Below are positions 1 through 64,000 of a stretch of 64,000 bases of DNA, one piece after another (positions within the stretch are counted from its first letter, which is position 1; each line of letters begins with the position of its first letter). A program made the translations under genes and the position numbers. The stretch comes from Octopus vulgaris. Lineage: Eukaryota. The notes below the pieces were generated by a model. That model was not told the DNA's origin, searched no databases, and saw nothing but the letters and a program-made list of their open reading frames with translations. The stretch lies in NCBI GenBank assembly GCA_951406725.2, contig OX597820.1:45198001-45262000 (forward strand). Direction: 5' to 3'.

Positions 1-795
1 TGGTAATTTGGGGGACGATAAACAATGCCAAGCAGGAGTGTTGACATGGTCATACGTATGTCATAGAAAAAAGCTTCTTCTCGTGATTCGTTCAAATCAG
101 CACAAGGAATTACCGAAAAATTTGAACGAACGTAGACCATCACACCACCACCATGGCAGTTAATGCTGTCCTTGCGGAAAAGGTTGTACCCAGTAATGTT
201 GAAAACCCCATCACAGAGTAAGGAATGTGCCCATGTTTCCGTGACTGTGATGAAGTCAGGGTCAATACTTCTGACGTAGGAGTTGAACAGATGTATTTTG
301 TTGCATAAACTGCGATCATTTAAGGACAACAATTTGTACCCTGCTTGCAGTTTATGATGGTGTGTAGAGGATGGCAGGTTGTTCTGGTTTAGTTTCCCAT
401 AGTTGCTGTAGTTTTTTTTCCATTTTCAGTTATTGTGAGTAGAGAGCACTCAGACCAGGTGGTATCTCTCTTCCACGTTTCACCAGTCTTAACAAATCTC
501 CAGATTTGTCCATCCTCACGAAGACTGAAACTTTCTTGCAGAGCTGAGTTCCGGTTCAGGGAAGCTGCTACACGTAGCTTCGGACGTAAATCGGGTGGTA
601 AGCCTGGGCTTGTTTGGAAGGTAGTCCGATTTTCACGCCCAGCTTTAACTGAGGCCAGATGGTATGAGGTTGCCTCAGCATTGTCTGAAAAAGACAGCTT
701 GATGAGCCTGGTTTTTGGGCCAGGTCGTCCAAGGTGGAGAACACCCATTCGGGGAACGCAGCCTAAGTCTTTGGCTGAGTTGGAGGAAATGCCTG
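1..795 (-). mobile_element. CR1-clade LINE fragment: ORF1 C-terminus plus ORF2 AP-endonuclease, running off the window edge
   Basis: Minus-strand translation near 340..1 gives LLSLNDRSLCNK...ITVTETW...GYNLFRKD...GGGVMVYV...LLGIVYRPP, typical APE motifs. Upstream ORF 389-748 has the CR1 ORF1-like HLGRPGPKTRLIKLSF. Confidence 0.85.
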
Positions 796-858
796 AAGAT
801 TAACCATGTCTTCTGGTACCCCAATGGCAATAACTTCGTGGGTAGCAGAATCCACGTT

Positions 859-1448
859 CTTTAAGGAAGGCCCTTGTGAGAGGATGGGTACCTGTAAGAA
901 GAAATTTAAGTGGCTGTGGTGGATCCCTAGGTGTAGGTAGTTTTACCTCTCCATTTGAACAGCACAATCCCGCTGTTTCTCCTATCCATTTTTTAGCACT
1001 GCAAAATTGACAAGTTTTAGACATGCCGCCAATCTGATTGTGAGGGTGGTCTGCATAATCATTAGTGGGAACATAAGTGAAAGCCTTCAATGACCATTGT
1101 GATTTTATTGCTCTCGAAATACCTTGCTTATTGGCTTTGTACTGAGAAACATCCCCCTAGTCGATTGGATCTGTTATCTGCTGTCGCTGCAGCTCTGGCA
1201 GATGCAGTAGAAGCAGCGTCTCTGCTCAGATGCAGCTCACATTGAGCATCGTTCTCTGCAGCTCTGGCAAATGCCGTAGAGGCAGCATTTCTATTCAGAT
1301 GTAGTTCATGTTGTGCATCGTTCTCAGCAGCTGCAGCCTTTCGGTCTAAACGAAGTCTATGCTGACTATTTTTGTCTGCAGCTTGTACATCTGCATTAAT
1401 TGTTGCATTTCCATTGTTCTGATGTGGAACATTTTCATTATCCAGCAT
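859..1448 (-). mobile_element. Helitron RepHel N-terminal fragment (copy 1)
   Basis: ORF 1128-1448 has A-E-N-D-A-Q-x-E-L-H-L repeats. ORF 800-1090 has IGGMSKTCQFCSAKKWIGETAGLCCSNGEVKLP, the Helitron N-terminal Cys/Zn motif. Confidence 0.85.
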
Positions 1449-1590
1449 TTCATTAATAGAGTGATGACCTGAAGTTATTTATGGTTTAAAATAAAAGAAA
1501 TTGAGCCTCAAAAAAAAAATAATAATAACATGGAAAAACCTTATTTGCCATCTTATGATATTGCTAGTTTCAAAAACAGTGTTTATGTGA

Positions 1591-1660
1591 TAATGTTATA
1601 CAATTGGATAATGTTATACAATTGGATAATGTTATACAATTGGGAATGTTATACAATTGG
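1591..1660. repeat. 18-bp tandem repeat (TAATGTTATACAATTGGA) x~4
   Basis: Seen directly in the sequence. Confidence 0.9.
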
Positions 1661-2330
1661 AGAAGGAATTGGATTGATTTTCCCACCCAGTCTTTTTGTC
1701 CTAGAACAGCGATTTCAAGGATTTTTGTCTCTACCATTTCAAAGCAGATGGCAGAGACTAACCATTGTATTTCAACATCAGGTGGTACATTTTTTATTTG
1801 GACTTTCGTCAGTCTCTGGTTTAAATAGATTGGTATCATTACCAAGTCGTCTGAATGCAGCTCCAATGTGGAGAATCGTTTTGCTAAATTTTCGTTGAGG
1901 AAACGTACTTGGACTGTACCAAATTTATTTCCCCAACTGATAAACTCCTTAGAGTCCCATGTAGGACGAAGGCATTTTTCAATTTTTTCATGCGGTGCAT
2001 TTTCTGGTCGTTTTGTTTTCTTGTTGATGACTTTCTAGATTATTGTCTTTTTTTGTGTGTTTTCCACGATGTGTTGTGGAATGTGAAGATGCAATTTGTC
2101 TCCTTCTTTGGTGAAGAGTGCTTTTGTGAGGTTTATTTCCTGTGTGGTGAATTTTACGATTGCTCGTTTTTGTTTTGTCGCATCCGTGAAGTTCATTTTA
2201 ATATTGGCGGTGTTAGCAGCAGAAGGGTTGGTTGTAGCAGTTGAAGTCGTGGTCATGGTAGTGGTGTTGGTGTTGGCAGTGTTGTCTTTGGTAGGCAACT
2301 TTGAACTTTTGTCAGCACCATTATGTACCA
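1650..2330 (-). mobile_element. L1/Tx1-like LINE ORF1 (gag-like) remnant
   Basis: Frameshifted translation gives FGTVQVRFLNENLAKRF...RLTKVQIKNVPPDVEIQWL, resembling Tx1/L1 ORF1 RRM regions. Confidence 0.5.
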
Positions 2331-2682
2331 GAGAGATTCTGGTATTTCTTAAAGCATGTACAGAATGACTGCAATTAGAATACCCAGGAAAAGCAGGGGC
2401 TAGACTGATGTTTCTGGTTCTTGATGCGTCAGCTTTAAAGCCTTTTGTTGTTGTATTCTTACTTTTTGTCTCGAAATCAATTTTTGCCATTTCGAAATTA
2501 TTGTCATAAACCAACCAAGTTGAATATTCTGACTTACTCCAGATTGTGGATACATAACTCATATGCATAACTTATTGGCACGGATATCAAGGAATGCAGT
2601 ATTTTCATATTTGGTATTTCTATCGTAAGGGTGAAATTTTCTCTCCATTGAAGTTGTGAAAACTATATATCTGTGAAATATA

Positions 2683-3558
2683 CTAGCAGTGTAGCCCGGT
2701 GTTGCTCTGGTTTGTTTTTTAGTTGCACTTAAAACAGCAGACTTTGATGTCACGTTAACACAGCTTTGACATAGTTTCAATCTACGAATAAAAGTATAGT
2801 GTGACGATGCTCGAGTTTGCTCTGAATGTGCTGCAAATGTGTAATACCGACTTCAGTTGTTGGTATTGTTGGCTAAAATTCCTTCTATTAACATTATTCC
2901 ATAGGAGCTGATTCCAAAGCGTATTTAAAGCTCTGAATGTAGCTGTTGTCCTGTGAAGCATTTCTTGCAATTCAAGAAGGGGGCCGATTCTAGCTTGCAG
3001 TTTAGTTGAGTATTTATCGTTTTCATCTGTGAAGGCAAATAAATTTTGCCTTGCTGCTTGTTGAAAGCTGTCTGAAATAAAGTATAGCTGGAGAAATTGC
3101 AGTGGATTATTATCAACAGGCTGTAGAGAGCTGATAAAATGATGCACCTGACCGTGAACTTTAAAAGTTGGTATAAATTCCTTATCAAATTTATAACCGG
3201 ATCCAAATGGGTTCATCTGGAAGGCACAATTGTAATGTCGGATACCTTTAAGGAAGGCCCTTGAGAGAGGATGAGTACGTGTAAGAAGAAATTTAAGTGG
3301 CTGTGGTGGATCCCTAGGTGTAGGTAGTTATACCTTTCCATTTGAATAGCACAATCCCGCTGGTTCACCTATCTATTTTTTAGCACTGCAAAATTGATAA
3401 GTTTTAGACATGCCGCCAATCTGATTGTGAGGGTGGTCTGCATAATCATTAGTGGGAACATAAGTGAAAGCCTTCAATGACCATTGTGATTTTATTGCTC
3501 TTGAAATACCTTGCCTATTGGCTTTGTACTGAGAAACATCCCCCAAGTCGATTGGATC
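2683..3558 (-). mobile_element. Internally deleted Helitron (copy 2) with 3' hairpin and CTAG end
   Basis: ORF 2782-3216 has PTFKVHGQVHHFISSLQP...LQFLQLYF (RepHel). 3247-3558 duplicates 859-1171. The minus-strand 3' end reads ...gagcaacaccgggctacactgCTAG at 2683. Confidence 0.85.
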
Positions 3559-3798
3559 GTGTTTAGCCCCTTGTGGGTAGTAAAGAAATATATATATCGG
3601 GGTGACATTGCTTGCTTTATCCAAGAAACAAATTATCTGAAGAGCCCCAAAAGTATGACGAGTGTTGGAATAAAATAAAATTCATTACCTGAAAAACATG
3701 GGTTGGTGACAGGAAGAGCCTCCATCCTTAGAAAGTTTCATTCTAACCCATGCCAAACATGGAACAACAAACAAATATCAGATGAAAAATAAGGATAC

Positions 3799-4037
3799 CT
3801 GTTTAAGCATATCTCCAAGAGACATACATTCTTTGTTTGGTTTAGAATCTGAATCACTTGTCTTTAGAGCAGGTGGTGGTGGTGGTGGTGGTGGTGGTGG
3901 AGGCGGTGCTACTGCTCGTAGCACTGGTGGTATTGGTGGTGGTGGTGGCGGCGGAACTGAAGTTCTTGGTAAATGTGCTTTTGATGTTGGTGACACTGTA
4001 GAATGATTTGATGTCCCTTCTGATTTGAAAGCTGTGG
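3799..4037 (-). CDS. Internal coding exon of a proline-rich protein (two polyproline tracts, ending CMSLGDMLKQ, a possible WH2-like helix start)
   Basis: Open frame with a pyrimidine-rich acceptor (ttacctccctttgtag) and a CAG|GTATCC donor; phase 1 in, phase 0 out. Partner exons were not identified. Confidence 0.75.
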
Positions 4038-4169
4038 CTACAAAGGGAGGTAAAAAATAAACATAACAGCACACATTTTTTTAATTTATTAAAATTTAGC
4101 AGAAGCAACAGAGTTTGATAAGTACTAGTACACAAAACTCTCAGTCCTTGAGTCACTCTGTTGCTTCTG

Positions 4170-4385
4170 CTAAATATTGATTTCAAAATTTGGCACAAGA
4201 CCAAACCAAGAGGAGGTAAGTCGATCACATCAACCTCAATATTTGACTAGAACTTAATTAATCAACCCCAAAGGAATAAAAGACAAAGTCGACCTAGGCG
4301 GAATTTGAACTCAGAATGCAAAGACAGACAAAATGAAGCTAAACATCTGGCCCGGCATGCAAACAATTCTGCCAGCTCACCACCC
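4170..4385 (-). mobile_element. tRNA-derived SINE (family C, ggcgagctggcagaat head)
   Basis: Matches the copies at 14093, 41793 and 59465; B-box-like gagttcaaattcc. Confidence 0.8.
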
Positions 4386-4399
4386 TGCTTCTGTTAAAC

Positions 4400-4690
4400 A
4401 TCATCATCAACGTCTGCTTTCTATGCTGGCATGGGTTGGACGGTTTGACTGAGAAATGGCAAGCTGAGAGGCTGCACCAGGCTCCAATCTGATTTGACAA
4501 GGTTTCTACTGCTGGATGCCTTTCCTAACACCAACCACCCAGAGAGTGTAGTGGGTGCTTTTACGTGCCACCAGCATGGCAGTCAGTCAAGCGGCACTGG
4601 CATCAGTCACAGTTGAATGGTACTTTGTACGTGCCAGTCAGACAGCAATGGTATCAGCCACACTCAAATGGTGCTTTTTACATACCAATA
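4400..4690 (-). mobile_element. RTE LINE 3' UTR fragment with (GAT)n tail
   Basis: Homologous to 12620-12907. Confidence 0.8.
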
Positions 4691-4809
4691 AAAGGAATAC
4701 ATACTTATGTTTTGAGTTCTATTTTTTCTATTTGCATCACCAAACCTATACACACACACACACACATATATATATATACAGCAGAAGCAACAGAGTTTGT
4801 AAGATGTGG

Positions 4810-5168
4810 TGCAAGTTGACCAAGATTGAGAGTATGATAGAAGAAAGCTTGCTCTTCATTCCGTAGAAGAAAAAATTCAAATCAGACCATGTTAAGACCA
4901 AAAATTATTTACATCAAAAAGGTGCTTTTTTTTCTATGAAAATCCCTATTTTTTTTTACAATTTTTTGACTGCTGTGTCGACATTATCTCTGTGTATTTC
5001 AACCAGAAAAATGTTCACTTAAAGAGAATAACAAGCTACATAATGCAAAATTTTTACTTTTCAAAAAAGATTGAAACTATGTCAAAACTTTGTTAACGCA
5101 ACATCAAAGTCTGCCGTTTTAAGCGCAACTAAAAAACAAACCCGAGCAACGTCGGGCTATACTGCTAG
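4810..5168 (+). mobile_element. Non-autonomous Helitron, 3' part
   Basis: Ends cccgagcaacgtcgggctatactgCTAG-t. The body is homologous to 32740-33025 and to the reverse complement of 2683-2783. Confidence 0.8.
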
Positions 5169-5419
5169 TATATACATATATGCTGCAATACCATTACTTT
5201 TATCTCTTCCTTGCTCCAATCACTCTCACCACCTCTTCTGAAATGTAAGTAGTTACGTATATCCTCTACAGTAAAAGCAATTCGTCTCTTCTGGTTTCTT
5301 CATTGATACTTTAACCCCCTTATCGAGGGTGGAAGGGTGGCCTATCTGACAATCAAAGACTTGGTTTTTGTCTTCTGTTATAATTCTATTTTTATCTTAA
5401 TTAGTTTTGTAGGAATGGC

Positions 5420-5809
5420 TTAACCAGTTAGCAGTTAAACAGGCCATACCCAGTCCAAATATTCTGTATGTTTTATGTTCAAATTGGCCAGATCTGCCTC
5501 TCATATCTATCCTACTGGGGACAACTGAGCCATTGGTCAATCAGGCACAGCCTGAGGGTCCAGAGCTCAGAGGCCAGCACTCTACATGTTAACTCTACTA
5601 AATCAATGCTAAAGGGCCTGATAAACAGTTATGACTCAGGGCCCTTAATTCTCTTAGTCCACCCCTGCTATCCTTCAATGCCATTCTAAAAATAAACAAT
5701 CAGATCATCAAAATCTTGAAGCTACCAGATAATGCATAATTAAATTCAAAGCAATGTGAATTAATAAGCATTACATTTGACAGAATAACCTGAATACTGA
5801 AGGGTTAAA
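5420..5809. mobile_element. TTAA-flanked piggyBac-type MITE carrying a nested hAT-like MITE (~5515-5667)
   Basis: TTAA at both ends; homologous in reverse orientation to 15424-15652. The insert has C(A/T)GGGG-type termini flanked by ctatccta/ctatcctt. Confidence 0.65.
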
Positions 5810-5919
5810 TTAGCCTCAATATTTGATTAATTTGTTATTTTATTAAATAGGAAACGGGGTTTGAACTCAGGATATAATGGTCATAACCAAATATTGCTGA
5901 CCCAGCCCATCCAAATTGC

Positions 5920-6352
5920 CTTGGATCGCAGGACGGCCTGCTGTGCTTACCTTGGATCGTAGGGCAACCTGCTGTGCTTGAGGAGACCTATTGAGTTAAG
6001 TACATCAACATCAAAAAGTCAAATGGAAATTGTAGTTGTGATACCTGTGTCGGTAGCACATAAAAAGCACCATCCGAACGTGGCCGTTGCCAGCGCCGCC
6101 TCGACTGGCCTCCATGCCGGTGACACGTAAAAAGCACCAACCGATTGTGGCCGTTGCCAGCCTCACCTGGCACGTAAAAAGCACCCACTACACTCACGGA
6201 GTGGTTGGCGTTAGGAAGGGCATCCAGCTTTAGAAACACTGCCAGACCAGACCGGAGCCTGGGGCAGCCCCTGGCTCCCCAGACCCCGGTCGAAACCGTC
6301 CAACCCGTGCTAGCGCGGAAAACGGACGTTAAACGACGATGATGATGATGAT
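5920..6352 (+). mobile_element. RTE LINE 3' UTR with (GAT)n tail
   Basis: Same family as 12240-12907 and 21232-21925. Confidence 0.85.
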
Positions 6353-6761
6353 CTGAAAAAGGGCTTTGTCAAAAATTAGAATTGTGATGTGGGTGTGTGT
6401 ATGGCCACGAGTTAGTTAGTTAGTTAGTTAGTTAGTTAATTTGGCTCAAAAGCAAATAGCAAGGCCATGTAGGGGGACATGGAGTTAAGTACAGTGTGTG
6501 TTCGTGAGAGTGTGTCCCTGTGTATGTGTGAGTGAGCGTATGTTTGTGCTTGAACACACACACGAGTGTATGTGTATGTATACACTTGAACTTGTGTGTT
6601 TGTGCACTGGCATCTCTATATATGTGTCAATGTATGAGGTTGCACGGCTTGTATACATAGTCTTTCTTTTTTTCCTATTCCGTTTTTCTCCCCAACCCTC
6701 CTTTGTTCCTTTTTCTTTTTTCCTTTTTTTCCTTCCCTTTTTCCTTTCTCTCTCTCCTACT

Positions 6762-6854
6762 TTCTAAAGGGCCAATCAAACAAGTCCATTTTTAAAGGTG
6801 TATAGCCGTTATTTCTAAAGGGCCAATCAAACAAGTCCATTTTTTAAAGGTGTA
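6762..6854. repeat. ~51-bp tandem duplication
   Basis: ttctaaagggccaatcaaacaagtccatttttaaaggtgta occurs twice. Confidence 0.9.
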
Positions 6855-6902
6855 GCGTTTGTAATAGTCTGAATAGAATTCACATATCGGTTCCATTCTA
6901 GC

Positions 6903-6950
6903 AAAAACTGTCCGACGAGCGGAAACGGGAAACTCAGAGTAACAGGTTTT
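6903..6950 (+). ncRNA. Degenerate minimal type I hammerhead ribozyme (Penelope-like-element associated)
   Basis: ctgt-CCGACGA-gcggaaacgg-GAA-actc-a-gagt-A-acag. Stems I and III pair; core U4 is C and the stem II closing pair is mismatched. Confidence 0.6.
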
Positions 6951-7053
6951 GTTGAATTTTCTGCTGCTTTAAATAAAGCATATTACTCTACCACTGGTAT
7001 TTGAGTACTCTTTTTTCCACCTTGTTTCACATTTATGTGTTTACTCCGGTATA

Positions 7054-7425
7054 TCTCTCTATATATAAACGGCAGTTTGTCTGTGTGTGTTTCTGTGTGT
7101 CTGTTTGGTTGTACCCTCACCCTGATCACGGCTTTCAACCGATTCTGATAAAACTTGACACACACATAGCCCAATGTCATAATTCAAAACTAACGCAGCG
7201 AAAATTTTGAAAAGTTCCCCCAGTTCTGAAAAAAATCGATAAATTCGACATGGGGTCGAGAATCAGAAACACAAACCACAGACTGTCTAGGGGACGCAAC
7301 TCGACCTTTTTAACTAAAAGAAAAAAATTTACCATTTTTTTTTCCATTTTTTGGCTATAACTCTCTAAAAATGCTTTATAGTTATTTCCCTTACAAACCC
7401 GAGCAACGCCGGGCGATACTGCTAG
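7054..7425 (+). mobile_element. Non-autonomous Helitron
   Basis: 5' a|TC start; 3' hairpin cccgagcaacgccggg plus CTAG|t. Confidence 0.85.
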
Positions 7426-9081
7426 TATATATATAAATGATTGTATGTATATATGTGGATCACACTTTTCGATTCAAATTGTTGCTGTCAACTTCTCCCG
7501 AAAAATGAATTCCAGCTAAGCAATATTTAATTTAATTCAGCCCGTATCTACCAGAAATATTTCTATGCAATTGATTGATCTTTGGTTTCCCCTGTTTATC
7601 TCTATTTATGTTATGACTTTTACTTTGTTTATTTCAGCCTCGCCTCATGTTATATATATGTATAATTCATTAGTTCTTCTCAATATATCGTTGTCTCTCT
7701 CATGTCTTGTGTTAAATATATAGTCCTATAGCTCGCCCCCTAATTTTATCGATCAGCCTCACGTCTCGTTAAATATAGAATAAATATTTTTATAATTTTA
7801 TAGCTCCTTATTTTATACCTACTGATAAGTTTTCCTTTCCAGTGGCGCCCACACATGGCTGCTAGTTTTCCTCTTCACATTGTCTTTCTATCTCTTTCGA
7901 TCACCACTCAACTTCCCCTTCACCACCACCCTATATACATTTCACGCTAGCCCCGGAAATAATGGTCACACTTTTCGATTCAAATTGTTGCTGTCAACTT
8001 CGTCCGAAAAATGAATTCCAGCTAAGCAATATTTAATTTAATTCAGCCCGTATCTACCAGAAATATTTCTATGCAATTGATTGATCTTTAGTTTCCCCTG
8101 TTTATCTCTATTTATGTTATGACTCTTACTTTGTTTATTTCAGCCTCGCTTCGTGTTATATATATTTTCCTATAACGGCTAATGTTATTTCTACCACTTT
8201 TCCTGCGGCTGATCACGTCGGTTTATTCTACCTTAAGATTTCTCTTAAGTTATATTATTTATTTAGGCTTTCCTCTGAGTAAGGGAAAATATAATGATTT
8301 ATCGTCACTTATACTAAAGTGTTATCATTGTATCTTTAACCCTAACTGCAGTTGTAACGTCATATAGACATATACGCATGGAACGCTAACTCAACGACTA
8401 TGTATGTTGAATATTTTAATCGTGTCCTTTAAACCGCTATAAGAAACATAAAACAAAGATTACAGAAATGCATATTTATCTATGCTCAGTTGAAAAACAA
8501 ACGTGAAGAGAAACATTTTCTTTTTAATTATTTATTTATATAAATGTAACATTTTATATTTATTTACAAGAAGAAAGATAACTTAGTCGTGAAGAAAAAC
8601 GACTTTAAATTCCTTAGCTAATTTCTTTTTCTATCTAATACGTTAACCAACAAATCAAAATAGATTTGTGATTAACGTAGACATGGCATAAAAATTTACC
8701 GATGTTTCCAAAAGAGTGAGTGTCGTGGAGTTGAATGACTACCGAACGAACACTAAAGTTTCTTCCCAAATCCAGGGTTTTTATAACTGCTCAACCTGAC
8801 CAAAAAGAATCGAAATTCAGGACAAACATTCTTTTCGAAACTTCTAGAATCTTTATACGAGCAGTTACACTAACCAATGGGAAAAGAACGAAAATGACAA
8901 TTCCTCGGCAAAAACATTACGTCATATTGCCAATTCGCGCCACATTTCAAAATGGGTTACTGTCATGCCTTTGGATGTCAGAAGTGAAAGAAGAAAAATC
9001 TGACGTCATTTTGACGTCACACTTTTTCTCGTCCATCTTCGTTTCTTTCCGTATAATTTACGCAAAATCAAAAACGCGTGT

Positions 9082-9660
9082 AAATATATCAAATTAAAAA
9101 ACGCAAATTATTTAGAATGTAAAAATCAAATATATCAAATTAAAAAACGCAAATTATTTAGAATGTAAAAATCAAATATATCAAATTAAAAAACGCAAAT
9201 TATTTAGAATGTAAAAATCAAATATATCAAATTAAAAAACGCAAATTATTTAGAATGTAAAAATCAAATATATCAAATTAAAAAACGCAAATTATTTAGA
9301 ATGTAAAAATCAAATATATCAAATTAAAAAACGCAAATTATTTAGAATGTAAAAATCAAATATATCAAATTAAAAAACGCAAATTATTTAGAATGTAAAA
9401 ATCAAATATATCAAATTCAAAAAACGCAAATTATTTAGAATGTAAAAATCAAATATATCAAATTAAAAAACGCAAATTATTTAGAATGTAAAAATCAAAT
9501 ATATCAAATTAAAAAACGCAAATTATTTAGAATGTAAAAATCAAATATATCAAATTAAAAAACGCAAATTATTTAGAATGTAAAAATCAAATATATCAAA
9601 TTAAAAAACGCAAATTATTTAGAATGTAAAAATCAAATATATCAAATTAATAAACGCAAA
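9082..9660 (+). repeat. 46-bp tandem array, ~12.5 near-identical copies, inside the Merlin left arm
   Basis: Unit aaatatatcaaattaaaaaacgcaaattatttagaatgtaaaaatc. Confidence 0.97.
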
Positions 9661-9860
9661 TTTATTCTTGCATTATTCATTATTGTTTTAAAAAAAGAAA
9701 TCACACCAAAATCTGCACAAATGAACCCCCATGACCATCACCGCGATTACATACACCAATCAGAATGACCACTGACCACCACGTGCGTAATTCAAACTTT
9801 GAAATTTATTCAGTTAGAAACTTTCAGTGTGATATCAACACGTGCTAAACAATTTTTAAT

Positions 9861-10766
9861 ATGGCTTTTGCATATCCAAGTTTAAGAGGAATTAGTCACC
9901 GCGATATTGCCGTCTCCACTGCTACAGCAGCAGATAGCATTAATTGGCTTAAGAGACATGGCCTTTTGAATACCCAGAAAATATGTACATCGTGTGGAGC
10001 TAGCATGAGTGAAGTAGGGAAAAAAAGTATATCTGATGAAGTAATATGGTCGTGTGGAAGGCCTTGTAGAAAATCCGTGTCAATTAGAAAAGGAACATTT
10101 TTAGAAAATAGCAAATTGAAGTGTCAACAAATCATAAATATTTTGTTTTACTGGGCCAAAGAAGATTTAGCAAAAGGAATAGGACAGGAATGTCATTTAG
10201 CAAATGTAGCCATGACAGATTGGAGGAATTTTTGCCGCGATGTATGTGCAGAATATTATGTTGCACAGAATATTAAGCTGGGAGGACCCAACAGAATCGT
10301 AGAGATAGATGAAACCGCGTTTGTTAGGAGAAAATATCATGTTGGCCATCGGGTTAAAACGCAGTGGGTGTTTGGTGCTTTAGAAAGAGATACCAGAAGA
10401 TGTATTTTAGTGGCAGTGGAAGATCGGACAGCGGACACTCTTTTACAGATTATACGAGAGCGTATATTGCCTGGTACAACAATAATTTCCGACCTTTGGC
10501 GTTTGTATAATACACTCAGTCAGCTAGGATACAGACATTTGACCGTGAATCATTCAATAAATTTTGTTGATCCGGTAACATTTGCCACAACCAACCACAT
10601 AGAATGTTTATGGAAACACGTAAAGACTCGAAATAGAAGAGAATGTGGAACAGCCAGAAATTTACTTCAGACCCATCTCATCGAATTCATGTGGCGCTAT
10701 GAATTTAAGGACGATATATTCGGGAAGTTGATAGAGCAAATTCGACAGCTATATCCATGTGTTTGA
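9861..10766 (+). CDS. Merlin/ISXO2-like DDE transposase, 301 aa, uninterrupted
   Basis: Zn-ribbon CTSC...WSCGRPC and SIRKGTF; catalytic motifs VEIDET, IISDLWRLY, HLTVNHS, TNHIECLW, then EFMWR. Confidence 0.95.
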   Translation: MAFAYPSLRGISHRDIAVSTATAADSINWLKRHGLLNTQKICTSCGASMSEVGKKSISDEVIWSCGRPCRKSVSIRKGTFLENSKLKCQQIINILFYWAKEDLAKGIGQECHLANVAMTDWRNFCRDVCAEYYVAQNIKLGGPNRIVEIDETAFVRRKYHVGHRVKTQWVFGALERDTRRCILVAVEDRTADTLLQIIRERILPGTTIISDLWRLYNTLSQLGYRHLTVNHSINFVDPVTFATTNHIECLWKHVKTRNRRECGTARNLLQTHLIEFMWRYEFKDDIFGKLIEQIRQLYPCV

Positions 10767-10861
10767 GTATAAGTATCAAGACAGAATGAGTATCGCATTT
10801 ATTTTTAAACTTAACTTCAAGTTTATATTTTGATAATCTCACCGTTGAAAATGATATTTGA

Positions 10862-10997
10862 AAATAATTTGCGTTTATTAATTTGATATATTTGATTTTT
10901 ACATTCTAAATAATTTGCGTTTATTAATTTGATATATTTGATTTTTACATTCTAAATAATTTGCGTTTATTAATTTGATATATTTGATTTTTACATT
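10862..10997 (-). repeat. ~3 inverted copies of the same 46-bp unit in the Merlin right arm
   Basis: taatttgcgtttattaatttgatatatttgatttttacattctaaa repeats. Confidence 0.95.
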
Positions 10998-11391
10998 CAC
11001 ACGCGTTACTTACCTACCGTGGTGGTACGTAAATAAACGGCGTAAATTAAAGCGTAAATAAACGAAAGACGACGTAAATACACGAAGTTGACATCTGACG
11101 TCAGATTTCTCTACTTTCACTTCTGACATCCAAAGGCATGACAGTGCCCAAAATGGCTAAAATGGCTATTGCTACAATATGTATAATTCATTAGTTCTTC
11201 TCAATATATCGTTGTCTCTCTCATGTCTTGTGTTAAATATATATATAATCCTATAGCTCGCCCCCTAATTTTATCGATCAGCCTCACGTCTCGTTAAATA
11301 TAGAATAAATATATTTATAATTTTATAGCTCCTTATTTTATACCTACTGATTTTTCCTTTCCAGTGGCGCCCACACATGGCTGCTAGTTTT

Positions 11392-12907
11392 CGCGGGTGT
11401 ACCCACCCCTCCACCGCTACAGGAAGTCCTAAATTTTCTCATCCTTGTTGTCTCCCATGTACACTTCAAAATCTTACGCCACCACCACCTCCTTCCATAA
11501 AAGGTAGTGGTCATTCATTGCAAGATATGTTAGTGTAGCGTACGCGGTTTGAACTTGAGTTTTATTGTTTGTCTATGAATCCTGCCAAACGCGAGTTTTC
11601 TTTTCAGGTTCATGATGCTACTAGGGCCAATACCTCCCACTCCCTCAGGGTTGGCACCCTGAAAAGCAGATCTGGCGAGATCGTTGAATTGCTTGAACGG
11701 AGGTGTGTCGATATATGCTGTATTCAAGAAGTGAGGTGGAGAGGAGGTTCTGCTAGGTTCCTCACAGGCAAAGGCCAGAGGTACAAGATTTTCTGGGCTG
11801 GGAATACTGATGGGGTCGGAGGTGTGGGTATACTTATCGCCAAAAATTGGGTAGATAAGGTAATCGAGGTAGTCAGAGTATGTGACAGAATACTGAAGAT
11901 TAGATTAGTGCTGAAGATAGTTGTGTGCAAAAATGCCACACCCTAGCAGTTGAGGGAACCTGTGGAAGAGGTTGACCCAAGAAAACCTGGGACGAGGTGG
12001 TGAAGCACGACCTTCAAACTTTAGGTCTCACCAAGGAGATGACTAGAGACCGAGACCTATGGAAGTATGCTGTGCGTGAGAAGACCTGGCAAGACTAGTG
12101 AGACCATAACCCGAGGCCTCTACCTGGTATGTAGCCAGTCGACTTATACATACCTTTCCTTTTTGGGACACAAAACTCCACTTGTGAAGACCCGTTGAGG
12201 CAAGTGAAAATGAAAATCAAAATCAAACCAAATCAAATCAGATATCAGAAAGCAGAACCAAAATCGAAGTCGATCAACATCAATGGAAATTGCAGCTGTG
12301 ATACCAGTGCTGGTGACAAGTAAGCGAACCATCCGATCGTGGCCGTTGCCAGCACCGCCCCGACTGGCCTCCGTGCCGGTGGCAGGTAAAGATCACCATC
12401 CGTTCGTGGCCGTTGCCAGCCTCGCCTGGCCTCCGTGCCGATGGCACGTAAAAGCACCATCCGTCTGTGGCCGTTGCAACTCGCCTGGCCCCCGTGCCAG
12501 TGGCACGTAGCACCATCCGTTTGGGGCCGTCGCCAGCCTCGCCTGGCCCCGTGCCGGTGGTACGTAAAAGCACCATCCGTTTGGGGCCATTGCCAGCCTC
12601 GCCTGGCCCCCGTGCCAGTGGCACGTAAAAAGCACCATCCGATTGTGGCCGTTGCCAGCCTCGCCTGGCACGTAAAAAGCACCATCCGTCCGTGGCCGTT
12701 TGCCAGCTCCCCCCGGGACCTGTGCGGGTGGAACGTAAAAAGCACCCACTACACTCATGGAGTGGTTGGCGTTAGGAAGGCCATCCAGTCGTAGAAACAC
12801 TGCCAGATCAGACTGGGCCTGATGCAGCCTTCTGGCTTCACAGACCCCAGTTGAACCGTCCAACCCATGCTAGCATGGAAAGCGGATGCTAAATGATGAT
12901 GATGATG
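11392..12907 (+). mobile_element. Internally deleted RTE-clade LINE: 5' UTR and endonuclease fused to the ORF C-terminus, long tandem-repeat 3' UTR, (GAT)n tail
   Basis: LRVGTL...VDICCIQEVRWRG...GVGILI endonuclease motifs. Near 11915 it jumps to the VEGTCGRG-RPRKTW-like C-terminus. Confidence 0.9.
12325..12750 (+). repeat. ~45-60-bp GC-rich tandem units (caccatccg..tggccgttgccagcctcgcctggcc..gtgcc..ggcacgtaaaa) x~8 in the RTE 3' UTR
   Basis: Seen directly; other copies of this UTR in the window carry fewer units. Confidence 0.9.
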
Positions 12908-13877
12908 CTTCAGCTTTAAAGCCTTTCGTTGTTGTATCCTTACTTTTTGTCTTGAAATGAAGTTTTGCCATTTCGAAATTATTGTCAGAAACCAACCAAG
13001 TTGAATATTCTGACTTACATGTCATCTTCAGATCGTGGAGACATTACTCATATGCATAACTTATTGGCACAGATATCAAGGAATGCAGTATTTTCATATT
13101 TTGGTATTTCGATATGAAGAGTGATGTTTTCTCCCCATTTAAGTTGTGAAAACTATATATCTTTTAAATATATATATCTTTCAACTTTTATCTTTTATGT
13201 CTTTCATTCATTAGATTCCTACCATGCCATGCACATAAATTGCTGGAATGCAATATATGCCTGTGTATGTATGTATATATACATATGTACACATGTATGT
13301 GTATACATACATAAATATATGTTTGTGTAGATGCATATGTATGTATACAAGTGTATATACACAGGTATGCATATAGAGATATATTCATAGTGCTGCTGCT
13401 CTATTCAATAGGTATTATTCTCTTTCTGAATAATAGCAATTTTGACACAGTATGAAGGCAGACATTGTGGAAATTTTGTCAGTAGTATTATGAATGGAAC
13501 AGATTCTGGTATTTCTTAAAATATGTACAGGATGACATCATTTAGGATCCCGAGGACATTCCTGAAGCTGGCTCTGATGCTGCTTTTTCTTGATGCATCC
13601 AGTTTAAAGCCTTTTGTTGTTGTATTCTTACTTTGTATTGAAATGAATTTTTTGAATTTGTTGTCATCACAAAACAACAAATTCAAATATCCTGACCTGC
13701 ATATCATCTGCAAATTGTTTAGACATTACCTGTATTCATAATTCATACGTATGTTGTGTCACATTCATATACCCGATGAATGCAAAGCTAAGAATGCAGT
13801 GTTTCCATATTTGGTATGTGTATATAAAGGGGAGCATTCTAACCCCACCCAAATAGTTAAAACTACATATACTTAAA

Positions 13878-13917
<40 letters not shown>

Positions 13918-14092
13918 ACTTTTTTATCCAAGTCTGAGTTCAGATCCCACTCGGGTCAACTTTGCCTTTCATTCCTCCAGTGTCGTATCAGTCAACTACT
14001 GGGTTGGGTAAGAGTTAATGTGATTGACTAGTTCCCTCTAAAATTCCTGTCTTTGTACCAAAATTAGAAGGAATTATTATTATTTTTTATTA

Positions 14093-14335
14093 TAAGGCAG
14101 CGAGCTGACAGAATTGTTAGCATACCTTGTGAAATGCTTAGCAGCATTTCATCTGTCTTTATATTCTGAGTTCAAATTCTGCTGAGGTTGACTTTGCTTA
14201 CATCTTTTTTGGGGTTGATAAATTAAGTACCAGTTGAGTATTAGGGTCGATCTAATCGACTAGTTGCCTCCCACAAAATTTCAGGCCTTGTGCCTTTAGT
14301 AGAATGGATTATTATTATTATTATTATTATTATTA
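14093..14335 (+). mobile_element. tRNA-derived SINE (family C) with (ATT)n tail
   Basis: aaggcagcgagctgacagaat...gagttcaaattct; a partial second copy lies just upstream (13930-14090). Confidence 0.85.
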
Positions 14336-14459
14336 TGCAATACATCAAAACAATCTGAGAAAAAGAACGATAAAAGAATTATATCTTGCAGTTAACAGAC
14401 ACATCAGTGTCTCCCATTGTGACTTCCTAGCAAAATCCAAACCTGGACTTAAATTACAT

Positions 14460-15084
14460 TCATGCATCTATCACAAATAGATGCTGCCTCTTTTCTTTCT
14501 TTTCTTAAAATTTTTTTCTCTTTTTCCCACTTTGCTTTTTGGAACTTTAAATCCTCTCCTTTAAACACTCATATGTCAAAACTGAGAGGAGCCCATGCTC
14601 TGGACAGAGGACGAGGATTGGCCTTCACAGGTGACTATGAAGGTCATATCGGATGTCGCTATGTTCAGGGTGATGGGCGCCTTCTCGAAGGACATATTCA
14701 GATTTGCATTCTGGGGCCCCGACCTGGGCCTGGAGTAATGCCTAAGGGTAGCATACAGCCTGGTCGGGGAGGAGGATGATTGAGTTTTGTGAACTATGTT
14801 ATTATTTGTAATGGAATATGAAGTCCAAAAAATTGAAAAAAATTGTGAAAACTGTAAGAGGTTTAATACCTCGTTTTGTGTTTGTTTTTAAAGAACAATG
14901 TTTTAGAGAAGCAAAAGTTGGCGGGCGCTTTTTGTATTCTCCCATCCTTATCATCATTGTTTCATTATCATTCATTTCATTAATGTCCTTGTCCAGCCTG
15001 CAAAGCTACTATACTCTATGTACTGCCTTTATGGCAAATATAATGAAATAAAGCAGAATATCATTTGTTAAAAAAAAAAAAAAA
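14460..15084 (+). mobile_element. Poly(A)-tailed retroposed segment (LINE 3' end or retrocopy)
   Basis: AATAAA at ~15047 followed by A16 at 15069-15084; GC-richer body. The 5' boundary is uncertain. Confidence 0.45.
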
Positions 15085-15423
15085 CTGATGTGAGTGACCA
15101 TCATCATTATTATTTGTACCAATGTATGAAATTATTATTAGTACTTGTGATGTCATCAATGACTGGATGTTTGAATACTCTTTTGACAAATTCAATTTGT
15201 TAATTCTCTTTAGTGAAACTTCTTCACAGATTGAAGGTTGTTATTCAATGACAGATGGGGAGATATTGAAAGTGAAAGGAGTCAGCTGTTACATGGAACC
15301 AGTTCTACTTCGTTCTCTTGTAAAATACATTTTGTTGATATATGAATAAAGTGTTTAATTATTTGGTTATTGTTGTTGATTTATTATTAATAAAAGGGGA
15401 TTTTTTTGTTTGTTATTTTATAT

Positions 15424-15652
15424 TTAACTCTTTAGCATTCAGATTACTTTGTCAAATATAATACTTATTTATTCATATTCATTTTGAATTTGTCATACAT
15501 TTTCTTGTAGATTTGAGATTTCAATGAAATGGTTGTTTATTTTTAGAATAATATTGTAAGGTAGCTGTGAAAGGCCAGATCTGGTCAGTTTAAATATAAA
15601 ACCAGTAGAATATTTTGGCCAGACATAGCCAGGTTAAATGCTAAAGGATTAA
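15424..15652. mobile_element. TTAA-flanked piggyBac-type MITE
   Basis: ttaactctttagcatt ... aatgctaaaggattaa inverted termini. Confidence 0.75.
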
Positions 15653-16869
15653 AGAAAATCAGCTTTTTTGTGTATTTACATCACCAGATGTGTATCCCAC
15701 ATCACCAGTTCTGCTTACCAAAAGTGGCCCACTTGGCACCGTGCATTTGTCGTGTTGCAATGGCTGTGACATACAGCCACCTGCTCTATTCTGGTTGAGC
15801 ATACATTAAAGTATAGAAATATTATTAGATTGATCTGCTGAGCAAAGTTTAATAGGTGTAGGTGGGGATGTGTGGTTAAGATTGTTTTGCACCCCTGTGG
15901 TTTTGGCTTCAGTCTCGCTGTATGGCACACTTGGGCAAGTGTCTTCTATAGCCCTGGGTCAACCAATTTCTTGTGAGTGGATTTGATAAATGGAAACTGA
16001 AAGAACCCTGTCATATATATATCATCATCATCTGGCATGGGTTGGATTATTTGACAGGAGCTGGCCAGGCAGGACTTCTGTGTCTGTTTTGGCAGGGTCT
16101 TTATGGCTGGATGCCTTTCCTAACACTAGTTACCCAGCAGAGTGAACCTTGTATATATATTTTTTAAATCACTATCATCATTTAACATCCATTTTCCATA
16201 CTAGCATGGGTTGGATGGTTTGACAGAAGCTGGCCTACAGGAGAATTTCCCAGGCTCCAATTGTGTTTTGGTATGGTTTCTATGGTTAGATGCTCTTCAT
16301 AATGTCAGCCATTTTACAGTGTACTGGGAGCCCTTTAGGTGGTACCAGCACAAGTGTTTTTATATGGCACCATATATAATATTGTGTCCTTCTCCCCACT
16401 GTTTGACAATCGGTGTCAGTTAATTTACATCCAATAACTTAGTGGTTTGGCAAAAGAGCCCACTAGAATAACTTCCAGACTTCAAAAAAAAAAAAAAGGG
16501 CTGGTGTTATGTTTGACTAAACCCTTCACAGCAGCGCTCCAGCATGACCGTAGTTCAAAGACTGTAACAAGTAAATATTCAGTTGACTCAACTGTTCCTA
16601 TTTACCTCTAGTATACAACTGATTCTGATTGATTGGGATGGTTGACATTTCATTTCTGTGATTCTGTCAGTCACCATGTGAAAATAATGATGAGGGACCA
16701 AGGACACACATTATTGGGTCCTTGGTTCTCTAAAGGAGACTACGGCAGCAGTATTGGATATTAAGTTATCACCAAGCTAACATGGCAGTCCAGAAAAATA
16801 GGACGAATGCTGCAGTTGATTGGCTCCAAGAGGCCATCGCCTCTAGCTAGCTATGTGACACACAAACCT

Positions 16870-17567
16870 GTGTCCATAATGTTTATAGTCAAAAAAGCTT
16901 GCATTTCTGTAGTATCAGTTGGCTGCCATAGTGGATTGGGTCTTTCACAAATAGAAATTATATGTTGAGCATATTTGTTTCCTCTGAGACAGTTTCAAAA
17001 AACTTTTCGGTAAAAATAAAATATTTAGTCCAATGGGTGAGCATTGGGAGGTAGACTGTATTGTGGATTAGTCTTTTCTGTGGAATCTGGGAATTGTGGT
17101 TGATGTAGTAATCTTCAGCCATATTGCTGTATTGTTTTCAATACCATTTTCATCACTTTCATTCTCAAAATCTTCCTCATCTGATGAAGATTCATAAATG
17201 TCAATATGATTCATCCGAAGACAAATCACTGTTGTTTTTGTTTATATTTTGTACATCATCATGAGTAAAACCTTCAAAGTTGGAATTGTTACTTGCTGAT
17301 GCAATATCATTAAAAACTGAGATATCCACTTCTCATCAAACATTGAAAAAAAACCAAGAAGTTAAAAAAATTTCACCGTATTTTTACTTGATTAAAGCCA
17401 CGGAAGGCTTTATCTCACAGCTACAAGAATTCAATAATGTCATTTGTCTTTTTGTTTTTTTAGCGACTTCGTAGAGGAATCAGATACAGCTGGATTTGGC
17501 TGGTTCATACAAGTAAAGGGGAATAATTTTTGACCAGTTTTGGCTGGTCTAAACACTAAAGGGTTAA
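16870..17567 (-). mobile_element. piggyBac transposon 5' remnant (pseudogenised transposase N-terminus)
   Basis: Terminus TTAA-CCCTTT at 17567. Acidic N-terminus, then PLD...ETVSEETN...WQPTDTTEMQAFL, with stops and frameshifts. Confidence 0.8.
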
Positions 17568-18497
17568 GGTAGACTCAAATCAAACACTCCTTGATTAGAG
17601 GAATTCCTGTTGTGACCACTTTATCTTTTTGCCCAATGTATATTTATAACAGTAGGGTGTGATTTTGTTGAGATTTAGCTGCTTTTTCTCTCTAGTTTAG
17701 TGATCACATGAAGCTCACTTAAAGCAAGGTAGACTGGATCATTTGAAAGGTAAGTGTCTTGACCACAAATAATGAACATCATTGGTGATAAAGTACGAAT
17801 CATGGATCCATATCTCTTGTTTGCTTGACACGGCTGTTCATGCTCTCAGGATGAATTATATAAGTTCCAGCATACTATAATACTTCCCTTGTTATCCTTC
17901 TTGGTCAGTTCTGATGAAAGATGCTTCTGCAGTGACTGTCTGTTGTTAATTTCAAGAACAAATCCATCAGACTTGACACTGCCTTTTTGTTTAACCTCAA
18001 GTTAGCTCTGACCAAGGGTGCTCTAGGTACGACTCTCCAATTTTTTTATTCGGTCAACAAATACATCATACTATTACACCTTTGTTTACTCTCAAGATAT
18101 CTCTGATCTGGCAGACCTCTAGTTAAAGATGTTCCATTTTACTGTGACTCCTTGTTGCTGTTTAATCCCAAGATCAGCTCTAATTCAGCAGATCTCTGAT
18201 TAATGATATTCCAGCACTGACACTATTTTTTATTCAGATAATGAATTATGACAGTTCACTTGTCACTATTTATCCTTCAAGATCAGTCTGGTTCAGCACA
18301 CTTATGATCACAGATGTTCAGGCAGGAATAACTTATATTCAGATAATCGGAAAAAACACTCTGTAAAGTGGTTGGTATCAGGAAGGGCATCCAACCATAG
18401 AAACCATGCCGAAATGGACGACTGGTGCCTGGTGCGGTCCTCCAGTTTACCAGCTCCTTTTGAACCATACAACCCATGCCATTATAGAGAATAGCCA

Positions 18498-18798
18498 TTA
18501 ATCCTTTACCTGGCAAAGACGAGTTAACTTGTCTTCATCCAATTTGTCTATTTCAGAATGTGACATGTAAATTCATCCAAAACATAATTTCAAAAACAGC
18601 CACAGATGAGTTTATATGTAAAAAATTTGGTTTTTATGTGTGTTGTTTTTACAAACTATGCTCAGAAGATGATGATGAGTATGAGCCTTCTATTAGAAGC
18701 TTGGATACATTAGATGAGAGTGCAAGCTCGTCTGATAAAGAGAATTCGTCTGAAAATGAAATGTTTTCTTCAAAAATAGTCACTAGGGAAGGGATTAA
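18498..18798 (+). mobile_element. piggyBac-derived deletion derivative
   Basis: TTAA at both ends with imperfect TIRs (tcctttacctgg / ctagggaaggga); encodes an acidic DDDEYEPS...SSSDKENSSENE stretch. Confidence 0.6.
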
Positions 18799-19909
18799 AT
18801 GATGATGATATCCAATATTAGAAGACTGAACTAGGGATTTAGCTGATATTTCTTGCTGGTTCTACAACAATGTAGTGGACTTTTTCACTAAGAGGCAAGG
18901 AACACATTCTTTTTACAAATTATGGGTAGCAGAAATCTAAATTTAATAGCAAAAAAACTTGAAAAGAGATATAATTGATGGCAATCTCTGAAAAACAATG
19001 CAAGAGTTATGTTAACGTTATGAGAATCTTCTCGTTCATTATCATGTCCAAAAACCTGTTGGACATAATAGTTCCATTACATAATTAAAATTCTCCAAAA
19101 AACAACAAGTTTCTTAACTTAAATTTTGTCAGTTAATGTATTCTATTTTGTGTGGAAAACACAGTGAGAATTTACACACATACGTAGCTGTCAAACAACA
19201 CTAATTCAGGCTCTGTATGTATGAGTATGTGAGATGTTAGCCTGTGTGTGTGTGTATACACACACACACATACACATATATACATGCATGCTTGTCTTTG
19301 TGTGTGTGTGTGTGTGTAAATATATATATATATATATATGCATGCTTGTGTGTGTGTGTGTGTGTGTATATATACACACATACAGAGACAAGCATGCATG
19401 TGTAGTTGTAAAGGAAATTGAATGATCCTATATAGTTATATATTTATAACTGAGTGAATACATATTTGTTTTTGTATATATATATTAGAAGGCAATGTCT
19501 ACATATACAATGTAAAAAGATACATATACGATATAAAAACAAATGTGTATTCATATACAGGAGTGAAAAGGCTAGACAAACAAAAGTAGGCGTGTTGAGT
19601 GTATTTACATGGAATGAAAAATAAACAAAAGGAATGATGTAATAGTTTTAACTTTACAGCTGTTTCAGATTATACATTGTTGCCAGAACCATGTATATTA
19701 TATACAGAGAGAAAATTGCTCATAAATATAATAAAGCAAGAGAATCCTATCAAAGAGTAGACAATGTTAATAGATACTGAATGGTAAAAGTAGTTGAGAT
19801 ATTGTCAGGGATAACAGGATTTTGCCTCATGGATCTATAAAAATTAATTTTATTCCCTACATCTGTGATATTGGACTTTCCAATCATGGTTCATCTGAAA
19901 CAGCTGTAA

Positions 19910-20682
19910 TTAGTAGTGAGAGAGTATGTACCAAATGTATAATGGCTAGAATAACAATAGGATGGAGGAAATTCAGGGAGCTTTTACCACTGTTGGCAAC
20001 CAAAGGTTTCTTTCTCTGAGTGAAAGGAAGATTGTTTGATACATGTATACAAATAGCAATTCTACATGGTAATGAGATATAGACCCTGAATGCAGAAGAC
20101 ATATGAAGGCTAGAGAGGAACGAAGTTAGCATACTCTACTGGATATGTAATGTAAATATACATGTTTGGACAGATTGTTAGTGTATTGAGAGAGAAGTTA
20201 GGCATAAGAGGGATTAGATGCAGTGTGCAAGAGAGAAATCTGCACTGGTTTGGTTATGTGATGTGGATGGATGCCAACAGCTTCATGAAGACATGCTGAT
20301 CTCTCAAAGCAGATGGAGCATGTGGAAGAGGGAGACCAAGAAAGATATGGTATGAAGTACTGAAGGACCACCTCAGGACACTGGACCTTTCTGATGAGAT
20401 GACAAAGACCAAGATATATGAACCTTACTGTGCTCAAAAAGGTTACTCTCCCTGGTGAAGAGGATTGGCCTGTAAGTGTTCTGTGCTGGTGCCACATAAA
20501 AGCACTTGTGCAGTGCCACGGTAAAAGTGCCCAGCGCATGCTGTAAAGTGGTTGGAGTTAAGAAGGGCATCCAACTGTTGAAACCATGCCAAATCAGACT
20601 GGAGCCTGGTGCAGCTCTCTGGCTTGACAGCTCTGGTCAAACTGTCCAACCCATGCCAGCATATAAAATGGACTTTAATGAT
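19910..20682 (+). mobile_element. Degenerate RTE LINE 3' portion
   Basis: ARITIGWRKFRELLPLL, LHWFGYV and GRGRPRKIW motifs plus the shared 3' UTR. Confidence 0.85.
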
Positions 20683-21172
20683 GTGACTGATTCCATTTAC
20701 TTGAACCTGCTATAACAATCTGTTATGTTGAGCATTCAAGAGGACCTCAAAAATGTGGAGTTTTATTTCCAGCAAGATGGGGCACCACAACACTACTATT
20801 GTAATTGCTAAAGAGGAAGATTGGATGAAGTGGTTCAGTTGAATACCTTGTTCATTCATGAGGCCACACCACTAGACATTATTTTATAGGGATACTTATA
20901 AGATAATGTTTATGCTACAAAATTGGCTGCAGTTGAATTGAGGGCATCCATTGAACAAGAATGCACACAAATACCCAGCAAAATGTTTTTTGATGTTTAT
21001 GATTCATTGCTTCACATTATCAGCAATGCATGGTAATCAGTTTGAAAACAAGTGTTCATAAAAGAATTAGTTTGTTGATTCCATTAAATTTTGAAAATGA
21101 AATGTATTTTAATAAACACTGACCTTATAATCATTCAAGGAAGTTGTGTATACATCTCTTTGGATATCCTAT
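20683..21172 (+). mobile_element. maT/DD37D-type Tc1-mariner 3' remnant
   Basis: FYFQQDGAPQHY...GYL motifs; homologous to 25653-26220 in the opposite orientation. Confidence 0.75.
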
Positions 21173-21231
21173 ACACACACACGTGTGTGTGTTATATATA
21201 GTTATATATGAGTGCATGTATATATGTATGC

Positions 21232-21925
21232 ATCATCATCATCATCGTTTAACGTCTGTTTTCCATGCTAGCATGGGTTGAACGGTTCAAACAGTTGAAG
21301 GCTCCAGTCTGATCTGGTAGTGTTTCTACGGCTGGATGCCCTTCCTAACGCCAACCACTCCATGACTGTAGTGGGTGCGTTTTATGTGCCACCGGCATGG
21401 GGGCCAGAGGGGGCTGGCAACGGCCGGAATCGGTTGGTGCTTTTTACGTGCCACCAACATGGACGCCAGTCAAGGTGGTGCTGGCATCAGCCACGTTCGG
21501 ATGGTTCCTTTTTACATGCTACCAGCATGGATATCATGACTACAATTTCCATTTGATTTATATTTTGATGTTGATGTACTTGACTCAGTAGGTCTCCTCA
21601 AGCACAGCAGGTTGTCCTACGATCCAAGGTAAGCACAGCAGGCTGTCCTGCGAGCCATGAACTCACTTCATTTGTCGGGTCTTCGTAGTCACAGCATATC
21701 TCCAGACGTCTCAGTCTTTCGTCATTGCCTCTGTGAGGCCCAACATTCGAAGGTCATGTTTGACCACCTCATCCTATTTTCTTCCTGGGTTTACCTCTAT
21801 CCCAGATTCCTTCAACTGTTTGGGAGTGGCACTTCTTCACACATCTCTCCTCATCCATCCATAGTACATGACCATACCAGCGCAAACGTCTCTCTTGCAC
21901 GCCACATCTGATGCTTCTTATCTCC
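21232..21925 (-). mobile_element. RTE LINE 3' end with (GAT)n tail
   Basis: RLRWYGHVLWMDE...GRGKPRKK motifs and the family 3' UTR. Confidence 0.85.
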
Positions 21926-21957
21926 AATAAATAAAGAACAACATGAATGATGTGTCA

Positions 21958-22043
21958 ATTCACTACAGCTGTTTCCAATGAAATTTTAATTGATTATTGG
22001 AGACATTACATCATTAGAAAAAAACCATTTTCGTCAGGTGAAT
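21958..22043 (-). ncRNA. Type I hammerhead ribozyme with extended stem II
   Basis: attcac-CTGACGA-aaatg...cattg-GAAAC-agct-GTA-gtgaat. Perfect 6-bp stem I and intact core; the stem II closing pair is mismatched. Confidence 0.75.
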
Positions 22044-22944
22044 ACATGAACCACAACATTCAGAAGCCAATGGCATGTGCACCTTCATGATTCTTTGGCC
22101 CTTACTGGTCTGATCTATTATTATGACTATTATTATTATCATTATCATCGTCATCATTATTATTATTATCATACACACACATACATACATGCACAATGTG
22201 TATCACACAAGTGTACTAATAATCTTATACGCATTTACTTGTGAGTATGGTATATGTAAAAACTATGTGCATTCATGTACACAAACACCAAATTTGAATG
22301 CGTCTCCAATGTCTTGATGATTGCATGACTACAAAGTTAACAATTTGTGTGTGAATGTGTCAGAGATATTCCTGTGTATGTGTAACCACACAATGAACAA
22401 AACGTTTCTATGAATGTATTCAAGAAAGACGTTTTAGCGTATATGTGATTACAAATTGAACAACACACTTTTGTGTATGTATAGTTGTATGTATTTATCA
22501 ATATGTCTGTGTGTGTGTGTATATATATATATGTGTGTGTGTGTATGCATGAATAATGTTTTAGTGTATGTCTGACTACAAAAGCTACCATAAATGAAAC
22601 AGCAAAAATAATGATTAGATAAAATCTCAGTTAAGAAAACAATGTAAAGATGTTATGTCACAGAAATGCAGTGAAGCAAATAGGCTATACTTGTAGGTCG
22701 TACAGGGAAGATATTATATCTGAATGGTGGTAGTGTTGTTTTTTTTTTTTTTTTATATATTTTAAAAGTATTTTTGTTGGTTTTGTCTATGTTCTTGCTA
22801 GAGGTGGTGGTGGTGGCAGTGGTGGTTATGTTGTCATTGTTGTTGTTATTGGTGTCTTCATGGTAGTTAGAAGAGTAGGTAGGACTGTGAGAGTAATATC
22901 TTAGAACAATCAGCCTACTGAAATAACCTGAATCACTACGTCTA

Positions 22945-22981
<37 letters not shown>

Positions 22982-23379
22982 TATAATATAATGTAATATT
23001 TAGCTACCTGTGTTATGGTTATCTTGTCTGGTAGCATGTTGGATTAAATTCAGCTGTTGGATATCTCCTTTACATTGTATTGTTATCAACAGAGGAATAA
23101 CTGAAGGAATATATATATATGTATTTATCCTCTCAAACATACAGATAAATACATCCACGAGTGCACACATATAGATTGATAGATATATATATACTTACAC
23201 ACAGACACAAGCTCACACACGCAGACACACATTTACATATCTGTGTCTGTGACTGTGTGTGTGTGTATGTATGAGTTTATGTTTCTACCATGTGTAAGCA
23301 TCTAGATATGTAGAACTGAAATTTCAAGTCTAGAGAATAGAGTAAAAAAAAAAAAAATACTCCAAAAACAAGTTGATAG

Positions 23380-23420
<41 letters not shown>

Positions 23421-24036
23421 CATAATGGCGAGTAATGGTGTCCACATATTTACATACTTTAATTTAGTTCTCAAACCTTCAACCTCAATCAATGGATTTT
23501 TTTCTTCAACTACTGTTACACTACTACAGCTACTGTGAAGATGGACTTCTCTACCATCAAATTTATGTAAGTTTGTCTTGCCATTTTGTTTGTCTTCTTT
23601 AAAAAACAACAACACTATATAGAAATGAATATTTATGCGTCTTTGTGAATTATGTATGTATTTATGCCTGTTATTATATGTGGTGTTTTTGTTGCCTGTT
23701 TTTCTTTGTGTGTGTGTGTTTAATTATTAATATGTATGTATTTATGCATACCTCTGTGTGTGTGTGTGTTTCTTGTTTACTGGGTTTTGTATGTGTGTTT
23801 ATCTCTGTGTGTATTGTTAAATATTTCCTGGTTCTTTAAGTGCATATATGTCTGTTGTTATATATATGTATATATATAGTGTCCTGTACCCATATATGTA
23901 TGTATATATACGTATAGATGTAGGTATGTACATATATGTATATATATATGCATATGTTTATATATTATTTTGTTATTATATATATATATATATATATATT
24001 TATGTATATATATATGTGTGTGTATATGCATATATA

Positions 24037-24426
24037 TCTTTTACTTGTTTCAGTCATTTGACTGTGGCCATGCTGGAGCACCGCCTTTAGTCAAGCAAAT
24101 CGACCCCGGGACTTACTCTTTGTAAGCCCAGTACTTATTCTATCGGTCTCTTTTGCTGAACCGCTAAGTTACGGGGACGTAAACACACCAGCATCGGTTG
24201 TCAAGCAATGCTAGGGGGACAAACACAGACACGCAAACACACACATACATATATATACATATATACAACAGGCTTCTTTCAGTTTCCATCTACCAAATCC
24301 ACTCACAAGGCATTGGTCGGCCCGGGGCTATAGCAAAAGACATTTGCCCAAGATGCCACGCAGTGGGACTGAACCCGGAACCATGTGGTTGGTTAGCAAG
24401 CTACTTATCACACAGCCACTCCTGCG

Positions 24427-24429
<3 letters not shown>
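24037..24429 (-). mobile_element. tRNA-derived SINE (family B, aggagtggctgtgtggtaag head, internal microsatellite)
   Basis: Near-identical to 27205-27586 and 60553-60970. Confidence 0.9.
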
Positions 24430-24461
<32 letters not shown>

Positions 24462-24525
24462 TGTGTATATATATATATATATATATGTATATATGCATAT
24501 ATATGTTTGTATATATGTATGTATA

Positions 24526-24651
24526 CAGGGTGTCCACAAAGTCTGGATACATGGAGTAAATAAATCATAACATAAAGAATTGAATATAAGAAATAATAAT
24601 TTCTTAAAATATGTGTTAATCCCCATGTACCCAGACTTTGTGGACACCCTG
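24526..24651. mobile_element. Tc1/mariner MITE, 126 bp
   Basis: TA-flanked TIRs CAGGGTGTCCACAAAGTCTGG. Confidence 0.9.
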
Positions 24652-25007
24652 TATATGTAGATATATGTATATATATATGTGTGTATGTGTATATATATAA
24701 ATATGTATACACACACACATGTATACATGCTCACACATGCATGAGGACATACACATGCACACACACGCACACACACACATGCACACACACACACACGCAC
24801 ACACATACACAAGTATTATATATGTCCATTGCATATATGTGGTTGTGTGATAAGAAGTTTGCACCGCAACCACATGGCCCTGGGTACAGTTCCACTGTGT
24901 GTCCTTAGGCAAGCATCTACAACCATAGCTTCAGACCAACCAAAGCTTTGTGAGTGGATTTAGGAAGTGGAAACTAAAAGAAGCCAAGCCCATCTTATGA
25001 ATATATA

Positions 25008-25410
25008 GGAGTGGCTGTGTGGTAAGTAGCTTGCTTACCAACCACATGGTTCTGGGTTCAGTCCCACTGTATGGCACCTTGGGCAAGTGTCTTCTACTAT
25101 AGCCTCGGGCCAACCAAAGCCTTGTGAGTGGATTTGGTAGACAGAAACTGAAAGAAGCCTGGCATATATATGTATATATATATATCTGTATGTGTATATG
25201 TTTGTGTGTCTGTGTTTGTCCCCCCAACATTGCTTGATAACTGATGCTGGTGTGTTTATGTCCCCATAACTTAGCAGTTCGGCAAAAGAGACCGATAGAA
25301 TAAGTACTAGGCTTACGAAGAATAAGTCCTGGGGTCGATTTGCTCTACTAAAGGCTGTGCTCCAACATGACAACAGTCAAATGACTGAAACAAGTAAAAG
25401 AGTAAAAAGA
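25008..25410 (+). mobile_element. tRNA-derived SINE (family B)
   Basis: Full head and tail; a truncated tandem copy lies upstream at ~24835-24990. Confidence 0.9.
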
Positions 25411-25413
25411 ATA

Positions 25414-25459
<46 letters not shown>

Positions 25460-25654
25460 TGTATATGTAAATGTGGAATGATGAAATGAGTGCTCAACAT
25501 CACATTGGTGTATATATAATTTCTTTATTTGTGAATTAAGGCTATCATTGGTTTCATGTTAAGAAAAGTAGGAAAATATCCTAGTGTCTTAACAATTTTT
25601 CAAGCTGATCACATGCAGAAAAGCATGCACTTCCATTTTAGAATACATATATAC

Positions 25655-26377
25655 AGGGTGTCCCCCCAAAATTTATATACACTTTAAATAATTGTAAAGT
25701 AGGTGCTTTTTAAAATACATTTCATTTTCAAAATTTAGTAGAATCTACACAAATTATTTTACTGTTTTGTCAATGCTTGCTTTCAAGCCGACATCTGTTT
25801 TGGCGTAAGCACTGCTGACAACGCAAAGCAATGGAATTTCAAACATCACGAAACAATTCGTTGGTATTTGTGTGCATTCTTGTTCAATGGCTGCTTTCAA
25901 ATCAGCGACTGTTGTAGGTTTCATAGTGTAGACTTTGTCTTTTAGGTATCCCCATATAAAAAAGTTTAGTGGTGTGAGGTCTGGTGAATGTGGAGAGTAT
26001 TCAATGAAATCCCTTCATCCAATCCACCTGTTTGGCAAGATTTCATCAAGGAAGGATCTAACATCACAACGGTAGTGTGTGTGTGTGTGTGTGTGGGGGG
26101 TGGGGGTGTCCCATTTTGCTGAAAAGAAAAATCCTCATTTTCAATGTCTTCTTTAATGCTTGGTATGACAGACTATTGCAGCAAGTTCAAGTAAACAGGA
26201 CCAGTCACAGTAGCAACAAAAAAGAATGGTACAATTAATCATCTAGATGATAAGCCACACCACACTGTAGCTCCTGGTAAATTAACATGGTGCTCCACCA
26301 TAACATGCGGATTCTCAGATCCCCAGTAGGTACAGTAAAATGACTGAAACAAGTAAAAGAGTAAAGAGTATATATAA

Positions 26378-26435
<58 letters not shown>

Positions 26436-27160
26436 TATATACATATATATACACACACATATATATATACACAGAAGATTACAATCCCAGAGCCTAAATC
26501 AGTGAGGGGCCTGGGTATTGACATGAGTGACGGTACCTCTTTCCAAGTGCACATTACCAGGATGGTGACAAAGTGCAGACGACTGGCTGGCTGGATCCTG
26601 AGAATGTTCAGAACCTGAGAGAAGGTAACCATGATGGTTCTCTGGAGGACATTTGAACCATTTAATTTGAACGTGGCCTCATCATCCCACACAAATCTTT
26701 GTTGGAAAGTGTGCATCTTCTACACATCGTGCCAAGTACCACTCACAATACTGCACTCTTCGGTCTGGATCATCGCCATTAATAACATGGATTAATCTTG
26801 GAACATAACTTTTCCATTGTCAGTGCTTCAAAATGCGTTGGACAGATGATGATTTTTAAATACCTACCTTATCTTTCTCTCACTTGCCACACAGATTTTC
26901 TTGGACTTTTGTGATACATTCTTGCTCTGTGGAGGTTGTTGATATCCATGGTCTTCCAGAACACTTCTCATGGACATTCTGAACAGTTCCATCAGCTTTA
27001 AAATTAACAGTAATTCGGGTGATGGGAAGTCACATTGGTGGATCTGTTTGAAACTCCCTCCTAAACTGTCTTTGCATTTCAACTGCATTTTCATACTTCC
27101 AGTAGCATTTTAGAACGAATTTCCTTTGTTCAAAGCTTAATCTGACTGCCATCATTAATT
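25655..27160 (-). mobile_element. maT/DD37D-type Tc1-mariner pseudogene, interrupted at ~26330-26650
   Basis: TA-CAGGGTGTCCC terminus; [26 protein letters not shown] and SPDLTPLNFFIWGYLKDKVY motifs, with stops. Confidence 0.88.
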
Positions 27161-27162
27161 TA

Positions 27163-27204
<42 letters not shown>

Positions 27205-27206
<2 letters not shown>

Positions 27207-27585
27207 CCGCAGGAGTGGCTGTGTGGTAAGTAGCTTGCTAACCAACCACATGGTTCCGGGTTCAGTCCCACTGCATGGCATCTTGGGCAAGTGTCTTCTG
27301 CTATAGCCTCAGGCCGACCAAAGCCTTGTGAGTGGATTTGGTAGACGGAAACTGAAAGAAGCCTGTCGTATATATGTATATGTATGTGTATGTATATGTT
27401 TGTGTGTCTGTGTTTGTCCCTCTAGCATTGCTTGACAACCGATTCTGGTGTGTTTACGTCCCCGTAACTTAGCGGTTCGGCAAAAGAGACCGATAGAATA
27501 AGTACCGGGGTCGATTTGCTTGACTAAAGGTGGTGCTTCAGCATGGCCACAGTCAAAATGACTGAAACAAGTAAAAGAGTAAAGA

Positions 27586-27586
<1 letters not shown>
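27205..27586 (+). mobile_element. tRNA-derived SINE (family B) inserted in (TA)n
   Basis: Full-length family match. Confidence 0.9.
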
Positions 27587-27623
<37 letters not shown>

Positions 27624-27642
27624 AAAAAAAGCCCCTGTATGG

Positions 27643-27698
27643 TAAAGCTGGGTATCTCTGTTAATATATATATATATTAACAGAGATACCTAGCTTTA
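27643..27698. repeat. 56-bp palindrome
   Basis: taaagctgggtatctctgttaatatata|tatatattaacagagatacctagcttta, one mismatch. Confidence 0.9.
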
Positions 27699-29284
27699 GA
27701 CTTTTCCTTTATATTTTCTCTAATGAACTGGAATACCTATGATTTGAATTTCATCAAAATTGCAGATTAAGAATTTTAATGAGGATTCTTTCCCTCTTTT
27801 CATACCCTAACAAAAATTCTAATCATGACATATTTATCCGATACTACTCATCTTTATACCCAGATTCCAAAATCCAAATCTTATGAAACCTATTCAAAGG
27901 TTTTCGTTTCTGAAAAATGGAGAACATGGAGCTCTAAAATGTATGAGTTATGGCCCCTATTGTGGGGTGGGGTTCTTAAAGTCGACCAGAGAAGTTGAAC
28001 TGTTGGGAATCTTTTTTAACTTGGGTCTTATATCTATTGTTCAAATTTCTTTGAAATTGGAAATATATGAATGTTCACTGGGTTTGTAAAAGGGAGCAAA
28101 GCTACAGGAAACCAAAAGACAAATGATCACAATAAGCAGTCACCACACCCCAATGTAGGATTCCTTACCAAACAGGTGACGGGTACAGCTGCAAGATGCA
28201 TTACGGATCTGTAGCAGTTGGAAGGGCATGACCCAACTCAAATAAACATTAACAAGTGTGTGACATGAGGGCTAAGGGGAAATGAAAGTATCACCTCTGG
28301 AGTTAGCCAATGAATAAATTTGCAATCTATAAATTTCTTTGAATGACCAGTCACTTATATGGGAAGGCCTTGAAATCAATGCTACCATCTGGGGACTATC
28401 TCTGACTCAGTGATAATAAAAAGACTCAAAGGAAGTTTGCAACCAAATAACTTTACTCAAAATAACACTTTGCAACTGAATCAGTGGAGGCAAAGATACC
28501 TCTCCATTACTTGACAATTTATGCACCACATTGCAGAAATCACAATCTAAGTATATCTCAAAGCAAACTCTTACAGTGTAATACCATTGAATTACAAATA
28601 ATGTTCATCTTGTACATTCGGGTGACTCTACAGCTTTCAATAGTATTCATCTTGGCTTAGGAAAAATGACTAAATTGTGGAGATTAAGCCCCCATTAAGG
28701 TGTCTTACTAACTCCTAAGAAGTTGAAATTTTAGAAATATTGCTTCATTTTTATCTAATATCTATGGTTAAAATTTCATCAACAGCAAAAATATATGAAT
28801 TTTCATGGGGGTTATGGCCTCATTTATGCCCCTTCACTTTCAAACATATAATTCATTACATCTGCCCTTATGCATAGAATGTAATTTCCAAATTTCATGA
28901 AGATCCATTCAGTACTTTTGACCTAGTTTCTTATTTATTTCATCTTTGTCTATTGTCTTAAATCACATCTATTCACTTTCGTATTGTTTTGTTTTGTTCA
29001 CTCTGTATTGTTTTGTTTTGTTTTGTTTGCTCTTGGTCCTATATTCTCCGCAACTTTTGCGGGCACCACCAGCATGGGGAGTTCTCAGTCTTATCATTAA
29101 TGAAGTATTACCATTTGGTTGATAACTGATGAAGAATTAGGAACCTTCTGTGTCTGTCTCCTGTCCGGTTGTACACTCAGTATACATTACGTCATTTGTG
29201 TATTTACCATACATATTTTCATTTTTCTCCGTTAGCTCCTACATGCATTTTTTTCTCTCCTTGTTTCTCTCCTTGTTTCTTTTC

Positions 29285-29542
29285 TGTGTATCTTTCTGTC
29301 GAAGAGCGTAGGCTCGAAACGTTAAAGACTTGTTCCATTTCTATTCCTGAACGCCATACTAATACATTTGTTTGTTTGTACTCCACCTGCCTTCGTCTTT
29401 TGTTTATTTTCGTAAACCTTCTCGTTATATATATAGGCAGGTGGAGTACAAACAAACAAATGTATTAGTATGGCGCTCAGGAATAGAAATGGAACAAGTC
29501 TTTAACGTTTCGAGCCTACGCTCTTCGACAGAAAGATACACA
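29285..29542. mobile_element. Penelope-like terminal repeat forming a 108-bp inverted repeat; each arm contains a minimal hammerhead motif
   Basis: Arms 29285-29392 and 29435-29542 differ at one base. Confidence 0.8.
29291..29328 (+). ncRNA. Minimal type I hammerhead ribozyme variant (second copy on minus strand at 29499-29536)
   Basis: tcttt-CTGTCGA-a-gagc-gtag-gctc-GAAAC-GTT-aaaga; palindromic ACGT stem III; A6 replaced by U. Confidence 0.7.
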
Positions 29543-29855
29543 AGCTTACGATCGTGAGGTTGTGAGCTCGAATCCCGGACCGGGCTGCGTGTTGTGTTCT
29601 TGAGCAAGACACTTTATTTCACGTTGCTCCAGTTCACTCAGCTGTAGAAATGAGTTGCGACGTCACTGGTGCCAAGCTGTATCAACCTTTGTCTTTCCCT
29701 TGGATAACACTGGTGGCGTGGAGAGGGGAGGCTGGTATGCATGGGCGACTGCTGGTCTTCCATAAACAACCTTGCCCGGACTTGTGTCTAGGAGGGTAAC
29801 TTTCTAGGTGCAAACCCATGGTCATTCATGACCGAAGGGGGTCTTTTACCCCTTT
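29543..29855 (+). mobile_element. 5'-truncated tRNA-derived SINE (family A)
   Basis: Near-identical to 38180-38475. Confidence 0.9.
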
Positions 29856-30486
29856 TTATATATATATATATATATATATCTTATATAAAATCTGTTCTGT
29901 CTGTCTGTGTGTTTGTGTGTCTTCTCAGGTCTCCAGTATCCTCCATCCGATTGCGCTCATATTTGACATGTAGATACCGACGGTATCAGGGCGTGTATAA
30001 GTCTTGAAAAAATTACAAAAAATCGATTCCAGGTGAGAATGCAATCGATGAAGCCGTTTTTGTCTTGCTTTTCTTCCGTCAACCTGTACATAACTGCACC
30101 TTCCATTTTTTATTGTTTTTGTACTGCTTAAAGGCACATTTCTTTCCTGCCAAGCTTACTGTTTAAACCATGTTTGTGTTCTCCCAGTCAATAGTCTTAT
30201 CATTCCTTGTACTATAAACACTTCGGTTGCATATTTGTGTGAATAAAATCGTTTCTCTTTGGAATAGAAAAAAGTCTATCTTTATTTCTTCTTTTGCTGG
30301 TGTCTCAAATTTAGGTTAAATCAGTGTTTCTCAAAGGGGAGGCCTATGGGACGGTCGGGCAAGTTGTTTTGAGAAAATTTGGTTTAAATGTTTGACAACT
30401 CAGCACCGTCCATTGGACGGGGGGGGGGCGTTTTGCTCGTATATCTATATTATATATATATAAATATTCATAGACACACACACACA

Positions 30487-31283
30487 CGCACACCTCTGGT
30501 TACGTAGTTTCGACTTACGTCATTTCCGAAGATACGTCGGTCTTTCTAGAATATTAAATAAATATCAAATACAGTATTAATTTACGTTGCCTGGCAAAAC
30601 AGCAATAACGTTCATACCATACTGTACTGTTAGTTCCGGGTTGTATCGATTGGTTACCTTCGTATTCGTCTCCGGAAAATAAATAAAGCAATAGAAACAT
30701 AAATAACCTGTATAGCGTATTAAAATTAATGTTAAAATACAGTAGGCATCATTGATCTCGAGCCTCGTCGTTTTACGTTGAAGAAAATGTAAGATTTAGA
30801 TAAATGTCTTCCTTTATTTGAGGAAATGGATCCCAATGCACACCGTTTTTATAAAAATATTGAGGGGCTTGTCTAGATACTATTTCACCTTATTACCTAA
30901 TCCTTGAAGAGAAGAAGAAAAAGACAATTCAAGGAACTTTAGACAAGTTCGTACAACGATCTACACCATCACAACAGGAGTCAGCTGACGATCCTCAACC
31001 ATCGACATCTAGTGTGTAATTTCTTCTTCCTCTACACCAGCCTCAACGGGTAACACCGACGTCAGCCATGAGGTAGCCAACAGTACAGTATTTGAAGTGA
31101 TTTCTTTCTAATATAAAAGCAGCCTAGGCTTGCCTAACAATTTACCGAATTCGTTGACTAACATAAAATCAACCTAGACTAGCCTAAGTTTTAATTATTA
31201 CTTGTATATACATTTAAATAATGGTTATTTCGACTTAGGTTGTGTCCTCTGTAACTAATTAACGACGTAAGGTGAGGTATGAT

Positions 31284-31285
<2 letters not shown>
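30487..31285 (+). mobile_element. pogo/Tigger deletion derivative
   Basis: Imperfect TIRs (acctc..ttacgt). Remnant FEEMDPN...ILEEKKKKTIQGTLDKF...PQPSTS resembles the Tigger transposase C-terminus. Confidence 0.75.
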
Positions 31286-31350
<65 letters not shown>

Positions 31351-31359
31351 GTCTGTCTA

Positions 31360-31405
<46 letters not shown>

Positions 31406-31422
31406 ATATAGGTAATATATAT

Positions 31423-31865
31423 ATATATGCATGTAAACATACATATACGCACATACTTGCATGTATACGTATATACATATGCATATGTGGGCACAGGACG
31501 TCACAAAATGTAAACAAGAAGAAATACAAAGTACGAGGGCATGGAATATGTAACAAATGGAAAACAAGACAAACAACACAGAGAACCACTCTTCATCAGA
31601 TGTCGGCTGTTTTTCTAATCCGTATATTCTCTTATTCTCTTATATGTTTCAGTCCAATGACTGTGGCCATCCTGGAGCACCGCCATTGTAATCATCTTTC
31701 CACTTTCCACCTTTGTCGGATATATATATATATATATATATTCCATGTTCTCGTACTTCCGTATTTTTTGTTGTTTACGTTTTGTGACGTCTTGTGCCCG
31801 TATACGTTTATGTATATACGTATACATGTAAGTATGTACGTATAGCTATGTATATATGCATATAT
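31423..31865. repeat. Diverged ~125-bp inverted repeat (31423-31549 vs 31738-31865)
   Basis: gggcacaggacgtcacaaaatgtaaacaa versus ttgtttacgttttgtgacgtcttgtgccc. Confidence 0.8.
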
Positions 31866-31915
31866 ATTATTTATATTATTATATGATTGAACAACACGCA
31901 TCCTTTTCCAAGTAA

Positions 31916-31967
<52 letters not shown>

Positions 31968-32134
31968 AAATGAGAAAATGGAGAAACATACTTAAATCAA
32001 TCAATCATCAACCATCAGATAATACCCAATCAATACTTTATTAAACCATTACATAACAGCAATGACATTATACATAATATATTGTAAATATAACTAGACA
32101 TGGAAATAGAAATATAAAATACAATTACATCATA

Positions 32135-32245
32135 TCTGACAGCTGTTTCGGCCGTGAGGACAAGTATGTCTCATTTAACCTATTAGCCATATAAAGCAGG
32201 TATAAATGAGACATTAACAAGGATGTCTCACGGCCTCTTCAGAGA
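32135..32245 (-). ncRNA. Type I hammerhead ribozyme with perfect catalytic core and long stem II
   Basis: tct-CTGAAGA-ggccgtgag[~68 nt containing atgtctcattta/taaatgagacat]ctcacggcc-GAAAC-agct-GTC-aga. Confidence 0.85.
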
Positions 32246-32549
32246 ATTTAATATAAGTGTGAAAAAAATTTACATATAAATATAAAAATATAAAATATAA
32301 AAATGTGTGCATAGACACTCATAATTCTACACATATATATATACACAATACAATAATACAATATAAACAAAATATATCAGTATACATTAACAAACACAGT
32401 TATTTTCCATATTGGACTCCTAGTTCCATAACTAACATCAAGGAAATACATGTACACTCACATTTAAATTTAAAGCAGACATAAAAAAAAAACAGTTCAG
32501 TTCCTTAAAATGTATAACCCTACAAAAAGTCAATAAAATTAATATTGAT

Positions 32550-32582
<33 letters not shown>

Positions 32583-32583
32583 T

Positions 32584-32614
<31 letters not shown>

Positions 32615-32645
32615 CCATGATTGTACCATGTACAGCAAGCGGACA

Positions 32646-33025
32646 TCTACATATCAATATATATATATATAAAGCTGAAGTTGTTATGTATGGCAGGTTT
32701 GGTAGCCTTCAACTAACACTATCTCTTCCGAGACCCTGCGGCACAAGTTGACCACAATTGAGAGTATGATAGAAGAAGGCTTGCTCTTCCTTCCGTAGAA
32801 GAAAAAGTTCAAATCGGACCGTGTTAACACCAAAAATTATTTACATCAAAAAGGTGCTTTTTTTTCTATGAAAATCCCTATTTTTTACGATTATTTGACT
32901 GCTGTGTTGCCATTTTTCGGTGTATTTCAACCAGAAAAATGTTCACTTAAAGAGAATAAACTTTTTCAAAAATCCAATTCTAAAGGGTCGAAACAAACCC
33001 GAGCAACGCCGGGCGATACTGCTAG
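32646..33025 (+). mobile_element. Non-autonomous Helitron
   Basis: a|TC start; cccgagcaacgccgggcgatactgCTAG|t end. Confidence 0.85.
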
Positions 33026-33559
33026 TATATATATATCGTTAGTAATTCATATATCCGAAAAAGAAACACTCTAAAACATTAGAGCGGTAATATATTTTTT
33101 AGGAAGTTGGTTGTTATGCCTAGCCAGAGAGTGACCATAACGATCAACTTCCTAATATACATATACACACGCATATATATGCACTGTATGTATGTATGTA
33201 TGTATGTATGTATGTATGTATGTATGTATGTATGTATGTATGTATGTATGAGAGAAAGAGAGCTAGATAGTCAGACATTCATATATATGTATGTATGCGT
33301 GGCACGTGCATTGAATAAGTAGGTAAGTAGGTGGAATTATCATCAATAAAATTGTCAGCAAACGGCTGTATCTCTGTGAGGCAACACGATTTCTCACGCT
33401 TACTTAAAGCATTAGGAAAGCATTTAGATTTCAATACCCGCTTCTTAATCATATACTTTCATTAGAAAAAGAAGACAACTTTGTTAAACAAAAGATTCCT
33501 TTTTTTCTAGTTTAGTTTTCTGGATCAAGCTATATAAATACCAGAAGGATATTTATATC

Positions 33560-34760
33560 TCTCAAATGCAGTATAGTTGCCGGGGAGGATGAAATTCAGC
33601 CCGAGATATTAAAAACTATAAATAGAGAAGTTATTCCCTGGCTAACTGGTGTATGCCAAGAGATCTGGATCTCTAGAAAGGCACCAAAGCAATGGTAATC
33701 AGAGACGGCAATGCAATTTTATTTTAAGGGGAGACAAAAGATGAACCTTTAAGCTTTGAGAAAAGCATTAGACTACTTAATGGCAGGTCAACCAGGTAAA
33801 ACAAATTTGACCTGGTGTATTCTATGTTAGGTGTCTTGAAAAATAGCTGGAGAGATATTGTCAAGCCCAAAGTGATGTCGGAACATTGTCGATCTCAAGC
33901 TAGTGCGGCATTCATCCTCGATGCTGCAGAGCTGGCCAGATCTTTACTCTATAGCAAGTCTCCGAAAGGTCATGGGAGTATTGTCAAGAGATGTACGCTT
34001 GCATTGTTGACCTTTTACAAAAATCATCCCGCAATACAAATTTGTGCTCATATTCTGAAATACCTCCGGGTACTAAAGTTTGGCGACGAGCCTGCTGCAG
34101 GACATGCTGTGGAGGTGTTTTTTTCCTTTTTTTTTTGCATAAGTTTGCAGTCGACTGGCAACTTCTCATTACCATGAACTCCCTGTACAAATGTCCTAAT
34201 GTTTTTTGATCGATTAAATTGTGCTAAGTTGAAACCTTTTAATGTAGGCGTTGGACTCAGTCAGGCGTGTATATTGTCGCTTCTCCATTTCACAAACTTT
34301 GTAAGCTGGATTGACATGAGCAGCCGTGGTGGAAGTGATATAAAAATGGCAGATGTACAATTAATCGGCTATTTGCAGATGACATGGTACTAATGATGAT
34401 GTTCTGCAGCACTCACTAAATAAGTTTGCTGTCGAGTGTTGTAAAGCAAGAACGAAAATCAGTTTTGCGAAGCCATTGATCATCTCGAGGACGCTTGCTC
34501 CGCATGCTTTGTATTTTAGTGGCGTCACACTGATGCAGGAGAAGTTTAAGTGTACCGGTATTGTTTTTTCGAGTGATGGAAGACAGGAGGTTGAATTGGA
34601 TGCAAGAATTGCTAGTGCTAGTGCAATTATACACCAGTTTCAGCCCTAGTTAATAAGGGAGGTAAGCTGAAACAGCAAAACTCGCTATTTTTAATTCTGC
34701 TTTTGTGCCTACTCTTACCTATGATTACGAATCTCGGCAGCGACCGAAAAGTGTATGATC
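33560..34760 (+). mobile_element. Highly degenerate LINE reverse-transcriptase remnant (RTE-like)
   Basis: AGEDEIQPEILK, FNVGVGLSQACILSLLHF and LFADD-like motifs, with many disruptions. Confidence 0.7.
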
Positions 34761-37226
34761 GCAATACAACCCTTATCGTGCGTGTCTATTATCAAAAGCT
34801 TAAAGCTGTTACCGTCCTGTCCTTTTGTGTAAGGGACGACATTCTCCAATGCACCCGTCTATATTTACGACAATGGGAAGTGATTTGAGAAAAATTTGAC
34901 TGATATTCTAACAGGTTGAGCAATCGTGTAGAGCCGCCTATGTACTTGATGTTGATACTTTTACTAGAGCAAAAAAGGTATCGAGTTTGAGGTAGAAGTG
35001 GGTCGTTGAAATTCGGAGGAAAAAATGTCCGACTAAATTACATAAACAAAACAACTATACATACAAAAATATACTGTTGATGTTTTTGAAGTTCCAATGA
35101 AAAAACCTTGGATCTAAGTTAAAAACCAGTTCTTTATTGGCAAGAAATCTTCAAATAAAACTGAATAACGACATATACATATTTATATATAGTGGATCTT
35201 GCAGGCATGAAGTGGATTCGATCCACCATAGCCAAATCTCAAGTAACAGCTCAAAAAACTTTTCTCACGGTGGAACAATAGTTTTTCTGTGACAGCAGTT
35301 TTACATTTGCCAAATTGCCTTAGTTTGGCCGAAATAATGTCTTCACCACTTGACCTTTCTAACCTCTTCTACTTCACCAAAAGCTAGAATTAAGATAACA
35401 AGTACCACCAACGAAATTCATTGTTTTCAACGATATGTCTATTCTTCTGGATAGGTATAAAAACAAGAACTCCCAAGCAAAAATCAGTTAGTCACTTGGT
35501 GACAACTCAGTTAGTCAGTTAGTGACAACTCGAGTTGGTGAGTTAGTGAGAACGGAGTCTGGCTGACCGGCTCAACAAAACGCCGTTTCTAAAGATAAGG
35601 GCACAAAAATGTCAACTATGGTAACTCACCATAGCAGTTGTTTCGTCCCACACTCTCTCACTCTCAATAGCTCACTGTATTTTCTCTTACAGCATGATTC
35701 TAATTCTATCTGTAATTACTACTACACAATAACTAGAACAAACACAACGAAAATCAACGACATATAACTTTACTTCGCAGGCTCTAGGATTTTATCACCT
35801 GCCCGTCGAGGCAAGGTATATTCAATATAACGGTAAATAAATATTTTCTTCATAACTTCAATCACTGTTCTTTCATCTTTACATAATGGCAATCAACAAA
35901 GAACCAATCCTTATCATCGTTAAGAAATTCAAATCCAGAATTTTCAACATCGAAGAAACATATTTCAGTTCGTAACGAGATAAATCGAGAGAGCACTTTT
36001 CCTTTCGAGAGTCACCGCACTTCTGTATGAAGTAGTAAGCACTTAAAATCAGAATCCATAGTTTTACATAGGGATGCAAAATGTCTGCACCGTAGGGAAT
36101 GCGATTTTATGTAATTCATCATTTTAACAACATTGTCCATCGTCTTCAGGAGACCATTAGGTAGAAGTTTTGACAACAAAACTTCGCGGTGAATCATGCA
36201 ATCTACAACTTAATTTGTTTCTAATACATGAGCCATGAAACCCTTTTTTCGACCCTGCATGGATGGAGCGCCATCAGTGCAAACGCTAATATAAGTTTGC
36301 CCCTGCATCCCTCTCAATACGACATTTTGGTTTACCAGATTAAAGACATCTTCTCCTGTCGTTCTTTCCTTCAATTCACAACAAAAGAAAAACTGACTTA
36401 TGATTTTAGCACCTCTAATGATTCGTAGAATTGAAATTAGTTGAGCTTTGTTGTTGATGTCTGTACTTTCACCGATTTGCACACAAGTTTTCGAGTTAAT
36501 TTTTTGCTCCAGTGAAATGTTCGCGGAGCTAATCCCCAATGTCTCGCGAAATGTCTTGAATTTTACGAGAAATCGTGTGGGCAGATAAAGGAATGGTTTT
36601 AATTTGTTTGACAGCTCCATCAATAATCATTGTGCCAATGGCTATCTCCAAGGCTGGTAAAATAATGTTTTCGACATCAGAATGTGTTTTTTTTTTCTTT
36701 GTCAAAAGCTGGGCAATCTTGTAACTAGCGATTTGAGCTTTCTCGGGAATTGAGTGAAATTTCTTCAGCCTTTTTGATTGAATTTTAAAATTATTTTTTA
36801 GCATCTCTAAGTATTCATTTGGTTTGTCCTTATGTTGCGGATGATTTGTTATTAAATGACGTTGAAGTTTACTGGGAACCATCGCTTCATTTGAGAGTGC
36901 TGTTAAACAAATCATACAAAAAGGAACCGAGTTGTCTTTTTCCGATAATATAAAACCATAATTGGATGTAATTTTCTTTATATTTCGTTTTGATGAGGTG
37001 GACTTTTTATTCTGGTATTCGTCTTGTTTGCTATGACTCTCTTTCTCATTTTTCTGAGGTCACAATAAAGATTTGTCCATGTTTAAATCTAAAACTAAAA
37101 ATCAATTAAAATTAACATAAAATAATTTATGTAAATTATAAATAAATCAAAAATTTAAAACTACTAGGATTACTAAACAATTTACTTAGAGACAAACCCG
37201 GTTTAAATGCAGAAATGTAATATATT

Positions 37227-37353
37227 CTTTTCTACTCTAGGCACAAAGCCCGAAATTTTTTGGGGAGGGGGCCAGTCGATTAGATCGACCTCAGTACGCA
37301 ACTGGTACTTAATTTATCGACCCCGAAAGGATGAAAGGCAAGGTCTACTTCGG
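37227..37353 (-). mobile_element. 3' body of a family C SINE fused to the 18S fragment
   Basis: Matches 41795-41925; the whole chimera is flanked by TATATT repeats. Confidence 0.9.
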
Positions 37354-37428
37354 AGACACCATGAACTTACACTTGCATGGCTTAAGCTTTGAGACAAGCA
37401 TATGACTACTGGCAGGATCAACCAGGTA
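37354..37428 (-). pseudogene. 18S rRNA 5'-terminal fragment (~75 nt)
   Basis: TACCTGGTTGATCCTGCCAGTAGTCATATGCTTGTCTCAAAG.TTAAGCCATGCA is the universal eukaryotic SSU rRNA 5' end, starting at the mature first nucleotide. Confidence 0.95.
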
Positions 37429-38002
37429 TATATTGTAGTAAAACTGCTGTTCGTCGTGTAACGTAATTAATTTATATTTATGCTCGAACTTTGCGAATTT
37501 CTTGAATCGTTGTTTCCCGAAAATCTCGCAAATATTTTTTCGCGGCACCCTAGGTATCTCTTGCGGCATACCACTGTGCTGCGGCACACAGTTTGGCAGA
37601 CACTGGTGTAGATAGTGAAGAGCCCTATAGGTTTTGACGAATTAATTTATATGTCGACACACAATCAGACAGTCACCGTTCCTTCTCATTTATATAACAA
37701 CGCTTATAATATCAATGGGAAAAGAATGAGCATCAGAAAATCTCGTTTGACTTTTCCTATAAATCTGCGCGCTTTCATACTTATGTAAGAAAATATTATT
37801 AACGTAGTTGTTATGTGTCAGCCATGTCACGTACTTTGTTATATTACCTGTTTTCATAGTGTCTTAGTTTACTTCCATAAAGAACACACACACACACACA
37901 CACACATGTCTGTGTATATATGTGTGCATGAATGTACGTATACATGTATACATATATATATGCATATTTGATTTAACCGAAAATGCAGAAATGACATATA
38001 TA

Positions 38003-38475
<473 letters not shown>

Positions 38476-38689
38476 GAATATATTTATATTACATGTACGT
38501 ATTTATGATTGTACCTGTTTGTGTGTCTGTGCGTACTGAAAGGTTATCCACTCCTGCGTCAAATGCCTTAAAAAAGTAGGAAGTGTATTCTGAATAATGT
38601 ACACTACATCTGAATAAAGAAGAGATGGTCATGCTTAGAATGTCTCCGATCACAGGACTGTTCAATCAAAATGCTGAAAGATGTATGGA

Positions 38690-38723
<34 letters not shown>

Positions 38724-39489
38724 TGCCACTTACGCATACATGAGAACTCGCACGTTCACTTACTCATTCTCTCTCACACACACATGCACGCGTACATACA
38801 AAAAAATTTACACAGGTATTGATGTATGTACGTATATATGACAACACACCCCTTCATTCACTCTTTCTCTCTCTTTCTCTTTTTCTCTCTCCCTCGTCCC
38901 CTCTCTCTCTTCCTCTTTTCTCTCTCCCTCTCTTCACACATGTCCATTTCATATATACGTACATACATCTTTCATGTTCTCTTCTCTTTCATTTTAAAAC
39001 AAAAGTAAATGAATAAAAAATGTATCATGTACACAACCCCCGTACCCTGAAGAACATACCCAAGGCATCTCTCCGTTATATGGACGGCTAATAGGTTACT
39101 GTTGTTATTTTTGAAGATTGGTTCTTTAATCTTTTTATCCCAGCAGCAGAGAAGTATTATAAGGAGAAGGGGGGGATTCCTTTTAAGGTTTTACAAAATA
39201 GTAATTATTTGTTTGTAAGCTCAAAATATTTTTTTGTTAACCGTGTCTTATTGAAAATGCATTCATAAATAAAGTACAGCACTGGGAAGTGGCTATTAGC
39301 GATGTAAACACCACCAAATTGTACGTATTCGTAAATTTGAAATACTTTAGTTTTTCGTTTTGTTATTGTATTAAAAAATAATATATGCATTTGTTTGTAA
39401 ACTTAAAATAGGTTTTTGTTAACCATGTCTTATCGAAAATGTATTCATAAATAAAGTACAGCACTGGGGAATGGCTATTAGCAGTTTAG

Positions 39490-40462
39490 GCAACTAGGAA
39501 AACAAGTCCCCCACCCCCAACGACTTCCGCGATGCAACTATCATCACCATCTACAAGAAGAGAGACCGAGAGGATTGCAACAACTATCGGGGCAACTCAC
39601 TCCTGAGTATTGCAAGTAAGATCTTCGCCCGTATCCTACTCAGTCGTCTCCTCATCCTCGCGGAAGACGTCCTCCCTGAGTCCCAGTGTGATTTTCGACC
39701 CTCTCGAGGCACAATCGACATGATCTTTTGTACCTGTCAACTCCAGGAGAAGTGTCAGAAACAACAACAGTCTGAAATGTTCATCTGGGATCTAAAGAAA
39801 GCCTTTGACAAGGTCCCCCGTCCTGCAATGTGGGCGCTGACCACCCGGACAAAGATCATGGTCTTCCGTACCATTGTCCTGTCAACCCTACGCTTGTGAG
39901 TCTTGGATGTTGTACCGCAGTGACTTCAAGCGCCTTCAACATACAACGAGAAGATCACGTTACCAACAACGAGGTTCTTCGCCGCGCCTCACTACCAAGT
40001 GTCGAAGCCACCATTCTTCGCCATCGTCTCCGCTGGGCAGGTCACATCTAGCGTATGGAGCCCTCTCGTCTCCCAAGGATCATGCTCTACGGAGAAATTT
40101 CAATCGGTACAAGACCCAGAGGAGGTCCGAAATTCCGTTTTAAACACCAGCTCAAACGGACCTTGGCTCAAGCTAACATCCAGCCATCCTCATGGGAACA
40201 GATTGCCCTGGATAGGACAGCCTGGAGGACTGCTATCCGCAATGGAGCCAGCTCCTTCGAGTAGAACAGACAATAGAATGCGGAGGCAAAAGGCAGGAGA
40301 AGAAAGGAGCATCTTCAACCTGCACCGACCATCCCGTACGATTTCTGCCCACGACTCTTTCTCCACCGACTTGGACTCCAAAGTCACTCTCAGCACACAC
40401 ATCAGCCGTGGGGACTGGACGGAAACTGACGAACCTAATGCTCAGATACGAGCTAGAGCCGA
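39490..40462 (+). mobile_element. RTE/BovB-like LINE remnant with internal deletions
   Basis: DATIITIYK, NYRG, LPESQC, DLKKAFD, RLRWAGH and PRIMLYGE motifs; flanked by a ~33-bp duplication. Confidence 0.88.
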
Positions 40463-40818
40463 CTACAGCACTGAGGAATGGCTGTTAGCAGTTTAGACTA
40501 GGCTAGGTCAGGCCTAGACTAGCCTATAGACGAGCAGTAGGACTTAAGTCATGTCTCCTGGAACCAGTTAACGACTTAGGGTGAGGTATACCTATGTGTG
40601 TGTGTGTGTATATATATACACACACACACACATACAAATATGTATGTGTACTTTTGAGTGTGTGCACGCACACATATATGTATATATATGTTCCTACACA
40701 CAGTTTGTGTACCCACATATATACATATATATATGTAGATATATACATGTGTGTGCGTATATATACACGCTCCCCTTCCCTCACTTACTCAGTCACTCAC
40801 TAGCAACTAGCCAACCAA

Positions 40819-40900
<82 letters not shown>

Positions 40901-41149
40901 ACACACACACAGTTAAACCGTTAGCTAAGAGCCCATAATTTATCTTCAAAATCATAATTATGTTAATGTTTGTTAAATGCGCTTTACGTTTCTCTTTTTT
41001 TTTCTTCTTGTTTCTTTAGCAGACGACCCATGACGCATCACACTCAATCCACATGAAATATTCATCCGCCGACATTGACCATATACCATGATATGATATA
41101 AACCGCAGAGAAATTAGAGAAGTTCCGGAACAATTGTACGAAATCTACA

Positions 41150-41459
41150 ATGAACCGCCTGAGAAAAGAGATAAAGGTAGCGAGTATATTATCTGCTCCG
41201 GAGGAACATCGATGGAGCGCTCAGACATACACTTTGCAAGAACTAGTTTCAAAGTTTACTTTACCACGTGTGGTAATGTGCGCTGCTGAATCTTGCTATC
41301 TCAATGAAATGGAATTTGAGTTCGATCTGAAGCAGCCGCTATTGATTTTTAATTTTCGTGAAATACGAAAGCTTCAGACGAAGTGTTTGGAATATAACGA
41401 ATCGGAGGAAAGTTATACAGAGAATGGACCTGACGTGATAATTCCAGAGGATTATGACG
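41150..41459 (+). CDS. CABIT-domain protein (GAREM/THEMIS/serrano-like), coding exon 1
   Basis: WSAQTYTLQELVSKFTLPRVV...QPLL...IPEDYDG. Upstream acceptor TAGCAG at 41017-41022; donor G|GTAGGA (phase 1). Confidence 0.88.
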
Positions 41460-41792
41460 GTAGGAATTAATTATTTAACAGTGGTGAATGGTGGTGGTAG
41501 TGGTTGTGGCGGCGATGACAGTTGTGGTTGTAGTTGTGATGGTGGTAGTTGAGGTGGTGGCAGTAGTAGTATTAGTATTAGTAGTAGTGCTGGTGGTGGT
41601 AGTGGTGGTGGTGGTGGTGGTGGTAGTAATAGTAGTAGTAGTAGTAGTTATTGTTGAGTAACCCTGACCATCTCTGTGAGAACAAATCTATTGAATGGAG
41701 ATCAATAACCGAATGTTGAAGGAGCAGCTATACTCTGTATTGTCTGTCATTCTATGTTCAGCCATTCGTGGGTTTAACATTTTATTACATAT

Positions 41793-42007
41793 ATTCTTTT
41801 CTACTCTAGGTACAAGGCCCGAAATTTTTGGGGAGGGAGACAGTCAATTAGATCAATCCTAGTACCCAACTGGTACTTGAATTATCGTTCCCGAAAGGAT
41901 GAAAGGCAAAGTCGAACTCGGCGGAATTTGAACTCAGAACGCAAAAACAGACGAAATACCGCTGAGCATTTTGCCCGGCGTGCTTAACGTTTCTGCTAGC
42001 TCGCCGC
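41793..42007 (-). mobile_element. tRNA-derived SINE (family C); further copies at ~42200-42405, 49180-49337, 50915-51125, 52998-53190 (+) and 59465-59683
   Basis: Shared ggcgagct(g/a)gcagaa head and gtcgactttgcctttcatcc body. Confidence 0.88.
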
Positions 42008-44506
42008 ATATATTTTGCTACAGGTTGGATATCAGTGGACATGGTATGCAACTAGTTAGTTCTGAAAAGTGGAGACCATAATTGTAGTGTTAGATACAGA
42101 AAAGTGAGGAGATATCACGTTGGTAGCCTAGAAGATAAACGTATTGGTTAGTTTTGTAAATCATAGATGATTTTCATTTTGATGCAGCCTAAGAATATTG
42201 ATTTCAAATTTTGGTTCAGAGCCAGTAATTTCAGGGTAGGGGATAAGTCGATTATATCGACCCCGTTGTTCAATTGGGACTTATTTTATCGACTTCAAAA
42301 GGCAAAGTCAACTCCGGCAGTATTTGAACTCAGAAGGTAAAGACGGAAGAAATGTCGCTAAGCATTTTCCCCGGCGTGGTAACGATTCTACTAGCTCGCC
42401 GCCTTGCAGTCTGAGGATACTAATATATGTACTAGCAGCACAGTCTTTGCTGTAATTGCAGTAGTAATCCACAGTGGAATACTGATACTATCCTTGAACT
42501 TTGTAGAGAGTCAGCAACTGCTCGGGTTTGAGGTATATTTTTTGGCTCTTAAGTGGAAAATCAATGTTTTAGAAGTATTTCAGGTGGTTAGAGTCAGTGG
42601 GCAAGCGTGGGTTTTGACCACTCTGTGCGGTAATCAATTGGGCCTCCACCTTCCTTAAACGTAACATACCATCAACTACAGCAAAAGTATTTATAAAACG
42701 TGGCCTCCTTCTGCGGTTTGCCTCTTATGCTACATAGTATATGTTTATCTCATAAATTACGTGTTTTACTGTCAGAATAATCATATTTGTTAGCCGGAGA
42801 CGTTACGAATATTACCGCACAGTTTAAGACCCCAGAAAAGCCAAGCCATGTTCACAAGGATCACATATATATAGTCAAACAGAACGAGAGTACGAATGGT
42901 TGTGCCTATAGGGTACTGGCTTTCCAGTGGAATAGCTTGAGATTTGTATCTTGTCATTATTGTTGTGGTTGTGTTACGAAACTACCCACGATCGAGTCTA
43001 TCCAGCTCTTACTAGGTACCACAATATAATTTAGATGACTGCTGCACTTCGCTCTCAGTGACGCTAGCAACGGAAACTAAAGATAATTGCCAGCCTTATG
43101 TTTTCTTTTTTATTCGGAATAGGATTAAGAATAAGGCCTTTCCGCAGCAATTGTTGCAAATTATTTCAGTAGTTGCAGTATTGAAAGGGTTACACACAAT
43201 TAAGTTATGTTTGTGAGCAATCATGCATCGGCTTCAATTTGAGGTTTTCTACATTCCTAATGTTTTGTGGAATGCAGGAGAAATATGTCAACCTCAACTG
43301 CTGCGGTCTCACATTCCTCCCCGCCTGTAATGTCGGTGGTCTATACTGGATGAGTTTAAGTATAAATGATGGATCTTGCTCGGTTTCGACCGTAAGTGTT
43401 TAAGTTATTTGATCTTGTTTGATCGATTGAACCAATTATTGATTGTATTATTGTATAACTGGCTGTGTACTCCACAGATTTTGGGGGCACCGTCTTGAAG
43501 GGCTTAGCCAAACGAATTAGTCGATTCCAGTACTTATTTTTAAAATTTGGTATCTATTCAATCAATCTTTCTTTGTCGAGCCACCAAGTTACAGGGATGT
43601 AAACAAAGCATCATCGGTTGTCAAGATGTGATGGGGACAAAGACGAGCACAAAGGCATACGGACGCGCGAGCACAAACACACACACACACACATAATCGA
43701 GGAGTTGCCATACCAAATTAACTAAAAAGCATTATTTAACATGATGTGGGGTGGAGATATTGAGAGAGAGAGAGAGAGAGAGAGGTTTCCAGTCAGTTAT
43801 GCATGATGACGAATTACATTTGACATGTTTTATCAACAGACCTTCATTAAGCTTACTACTAAGCATTAGAAATAGATATAGTGTCACTTTTAAATCCATG
43901 TAAACTTGATTCTTTTTGTTGCTTGCTAATCCTGCTGTGATACATTATTGTAAGCAATAGGATGGTCTATTCACGTATAACGAAAGAATTTCATATAAAT
44001 GACACGGATATTCGTGACGGGATTTTGAAAAGGATTTTCATGTTTGAAACAAAAACTCGTGACATGTGTAAAGATAAGTTATTAATTCATCGCACTATTT
44101 GTAAATATTGCCTGAGACAAGGTGCGATATTTCTGCCCTCCCCCACTCTCTTTTATTTTCTCTGTTACGCAAACACTCATGTGTAGTGATGGTGGTGGTG
44201 GTGGTGTATGCGTGTACATACAAGTATATCTGATGAGTGTCTGTGTGTACGTATGTGTGTGTGCATGTGTATGCGTGTGTGTGTGTGTATCTTGTTTTTT
44301 TTTTTACTTGTTTCAGTCATTAGACTGTGGCCATGCTGGGGCGACGTCTTGAAGAAATTTTGTCGAATAAATCGACCCCAGTACTTATTTCTTAGGTACT
44401 TGTACTTATTCTATTGGTCTAATTAGTTGAACCGCTAAGTTACGGAAACATAAACACACCAACACCGGTTGTCAAGTAGTGGTGGGATAAACACGGACAC
44501 AAAGAC

Positions 44507-44630
44507 ACGCACACGCGCACACGCGCACACGCGCACACGCGCACACGCGCACACGCGCACACGCGCACACGCGCACACGCGCACACGCGCACACGCGCAC
44601 ACGCGCACACGCGCACACGCGCACACACAC
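44507..44630. repeat. (ACGCGCAC)n 8-mer microsatellite in the middle of a family B SINE
   Basis: Seen directly. Confidence 0.9.
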
Positions 44631-44907
44631 CCGTACGCGCACGCACGCACACACACAAACTTTGGAAGCACCGAATGTGTTGGTGTTTTACAGGTATGAA
44701 AGTAAATCTCGAACACTATAGTTGTGAAAACTACAGAGAAACATTGGGTATTTACCCTTAGAAGCCGGAAAAAAGCTGCCAGCAAGTGGCTATGGCGATT
44801 CGAACCCCGCACCTCGAAATATACAATATTATATATCCATTACGACCGATCTTACCGATCGGTTTCTCACTAGGGGTTCCACGGAGAGTTATATATATAT
44901 ATATGTA

Positions 44908-46012
44908 CTAGGTTGTCGAGAAAGTTCTTGCGGTTTTTAACCTTTGAATTCAGATGCACCATATCTCGGCTCAAACGAAACTTTATTAATCGAAATAAAC
45001 ACCATTAGAATCAACACACTTTTGCCAATGCGAAACAAGTTTATTTATGCCAGTAGCGTAAAAATCCTGTGTTCTGGTGGCGATGAAGTCGTTGAAAGCA
45101 TGTTTAGCATCGTCTTGGTTTTTGAAGCATTTCTCACGCAGGAAGTTGTCGAGGTGCTTGAAAAAGTGGTAGTCGGTAGGCGAGAGGTCTGGTGAGTATG
45201 GCGGATGAGGCAGAGTTTCGTAGCCCAATTCGTTCAACTTCTGCAGGGTCAGTTGTGCGATGTGCGGCCGAGCGTTGTCGTGGAGAAGAATTGGTCCTTT
45301 TCTATTGACCAATGCTGGCTGTTGTTGTCGGAGTTTCTTATGCATTTCATCCATCTGCTGACAGTACTTCTCCGCCTTAATGGTTTCGCTTGAATCCAAA
45401 AAAGCTGTGATGGATGAGACCGGCCGCAGACCACCAAACAGTCACCATGACCTTCTTTTGGTGCAACTTTGGCTTCGGGAAGTGGCGCGGAGCTTTGTTA
45501 GCATCCAACCACTGAGCTGAGCGTCGCCGGTTGTCGCGAAGAATCCATTTTTCGGCGCAAGTCACAATCCAGTCTAGAAACGGGTCGTTCTTGTTGCGTA
45601 AAAGAAGGGAAGACGATATTTCAAAACGGTGTATTTTTTGGTTGTCGTTCAATTCGTGCGGCATCAATTTCTCAAGTATTTCGTCACCGCTACGAAATTT
45701 CTTGAACCACCATTGTGCTGCACGTTCATTAGTGGTTCCTGGGTCAAACGCATCGTTGATATCCCGAGCTATTTCAGCAGCTTTTCGACCTAGCTTGAGC
45801 TGGAATAAGAAAATTGTGCGAATTTGCTTTTTGTCCATCTTGTATTCAACGTTCCGGAAAAAATGACCTAATTATTCAAAAAGAAAAAGAGTAACACGAT
45901 TAAATAGAATGAAAACAGGCATTAAAATGATATATAAAGTCAAAGTAATTTAACGAAAATTAATTTGAAAATACATCATTTAAATTCCGCAAGAACTTTC
46001 TTAACAACCTAA
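44908..46012 (-). mobile_element. mariner (DD34D, Hsmar1/cecropia-like) element, defective
   Basis: TA-flanked TIRs (c/t)taggttgt..agaaagttcttgcgg. Motifs VTCAEKW (D to A), HDNARPH and YSPDLSPTDY; internal deletion and a frameshift near 45390. Confidence 0.95.
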
Positions 46013-46194
46013 TATATATAATCAATATATACGACAGGTTTGTTTCAGTTTCCATCGACCAAATCCACTCTCAAGGCTTTGGTCAGCCTGGGGCTATAAC
46101 AGAAGATATTTGTCCAAGGGCCACATAGTGGGACCGAACCCCCGAACCATATGGTCGGGAAGCAAATTTCTTACCATACAGCCACACCTCATCG

Positions 46195-47120
46195 TATGTA
46201 TGTATGTATGTATGTATGTATGTATGTATGTATGTATGTATGTATGTATGTATGTATGTCATTATTCAGTTTCATTTCAAGATTTTTTGCCAATAGAGAA
46301 AGAGTCGGTTTCTAACCTAGATACAAGGCTCCTTCATTGCAATTTTAACATCAACAACAGGGTATGTATGTATGTATGTATGTATGTATGTATGTATGTA
46401 TGTATGTATGTATGCATGTATGTATGTATGTATGTATGTATGTATGTATGTATGTATGTATGTATGTGCAGATTTGTATGTTTTATCTATGTATTCTCAT
46501 GCATGTAGTTGCATGTGTAGACATGCTCATATATATTTAAATGATAAACTTCTGGGAAGTTTTACACATTTTTATAGTTCCAGTGATGGATTGAATCTGT
46601 AGTCTTCGAATTAGCTTTCTCCTTTCTGGTTTTGAGAAATCTTATTTCTCAAGATTGGTATTTTGGTAATGTGTTACATATCCCAGGGTCCCAATAATTA
46701 CAATAAAACCTGAACTTGTAATCTGGATAGTGTAACTTCAGATTTCTGAATAGTTCAGCATAGGTGATCTGTTTTTCACTGATCTTCAGTTTCATGTTAA
46801 CATCTGCTGGGCAGTTAATTTCCACAACTGTACACAGTTTCTCTTCACAATCCCAAATCATTATATCAGGTCTGTTGAGCTTACATTTTATTGAGGTCTT
46901 CACTGGGACATTCCATCAGTACTCCATTTTATTATGAGGGGTTATAGCTTCTACCATATTGTGGGTTCTTATCTCTTTATCCTCGGTATTTTACTTCCGA
47001 CGGATTTCATTATAGAGTGTCCTACCTATAGCATCATGTCTCATCGGTAGATAATACCGTGATGACATTTTCGGACAACTGCTTATGATGTGGATGATAT
47101 CTTCAGTGTGAACCTCACGT
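46195..47120 (-). mobile_element. REL-endonuclease non-LTR retrotransposon (R4/Dong-like) 3' end, with internal and terminal (ATAC)n
   Basis: EDIIHIISSCP (CCHC), RHD, NRPDIMIWD...VEINCP and LQIQSITGT motifs. Confidence 0.85.
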
Positions 47121-47184
47121 ACGAATGCATTTATAGGTCTTAAAGTATGCATTTATAGGTCTTAAAGTATGTATTTATAGGTCT

Positions 47185-47590
47185 TATATTAAACTTAGCA
47201 AAGACCAAGGTCCTAGTAAACAAGAAACTAGAAAGGACACTTAATCCATCTTGTAAATGGCCCTGCTCGATATGTAGGAAGGGTGTAGGCAGAAATTATA
47301 TTTGGTGTTCCAAGTGCAAGCTATGAATACCCTAGAGGTGCAGTGGAATAATTGGAATGTTAACAGAGAAAGTTGTGTTCGTATGCGGAAGATGTACACG
47401 AGTCATAAAGTACCACAGATACACAGGAAACTGATTTCCTGAAATGTTGCGGTGGCTGTCTGGAAGTTGTAGATAATTTTTGCTACCAGGGGGACCTAAT
47501 TAACTGCGGAGGAAGCTGTACAGTACAGGAAGTGTAATTGCTAGAATAAGAGGGAGAAGTTCAGAGAGCTTGTACCTCTGATGGCAACCA

Positions 47591-47664
<74 letters not shown>

Positions 47665-48497
47665 TCTCTCACTCTCCTCACTTTCTCTCTCTCCGAGTGA
47701 AGGGAAGATTGTATGATGCACGTGTACGAACTGCAATGCTGCATGGTAGAGACTTAGGCCCTGAATGCAAAGGACATGCGAAGGCTGGATAGGAACAAAG
47801 CTGGTATGCTCCGCTGGATGTGTAATGTTCGTGTGTATGTGCGGTAGAACATTGGTGTACTGAGAGAAAAGTTGGGCATAAGAGGAATTATATTTAGTGT
47901 GCAAGAGAGGAGACTGCGCTGTTTTGGTCATGTGATGTGGATGGATGAAGACAGCCGCATAAAGAAGTGACAATCACTTAAAGTGGACGGTCGTTGTGGA
48001 AGAGGGAGATCCAGGAAGACATGGGACGGAGTACTGAAGGCTGACCTTAAGACACTGAACCTTACGAAGAAGATGACAGAGGATTTAGATATGTGACACA
48101 TTGCTGTGCTCGAGAAGCTCTGAATTGAGGTCCTCGACAGAATTGAGGTCCTAAAACCAAGGTACCGCATTAAGAAAAAAAAGCAAAGCATTAGTCTTGG
48201 TGCTGGTGCCACGTACAAAACATTGATATTGGTACCACTGAAAAGGTACTGGTGCTGGTGCCACATAAAAAGCTCCCAGTGCACTCTGTGGAATGGTTGG
48301 CGTTAGGAAGGACATCCAGCCGAAAGCAGACTATGCCAAGAAACTATATCAAGGGCATTCAGCCAAAACCGGACTATGCCAGAAACCAAGCCAAAACAGA
48401 CTGGAACCTGGTGCGGACCTTGGCCTTACCGGTTCCTGTCAAGACGTCCGACTCATGCTACATGGAAAACGGACGTTAAATGATTATGATGATGATG
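47185..48497 (+). mobile_element. Degenerate RTE LINE 3' half with (GAT)n tail
   Basis: NLAKTKV, WPCSICRKGVG, LEVVDNFCY and GRGRSRKTW motifs; (TC)n expansion at 47595-47693. Confidence 0.88.
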
Positions 48498-49340
48498 TAG
48501 TTTAAAAATCCGTGAGTCAGAAAAAAAACAGACACTCATATATTGGTCAATAGTCATCAGAAAAGACTGAAAGGAATAGTACGGTATGAGTTCTATGTCA
48601 CTAGGGACCTGAAAGAGTCGCCTCCGGTCGGTAGGTCTTACAGCTATAAAAAAAAAACAAAAAAAGAAAACAAAAAAAAACCTAAAAGAACTAAAGGAAA
48701 TTTGGGGGAAATAGTTTCGTTCAAATCACAAGGATAAAAATTATTTAGCTCCTTGGAGTTATGCCCCTTAGACTCGGACAAGCAGGGCCGCTGGAGTATA
48801 AAAGATATTTGCCTGTAGGGTAGCATTGGGGCTGGAGTGAAAGTAGAAGTTGTAGTAGTGCTGATGGGCGATGAGTAGTGATGGGCGATGATGGGGGAAG
48901 GATTAAGCTTAAAATCATTGGCTGTTATTATTATTTATTCTTTTACTTGTTTAAGTCTTTTGACTGCGGCCATGCAGGAGCACCGCCTTGGAGGGTTTAA
49001 GTCGAACAAATAAACCCCAGGACTTATTTTCAGCCTAGTACTTACTCAATTAGTCATAAATACAGCGACACCGGTTGTCAAGCGGTGAAGGGGGACAGAG
49101 ACACACACCGAGATACATACATATATATAATGTATGTATGTATGTATGTATGTATGTATGTATGTATGTATGTCATTACATCCACCCCAGCGTTTCATTG
49201 GTACTTATTTAATCGACCTCGAAAGGATGAAAAGCTAAGTCGACCTCGGCGGTACTTGAACTCAGAACGTATGGGCGTGCGAAGTGCTGCTCAGCGTTTT
49301 GCCCGGCGTGCTCACGATTCTGCCAGCTCGCCGCCTTAAT

Positions 49341-49391
<51 letters not shown>

Positions 49392-50067
49392 CTTTCTTTC
49401 TTTCTCCCCCCTCTCTCTGACACACACACGCATACACATACACGCACACACGCGCGCGTACCACGCATAAATACATTATTATCATTATTTTATGCATTCA
49501 TATGCAGTAATCAACAGAGACAAACACGCCATGCAACACTCAAGCGCAGACTCCTCTGTCATAACACTGACCAAAAGGTCAGAAGCCATTTCGCTTTTAC
49601 GAGATTATGTTTAATTCACCTTAAACAGCAAGTTACTTTAATATCATCACGTATTCATAATTATATTAAGGTTAAAAGCTACGAAAATATTGTACTTCTC
49701 TAACATGACAATATTACCCAATTCTTGAATTCTACATCGAAGTTCATGCATTAAATTACCGTTTTTTTTAATGATGAATTGTATATAATTTACTTTCTAT
49801 GTTAGATAATTAGTATGTGTAGTTTAGTCAATGGACTTTCTTGCTTACCCAGAGACTACAGCCCGATGTGTGTGTCCGTACATGTATGATGTGTAAGATT
49901 TAAGCATACGGTGGGCTTCTTTCAGTTTCTGTCCATCAAATCCACTCAAAGGTTTTGGTTGGCCCGAGGCTATCGTAGAAGACATTTGGTCAAAGTGCGA
50001 AGCAGTGGGACTGAACCCAGAACCATGTGGTTGGTAAGCAAGCTTCTTACCACACAGCTACTCCTGC

Positions 50068-50176
<109 letters not shown>

Positions 50177-51144
50177 GTATGTATATATATAAGCTAGTTT
50201 TCTCTAAAATGTTTCGGTTTTTTATAATTCAAAGCATTTTAGCGTTCTCGTGCAGTGTCTGACATTTGAACTCGCAAACGTCTTCTATGAGTTATCTTTG
50301 AAATCTAAACTCCTAATATATAAATTATGATGATGATGATGATGATGATATATAATATAATGTTGATCCAAAGCGGAACTTCACAGATGAATGACAGGCA
50401 ATACATTTTAAAAGAAATATGCTTTTTATTACTTGGGATCTGTTCCATTTGAGAAGAAACTACGTGATTTGAATTGTTTTAAGAGGTTTCGGTTGTAAAA
50501 TTGTTATGAAAGTAGATATGTGGCCGGGTGACAGGGAAGAAGGGAGGAAGAGAGTGGATTAGAGGAGTGGTGGTAAAAAAGGAGAAAGATAGGCATAAAG
50601 AATTGAACTAAGAGACTTGTTTTGCCGTGTATTTAATTCACAGGTCTTTATGATATTGGTGGAAGGTATTTTACAGTTTCTGATGTAAGGGAGGTTACTC
50701 TAAGGGTTTAATATAATTTTGGCACACAGCCAACTATTTTGAGGGGCAGAGGCAAGTCTATTACATTGACCCCCGTACTCAACTTGTACTTATTTTATTC
50801 GACTCTGAGAGAATACATGGCAAAGAAAATAAGGAGCTGTGAGAATAGCCGCTAAGCATTTTGACCAGCGTGGTAAGATTCTACCCGCTCTCTGCCTTTA
50901 CAGGTATTCAATGTGGTTTCAAATTTTGGCACAAAGCCAACAAGTTTGGGGAAGGATGTGAGTCGATTACATTGATCCCAATGCTCAACTGGTACTTATA
51001 TCACCCCAAAAGGATCAAAGGCGAAGTCGACCTCGGAGAAATTTGAACTCAGAACATAAAGACGAACGAAATGCCGCTAAGCAACTCGTCCGGCGTGCTA
51101 GCGATTCTTCCAGCTCACCGCCTTAATAATATTATTGTAAAGCT

Positions 51145-51277
51145 CATCCACTGAGAAATGTGGATTTCCGTCATGATACAAGTGGTATGAGCAAGCACCG
51201 GAGAAAGTGACTGAAAATGAAGAGGTTAAACTGCTTTGTGATTTTCCAATCCAAATGAATCATGTCCTAGAGCATAG
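51145..51277 (+). mobile_element. Short REL-type LINE fragment
   Basis: KWYEQAPEKVTENEEVKLLCDFPIQMNHVLEHR. Confidence 0.7.
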
Positions 51278-53482
51278 GTTCTCAAACGTAAAGACGGACG
51301 AAATGCCTCTAAGCATTTTATCCGGCGTGCAAACGATTCTATCAGCACGCCGCCTTACAAGCGTTTAATATTAAGATAAAACAAAATTAAACAAAACAAA
51401 GCAATCGATTATGATGTAAAGGAATTATACAAATAAACAGTTAACGGAGTGAATATGGCTTCATATTTCTACAAGAAATATGAAGCCATGTTTGAAAACA
51501 AAATAAAATTATTTTGAATTATGGTCCAAGATATCTGTCGGAGATGGAACAAAATTTCTAGTTTTTACATACTGCTTTACTCCTTTGTGCATAATTCGCA
51601 GAATATCGGGCGATTTTTGCCGCATGTTTCAGAATTTTGTTATTGATGTCGAAGTTGTTTCAAAACCTATTTGTATTTTAACGAAGTGGTGTCTTATGTG
51701 TAACTGGATTCTGGAAATTATGTGTATGTATATGTTGGTTATATCGAGTTTTCAACAAAATACAATAAGTAAACTATTTTATTGTAAACCACTTCGTTAA
51801 GGCTTTGTTGAATATTACTCTAAAAAAAAGCTGAATCTTCTGAGTATCTCGCATACTAAGTTACATATTGTATAAATCCAGTCTCATGTAACTTAGAAGG
51901 TCGATATCTAACAACTGCCATTGTCTATGATGCTGATATGAGACTAGAAAATGTGTCAATAACGAAACATTATATTGGTTTAACACCTCCCTGGTTTAAA
52001 CTGCATTTTAATGAACAAACACACACACACTCATACATCTTTCAGAACACAAACAAACATACTGCTACCACTTTGTCATGGCACATTTGGGATTCGAAGG
52101 CCATGCATAAATATTGAAATGACTTGGAAAATTTAAGATATGCATCAAAATATGACCAAGTTTTGAGATCCTGAGATTATGAACAAGTGAATAAGTAGAA
52201 ATGTTGTTCTATCCTGCGAACATCTTGAGCTGCAATTCAGATTTAATATATTATTGCGGACACAGACTTCATATTTATTGCAGATCTATTTATGTGAAAC
52301 TATTATTTAGACTATACACTGTTTATTTAAATTACAGTCAATTAAAATATGTTAACCTTTAGGGAAATCTCCCTTGCGCTGTAAACTGTAAGACCTGCAA
52401 TATATACATTTCTATAAAGTTAACACCCTGCTTCACTCCTATCTTACACCTTCTACTCTTCACTCTTACATTCTTCTTTTCAAGCACTATTTTTCTTTAT
52501 CCTCTCCCTCCACCTCATATCATAGCGTATTTTTTATTCGAAATCACTCATACTCAATTTATACAATTATTCCTCAAATGAGACACCTCACAATCAATCA
52601 AAACACGTGTTTATTTTCAAATAGTTTATGATTTTGTGAAAGTTTTCCGTCTAATTACTACTGATAGATGTGCTAAGAGGTCAAATACAGAGTTGTGCTA
52701 GCAAAATCTCCGCTTCGATTACATTTTATGCAACTTTACACTCGTTTTTGTGAAATGTTTCGCGTGTACTTGGTCATTCATCAAATATGATCCAAAATAA
52801 ATGAATTTCCTTTCTCCCTTGTAAGATTAAAGCTTCTTATCTGAGAGATGAATGTCAGCAAGTCTCTCAAGTGAAATAGTATTGCAGCTGTCCAGTCTAC
52901 GGCAGACGTATAGTTAGATTCCGTGGATGACTTTGTGGACTTTTTTTTTCTGTCTGTCTAACCTGATATTTTATGAGTCATTATTCATAACTACATTTAA
53001 AGCGGCGAGCTTGCAGAATCTTTCGCCCGCCGACCCGAATGCTTAGCGGTATTTCATCTATCTTTACGTTTCAAGTTCAAATTCCACCGAGTTCATTGCC
53101 TTTCATCCTTTTCGGGATTGATAAAACGAGATCCAGTTGAATACTGAGGATGATATGAAATTACTGGCCTTGTGCCAAAATTTGAAAGTATTATTTATAA
53201 CTACATTTGTATTTGAACTACTACATGAAGAAAAAAAGACTTCATTTCAAATTTCCCAATGCTTCAAATCACGACTCCAAAACATATTCGCTCCAGAAAA
53301 AACAAACAAACAAACATATATTCATGTATGTATACATATATATGTACGTGTGTGTATATATATATATATGTGTGTGTGTGTGTATTCATGCGTGCGTATG
53401 TGTGTATGCTTGAGTTTGTGTGAAGACAGTGTATTCATGCTACGACATGCATTCCATTAAGTGTTCCACATTTCTTTCCCAG

Positions 53483-53747
53483 GATGGTTCTACTGTCCAG
53501 ATTGCGATGAAGACTGTCCGCCACCCTACTACGAAGACGCTCAGGCAGTGTCCGACGCAAGAGCCAAAGCTGTGATCACCATGAAGGAAACATTGGCCAT
53601 ACACCAGCCAGAGAGTTCAATACAGAGTGGAAAAGATTTTTACGAAGAACGACCAGTTGAACCCGGTCGAGTGTTGCGAGTGTTGAATTCCGATGTGGTG
53701 AAAGGGAAACACTTGAAACAGCTGAAACAATATCAGAATAAAACAAG
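53483..53747 (+). CDS. CABIT-domain protein, coding exon 2
   Basis: Acceptor tttctttcccag joins in phase to give IPEDYDG-WF; contains VEPGRVLRV; donor AG|GTAAAT (phase 2). Confidence 0.88.
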
Positions 53748-54661
53748 GTAAATATGATATATCACTTTAAATTATGGTATCAGTTATAAGAACAACACCT
53801 TAATCCTTAGGCCCTAGGTTCGATTCCTGGACGGGGCGGCACGTTGTGTCCTTGACCAAAGCATATCACTTCATTTTGCTCCAGTTTACTCAGCTGAAAA
53901 TAAATACCAGCCGAATGCAGGCACGGTTCTCTCTCTCTCTCCCTCTCTCTGTTCCTCCTTTCTCTCCCCTCCCCAATCTCACTCTCTCTCTTTCTCTCCC
54001 CTTCCTTCCTCTCTCTCCCTCCAGCCTTCATGTTCCCGATGTTTCGTTGGTTCACGAGACTGTGTCTATATCTGCTCGCAATTACACAGGCACCAAAAAC
54101 AATTAGCGAAAGCATGGTGCACGCTGCCAGGTCATACTCGCTTGTATTGATAGTCAGATGTAATAATGAATCAGTTGAGTTGGTGGTGTTGATGGTGGTG
54201 GTGATGGCGGTGGTGGTGGTGATAGTGAGGTATTAGTGATGTTGTTGTTGGTGGTGATGGTAGTAGTGGTGGTTGTAATGGTAATGGTGGTGATGGTGGT
54301 TGTGGTGGTGGTGGTGATGTCGTTTAGCTCTCGATCGTTTCTGGTCATCTTGCCTCTCCATTTACATTATTCAATGCAGACGTCTTTTTTAAATGACGGA
54401 TGATAGGGTGTGATTTGAGGGAGGTTTGGCTGCTATTTTGTAACAGTGCTGCTATGATTGAGTAAAATCATATAGGCCCGGGGTTATTTTTGCACTTCTA
54501 CTCTTTTACTTGCTTAAGCCATTGGACTACGACCATACTGGGTCACTGCATTTAAGGATTTAGTCGATAATATCAACCTCAGTACTTATTTTAGCGAATT
54601 CTATTTTTCAAGCCGATAAATTACGTATATAAAAAAAAAGTATCGTTCGTTAAGCGATGTA

Positions 54662-55413
54662 TGTGGTCTGATCAATAAGTATCCGGACTGTTGCCATAAT
54701 AACGAAGCTGAAGCACATAGAGTGAAGCCGCTTGGCACAGCTTGAACTCTGCTGTGCATGTGCACTACATTTTAACGTTCTAGCCCACCTCCCCTGTTTA
54801 CAGCAGTGCTTAGAAGGAAGGTGTGTAGCGTGTGTTCTGCAACTGAAACCCCCGAATGTCTTTTTGGTCAGCTGAAATCAGTTTTCGCACAAACTTGGCA
54901 GACACGCGTCTCATGCCCAAATCTTAAGTGATAATGGACTGAACTGAACTATAACTAATCTGCGCATTCTCTGATAACTCACGGATGGTGATTCGACGAT
55001 TTTCCCTCACAGCTGCACGCATATCTGTGATGTTTTTCTCAGTTCTGTTGGTTGCGGGTCTCCCAGAATGTTCGTGAGTATCGACAATTTTTTCGGCCAT
55101 CATGGAAGCGTCTGAACCACTCGTAAACTTGAGTGCGGGTCATGCACTCCACTCCATATACTTTCTGCAACTTTTCGTAGGCCTCTGAGCAGGTATCGCC
55201 ATGACAACTTTCTCAGCCATGGTCAATGCGACGGTCACACGCTACGCACCTTACTTCCAAGCGCTTCTGTAAATAGCCGAAGTGAGCTAAAACGTTAAAA
55301 CTTAGTGCGCACGCACAGCAGAGTCCAAGGTCTATCTTTGCCGAGCGGCTTCACTGTGCGTGTTTAGCCTCGTTACTATGGCAACAGTCCGGATACTTAT
55401 TGATCAGACCTAG
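54662..55413 (-). mobile_element. mariner deletion derivative with long (~170 bp) TIRs
   Basis: ggtctgatcaataagtatccggactgttgccat TIRs; internal HTH remnant RTQVYEWFRRF...SGRP...LGMRRVSAKFV. Confidence 0.9.
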
Positions 55414-55800
55414 TAAACGTGAAAACACACTCATGTACATTCCGAGTTCAAACTCTGCTGAGGCCAACTTTACCGTTCATCCTTCCGAGGTCGATAAAAT
55501 AGAGTGCCACTCAAATACTGAGGTTTATGCAATCGACGGACTGCCGCCCCTTAAAACTGCCAGTCTTGTGTCTAAACCATAAGCCATTGTTAGAAATACA
55601 GTGCGATGAGAAAATTTGACCTTGGTCAGTAAGTCTTGAGCTTTAACGACTCAAACTGCCAGTTACTTTTATGTCAAAAGGACCGATACTGAGGTGATTG
55701 ATGTGGTTAAAAATGATTGTAAACCATATTTCAATACATTTGATATTTGAATTTTTTTTCCAGAAAATAATTCCTGTTCTTTTGCTTTTATTACTTTCAG

Positions 55801-56440
55801 ATTTTTGAAATGCTTCAGTGAAAGTAAAGATATCCTCCTGATTCCGTTTTCATCCAACACTGGCTTTTGTGAGCTTCCTCTTGATGGCCCAGACAGTAAA
55901 AAATATTTAACGATGAAGAATATAATTGAACGTGAAGACTTTCCATTCCGATTAAATTTAGTATGTGGTAATCTACCGCCAATTCTTGATACTTTTGTCG
56001 GAGTAGTTACGGCTAAAAGGGTAATCAAAGAATGCACAGTATTAGCTTCTACCCTGAGTAGTAGCGATCCTTTATTGTTAGAATTAAAACTTGATTCCCC
56101 TGTACGTTTTTCTCTAGCTTTGAATAATCTAGACCTTCAACAGCGCGATGACTACTTAGAAGCCCTTCACGTTTGCAATAGCGAAGGAGAAAGCTATCTG
56201 CAGAATATGAAAGTTGCATTTCAAGTTTACCCAGATGTTTCAAATTTAAGCGAAGACAACAAAGATTGTGAAGAGAACTCCAGCATCACCAGAACTGATT
56301 CTATTGGGTTATTTTCTGAAATATCAGACGAGTTCTCCGTTGAAGACTGGGAACAGGACAAAAAAGACAATTCCCTATCGAGCAATTTAGCTACAGAAAA
56401 AGAGTTAAAATCTGCACCGCACAGTGAAACATTCGTTTGA
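55801..56440 (+). CDS. CABIT-domain protein, terminal coding exon (spliced total 1215 nt, 404 aa)
   Basis: Acceptor ttactttcag is phase-compatible, giving RFLKC...IPFSSNTGF...FPFRLNLVCG, then an acidic tail and TGA. Confidence 0.9.
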
Positions 56441-56589
56441 CTTAGCAAATTGTCTAATTGGTATTTAATTCACTATCAGTATTATCAATCTATTTGATAA
56501 GTTGGTTAATTAATTTATACATGTAATTGATATTGATCAGGTCATCAAATATCTAAATAACTAACCTTTTATTCACCAACTGGTTACAT

Positions 56590-56652
<63 letters not shown>

Positions 56653-58271
56653 TGCTCATATAATACTGTGAACATTTAGTTTTGGATACTAATAAAAATT
56701 TATTATGGTTTAAAGAAAACTAATGAACCACATCTTCAACTATTCAAAAAAAGATTCGTATTAATACATATTAAAAAAAATCTCTTGTATCTTACACAAA
56801 CCTTAAAGTTTCATTTTTGTTATGGTCCTAGGTTATGCTTCACTGAGCAAACCAATGACCAAAAGGTATTCCATCCCTGACCGTTCCAATTTTTGAATAC
56901 ATTATTCAATATATCTTTTTTTTAAAAGAGATGTGAGGATGTGATTTGAATGAAATTTGGCGGTAATTTTTAGCAAGTTCTACAACAGATGATTTTTTTA
57001 CGATTTTTTTTACTCTTCGTTGTTATTGTAATTAGGTCAGCTCTGATTGAGCAAATCAAAGACGTTCCAGATGTGATCACCCTAACTTTTATTAACACAT
57101 GTTGTATTCAATATTATCTAAATGTGTCCTTTTCTCTATAATACGGTAGGGTTTGATTCTAGGGAGATTTGGCTGATATTTTAAACCTGTCCGGCGATTA
57201 CAATAACAAACATTTCGTCGGTTGATTTCTGATACTTGTTCGTCTCCGACAAATAGATGAAAGCCACTTCACACCATTTAAGCTGGTTGTGATCGAACAG
57301 ACCCTTGATGGAAGGCGTTCTAATCATTTCCATCCTGATGTTTTTTGTATCGCACGGACTATTTATGTGTGTGTGTAACTTTGATGTCAATCCTGATCCA
57401 GCAGACTGAAGACGTTCCAGTCATGACGACCCCCACCTCACCTCAACAATTAAAACATTTTTTTTTGTATTATACGTAGTGTATCTCAGATTACACGTTC
57501 CAACGTATCTTTTCTTGTTATTGCTGTGGTTTAACTTCCGGCTCAACTCAATCAAAGAAACTTATATAATCAAAACCAGAGACATTCTTACTGTAGAATG
57601 TTCAAGGGTGATGCTAAAAAGAATTGGCTGCTATTTCTACCATGTCGAGCGACAAGATTAATTGACACTCCATAAGCTGGTTTTGACACTCGTTGTTCAA
57701 AAGGATGAAAGTCATTTCGCGACATTTACATTCTGATGTTGGTACTAGCAGCTTGTTCTGTGTGTGCGTATTTCGTTGTACATGGAATACCTTGATAAAT
57801 TGAAGTGGTGTCCCGCACAAAATTTTATTAAAGGTTAAGTCCATTGCTTTCAAAACCGCTATCGAAGATTATTAAACATTAGTTATATGCAGTGAATGGT
57901 AGCAAGTGGTTTGATTGGACACCAGTTTCGATGAAGCATTTCGAACTGATGTGATTGTCTGCCTGGTTTTGCTCTGCATATCACCATACCAAAAGATGGG
58001 AAGTCTAAACGGAAAAATCTCATATATATTTACACATAATCATCTGCCCACACACATATTTATGAGTCTCTCCTCTTTCTATGTATATAATTATTTCAAT
58101 AAAAATACGATTTGTTGTTGCTTAACGTCAGACTAAACGGTGAAGACATATTTACATATTGAATCAAAGGAGAACGTGATCGTATATACAAAAATGAAGT
58201 GTTATCGGGAAACGTGAATTTGTAGCCCAGCGAGTTCTCACGCTTTAATTTCTCTTTTCTCTCTTTTCCTT

Positions 58272-58304
<33 letters not shown>

Positions 58305-58314
58305 TATATGTATA

Positions 58315-58388
<74 letters not shown>

Positions 58389-58759
58389 AACATATTTACA
58401 TACGGATATACATACCTGCTTGCACACTTATTCTTTGTGCTGAGTTCTTTTTTTATTCACCCGCCGATATACACTCTCTTGCACATACAAACATATTCAT
58501 ACATAGGCGCACACGCGATGTGCACGTGCACACCCACATGCTTTTGCTTTCAAATGGGCCTTCGATACAATAAAGTAGTTGAATATTTTGTCGCCATTAA
58601 TCGAAACTTTTTTTTTGTTGAAATCTTTCATAATTCGTAACAAATGAATATCGGATAGCTTTGTAGCATATTGGTAGATACTCCAAGCAAATCTAAATAT
58701 TTTCAGTTGTTGACATCCATCTCAAATTCAACGTTAAAAATTTTTTTTTATTTTGGCTA

Positions 58760-59050
58760 TGTAACTAAGTGGTTAGAGTATTCGGCTCGCGATCGTAAGA
58801 TCGCCAGTTCAATTCCTGGCGGCGCGTCGTGTTCATGAGCACGACGCTTTAGCTCACGTTACTCCAGTCTACTCAGCCGGCAAAATGTGTTGAACCTGTA
58901 ATTCAGTGACACAGAAACTGCCATTCAGTGTTACACTCAGTCTCCCTTGAACTATTTTAAGGGTACACATGTTTGTGGAGTGCTCAGCCACTTGCACATT
59001 AATTTCGGATCAGCTGAACCATTCATCGTCGTAACCGGAGGAATGCCAGT
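58760..59050 (+). mobile_element. Diverged tRNA-derived SINE (family A-related)
   Basis: agtggttagag...gttcaattcctgg head and shared body start. Confidence 0.7.
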
Positions 59051-59323
59051 TTAATACTCTGAAATAAAATCTCTATAAAAAGTATACCTTAATTTCATAC
59101 AAATTCTTTGATTTTGACCGAGGGAACAAAAATATCCTTTGATTGTTGAACAGTTTTCAATGATTCTTTAAATAGTGTTGTCTGTTTATTATGTAAAAAT
59201 CGGACGGAAAAATGGAACCATATGGTTTCAGTTTCTGTCACACTGACAAATGCCTTTTGCTATAGTCCTGGACCGACCGATTCCTTGTGAATGAATTTGG
59301 TTGAAGGAAATTGTGTGGAAACC

Positions 59324-59401
<78 letters not shown>

Positions 59402-59436
59402 CTTGTTATTTGTACACATTGAAAAAGTACATATAC

Positions 59437-59468
<32 letters not shown>

Positions 59469-59686
59469 CCCACAAGGGGCTAAACACAGAGAGGACAAAC
59501 AAGGACAGACAAAGGGATTAAGTCGATTACATCGACCCCAGTGTGTAACTGGTACTTAATTTATCGACCCCGAAAGGATGAAAGGCAAAGTCGACCTCGG
59601 CGGAATTTGAACTCAGAACGTAACGGCAGACGAAATACGGCTATGCATTTCGCCCGGCGTGCTAGCGTTTCTGCCAGCTCGCCCTC

Positions 59687-59722
<36 letters not shown>

Positions 59723-60019
59723 ATATATATATATATATATTTATTTATACACACACACACACGCTTATAAACATATTTTTCGGTCATTTTGTAATGAACA
59801 ATGCTGAAATTGTTGACACCAAAACATGTAGGATTGCAGCTTAGGTCAAAAGGAAATTCTAATATTGCCCCAAGAATTACCTAGACTTAAAGAACTGGAT
59901 GACGTATGAGGACGTTGCGGTATCCGTACTGCAGAAATTAAGGTACATGGAAAGAAAGCTGTTTCATTGTGAAAAGCATCATCTCTAATGTTTGGGTAAA
60001 CTGCACACTTCAACATATG

Positions 60020-61480
60020 TTAAGGGAAACCGTCTGGGTAAACTATGTTTTGCATAAGCCTAGTATTGATAGAGTAACTATACAAGTCATCTGCACTGCT
60101 AACTCGAGAGCATGCGAGAAATAGTTGTCCATGAGAAAAGCAGGGTATTTGTAAATCGAGACCCACAATTTTTAAAGTTTGACCCTGGGCTTTATTGATT
60201 GCCATAGCGAAGCATAATCGCAATGGGAACTGGAGACGCTTGAACTGAAATGACATATTTGAGTGAATAAAGGGCATGCGTGGAATGTATGCGATCGCTC
60301 CTCGATGAGCCGGCAATAATGGTTGCTTGTAGGACATGACTTGTCATTGTAATTGCAGTCAATCTTGTACCCTTGAATAGTCGTGGTGGGTCGAAATTCC
60401 TCAAAAGCATGATAGGTGTACCTTTCTTTAGGAAAAAAAACTAATGCGGTGGCAGTCTTGTAGGTTGTAGAGAGTTGAGAAATTCAGCCGGCATAGTCAA
60501 CAGTGACATGTTAGTGGATGGTAGCATCAATGGAGACAAACGTTGAAACATCTACTCTTTTACTCTCTTTTACTTGTTTCAGTCATTTGACTGCGGCCAT
60601 GCTAGAGCACCGACTTTAGTCGAGCAAATCGACCCCGAGACTTATTCTTTGTAAGCCCAGTACTTATTCTATCGGTCTCTTTTGCCGAACCGCTAAGTGA
60701 CGGGGACGTAAACACACCAGCATCGGTTGTCAAGCAATGCTAGGGAGACAAACACAGACACACAAACACATACACACACACACACACATATATATATACA
60801 TATATACGACAGGCTTCTCTCAGTTTCCGTCTACCAAATCCACTCACAAGGCATTGGTCGGCCCGGGGCTATAGCAGAAGACACTTGTCCAAGATGCCAC
60901 GCAGTGGGACTGAACCCGGAACCATGTGGTTGGTTAGCAAGCTACTTACCACACAGCCACTCCTGCGCCTATTCTCCAGGTAGAATGTGGAGTTCATGGT
61001 ATACTTTATCAACGCTTTCATTCTGAGGTGCTAAAATAGCTCTCTCTGCGAACCATGCTATGTTTTTAAAGTTATCTTGCAATGTGGGAAATATCTTTTC
61101 TTGAAGCTCAGCTGTTGCAGGGTGTTATTCAACGGTAAAGTGCCATTTCTAATTAGTAGAAGTTGATGAAAGAATTCCTCAGCCATTATGCTGAGCTCGC
61201 ATAATGTAGCTTAATGAAAGCTGATGAACAAGCCTCCACAGAGGTGAAAACTTCAGACACACATTGATGTCGTCAGCTCGCGTACCCCGTGGTATGACTG
61301 GTAATATTTGATGGAAATCCCCTTCGAGGACAACAGTTAAGCTCCCCATAAAAGAAGTACTGTTTCTAATATCCCTTAGTGACCTATCTTGGGCTTCTAA
61401 TGCACCACGGTGTGCCATCGTACATTCATTCCAGACAATAAGTGTAGTTTAGAGCAGAACTTCCGCTGTCGGTGATCATT
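60020..61480 (-). mobile_element. Helitron PIF1-like helicase pseudogene, interrupted by a SINE
   Basis: IVWNECTMAH, GDFHQILPV, MLLRNFDPPRL and QFPLRLCFAMAINKAQGQTL...FSHGQLFLACSRV motifs. Confidence 0.92.
60553..60970 (-). mobile_element. tRNA-derived SINE (family B) inserted in the Helitron helicase
   Basis: Full-length match to 24037-24429. Confidence 0.92.
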
Positions 61481-63292
61481 TTCAAATATTACACATTTGG
61501 GCATCGCCGAAGTGAGTTTTCTTGAGCACGAATAGAGGTAGTTTTCTTTGCGGCCCTTGTTTGTGGAGATAAATGAGAATGTCTTCGTTTTGGTAGCATG
61601 GCTGAAAAGAGTGAACGATTAAGGAAAATATAAGATGGAAGACATAGCAATTTGAAGTTGTGCATTGTATTATTTTGATTTTTAGTAACGAATGGAAAGA
61701 TGCGGAAAAGTGCATATGTCAATTGGTATACCATTATTTTGAGAAGAAGCGGTAAACTGTGAATGATTTGACAATGCTGTCTTGATAAGCGTAATGTATT
61801 CTCTTAGCTGATATGTAGTGGAATGGATTACTGGTGTAATGGAAGTTATTGTTTGTCCAGAAGTGAAGTGGATGGGGGTAGGGGTACAATTTGCATGAAA
61901 GTGATTTATGTTCTTAAGAAGGATCACAAACTATGTACTGTTTCATGGAATAACGAGGGGTTAATATGATTTTGACTAGAAACCTTGTTTTCAAAATTAT
62001 AATTTCCCCCTCCCCGCCGAAATTCCCTAATTTTTAAACTATTTTTCGAATTTTGTTTTTTATGCACGTAGAAAAATACAGATATTACGAATGTGGGAAA
62101 TATAATTTGATTTGGAAAATTAAATTTTTCTGAAAGAAATACCGAATGCCCCTTCCCCCACCTCGGCCGTGCAAATCTCCTGTATGAAAAACATAGGAAA
62201 GTGAGTAAATTGAGGAAAGAAATACGTGAGATGGGTACGCAAATATCTCGGACATGCTAGAAACAACAGGTAAAGGACAGGGTTTCTGAGATAACTTCCT
62301 TGTAAGTTTAAATGTAAGATCAGGTCTTGAAATAAGCTCCTCACAAACAGGAATGACAGAATAGGAAATGGTAATTTCTATATGATTTGAGCTGTAATTT
62401 AGCGCACAGCAAAAAATAACATAATTCACACAGAACTTAAACTCTGTGTGTGTGTGTGAGGGGGCAAAGGAAGTTATTTTTGCATACCTTTCTTAATTCC
62501 AAAAGAAGGAAATGTAGTGAAGTTGTAATATGTTAACAGCAGAAGGTATCCGTACATTATAATGAGAAATTGAAAGAGATAATGCCTAATTCTACGCACG
62601 CGTGAAACAGGACGAAAGTGAAAATGACCTTAAAATTGTACGACGCGACCTCATTTCTGGGGTTCTCGGCGTCCCCTTCTCTCCTTCTTTCCCCCTTTCT
62701 TTGTGTCGCTTTCTTTCTTCACCTATAGAACATACAGTATCAATTCTGTGTTGGCTTTCTTTCACTTTCAACTGTAGAACGTACATAGGGTATGAAATAT
62801 CAGCGTCTGTCTCTCACCCGCCACGAAGTCGTTCAACTTCTATAGAAGCTTGTTTTCCGTCTCTGTTTCTTTCTCTTGTCTGTCTGTCTGTCTTTTTCTC
62901 ATTCTGCGTTTCACTCGGTCATTCCGTAAAAAGAAGATGTATGTACGTGTGTATGAAATGCACACGCGTGTGTGTGTGTGTGTTAGAGAGGGAGAGAGAG
63001 AGAGAGGGGTCGATAAAATAAGTACCGGTTGAGCAATAGGGTCGATGCAACCGATTTACTTCATTCCCTGAAATTGCTGGTCTTGAGCCAAAAGTTTGAA
63101 TTCAATAATTATAACGGCCTATTGGCACTAAAAGAAGCACGAACAAAGAAAAAAAATCTTCGCATTATTTTCCTCTGATAACGAAGTTTCGATAAGCCAA
63201 AAATATAAACGAGAAACATTATTTGGTAGTATGAATACGAGTGTTTGTGTGTATGCGTGTTTGAGAGTATGCGTCTATCTGTGTTTTCCTAC

Positions 63293-63340
<48 letters not shown>

Positions 63341-64000
63341 ATACATTAATTTGTTTAAGTTAGTTTAGTCATAAAAGCAGATTTCTGAGACTGTTGATAC
63401 AACGATATCGTAAGCCAGGTCATCTGAGTAGCTTTATGCGCAAATCTCAATACTTTTTCGCTTAATTAATGACTCATTTGCGAAGGTCCACCATATTTGC
63501 AAATCTCCATTTTGTTATATTTGCTGCTAATGGTTTATTTCTCTTTATGTATTTCTTATCTAATTTTGTTTTTCTATTATTTTCCTATTTTTTTATATAT
63601 ATATATATATTTCATGTTTTTAATCTGAATGAATTTTCTGTTATTTAGTCATTTTGTAATATGTTGTTCTAAGAACATACACTCAGGTTTCTCAGTCTGT
63701 CTGTCTGTCTGTCTGTCTCTCTTTGTATGCATGTGTGTGTGTATGTGTTTGTATTTGTGTGTGAGTGAGTGTGTGTGTGTGTGTCGGTGCGTGTGTGTAA
63801 GTATGTGAGCATATATATATATATATATATATTTCACAATCTGGGAAAACATTATCAATGTAGCAACAGTGAAACACACACACACACACCTATATGTGTG
63901 TGTGTTTGTCTGCTGGTATGTGTGCTTATGTGTATGAGACTACATGTTTCCCATTCAGAGTAGACAGTGTAAATATAGCAAAATTGAAGAATATATATAC

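Follow-up and report, generated by a model that had tools for sequence, protein, structure and literature searches.

A 64,000-nucleotide stretch of Octopus vulgaris DNA (the window) carries an open reading frame for a transposase between inverted repeats, and raises the question of whether this is an intact, young and mobile Merlin element and whether it reached its host by horizontal transfer. An original prediction, made from the letters alone, took it to be apparently intact, recently active and possibly horizontally acquired. The reading that we favor, and consider rather probable, is that of a full-length Merlin whose nearest kin are other octopus copies, which was inherited within Octopus, inserted some 2-3 million years (My) ago, and has already been crippled by later mutations.

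The element spans positions 8956-11148 of the window, is 2,193 bp long, and is full-length and structurally complete. Its features are collected in Table 1. The Merlin superfamily, as characterized by Feschotte in 2004 and summarized in PMC8101967, has 8-bp target site duplications (TSDs), terminal inverted repeats (TIRs) of 24-462 bp, and a single transposase that carries a DDE_Tnp_IS1595 domain. A TSD of 8 or 9 bp is expected of a Merlin, and here an exact CAAAATGG stands on both sides, a match that would arise by chance at a given fixed site with a probability of about 2e-5; the predicted perfect 8-bp duplication is thus present. The TIRs, predicted at about 50 bp, extend over 53 bp, inside the superfamily range, and agree at 49 of the 53 positions, with mismatches at positions 2, 3, 36 and 40, while 200 shuffled versions averaged 27 matches and never exceeded 31. 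The unequal tips had also been read correctly. The right boundary has external backing, in that two contigs assembled from a public sequencing run (X1, below) depart exactly behind 11148 into other flanks. A 7-bp TSD, with the GG kept at the left tip, was considered and set aside; it requires both a substitution and an insertion, and its length is atypical. We prefer the 8-bp TSD because a single tandem change is simpler than that combination.

Table 1. Features of the Merlin element and its surroundings (positions in the window).
Feature	Positions	Strand	Remarks
Host insert, about 810 bp with Merlin excluded	8166..11176	.	Merlin lies about 20 bp inside one end
Left TSD, CAAAATGG	8948..8955	.	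Exact match to right copy
Left TIR, 53 bp, tip GTTAC	8956..9008	+	Paired with right TIR
Left subterminal array, 12.6 tandem copies of a 46-bp unit	9082..9662	+	99% matches
Transposase ORF, 301 aa	9861..10766	+	No intron or stop
Four-cysteine motif C42-x2-C45...C65-x3-C69, predicted zinc ribbon	9984..10067	+	Conservation, weak fold likeness
Predicted three-helix HTH region (residues 85-135, approximately), likely to bind DNA	10113..10265	+	From structural model
RNase H-like catalytic core	10284..10730	+	D150 (10308), D211 (10491), E248 (10602)
Codon 215, Leu	10503..10505	+	Mostly Ala or Ser in homologs; either specific to this copy or an assembly error
Right subterminal tandem array, 46-bp unit x 3.0	10862..10998	-	Inverted relative to left array
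Right TIR, tip GGCAC	11096..11148	-	Paired with left TIR
Right TSD, CAAAATGG	11149..11156	.	Exact match to left copy

The assignment to the Merlin (IS1595-like) group holds for the protein as it does for the ends. The reading frame is open throughout, as had been stated, and its product matches PF12762 (DDE_Tnp_IS1595) with an E-value of 4.8e-18 and the NCBIfam model NF033547 (IS1595 transposase) with 83.7 bits, above the cut-off of 75. The zinc-ribbon cysteines and the D-D-E triad noticed earlier are both present, the ribbon itself being a prediction. Among homologs not named as octopus, D150, D211 and E248 are kept in 112/112, 110/112 and 110/111 sequences, respectively, and C42, C45, C65 and C69 in 83/86, 77/77, 90/94 and 87/98. 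An AlphaFold model built from a 23-row alignment has a mean pLDDT of 89.3 and a pTM of 0.85. Its residues 142-290 resemble the retroviral integrase core (best Z 13.0, rmsd 3.5 over 129 aligned residues), followed by IstA, Hermes, Mos1 and other DDE enzymes. For the N-terminal 140 residues, modeled alone with a pLDDT of 88, fold searches found nothing that reached E 0.001 or Z 5. Rpb9 zinc ribbons came up weakly (Foldseek E 0.3-2; about 40 columns superposed at an rmsd of about 2-3), as did three-helix bundles of homeodomain type (Z up to 4.3), and we apply the zinc ribbon and helix-turn-helix (HTH) labels because these matches, although weak, are mutually consistent. The order zinc ribbon-HTH-DDE is accordingly a prediction from the model. 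In a listing of 25 families matched by 23 members, the Pfam domain Zn_Tnp_IS1595 (PF12760) is absent, and the N-terminal 86 residues did not match it when searched alone; Zn_ribbon_recom is weakly matched by six of the 23 members, with a best E-value of 0.004. A profile of the transposase family found no relative in the PDB by sequence at E-values up to 1.

Between the TIRs and the reading frame lie two arrays of a 46-bp unit, one toward each end, which the original prediction does not mention. The units of the two arrays are one base apart, and the last unit of the left array carries the right-array base. Their inverted placement invites the guess that they serve as extra binding sites for the transposase.

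The Merlin is itself nested within another insert, a second point on which the original prediction is silent. That host insert splits a repeat whose unsplit form lies at 7460-7870. We examined whether the duplication (7460-7870 against 7966-8165 plus 11177-11392, 96-97% identical) could set an upper limit on age and rejected it, because contig depth over this sequence is very high in runs X3 and X13; it is probably a dispersed repeat. Searches by blastn and tblastn found no second Merlin copy or remnant within the 64-kb window. The surroundings consist of eukaryotic repeats and microsatellites, and since the element is nested among these and its closest proteins come from Octopus, the host is eukaryotic and the locus is not bacterial contamination. 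The other coding transposable elements nearby had been described as broken, and a scan of 11 stop-free frames of at least 130 codons in the window agrees: the longest apart from the transposase frame, 229 codons, has no Pfam match, a mariner at 44989-45871 is split over two frames, and reverse transcriptase and endonuclease pieces run to 133-141 codons. The element at 36213-37059, which we take from its sequence to be hAT-like, occupies two frames, and its sole Pfam match is a weak zinc finger.

The six best protein matches to the transposase are all from Octopus. The O. sinensis protein XP_036354748.1 (LOC118761145), also 301 aa long, is 90.4% identical, the partial O. sinensis XP_029657075.1 is 91.6% identical, a third O. 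sinensis protein is 74.7% identical, and eight O. bimaculoides proteins are 78-84% identical. XP_036354748.1 and XP_029657075.1 share the start and C-terminus of the window copy and fall into the same clade, and differ from it in having S215, V118, D93, T23 and F or L at 182. In searches covering proteins up to 527 aa, the best relative not named as octopus reached 49.6% over at least 250 columns, and the best short one 60.5% over 167; among 68 shorter matches, only two, both from O. bimaculoides, reach 75% or more. Metagenome contigs contained no close relative, the best segment among 64 loci being at most 62% identical, and no match to the TIR pattern. We built a tree of 66 rows (matches 1-60 and the named ones, proteins of under 200 aa left out) by a quick method without bootstrap. 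In it, a single branch (SH-aLRT 99) sets ten octopus rows apart from the others, with a stem of 0.43, and within them the window transposase groups with two O. sinensis rows (SH-aLRT 100). The end branch is 0.059 for the window copy, against 0.008-0.017 for the O. sinensis rows.

These relationships bear on the suggestion that the element entered its host species recently by horizontal transfer, which we consider very unlikely. Merlin distribution is patchy, the stem leading to the octopus clade is long, and an automatic annotation places Merlin mostly in cephalopods among the molluscs analysed in PMC10294476, at least in the portion of that work accessible to us. However, kin of the element occur in two named Octopus species at graded identities of 90% and 78-84%, no full-length relative above about 50% turned up outside Octopus among proteins or metagenome loci, and O. 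bimaculoides alone has 191 Merlin protein sequences (PMC8101967). The proposal of horizontal acquisition therefore finds no support for the window copy, whose transposase phylogeny shows a single octopus clade. The sequences make it likely that the Merlin family was inherited within the genus Octopus, and the long stem allows for an older transfer into an octopus ancestor.

Age and copy number were approached through public sequencing data. At least 20 runs, under four coded organism labels that carry no information on transfer, contain 38-50% of the sampled words, and contigs from four of the runs, X1, X2, X3 and X13, in sets of 344, 211, 256 and 32 contigs, were compared over 9664-11330. Rare variants are dropped in such contigs, and their depth was not used as a measure of copy number; the comparison rests on 40 difference rows out of 101 and on 32 pieces out of 855. 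Among the element contigs listed with depth of at least 100, one flank contig being left out, those less than 3% different from the window copy number 4/7 in X13, 4/4 in X2 and 4/7 in X3. Taken together by run, they differ by 7/630 (1.1%), 4/521 (0.8%) and 3/374 (0.8%) in X13, X2 and X3. The remaining listed contigs at this depth are 4-12% different and point to older subfamilies. The contigs at about 1%, together with the two from X1 that leave the element at 11148, show that near-identical copies are present at other sites. No empty site was seen among 24 of 117 loose contig ends over 9664-11330, a range that takes in the right flank. Applying the rate of 0.0036 substitutions per My given for O. 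bimaculoides in the accessible text of PMC13282606, a divergence of about 1% translates into an age of roughly 2-3 My, a rough figure in that the rate is borrowed from another species and CpG changes inflate the age. The youth claimed for the element is thus borne out by its closeness to high-depth contigs of its own family.

The same contigs also suggest that shorter, non-autonomous relatives exist. The contig depth reached at the right tip amounts to several times the depth across the reading frame, other sequences join the element at 11018-11116, and some contigs skip internally, from 9705 to 10247 in X2 and X13 and from 10499 to 10948 in X3.

Given that this is the only long open transposable-element frame in the window, one might suppose that it is a domesticated host gene held open by selection. 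We regard this as extremely improbable: the frame sits between TIRs and a TSD, has many near-identical copies, and those copy-specific differences that are shown in full change amino acids. At a divergence of 1%, moreover, an open frame would be expected without selection.

Whether the window copy is intact in function is a separate matter. At 10504 the window has T, giving Leu215, where all contig depth in 4/4 runs has C, giving Ser215. Leu215 occurs in 0/111 other and 0/10 octopus homologs and in none of the contigs compared; it lies four residues after D211 and adjoins the near-invariant Y216. Three further positions depart from the family. At 9927 (A23) and 10137 (N93), all depth in 3/3 DNA runs reads another letter, and at 10212 (M118) 94-100% of depth does; M118 is found in 0/110 other and 0/10 octopus homologs. 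Both 10212 and 10504 differ by a CpG-type transition. The left tip has GT-T against GG-C, a GC to TT change. Read on the opposite strand, GC to TT is GC to AA, and the accessible part of PMC4158752 ranks GC to AA, in human data, with the most frequent tandem mutations that arise as single events; the tip can be read as one tandem mutation, and a two-base change in the window copy is its simplest explanation. Of 64 related loci, 12 have a detectable TIR and 8-bp TSD; terminal GG stands at both ends in 8/12, at one end in 2/12 and at neither in 2/12, and the last two loci may be other elements. The suspicion, voiced earlier, that the GTTAC end might impair excision is a reasonable one in view of these loci.

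The description of the element as intact stands for the reading frame only; the copy carries a Leu beside the catalytic center that is seen in no homolog. On sequence evidence, the window copy is probably impaired. Against decay, the invariant catalytic and zinc residues are all intact and the model folds well, so that the modeled transposase may still work. A rare residue need not mean damage, because I182 is found in 0/112 other homologs and is nevertheless a subfamily trait common to most contig depth. In the same way, I182, R199, S220 and T256 are found in much of the contig depth, and the long end branch of the window copy in the tree is therefore due in part to subfamily residues. In X1, three contigs identical to the window (9754-9950, 10082-10248 and 10219-10368) cover 9927, 10137 and 10212; the window letters there are real or shared, because exact contigs carry them, and may mark a small subfamily rather than decay of a single copy. 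Over 10504, no contig of X1 resembles the window. The letter at 10504 and the GTTAC tip could be assembly errors.

If the tip and Leu215 were such errors, or harmless, the copy might be a fully competent, currently active autonomous element, a reading that we think unlikely. It would account for the open frame, the full set of key residues and the exact TSD; a divergence of about 1% lies within the 2% cut-off for recent activity used in the accessible text of PMC13282606, and active Merlin families with very imperfect TIRs have been described (PMC8101967). The absence of Leu215 from all 121 homologs and from every compared contig speaks against it, as does the GG at both ends of eight in 12 relatives. 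The exact match of X1 to three stretches of the element adds to the case for competence if X1 is RNA, but that label is conjectural, and transcription cannot be demonstrated from contigs. Our preferred reading is still that of a young Merlin copy, probably crippled since.

Binding of element ends, their cutting, and a cut-and-paste route are established features of DDE transposase chemistry. On that pattern, the 301-aa protein would bind the inverted ends, and perhaps also the 46-bp repeats, through its zinc ribbon and HTH. The D150-D211-E248 triad, in an integrase-like RNase H fold, would then cut the element ends, which would be joined to the target with an 8-base stagger whose repair would leave a copy of CAAAATGG on either side. 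Transposases of this family likely mobilize the shorter non-autonomous relatives as well. Neutral drift after insertion likely produced the two-base change at the left tip, the CpG-type transitions of codons 118 and 215, and the altered codons 23 and 93 of the window copy. By analogy with other DDE enzymes, cut-and-paste is the default route; a circle route is a further candidate in view of an IS1016 group member, ISApl4, that gave a circle by inverse PCR (PMC12561309, accessible text).

As a discovery the locus is small, and its value is practical, in that it offers a convenient way into a family of transposons that has seen few tests. A search judged by titles and abstract openings found no transposition assay of a eukaryotic Merlin, though some may be among the 130 transposons surveyed in Cell in 2024 (PMID 38843831). 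With its small, intron-free frame of 301 aa and its many young copies, the transposase makes a good substrate for studying Merlin mechanism, and could address whether transposition proceeds by cut-and-paste or through a circle, whether terminal GG is needed, and whether the transposase binds the subterminal arrays. It might in addition be developed into a native tool for delivering genes in cephalopods. It is conceivable, if on the doubtful side, that this octopus Merlin subfamily is transposing today, and that a sister copy would yield both a working eukaryotic Merlin and the first IS1595-type structure, its zinc ribbon-HTH-DDE layout showing that this large animal Merlin clade does not derive from zinc-less IS1016.

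Abundant, recently active Octopus Merlins are already published (PMC8101967 and the accessible text of PMC13282606); Merlin is merely listed in what is accessible of PMC12637253. For O. vulgaris, the portion of PMC13282606 available gives 18 Merlin families covering 2.19 Mb, with recent activity in two families (11 insertions, 28,998 bp). Compared by description only, these recently active elements resemble the window copy in length, averaging about 2.6 kb where it has 2.2 kb, and in divergence below 2%, and its family may already be in the existing library. Internal tandem repeats and imperfect TIRs are likewise in print for Merlins (PMC8101967), and the window copy shares both with the superfamily, along with the 8-bp TSD and a TIR within the known range. 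It differs in the left tip, which begins GT where the right end has GG, and in its conserved four-cysteine motif, whereas described Merlins, with a few named exceptions, lack the Pfam Zn_Tnp_IS1595 domain (PMC8101967). The bacterial relatives of the IS1595 family in the IS1016 group, such as ISApl4 (PMC12561309), are about 0.7 kb long and lack the zinc finger; they share with the octopus element the DES...D...Y...H/N-x-I-E-x-x-W blocks and the 8-bp duplication.

One diagnostic base per side separates the units of the two 46-bp subterminal arrays of the Merlin transposon, and the left and right arrays look to have been homogenised separately. One unit of the left array carries an extra base near 9418. 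Together the arrays resemble a small satellite that the Merlin carries. The AT-rich insert in which the element lies contains no long frame and splits a repeat, probably a dispersed one, the unsplit junction of which is found at ~7655; the same junction is also a contig end in the public sequencing run X3. Both ends of the insert are loosely alike, in direct orientation.

Features of the window, with positions and strands
Feature	Position	Strand	Remark
46-bp-unit array of Merlin, left	9082-9662		
46-bp-unit array of Merlin, right	10862-10998		
AT-rich insert, host of Merlin	8166-8955 + 11157-11176		~810 bp
62-bp tandem array	12248-12869		G+C-rich; 5.2 copies; within dispersed repeat
Mariner transposase	44989-45871	-	two frames; HTH_48 and Transposase_1 matches
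Acidic open frame	55751-56437	+	229 codons

Elsewhere in the window, the mariner is fairly well preserved, and both strands of the 62-bp array carry open frames. The acidic frame, which has no Pfam match, is possibly a host-gene exon.

Among relatives of the Merlin, contigs from runs X2 and X13, whose organism labels differ, show an identical internal skip of 9705-10247; either the two have a deletion derivative in common, or both labels stand for the same species. Seven related loci (L002, L004, L014, L015, L032, L040, and L049) are compact Merlins of 1.2-1.5 kb with GG ends and 8-bp TSDs; they represent several families and come from a single set of eukaryote-like metagenome contigs (WLWD/WLWI records).

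The transposase's four-Cys motif (9984-10067), a predicted zinc ribbon, is near-universal across this animal Merlin clade (homologs P0007-P0120), in which Pfam calls no zinc finger for the region. This near-universality bears on the claimed descent of Merlin from the zinc-less bacterial group IS1016.

Follow-up and report, generated by a model that had tools for sequence, protein, structure and literature searches.

An 18S rRNA-headed SINE chimera inside a hAT transposon of Octopus vulgaris and recurrent rRNA–SINE joins in the same genome

Introduction

Chimeric retrocopies are an event type that is already known, and the locus described here is real, single-copy and a probable case of it. Among described systems, the 28S/L1 chimeras (bioRxiv 10.1101/2025.02.02.635956), for which template switching or ligation was proposed, share with it an rRNA fragment lying in the same orientation 5′ of a truncated retroelement, the probable origin in one event and the rarity (18 loci there). 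They differ from it in that their fragments are derived from 28S, mostly from internal positions, with L1 as the partner, whereas an 18S piece from the mature 5′ end (and, at other loci of the same genome, 5.8S) is found here on SINEs; the term “18S” is absent from the available portion of that preprint. In platypus, the U6/L2 and U6/Mon-1 SINE chimeras (Doucet et al. 2015, PMC4476161) likewise combine a cellular RNA with a SINE within a duplication and are attributed to template switching, but at their head stands an entire small Pol III RNA, where our locus has part of a Pol I rRNA. This U6 class is abundant in the octopus genome too. The word “rRNA” does not occur in the accessible part of the text of PMC4476161.

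A third point of comparison is provided by bipartite chimeric retrogenes, WEIRD/Mg-SINE of Magnaporthe among them (PMC2104539), which resemble our locus in having a 5′-truncated SINE as their 3′ part, direct repeats and variable junctions. The same source names ribosomal RNAs among the known components of chimeric retrogenes, and its strict U6-type chimeric retrogene has a full-length 5′ RNA, in contrast to the present locus, where the 18S part amounts to 69 of the about 2,640 nt of the 18S gene; several 5.8S chimeras elsewhere in the genome approach full length. Finally, the SINE3 (5S), SINE28 and SINEU families (PMC4758252, PMC4994717, PMC4494074, PMC10946416, PMC4824008) are multi-copy and have a shared structure, whereas we are dealing with one copy devoid of a Pol III B box. 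Families of that type have been proposed to arise when a template switch exchanges the head (PMC4758252, PMC4994717, PMC4494074, PMC10946416). Of the features of an rRNA-derived SINE family, the locus has neither many copies with a common head/body junction nor an internal Pol III promoter; of those of a chimeric retrocopy in the broad sense, it displays one duplication, a 5′-truncated 3′ part, parts in the same orientation and directly joined, and a junction differing from those of other such loci. Our search, which covered the open-access literature, returned no 18S- or 5.8S-headed SINE chimeras, and none in cephalopods.

Results

The window, i.e., the whole stretch of DNA that was analysed (64,000 nt of Octopus vulgaris contig OX597820.1), contains the following features:

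35911..37605, minus strand: host of the insertion, a decayed hAT-type DNA transposon hit in its leader (from paralog matches, Pfam and Atlas)
37220..37226, plus strand: left copy of the target-site duplication, ATATATT (single in 10 of the 20 hAT paralogs with both flanks)
37222..37353, minus strand: 3′ 132 nt of the SINE (positions 91–222 of the full copy), 5′-truncated just past the B box (93.9% identical to full copy L003)
37354..37359, minus strand: 6-nt filler GTGTCT that links the SINE to the 18S piece (from comparison with 18S nt 70 onwards and with the usual SINE letters)
37360..37428, minus strand: 18S rRNA nt 1–69, without 5′ETS (100% identical to rDNA array copies; Rfam RF01960 position 1 at 37428)
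37428..37434, plus strand: right copy of the target-site duplication, ATATATT (first base common to 18S nt 1)

The rRNA-headed SINE chimera reported at this locus by the initial annotation is confirmed. Its 18S part, at 37428–37360 of the minus strand, is identical to 18S nt 1–69 as found in the rDNA array that this genome carries on contig C20. Its start is fixed by position 1 of the Rfam SSU model, which falls at 37428 and, in an rDNA array unit, at the equivalent base. Past nt 69, the array goes on with CCGTAAAC and the window with GTGTCT, so that the 18S junction lies at 37360/37359, while the sequence upstream of the piece belongs to the host hAT, with no 5′ETS. The exact mature 5′ end claimed for the rRNA piece thus stands, but its length, given as about 75 nt, has to be shortened to 69 nt, followed by a 6-nt filler up to the SINE. 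This filler (37359–37354), which matches neither 18S nt 70 onwards nor the usual SINE letters at that place, may be untemplated or due to a short slip.

The SINE part is a 5′-truncated retroelement with its own 3′ end (positions 91–222 of 222), the last bases of which overlap the target-site duplication. It starts 2–3 nt beyond the B box of the parent SINE, which agrees with the claim of a fusion just past the B-box position. We take this SINE to be tRNA-derived on account of its A- and B-box-like motifs. Both parts lie on the same strand, joined via the filler, inside one target-site duplication. Compared to the majority letters of its 29 closest copies, the SINE part shows 5 differences in 132 nt, three of which are at most 12 nt from the junction; the 18S part shows none in 69 nt, a weak hint that it may be the younger of the two. 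As a separate observation on this SINE, copies L002, L008, L013, L014, L017, L022, L023, L027 and L028 have the tail of a sister SINE at one fixed base within its head.

The host hAT codes for fragments of a FAM200/ZBED5-like hAT transposase, interrupted by stops and frameshifts. The Pfam match to zf-C2H2_12 has an E-value of 0.011, below the cut-off, and Atlas yields FAM200/ZBED5/GTF2IRD2-like matches at 0.95–0.96. The 5′ terminus of the host is near 37605, and the left limit at 35911 is only where the match to one paralog ends. A search with the right flank retrieved 29 paralogous hAT loci, 20 of them with both flanks present; among these, the insertion site is single-copy in 10, deleted in two, ambiguous in one and filled in seven. 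A 7-nt AT-rich repeat might by itself be due to chance, but the single site in the empty paralogs indicates a true duplication. The insertion inside the hAT leader is therefore borne out by the empty copies, as is the duplication itself, except that the repeat, first read as TATATT, is ATATATT, i.e., 7 nt and one base longer.

In six of the seven filled paralogs, the 3′ end of a SINE sits at the same base as here, with at least two tail types. These paralogs, hit at the base corresponding to window positions 37220–37226, are L088, L090, L097, L100, L103 and L115 (6/20, plus the present locus), and L090 holds two SINEs stacked at that base, which makes this base of the hAT leader a SINE hotspot; its surroundings have a sequence that matches the tail of the SINE. 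The duplications flanking four plain SINE insertions at this base measure 10–16 nt vs. 7 nt here (values partly read by eye). L090 is also the closest hAT paralog (92–99% identical over 36358–37220), but its SINEs are only 84–87% like that of the window, and one of them has an internal deletion. Shared ancestry with the L090 insertions was rejected on account of this low identity, and a segmental duplication with L090 because the match stops at the hAT limits. The SINE-bearing paralogs do not cluster in a tree built from 17 flanks, which is poorly resolved.

To the idea of an 18S-derived SINE family, one of the two readings offered by the initial annotation, the genome (2.8 Gb in 227 contigs) gives a negative answer. 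The 19-nt junction pattern has one exact match genome-wide, the present locus itself, and six two-mismatch matches (vs. 64 control matches), none of the six with adjoining 18S or SINE sequence. Likewise, none of the 43 other matches listed for the whole element (40 of 1,565 candidates scored) has the 18S part, and all start at query position 79 or beyond. GTTCRA, the Pol III box consensus used for the motif check, is found in the parent SINE but not in the chimera, which has just an A-box-like stretch at nt 5. ARAGORN found no tRNA, Rfam returned nothing in the window at the gathering score, and the predicted fold of the chimera RNA is no better than those of shuffled sequences (z 0.17). With its B box lost, the chimeric copy is predicted to be without Pol III transcription, hence inert and a dead end; one putative RNA contig set contains no junction, such contigs being unable to show absence. 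Single-copy in 2.8 Gb and without a B box, the chimera is not a propagating family, and the one of the two readings that finds support is the one-off event, a single co-insertion by a retrotransposon enzyme. The junction sequence is unique, but the event type recurs: SINEs elsewhere in the genome are joined to other pieces of 18S, 5.8S and U6, with junctions that differ.

Genome-wide searches with two 18S patterns yielded 63 and 75 matches (3 and 0 for the controls). Together with two loci from the rDNA search and one locus of the window, the pattern matches amounted to 89 18S loci examined; dropping 17 long rDNA copies and one tandem array left 71 short dispersed pieces, of which 10 start at the mature end, 41 carry ETS-like sequence and 20 start inside 18S. 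A same-strand SINE or LINE 3′-UTR lies at most 60 nt downstream in 6/10 of the mature-start pieces, vs. 2/41 of those with ETS-like sequence and 0/20 of the internal ones. The difference between the mature-start class and all other pieces (6/10 vs. 2/61; Fisher p 4e-5) is indicative only, as are all p-values given here, since start classes were assigned with a short motif and by visual inspection, and part of the repeat library stems from the loci scored. At random window positions, a SINE or LINE tail was found on the same strand in 10/150 cases and on the opposite strand in 11/150. At one of the six positives, L122, the 18S piece patches a repeat; without it, 5/10 remain. At L062 (G000:C1:94345376-94345439), 18S nt 1–64 are joined via 5 nt of shared sequence (TAAGT) to the tail of a sister SINE, with a 12-nt duplication, while the script search for a duplication found none at L057. 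A clustering of 18S 3′ ends near nt 58–70 was set aside, such ends being favoured by the search patterns.

Several 18S pieces are of another kind. At L122 (G000:C23:27901566), the piece is patched into the repeat, where it replaces about 16 nt and shares bases at both ends. At L048 (G000:C3:149002763), a piece with 5′ETS breaks a nearly intact LINE reading frame. A decayed second 18S 5′ piece (nt 1–47, 84%) lies in the window itself, at 33749–33798, 3.6 kb from the chimera, where it interrupts the reverse transcriptase frame of an old LINE in antisense orientation, the LINE resuming on both sides. At L132 (G000:C21:35198921-35199325), 18S nt 1–130 are repeated in tandem, with a period of about 128 nt. 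As for the rDNA, locus L147 has its 18S gene at 7038–9680 (about 2,640 nt) and its 28S at 318–5208 (about 4,890 nt), both unusually long, in a unit of about 18.4 kb.

For 5.8S, all 37 pattern matches were examined and 13 long copies dropped. A same-strand SINE or LINE tail follows 9/11 mature-start pieces vs. 0/13 ITS1-bearing ones (p 4e-5, indicative only). The chimeric loci without ITS1 (L213, L224, L227, L228, L229, L233, L234, L239 and L240) are mostly near full length and involve SINEs of at least two families. Five 5.8S pieces reach nt 153–160, which is the mature 3′ end or close to it; five precede near-complete or complete SINEs, with 3–52 filler bases that are often A/T-rich. At L213, L227, L229 and L233, a nearly whole 5.8S stands before a whole or truncated SINE, with duplications of 7–11 nt, and the L213 join has shared sequence at its junction; no duplication was found by script at L224, L234, L239 and L240, but one with mismatches is visible by eye at L234. 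Some 5.8S chimeras share bases with the target at their 5′ end, and others have repeated 5′ starts (L224, L239). Junctions differ between chimera loci, which points to independent events; the unlinked L228 and L240 have both rRNA ends in common (5.8S nt 6–61) but different fillers, A-rich in each and followed by a SINE head. Their common end is possibly a recurrent rRNA cleavage point.

A survey of the 28S 5′ end covered 22 loci, five short pieces of which begin 2–5 nt before the Rfam end; the piece at L200 has a SINE fragment downstream but ITS2-like sequence upstream. Among the best 30 of 48 U6 copies scored, 22 continue into a SINE or LINE tail on the same strand and one into a tail on the opposite strand, while seven have no such tail (five of these seven in one tandem cluster), which indicates that the machinery of this genome makes classic chimeras routinely. 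Among U6 copies L244–L273, eight join one short SINE tail at a nearly identical point.

Discussion

In our view, with a probability of roughly 0.75, the chimera arose by template switch during retrotransposition, when a LINE reverse transcriptase at work on SINE RNA moved to ribosomal RNA. This reading is based on the single duplication around both parts, along with the empty-site paralogs; on a piece that starts at the processed 5′ end without ETS, whereas 41 of the 71 short 18S pieces carry ETS-like sequence; and on the enrichment of SINE and LINE tails at mature 18S and 5.8S starts. The mature 5′ end, the missing ETS and the class enrichment are indirect signs of an RNA template. Synthesis would have been primed at the AT-rich target site, which matches the SINE tail, and 132 nt of SINE RNA would have been copied before release near the B box. 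After the addition of a few extra bases (the filler), the enzyme would have transferred to 18S at nt 69 and run off at the mature 5′ end, and the product would have been joined to the target through 1 nt of shared sequence. The transfer may have been aided by 18S nt 63–68 (AGTTCA), which repeat the B-box letters of the SINE one base out of register, and the 18S template may have been either a cleaved fragment or an intact rRNA entered from within.

Several points speak against a template switch: the 7-nt duplication is shorter than the 10–16 nt of the four plain SINE insertions, the 18S patches in existing repeats (L122, L048 and window 33749–33798) imply that capture without co-insertion occurs, the 18S part may be the younger of the two, and the script search found no duplication at L057, L224, L234, L239 and L240. 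The first three feed the main rival, in which a full SINE inserted first at the hotspot; its head, along with some of the 5′ duplication, was then lost through a break, and repair filled in an 18S fragment (DNA or cDNA). That SINEs end at the same base in 6/20 hAT paralogs, with longer duplications, fits such a history, as does the pristine state of the 18S part (0/69 vs. 5/132 for the SINE). Yet the SINEs of the closest paralog are different enough to stem from a different insertion, SINE-bearing paralogs remain ungrouped in the flank tree, poorly resolved as it is, and a repair patch explains neither the exact mature 5′ end nor the class pattern, so that we regard this history as unlikely. 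An 18S 5′ fragment might also have been ligated to a cleaved SINE RNA ahead of reverse transcription, with a product of identical shape; for U6/L1, such ligation reportedly involves RtcB (PMC6789731). The 6 filler bases, the bases shared across the junctions of L062 and L213 and the 5.8S pieces standing before complete SINEs with fillers are better explained by a polymerase jump. The primary 5′ end of a Pol III transcript would probably be a poor ligase substrate. Ligation is less probable still.

If the assembly had wrongly placed rDNA reads next to a SINE, this would account for the fact that no public contig bridges the junction: in 0/4 runs was there a piece over 37322–37357 or 37430–37500 at 98%. 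But the contigs are short-read ones, filtered and derived from other individuals or species; they amount to neither support nor refutation, and short-read contigs break at such repeats. Word shares of 0.3–0.6 in public data are explained by SINE and rDNA words. An artefact, however, would hardly duplicate the empty site of the paralogs exactly or begin precisely at a mature 5′ end, nor would it have many counterparts on other chromosomes, and we deem it very improbable. Membership of a propagating 18S-headed SINE family, in favour of which at least one other join of an 18S 5′ end exists in the same SINE group (L062), comes last in probability, given a single-copy junction, breakpoints and a partner proper to every other join, the missing GTTCRA B box and an RNA fold on a par with shuffles.

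Taken alone, the locus is one dead insertion, and its worth lies in the genome-wide set that it opens, especially the 5.8S and 18S series: in an invertebrate, at least five 18S-headed and at least nine 5.8S-headed SINE/LINE joins, along with many U6 ones. More speculatively, and with considerable doubt on our part, the retrotransposon machinery might regularly jump from SINE RNAs to mature rRNAs, SINE RNA being copied while touching ribosomes; the 18S- and 5.8S-headed chimeras would then be a class so far undescribed, in which real rRNA ends and cleavage points are preserved (5.8S nt 61 twice, 18S nt 64–69) and which serves as raw material for new SINE heads. The set itself adds 18S 5′ pieces and nearly whole 5.8S to the templates known so far, and its junction letters let template jumping be separated from RNA ligation. 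It also captures, as single events, the exchange of heads from which SINE3 and SINEU are proposed to have originated.
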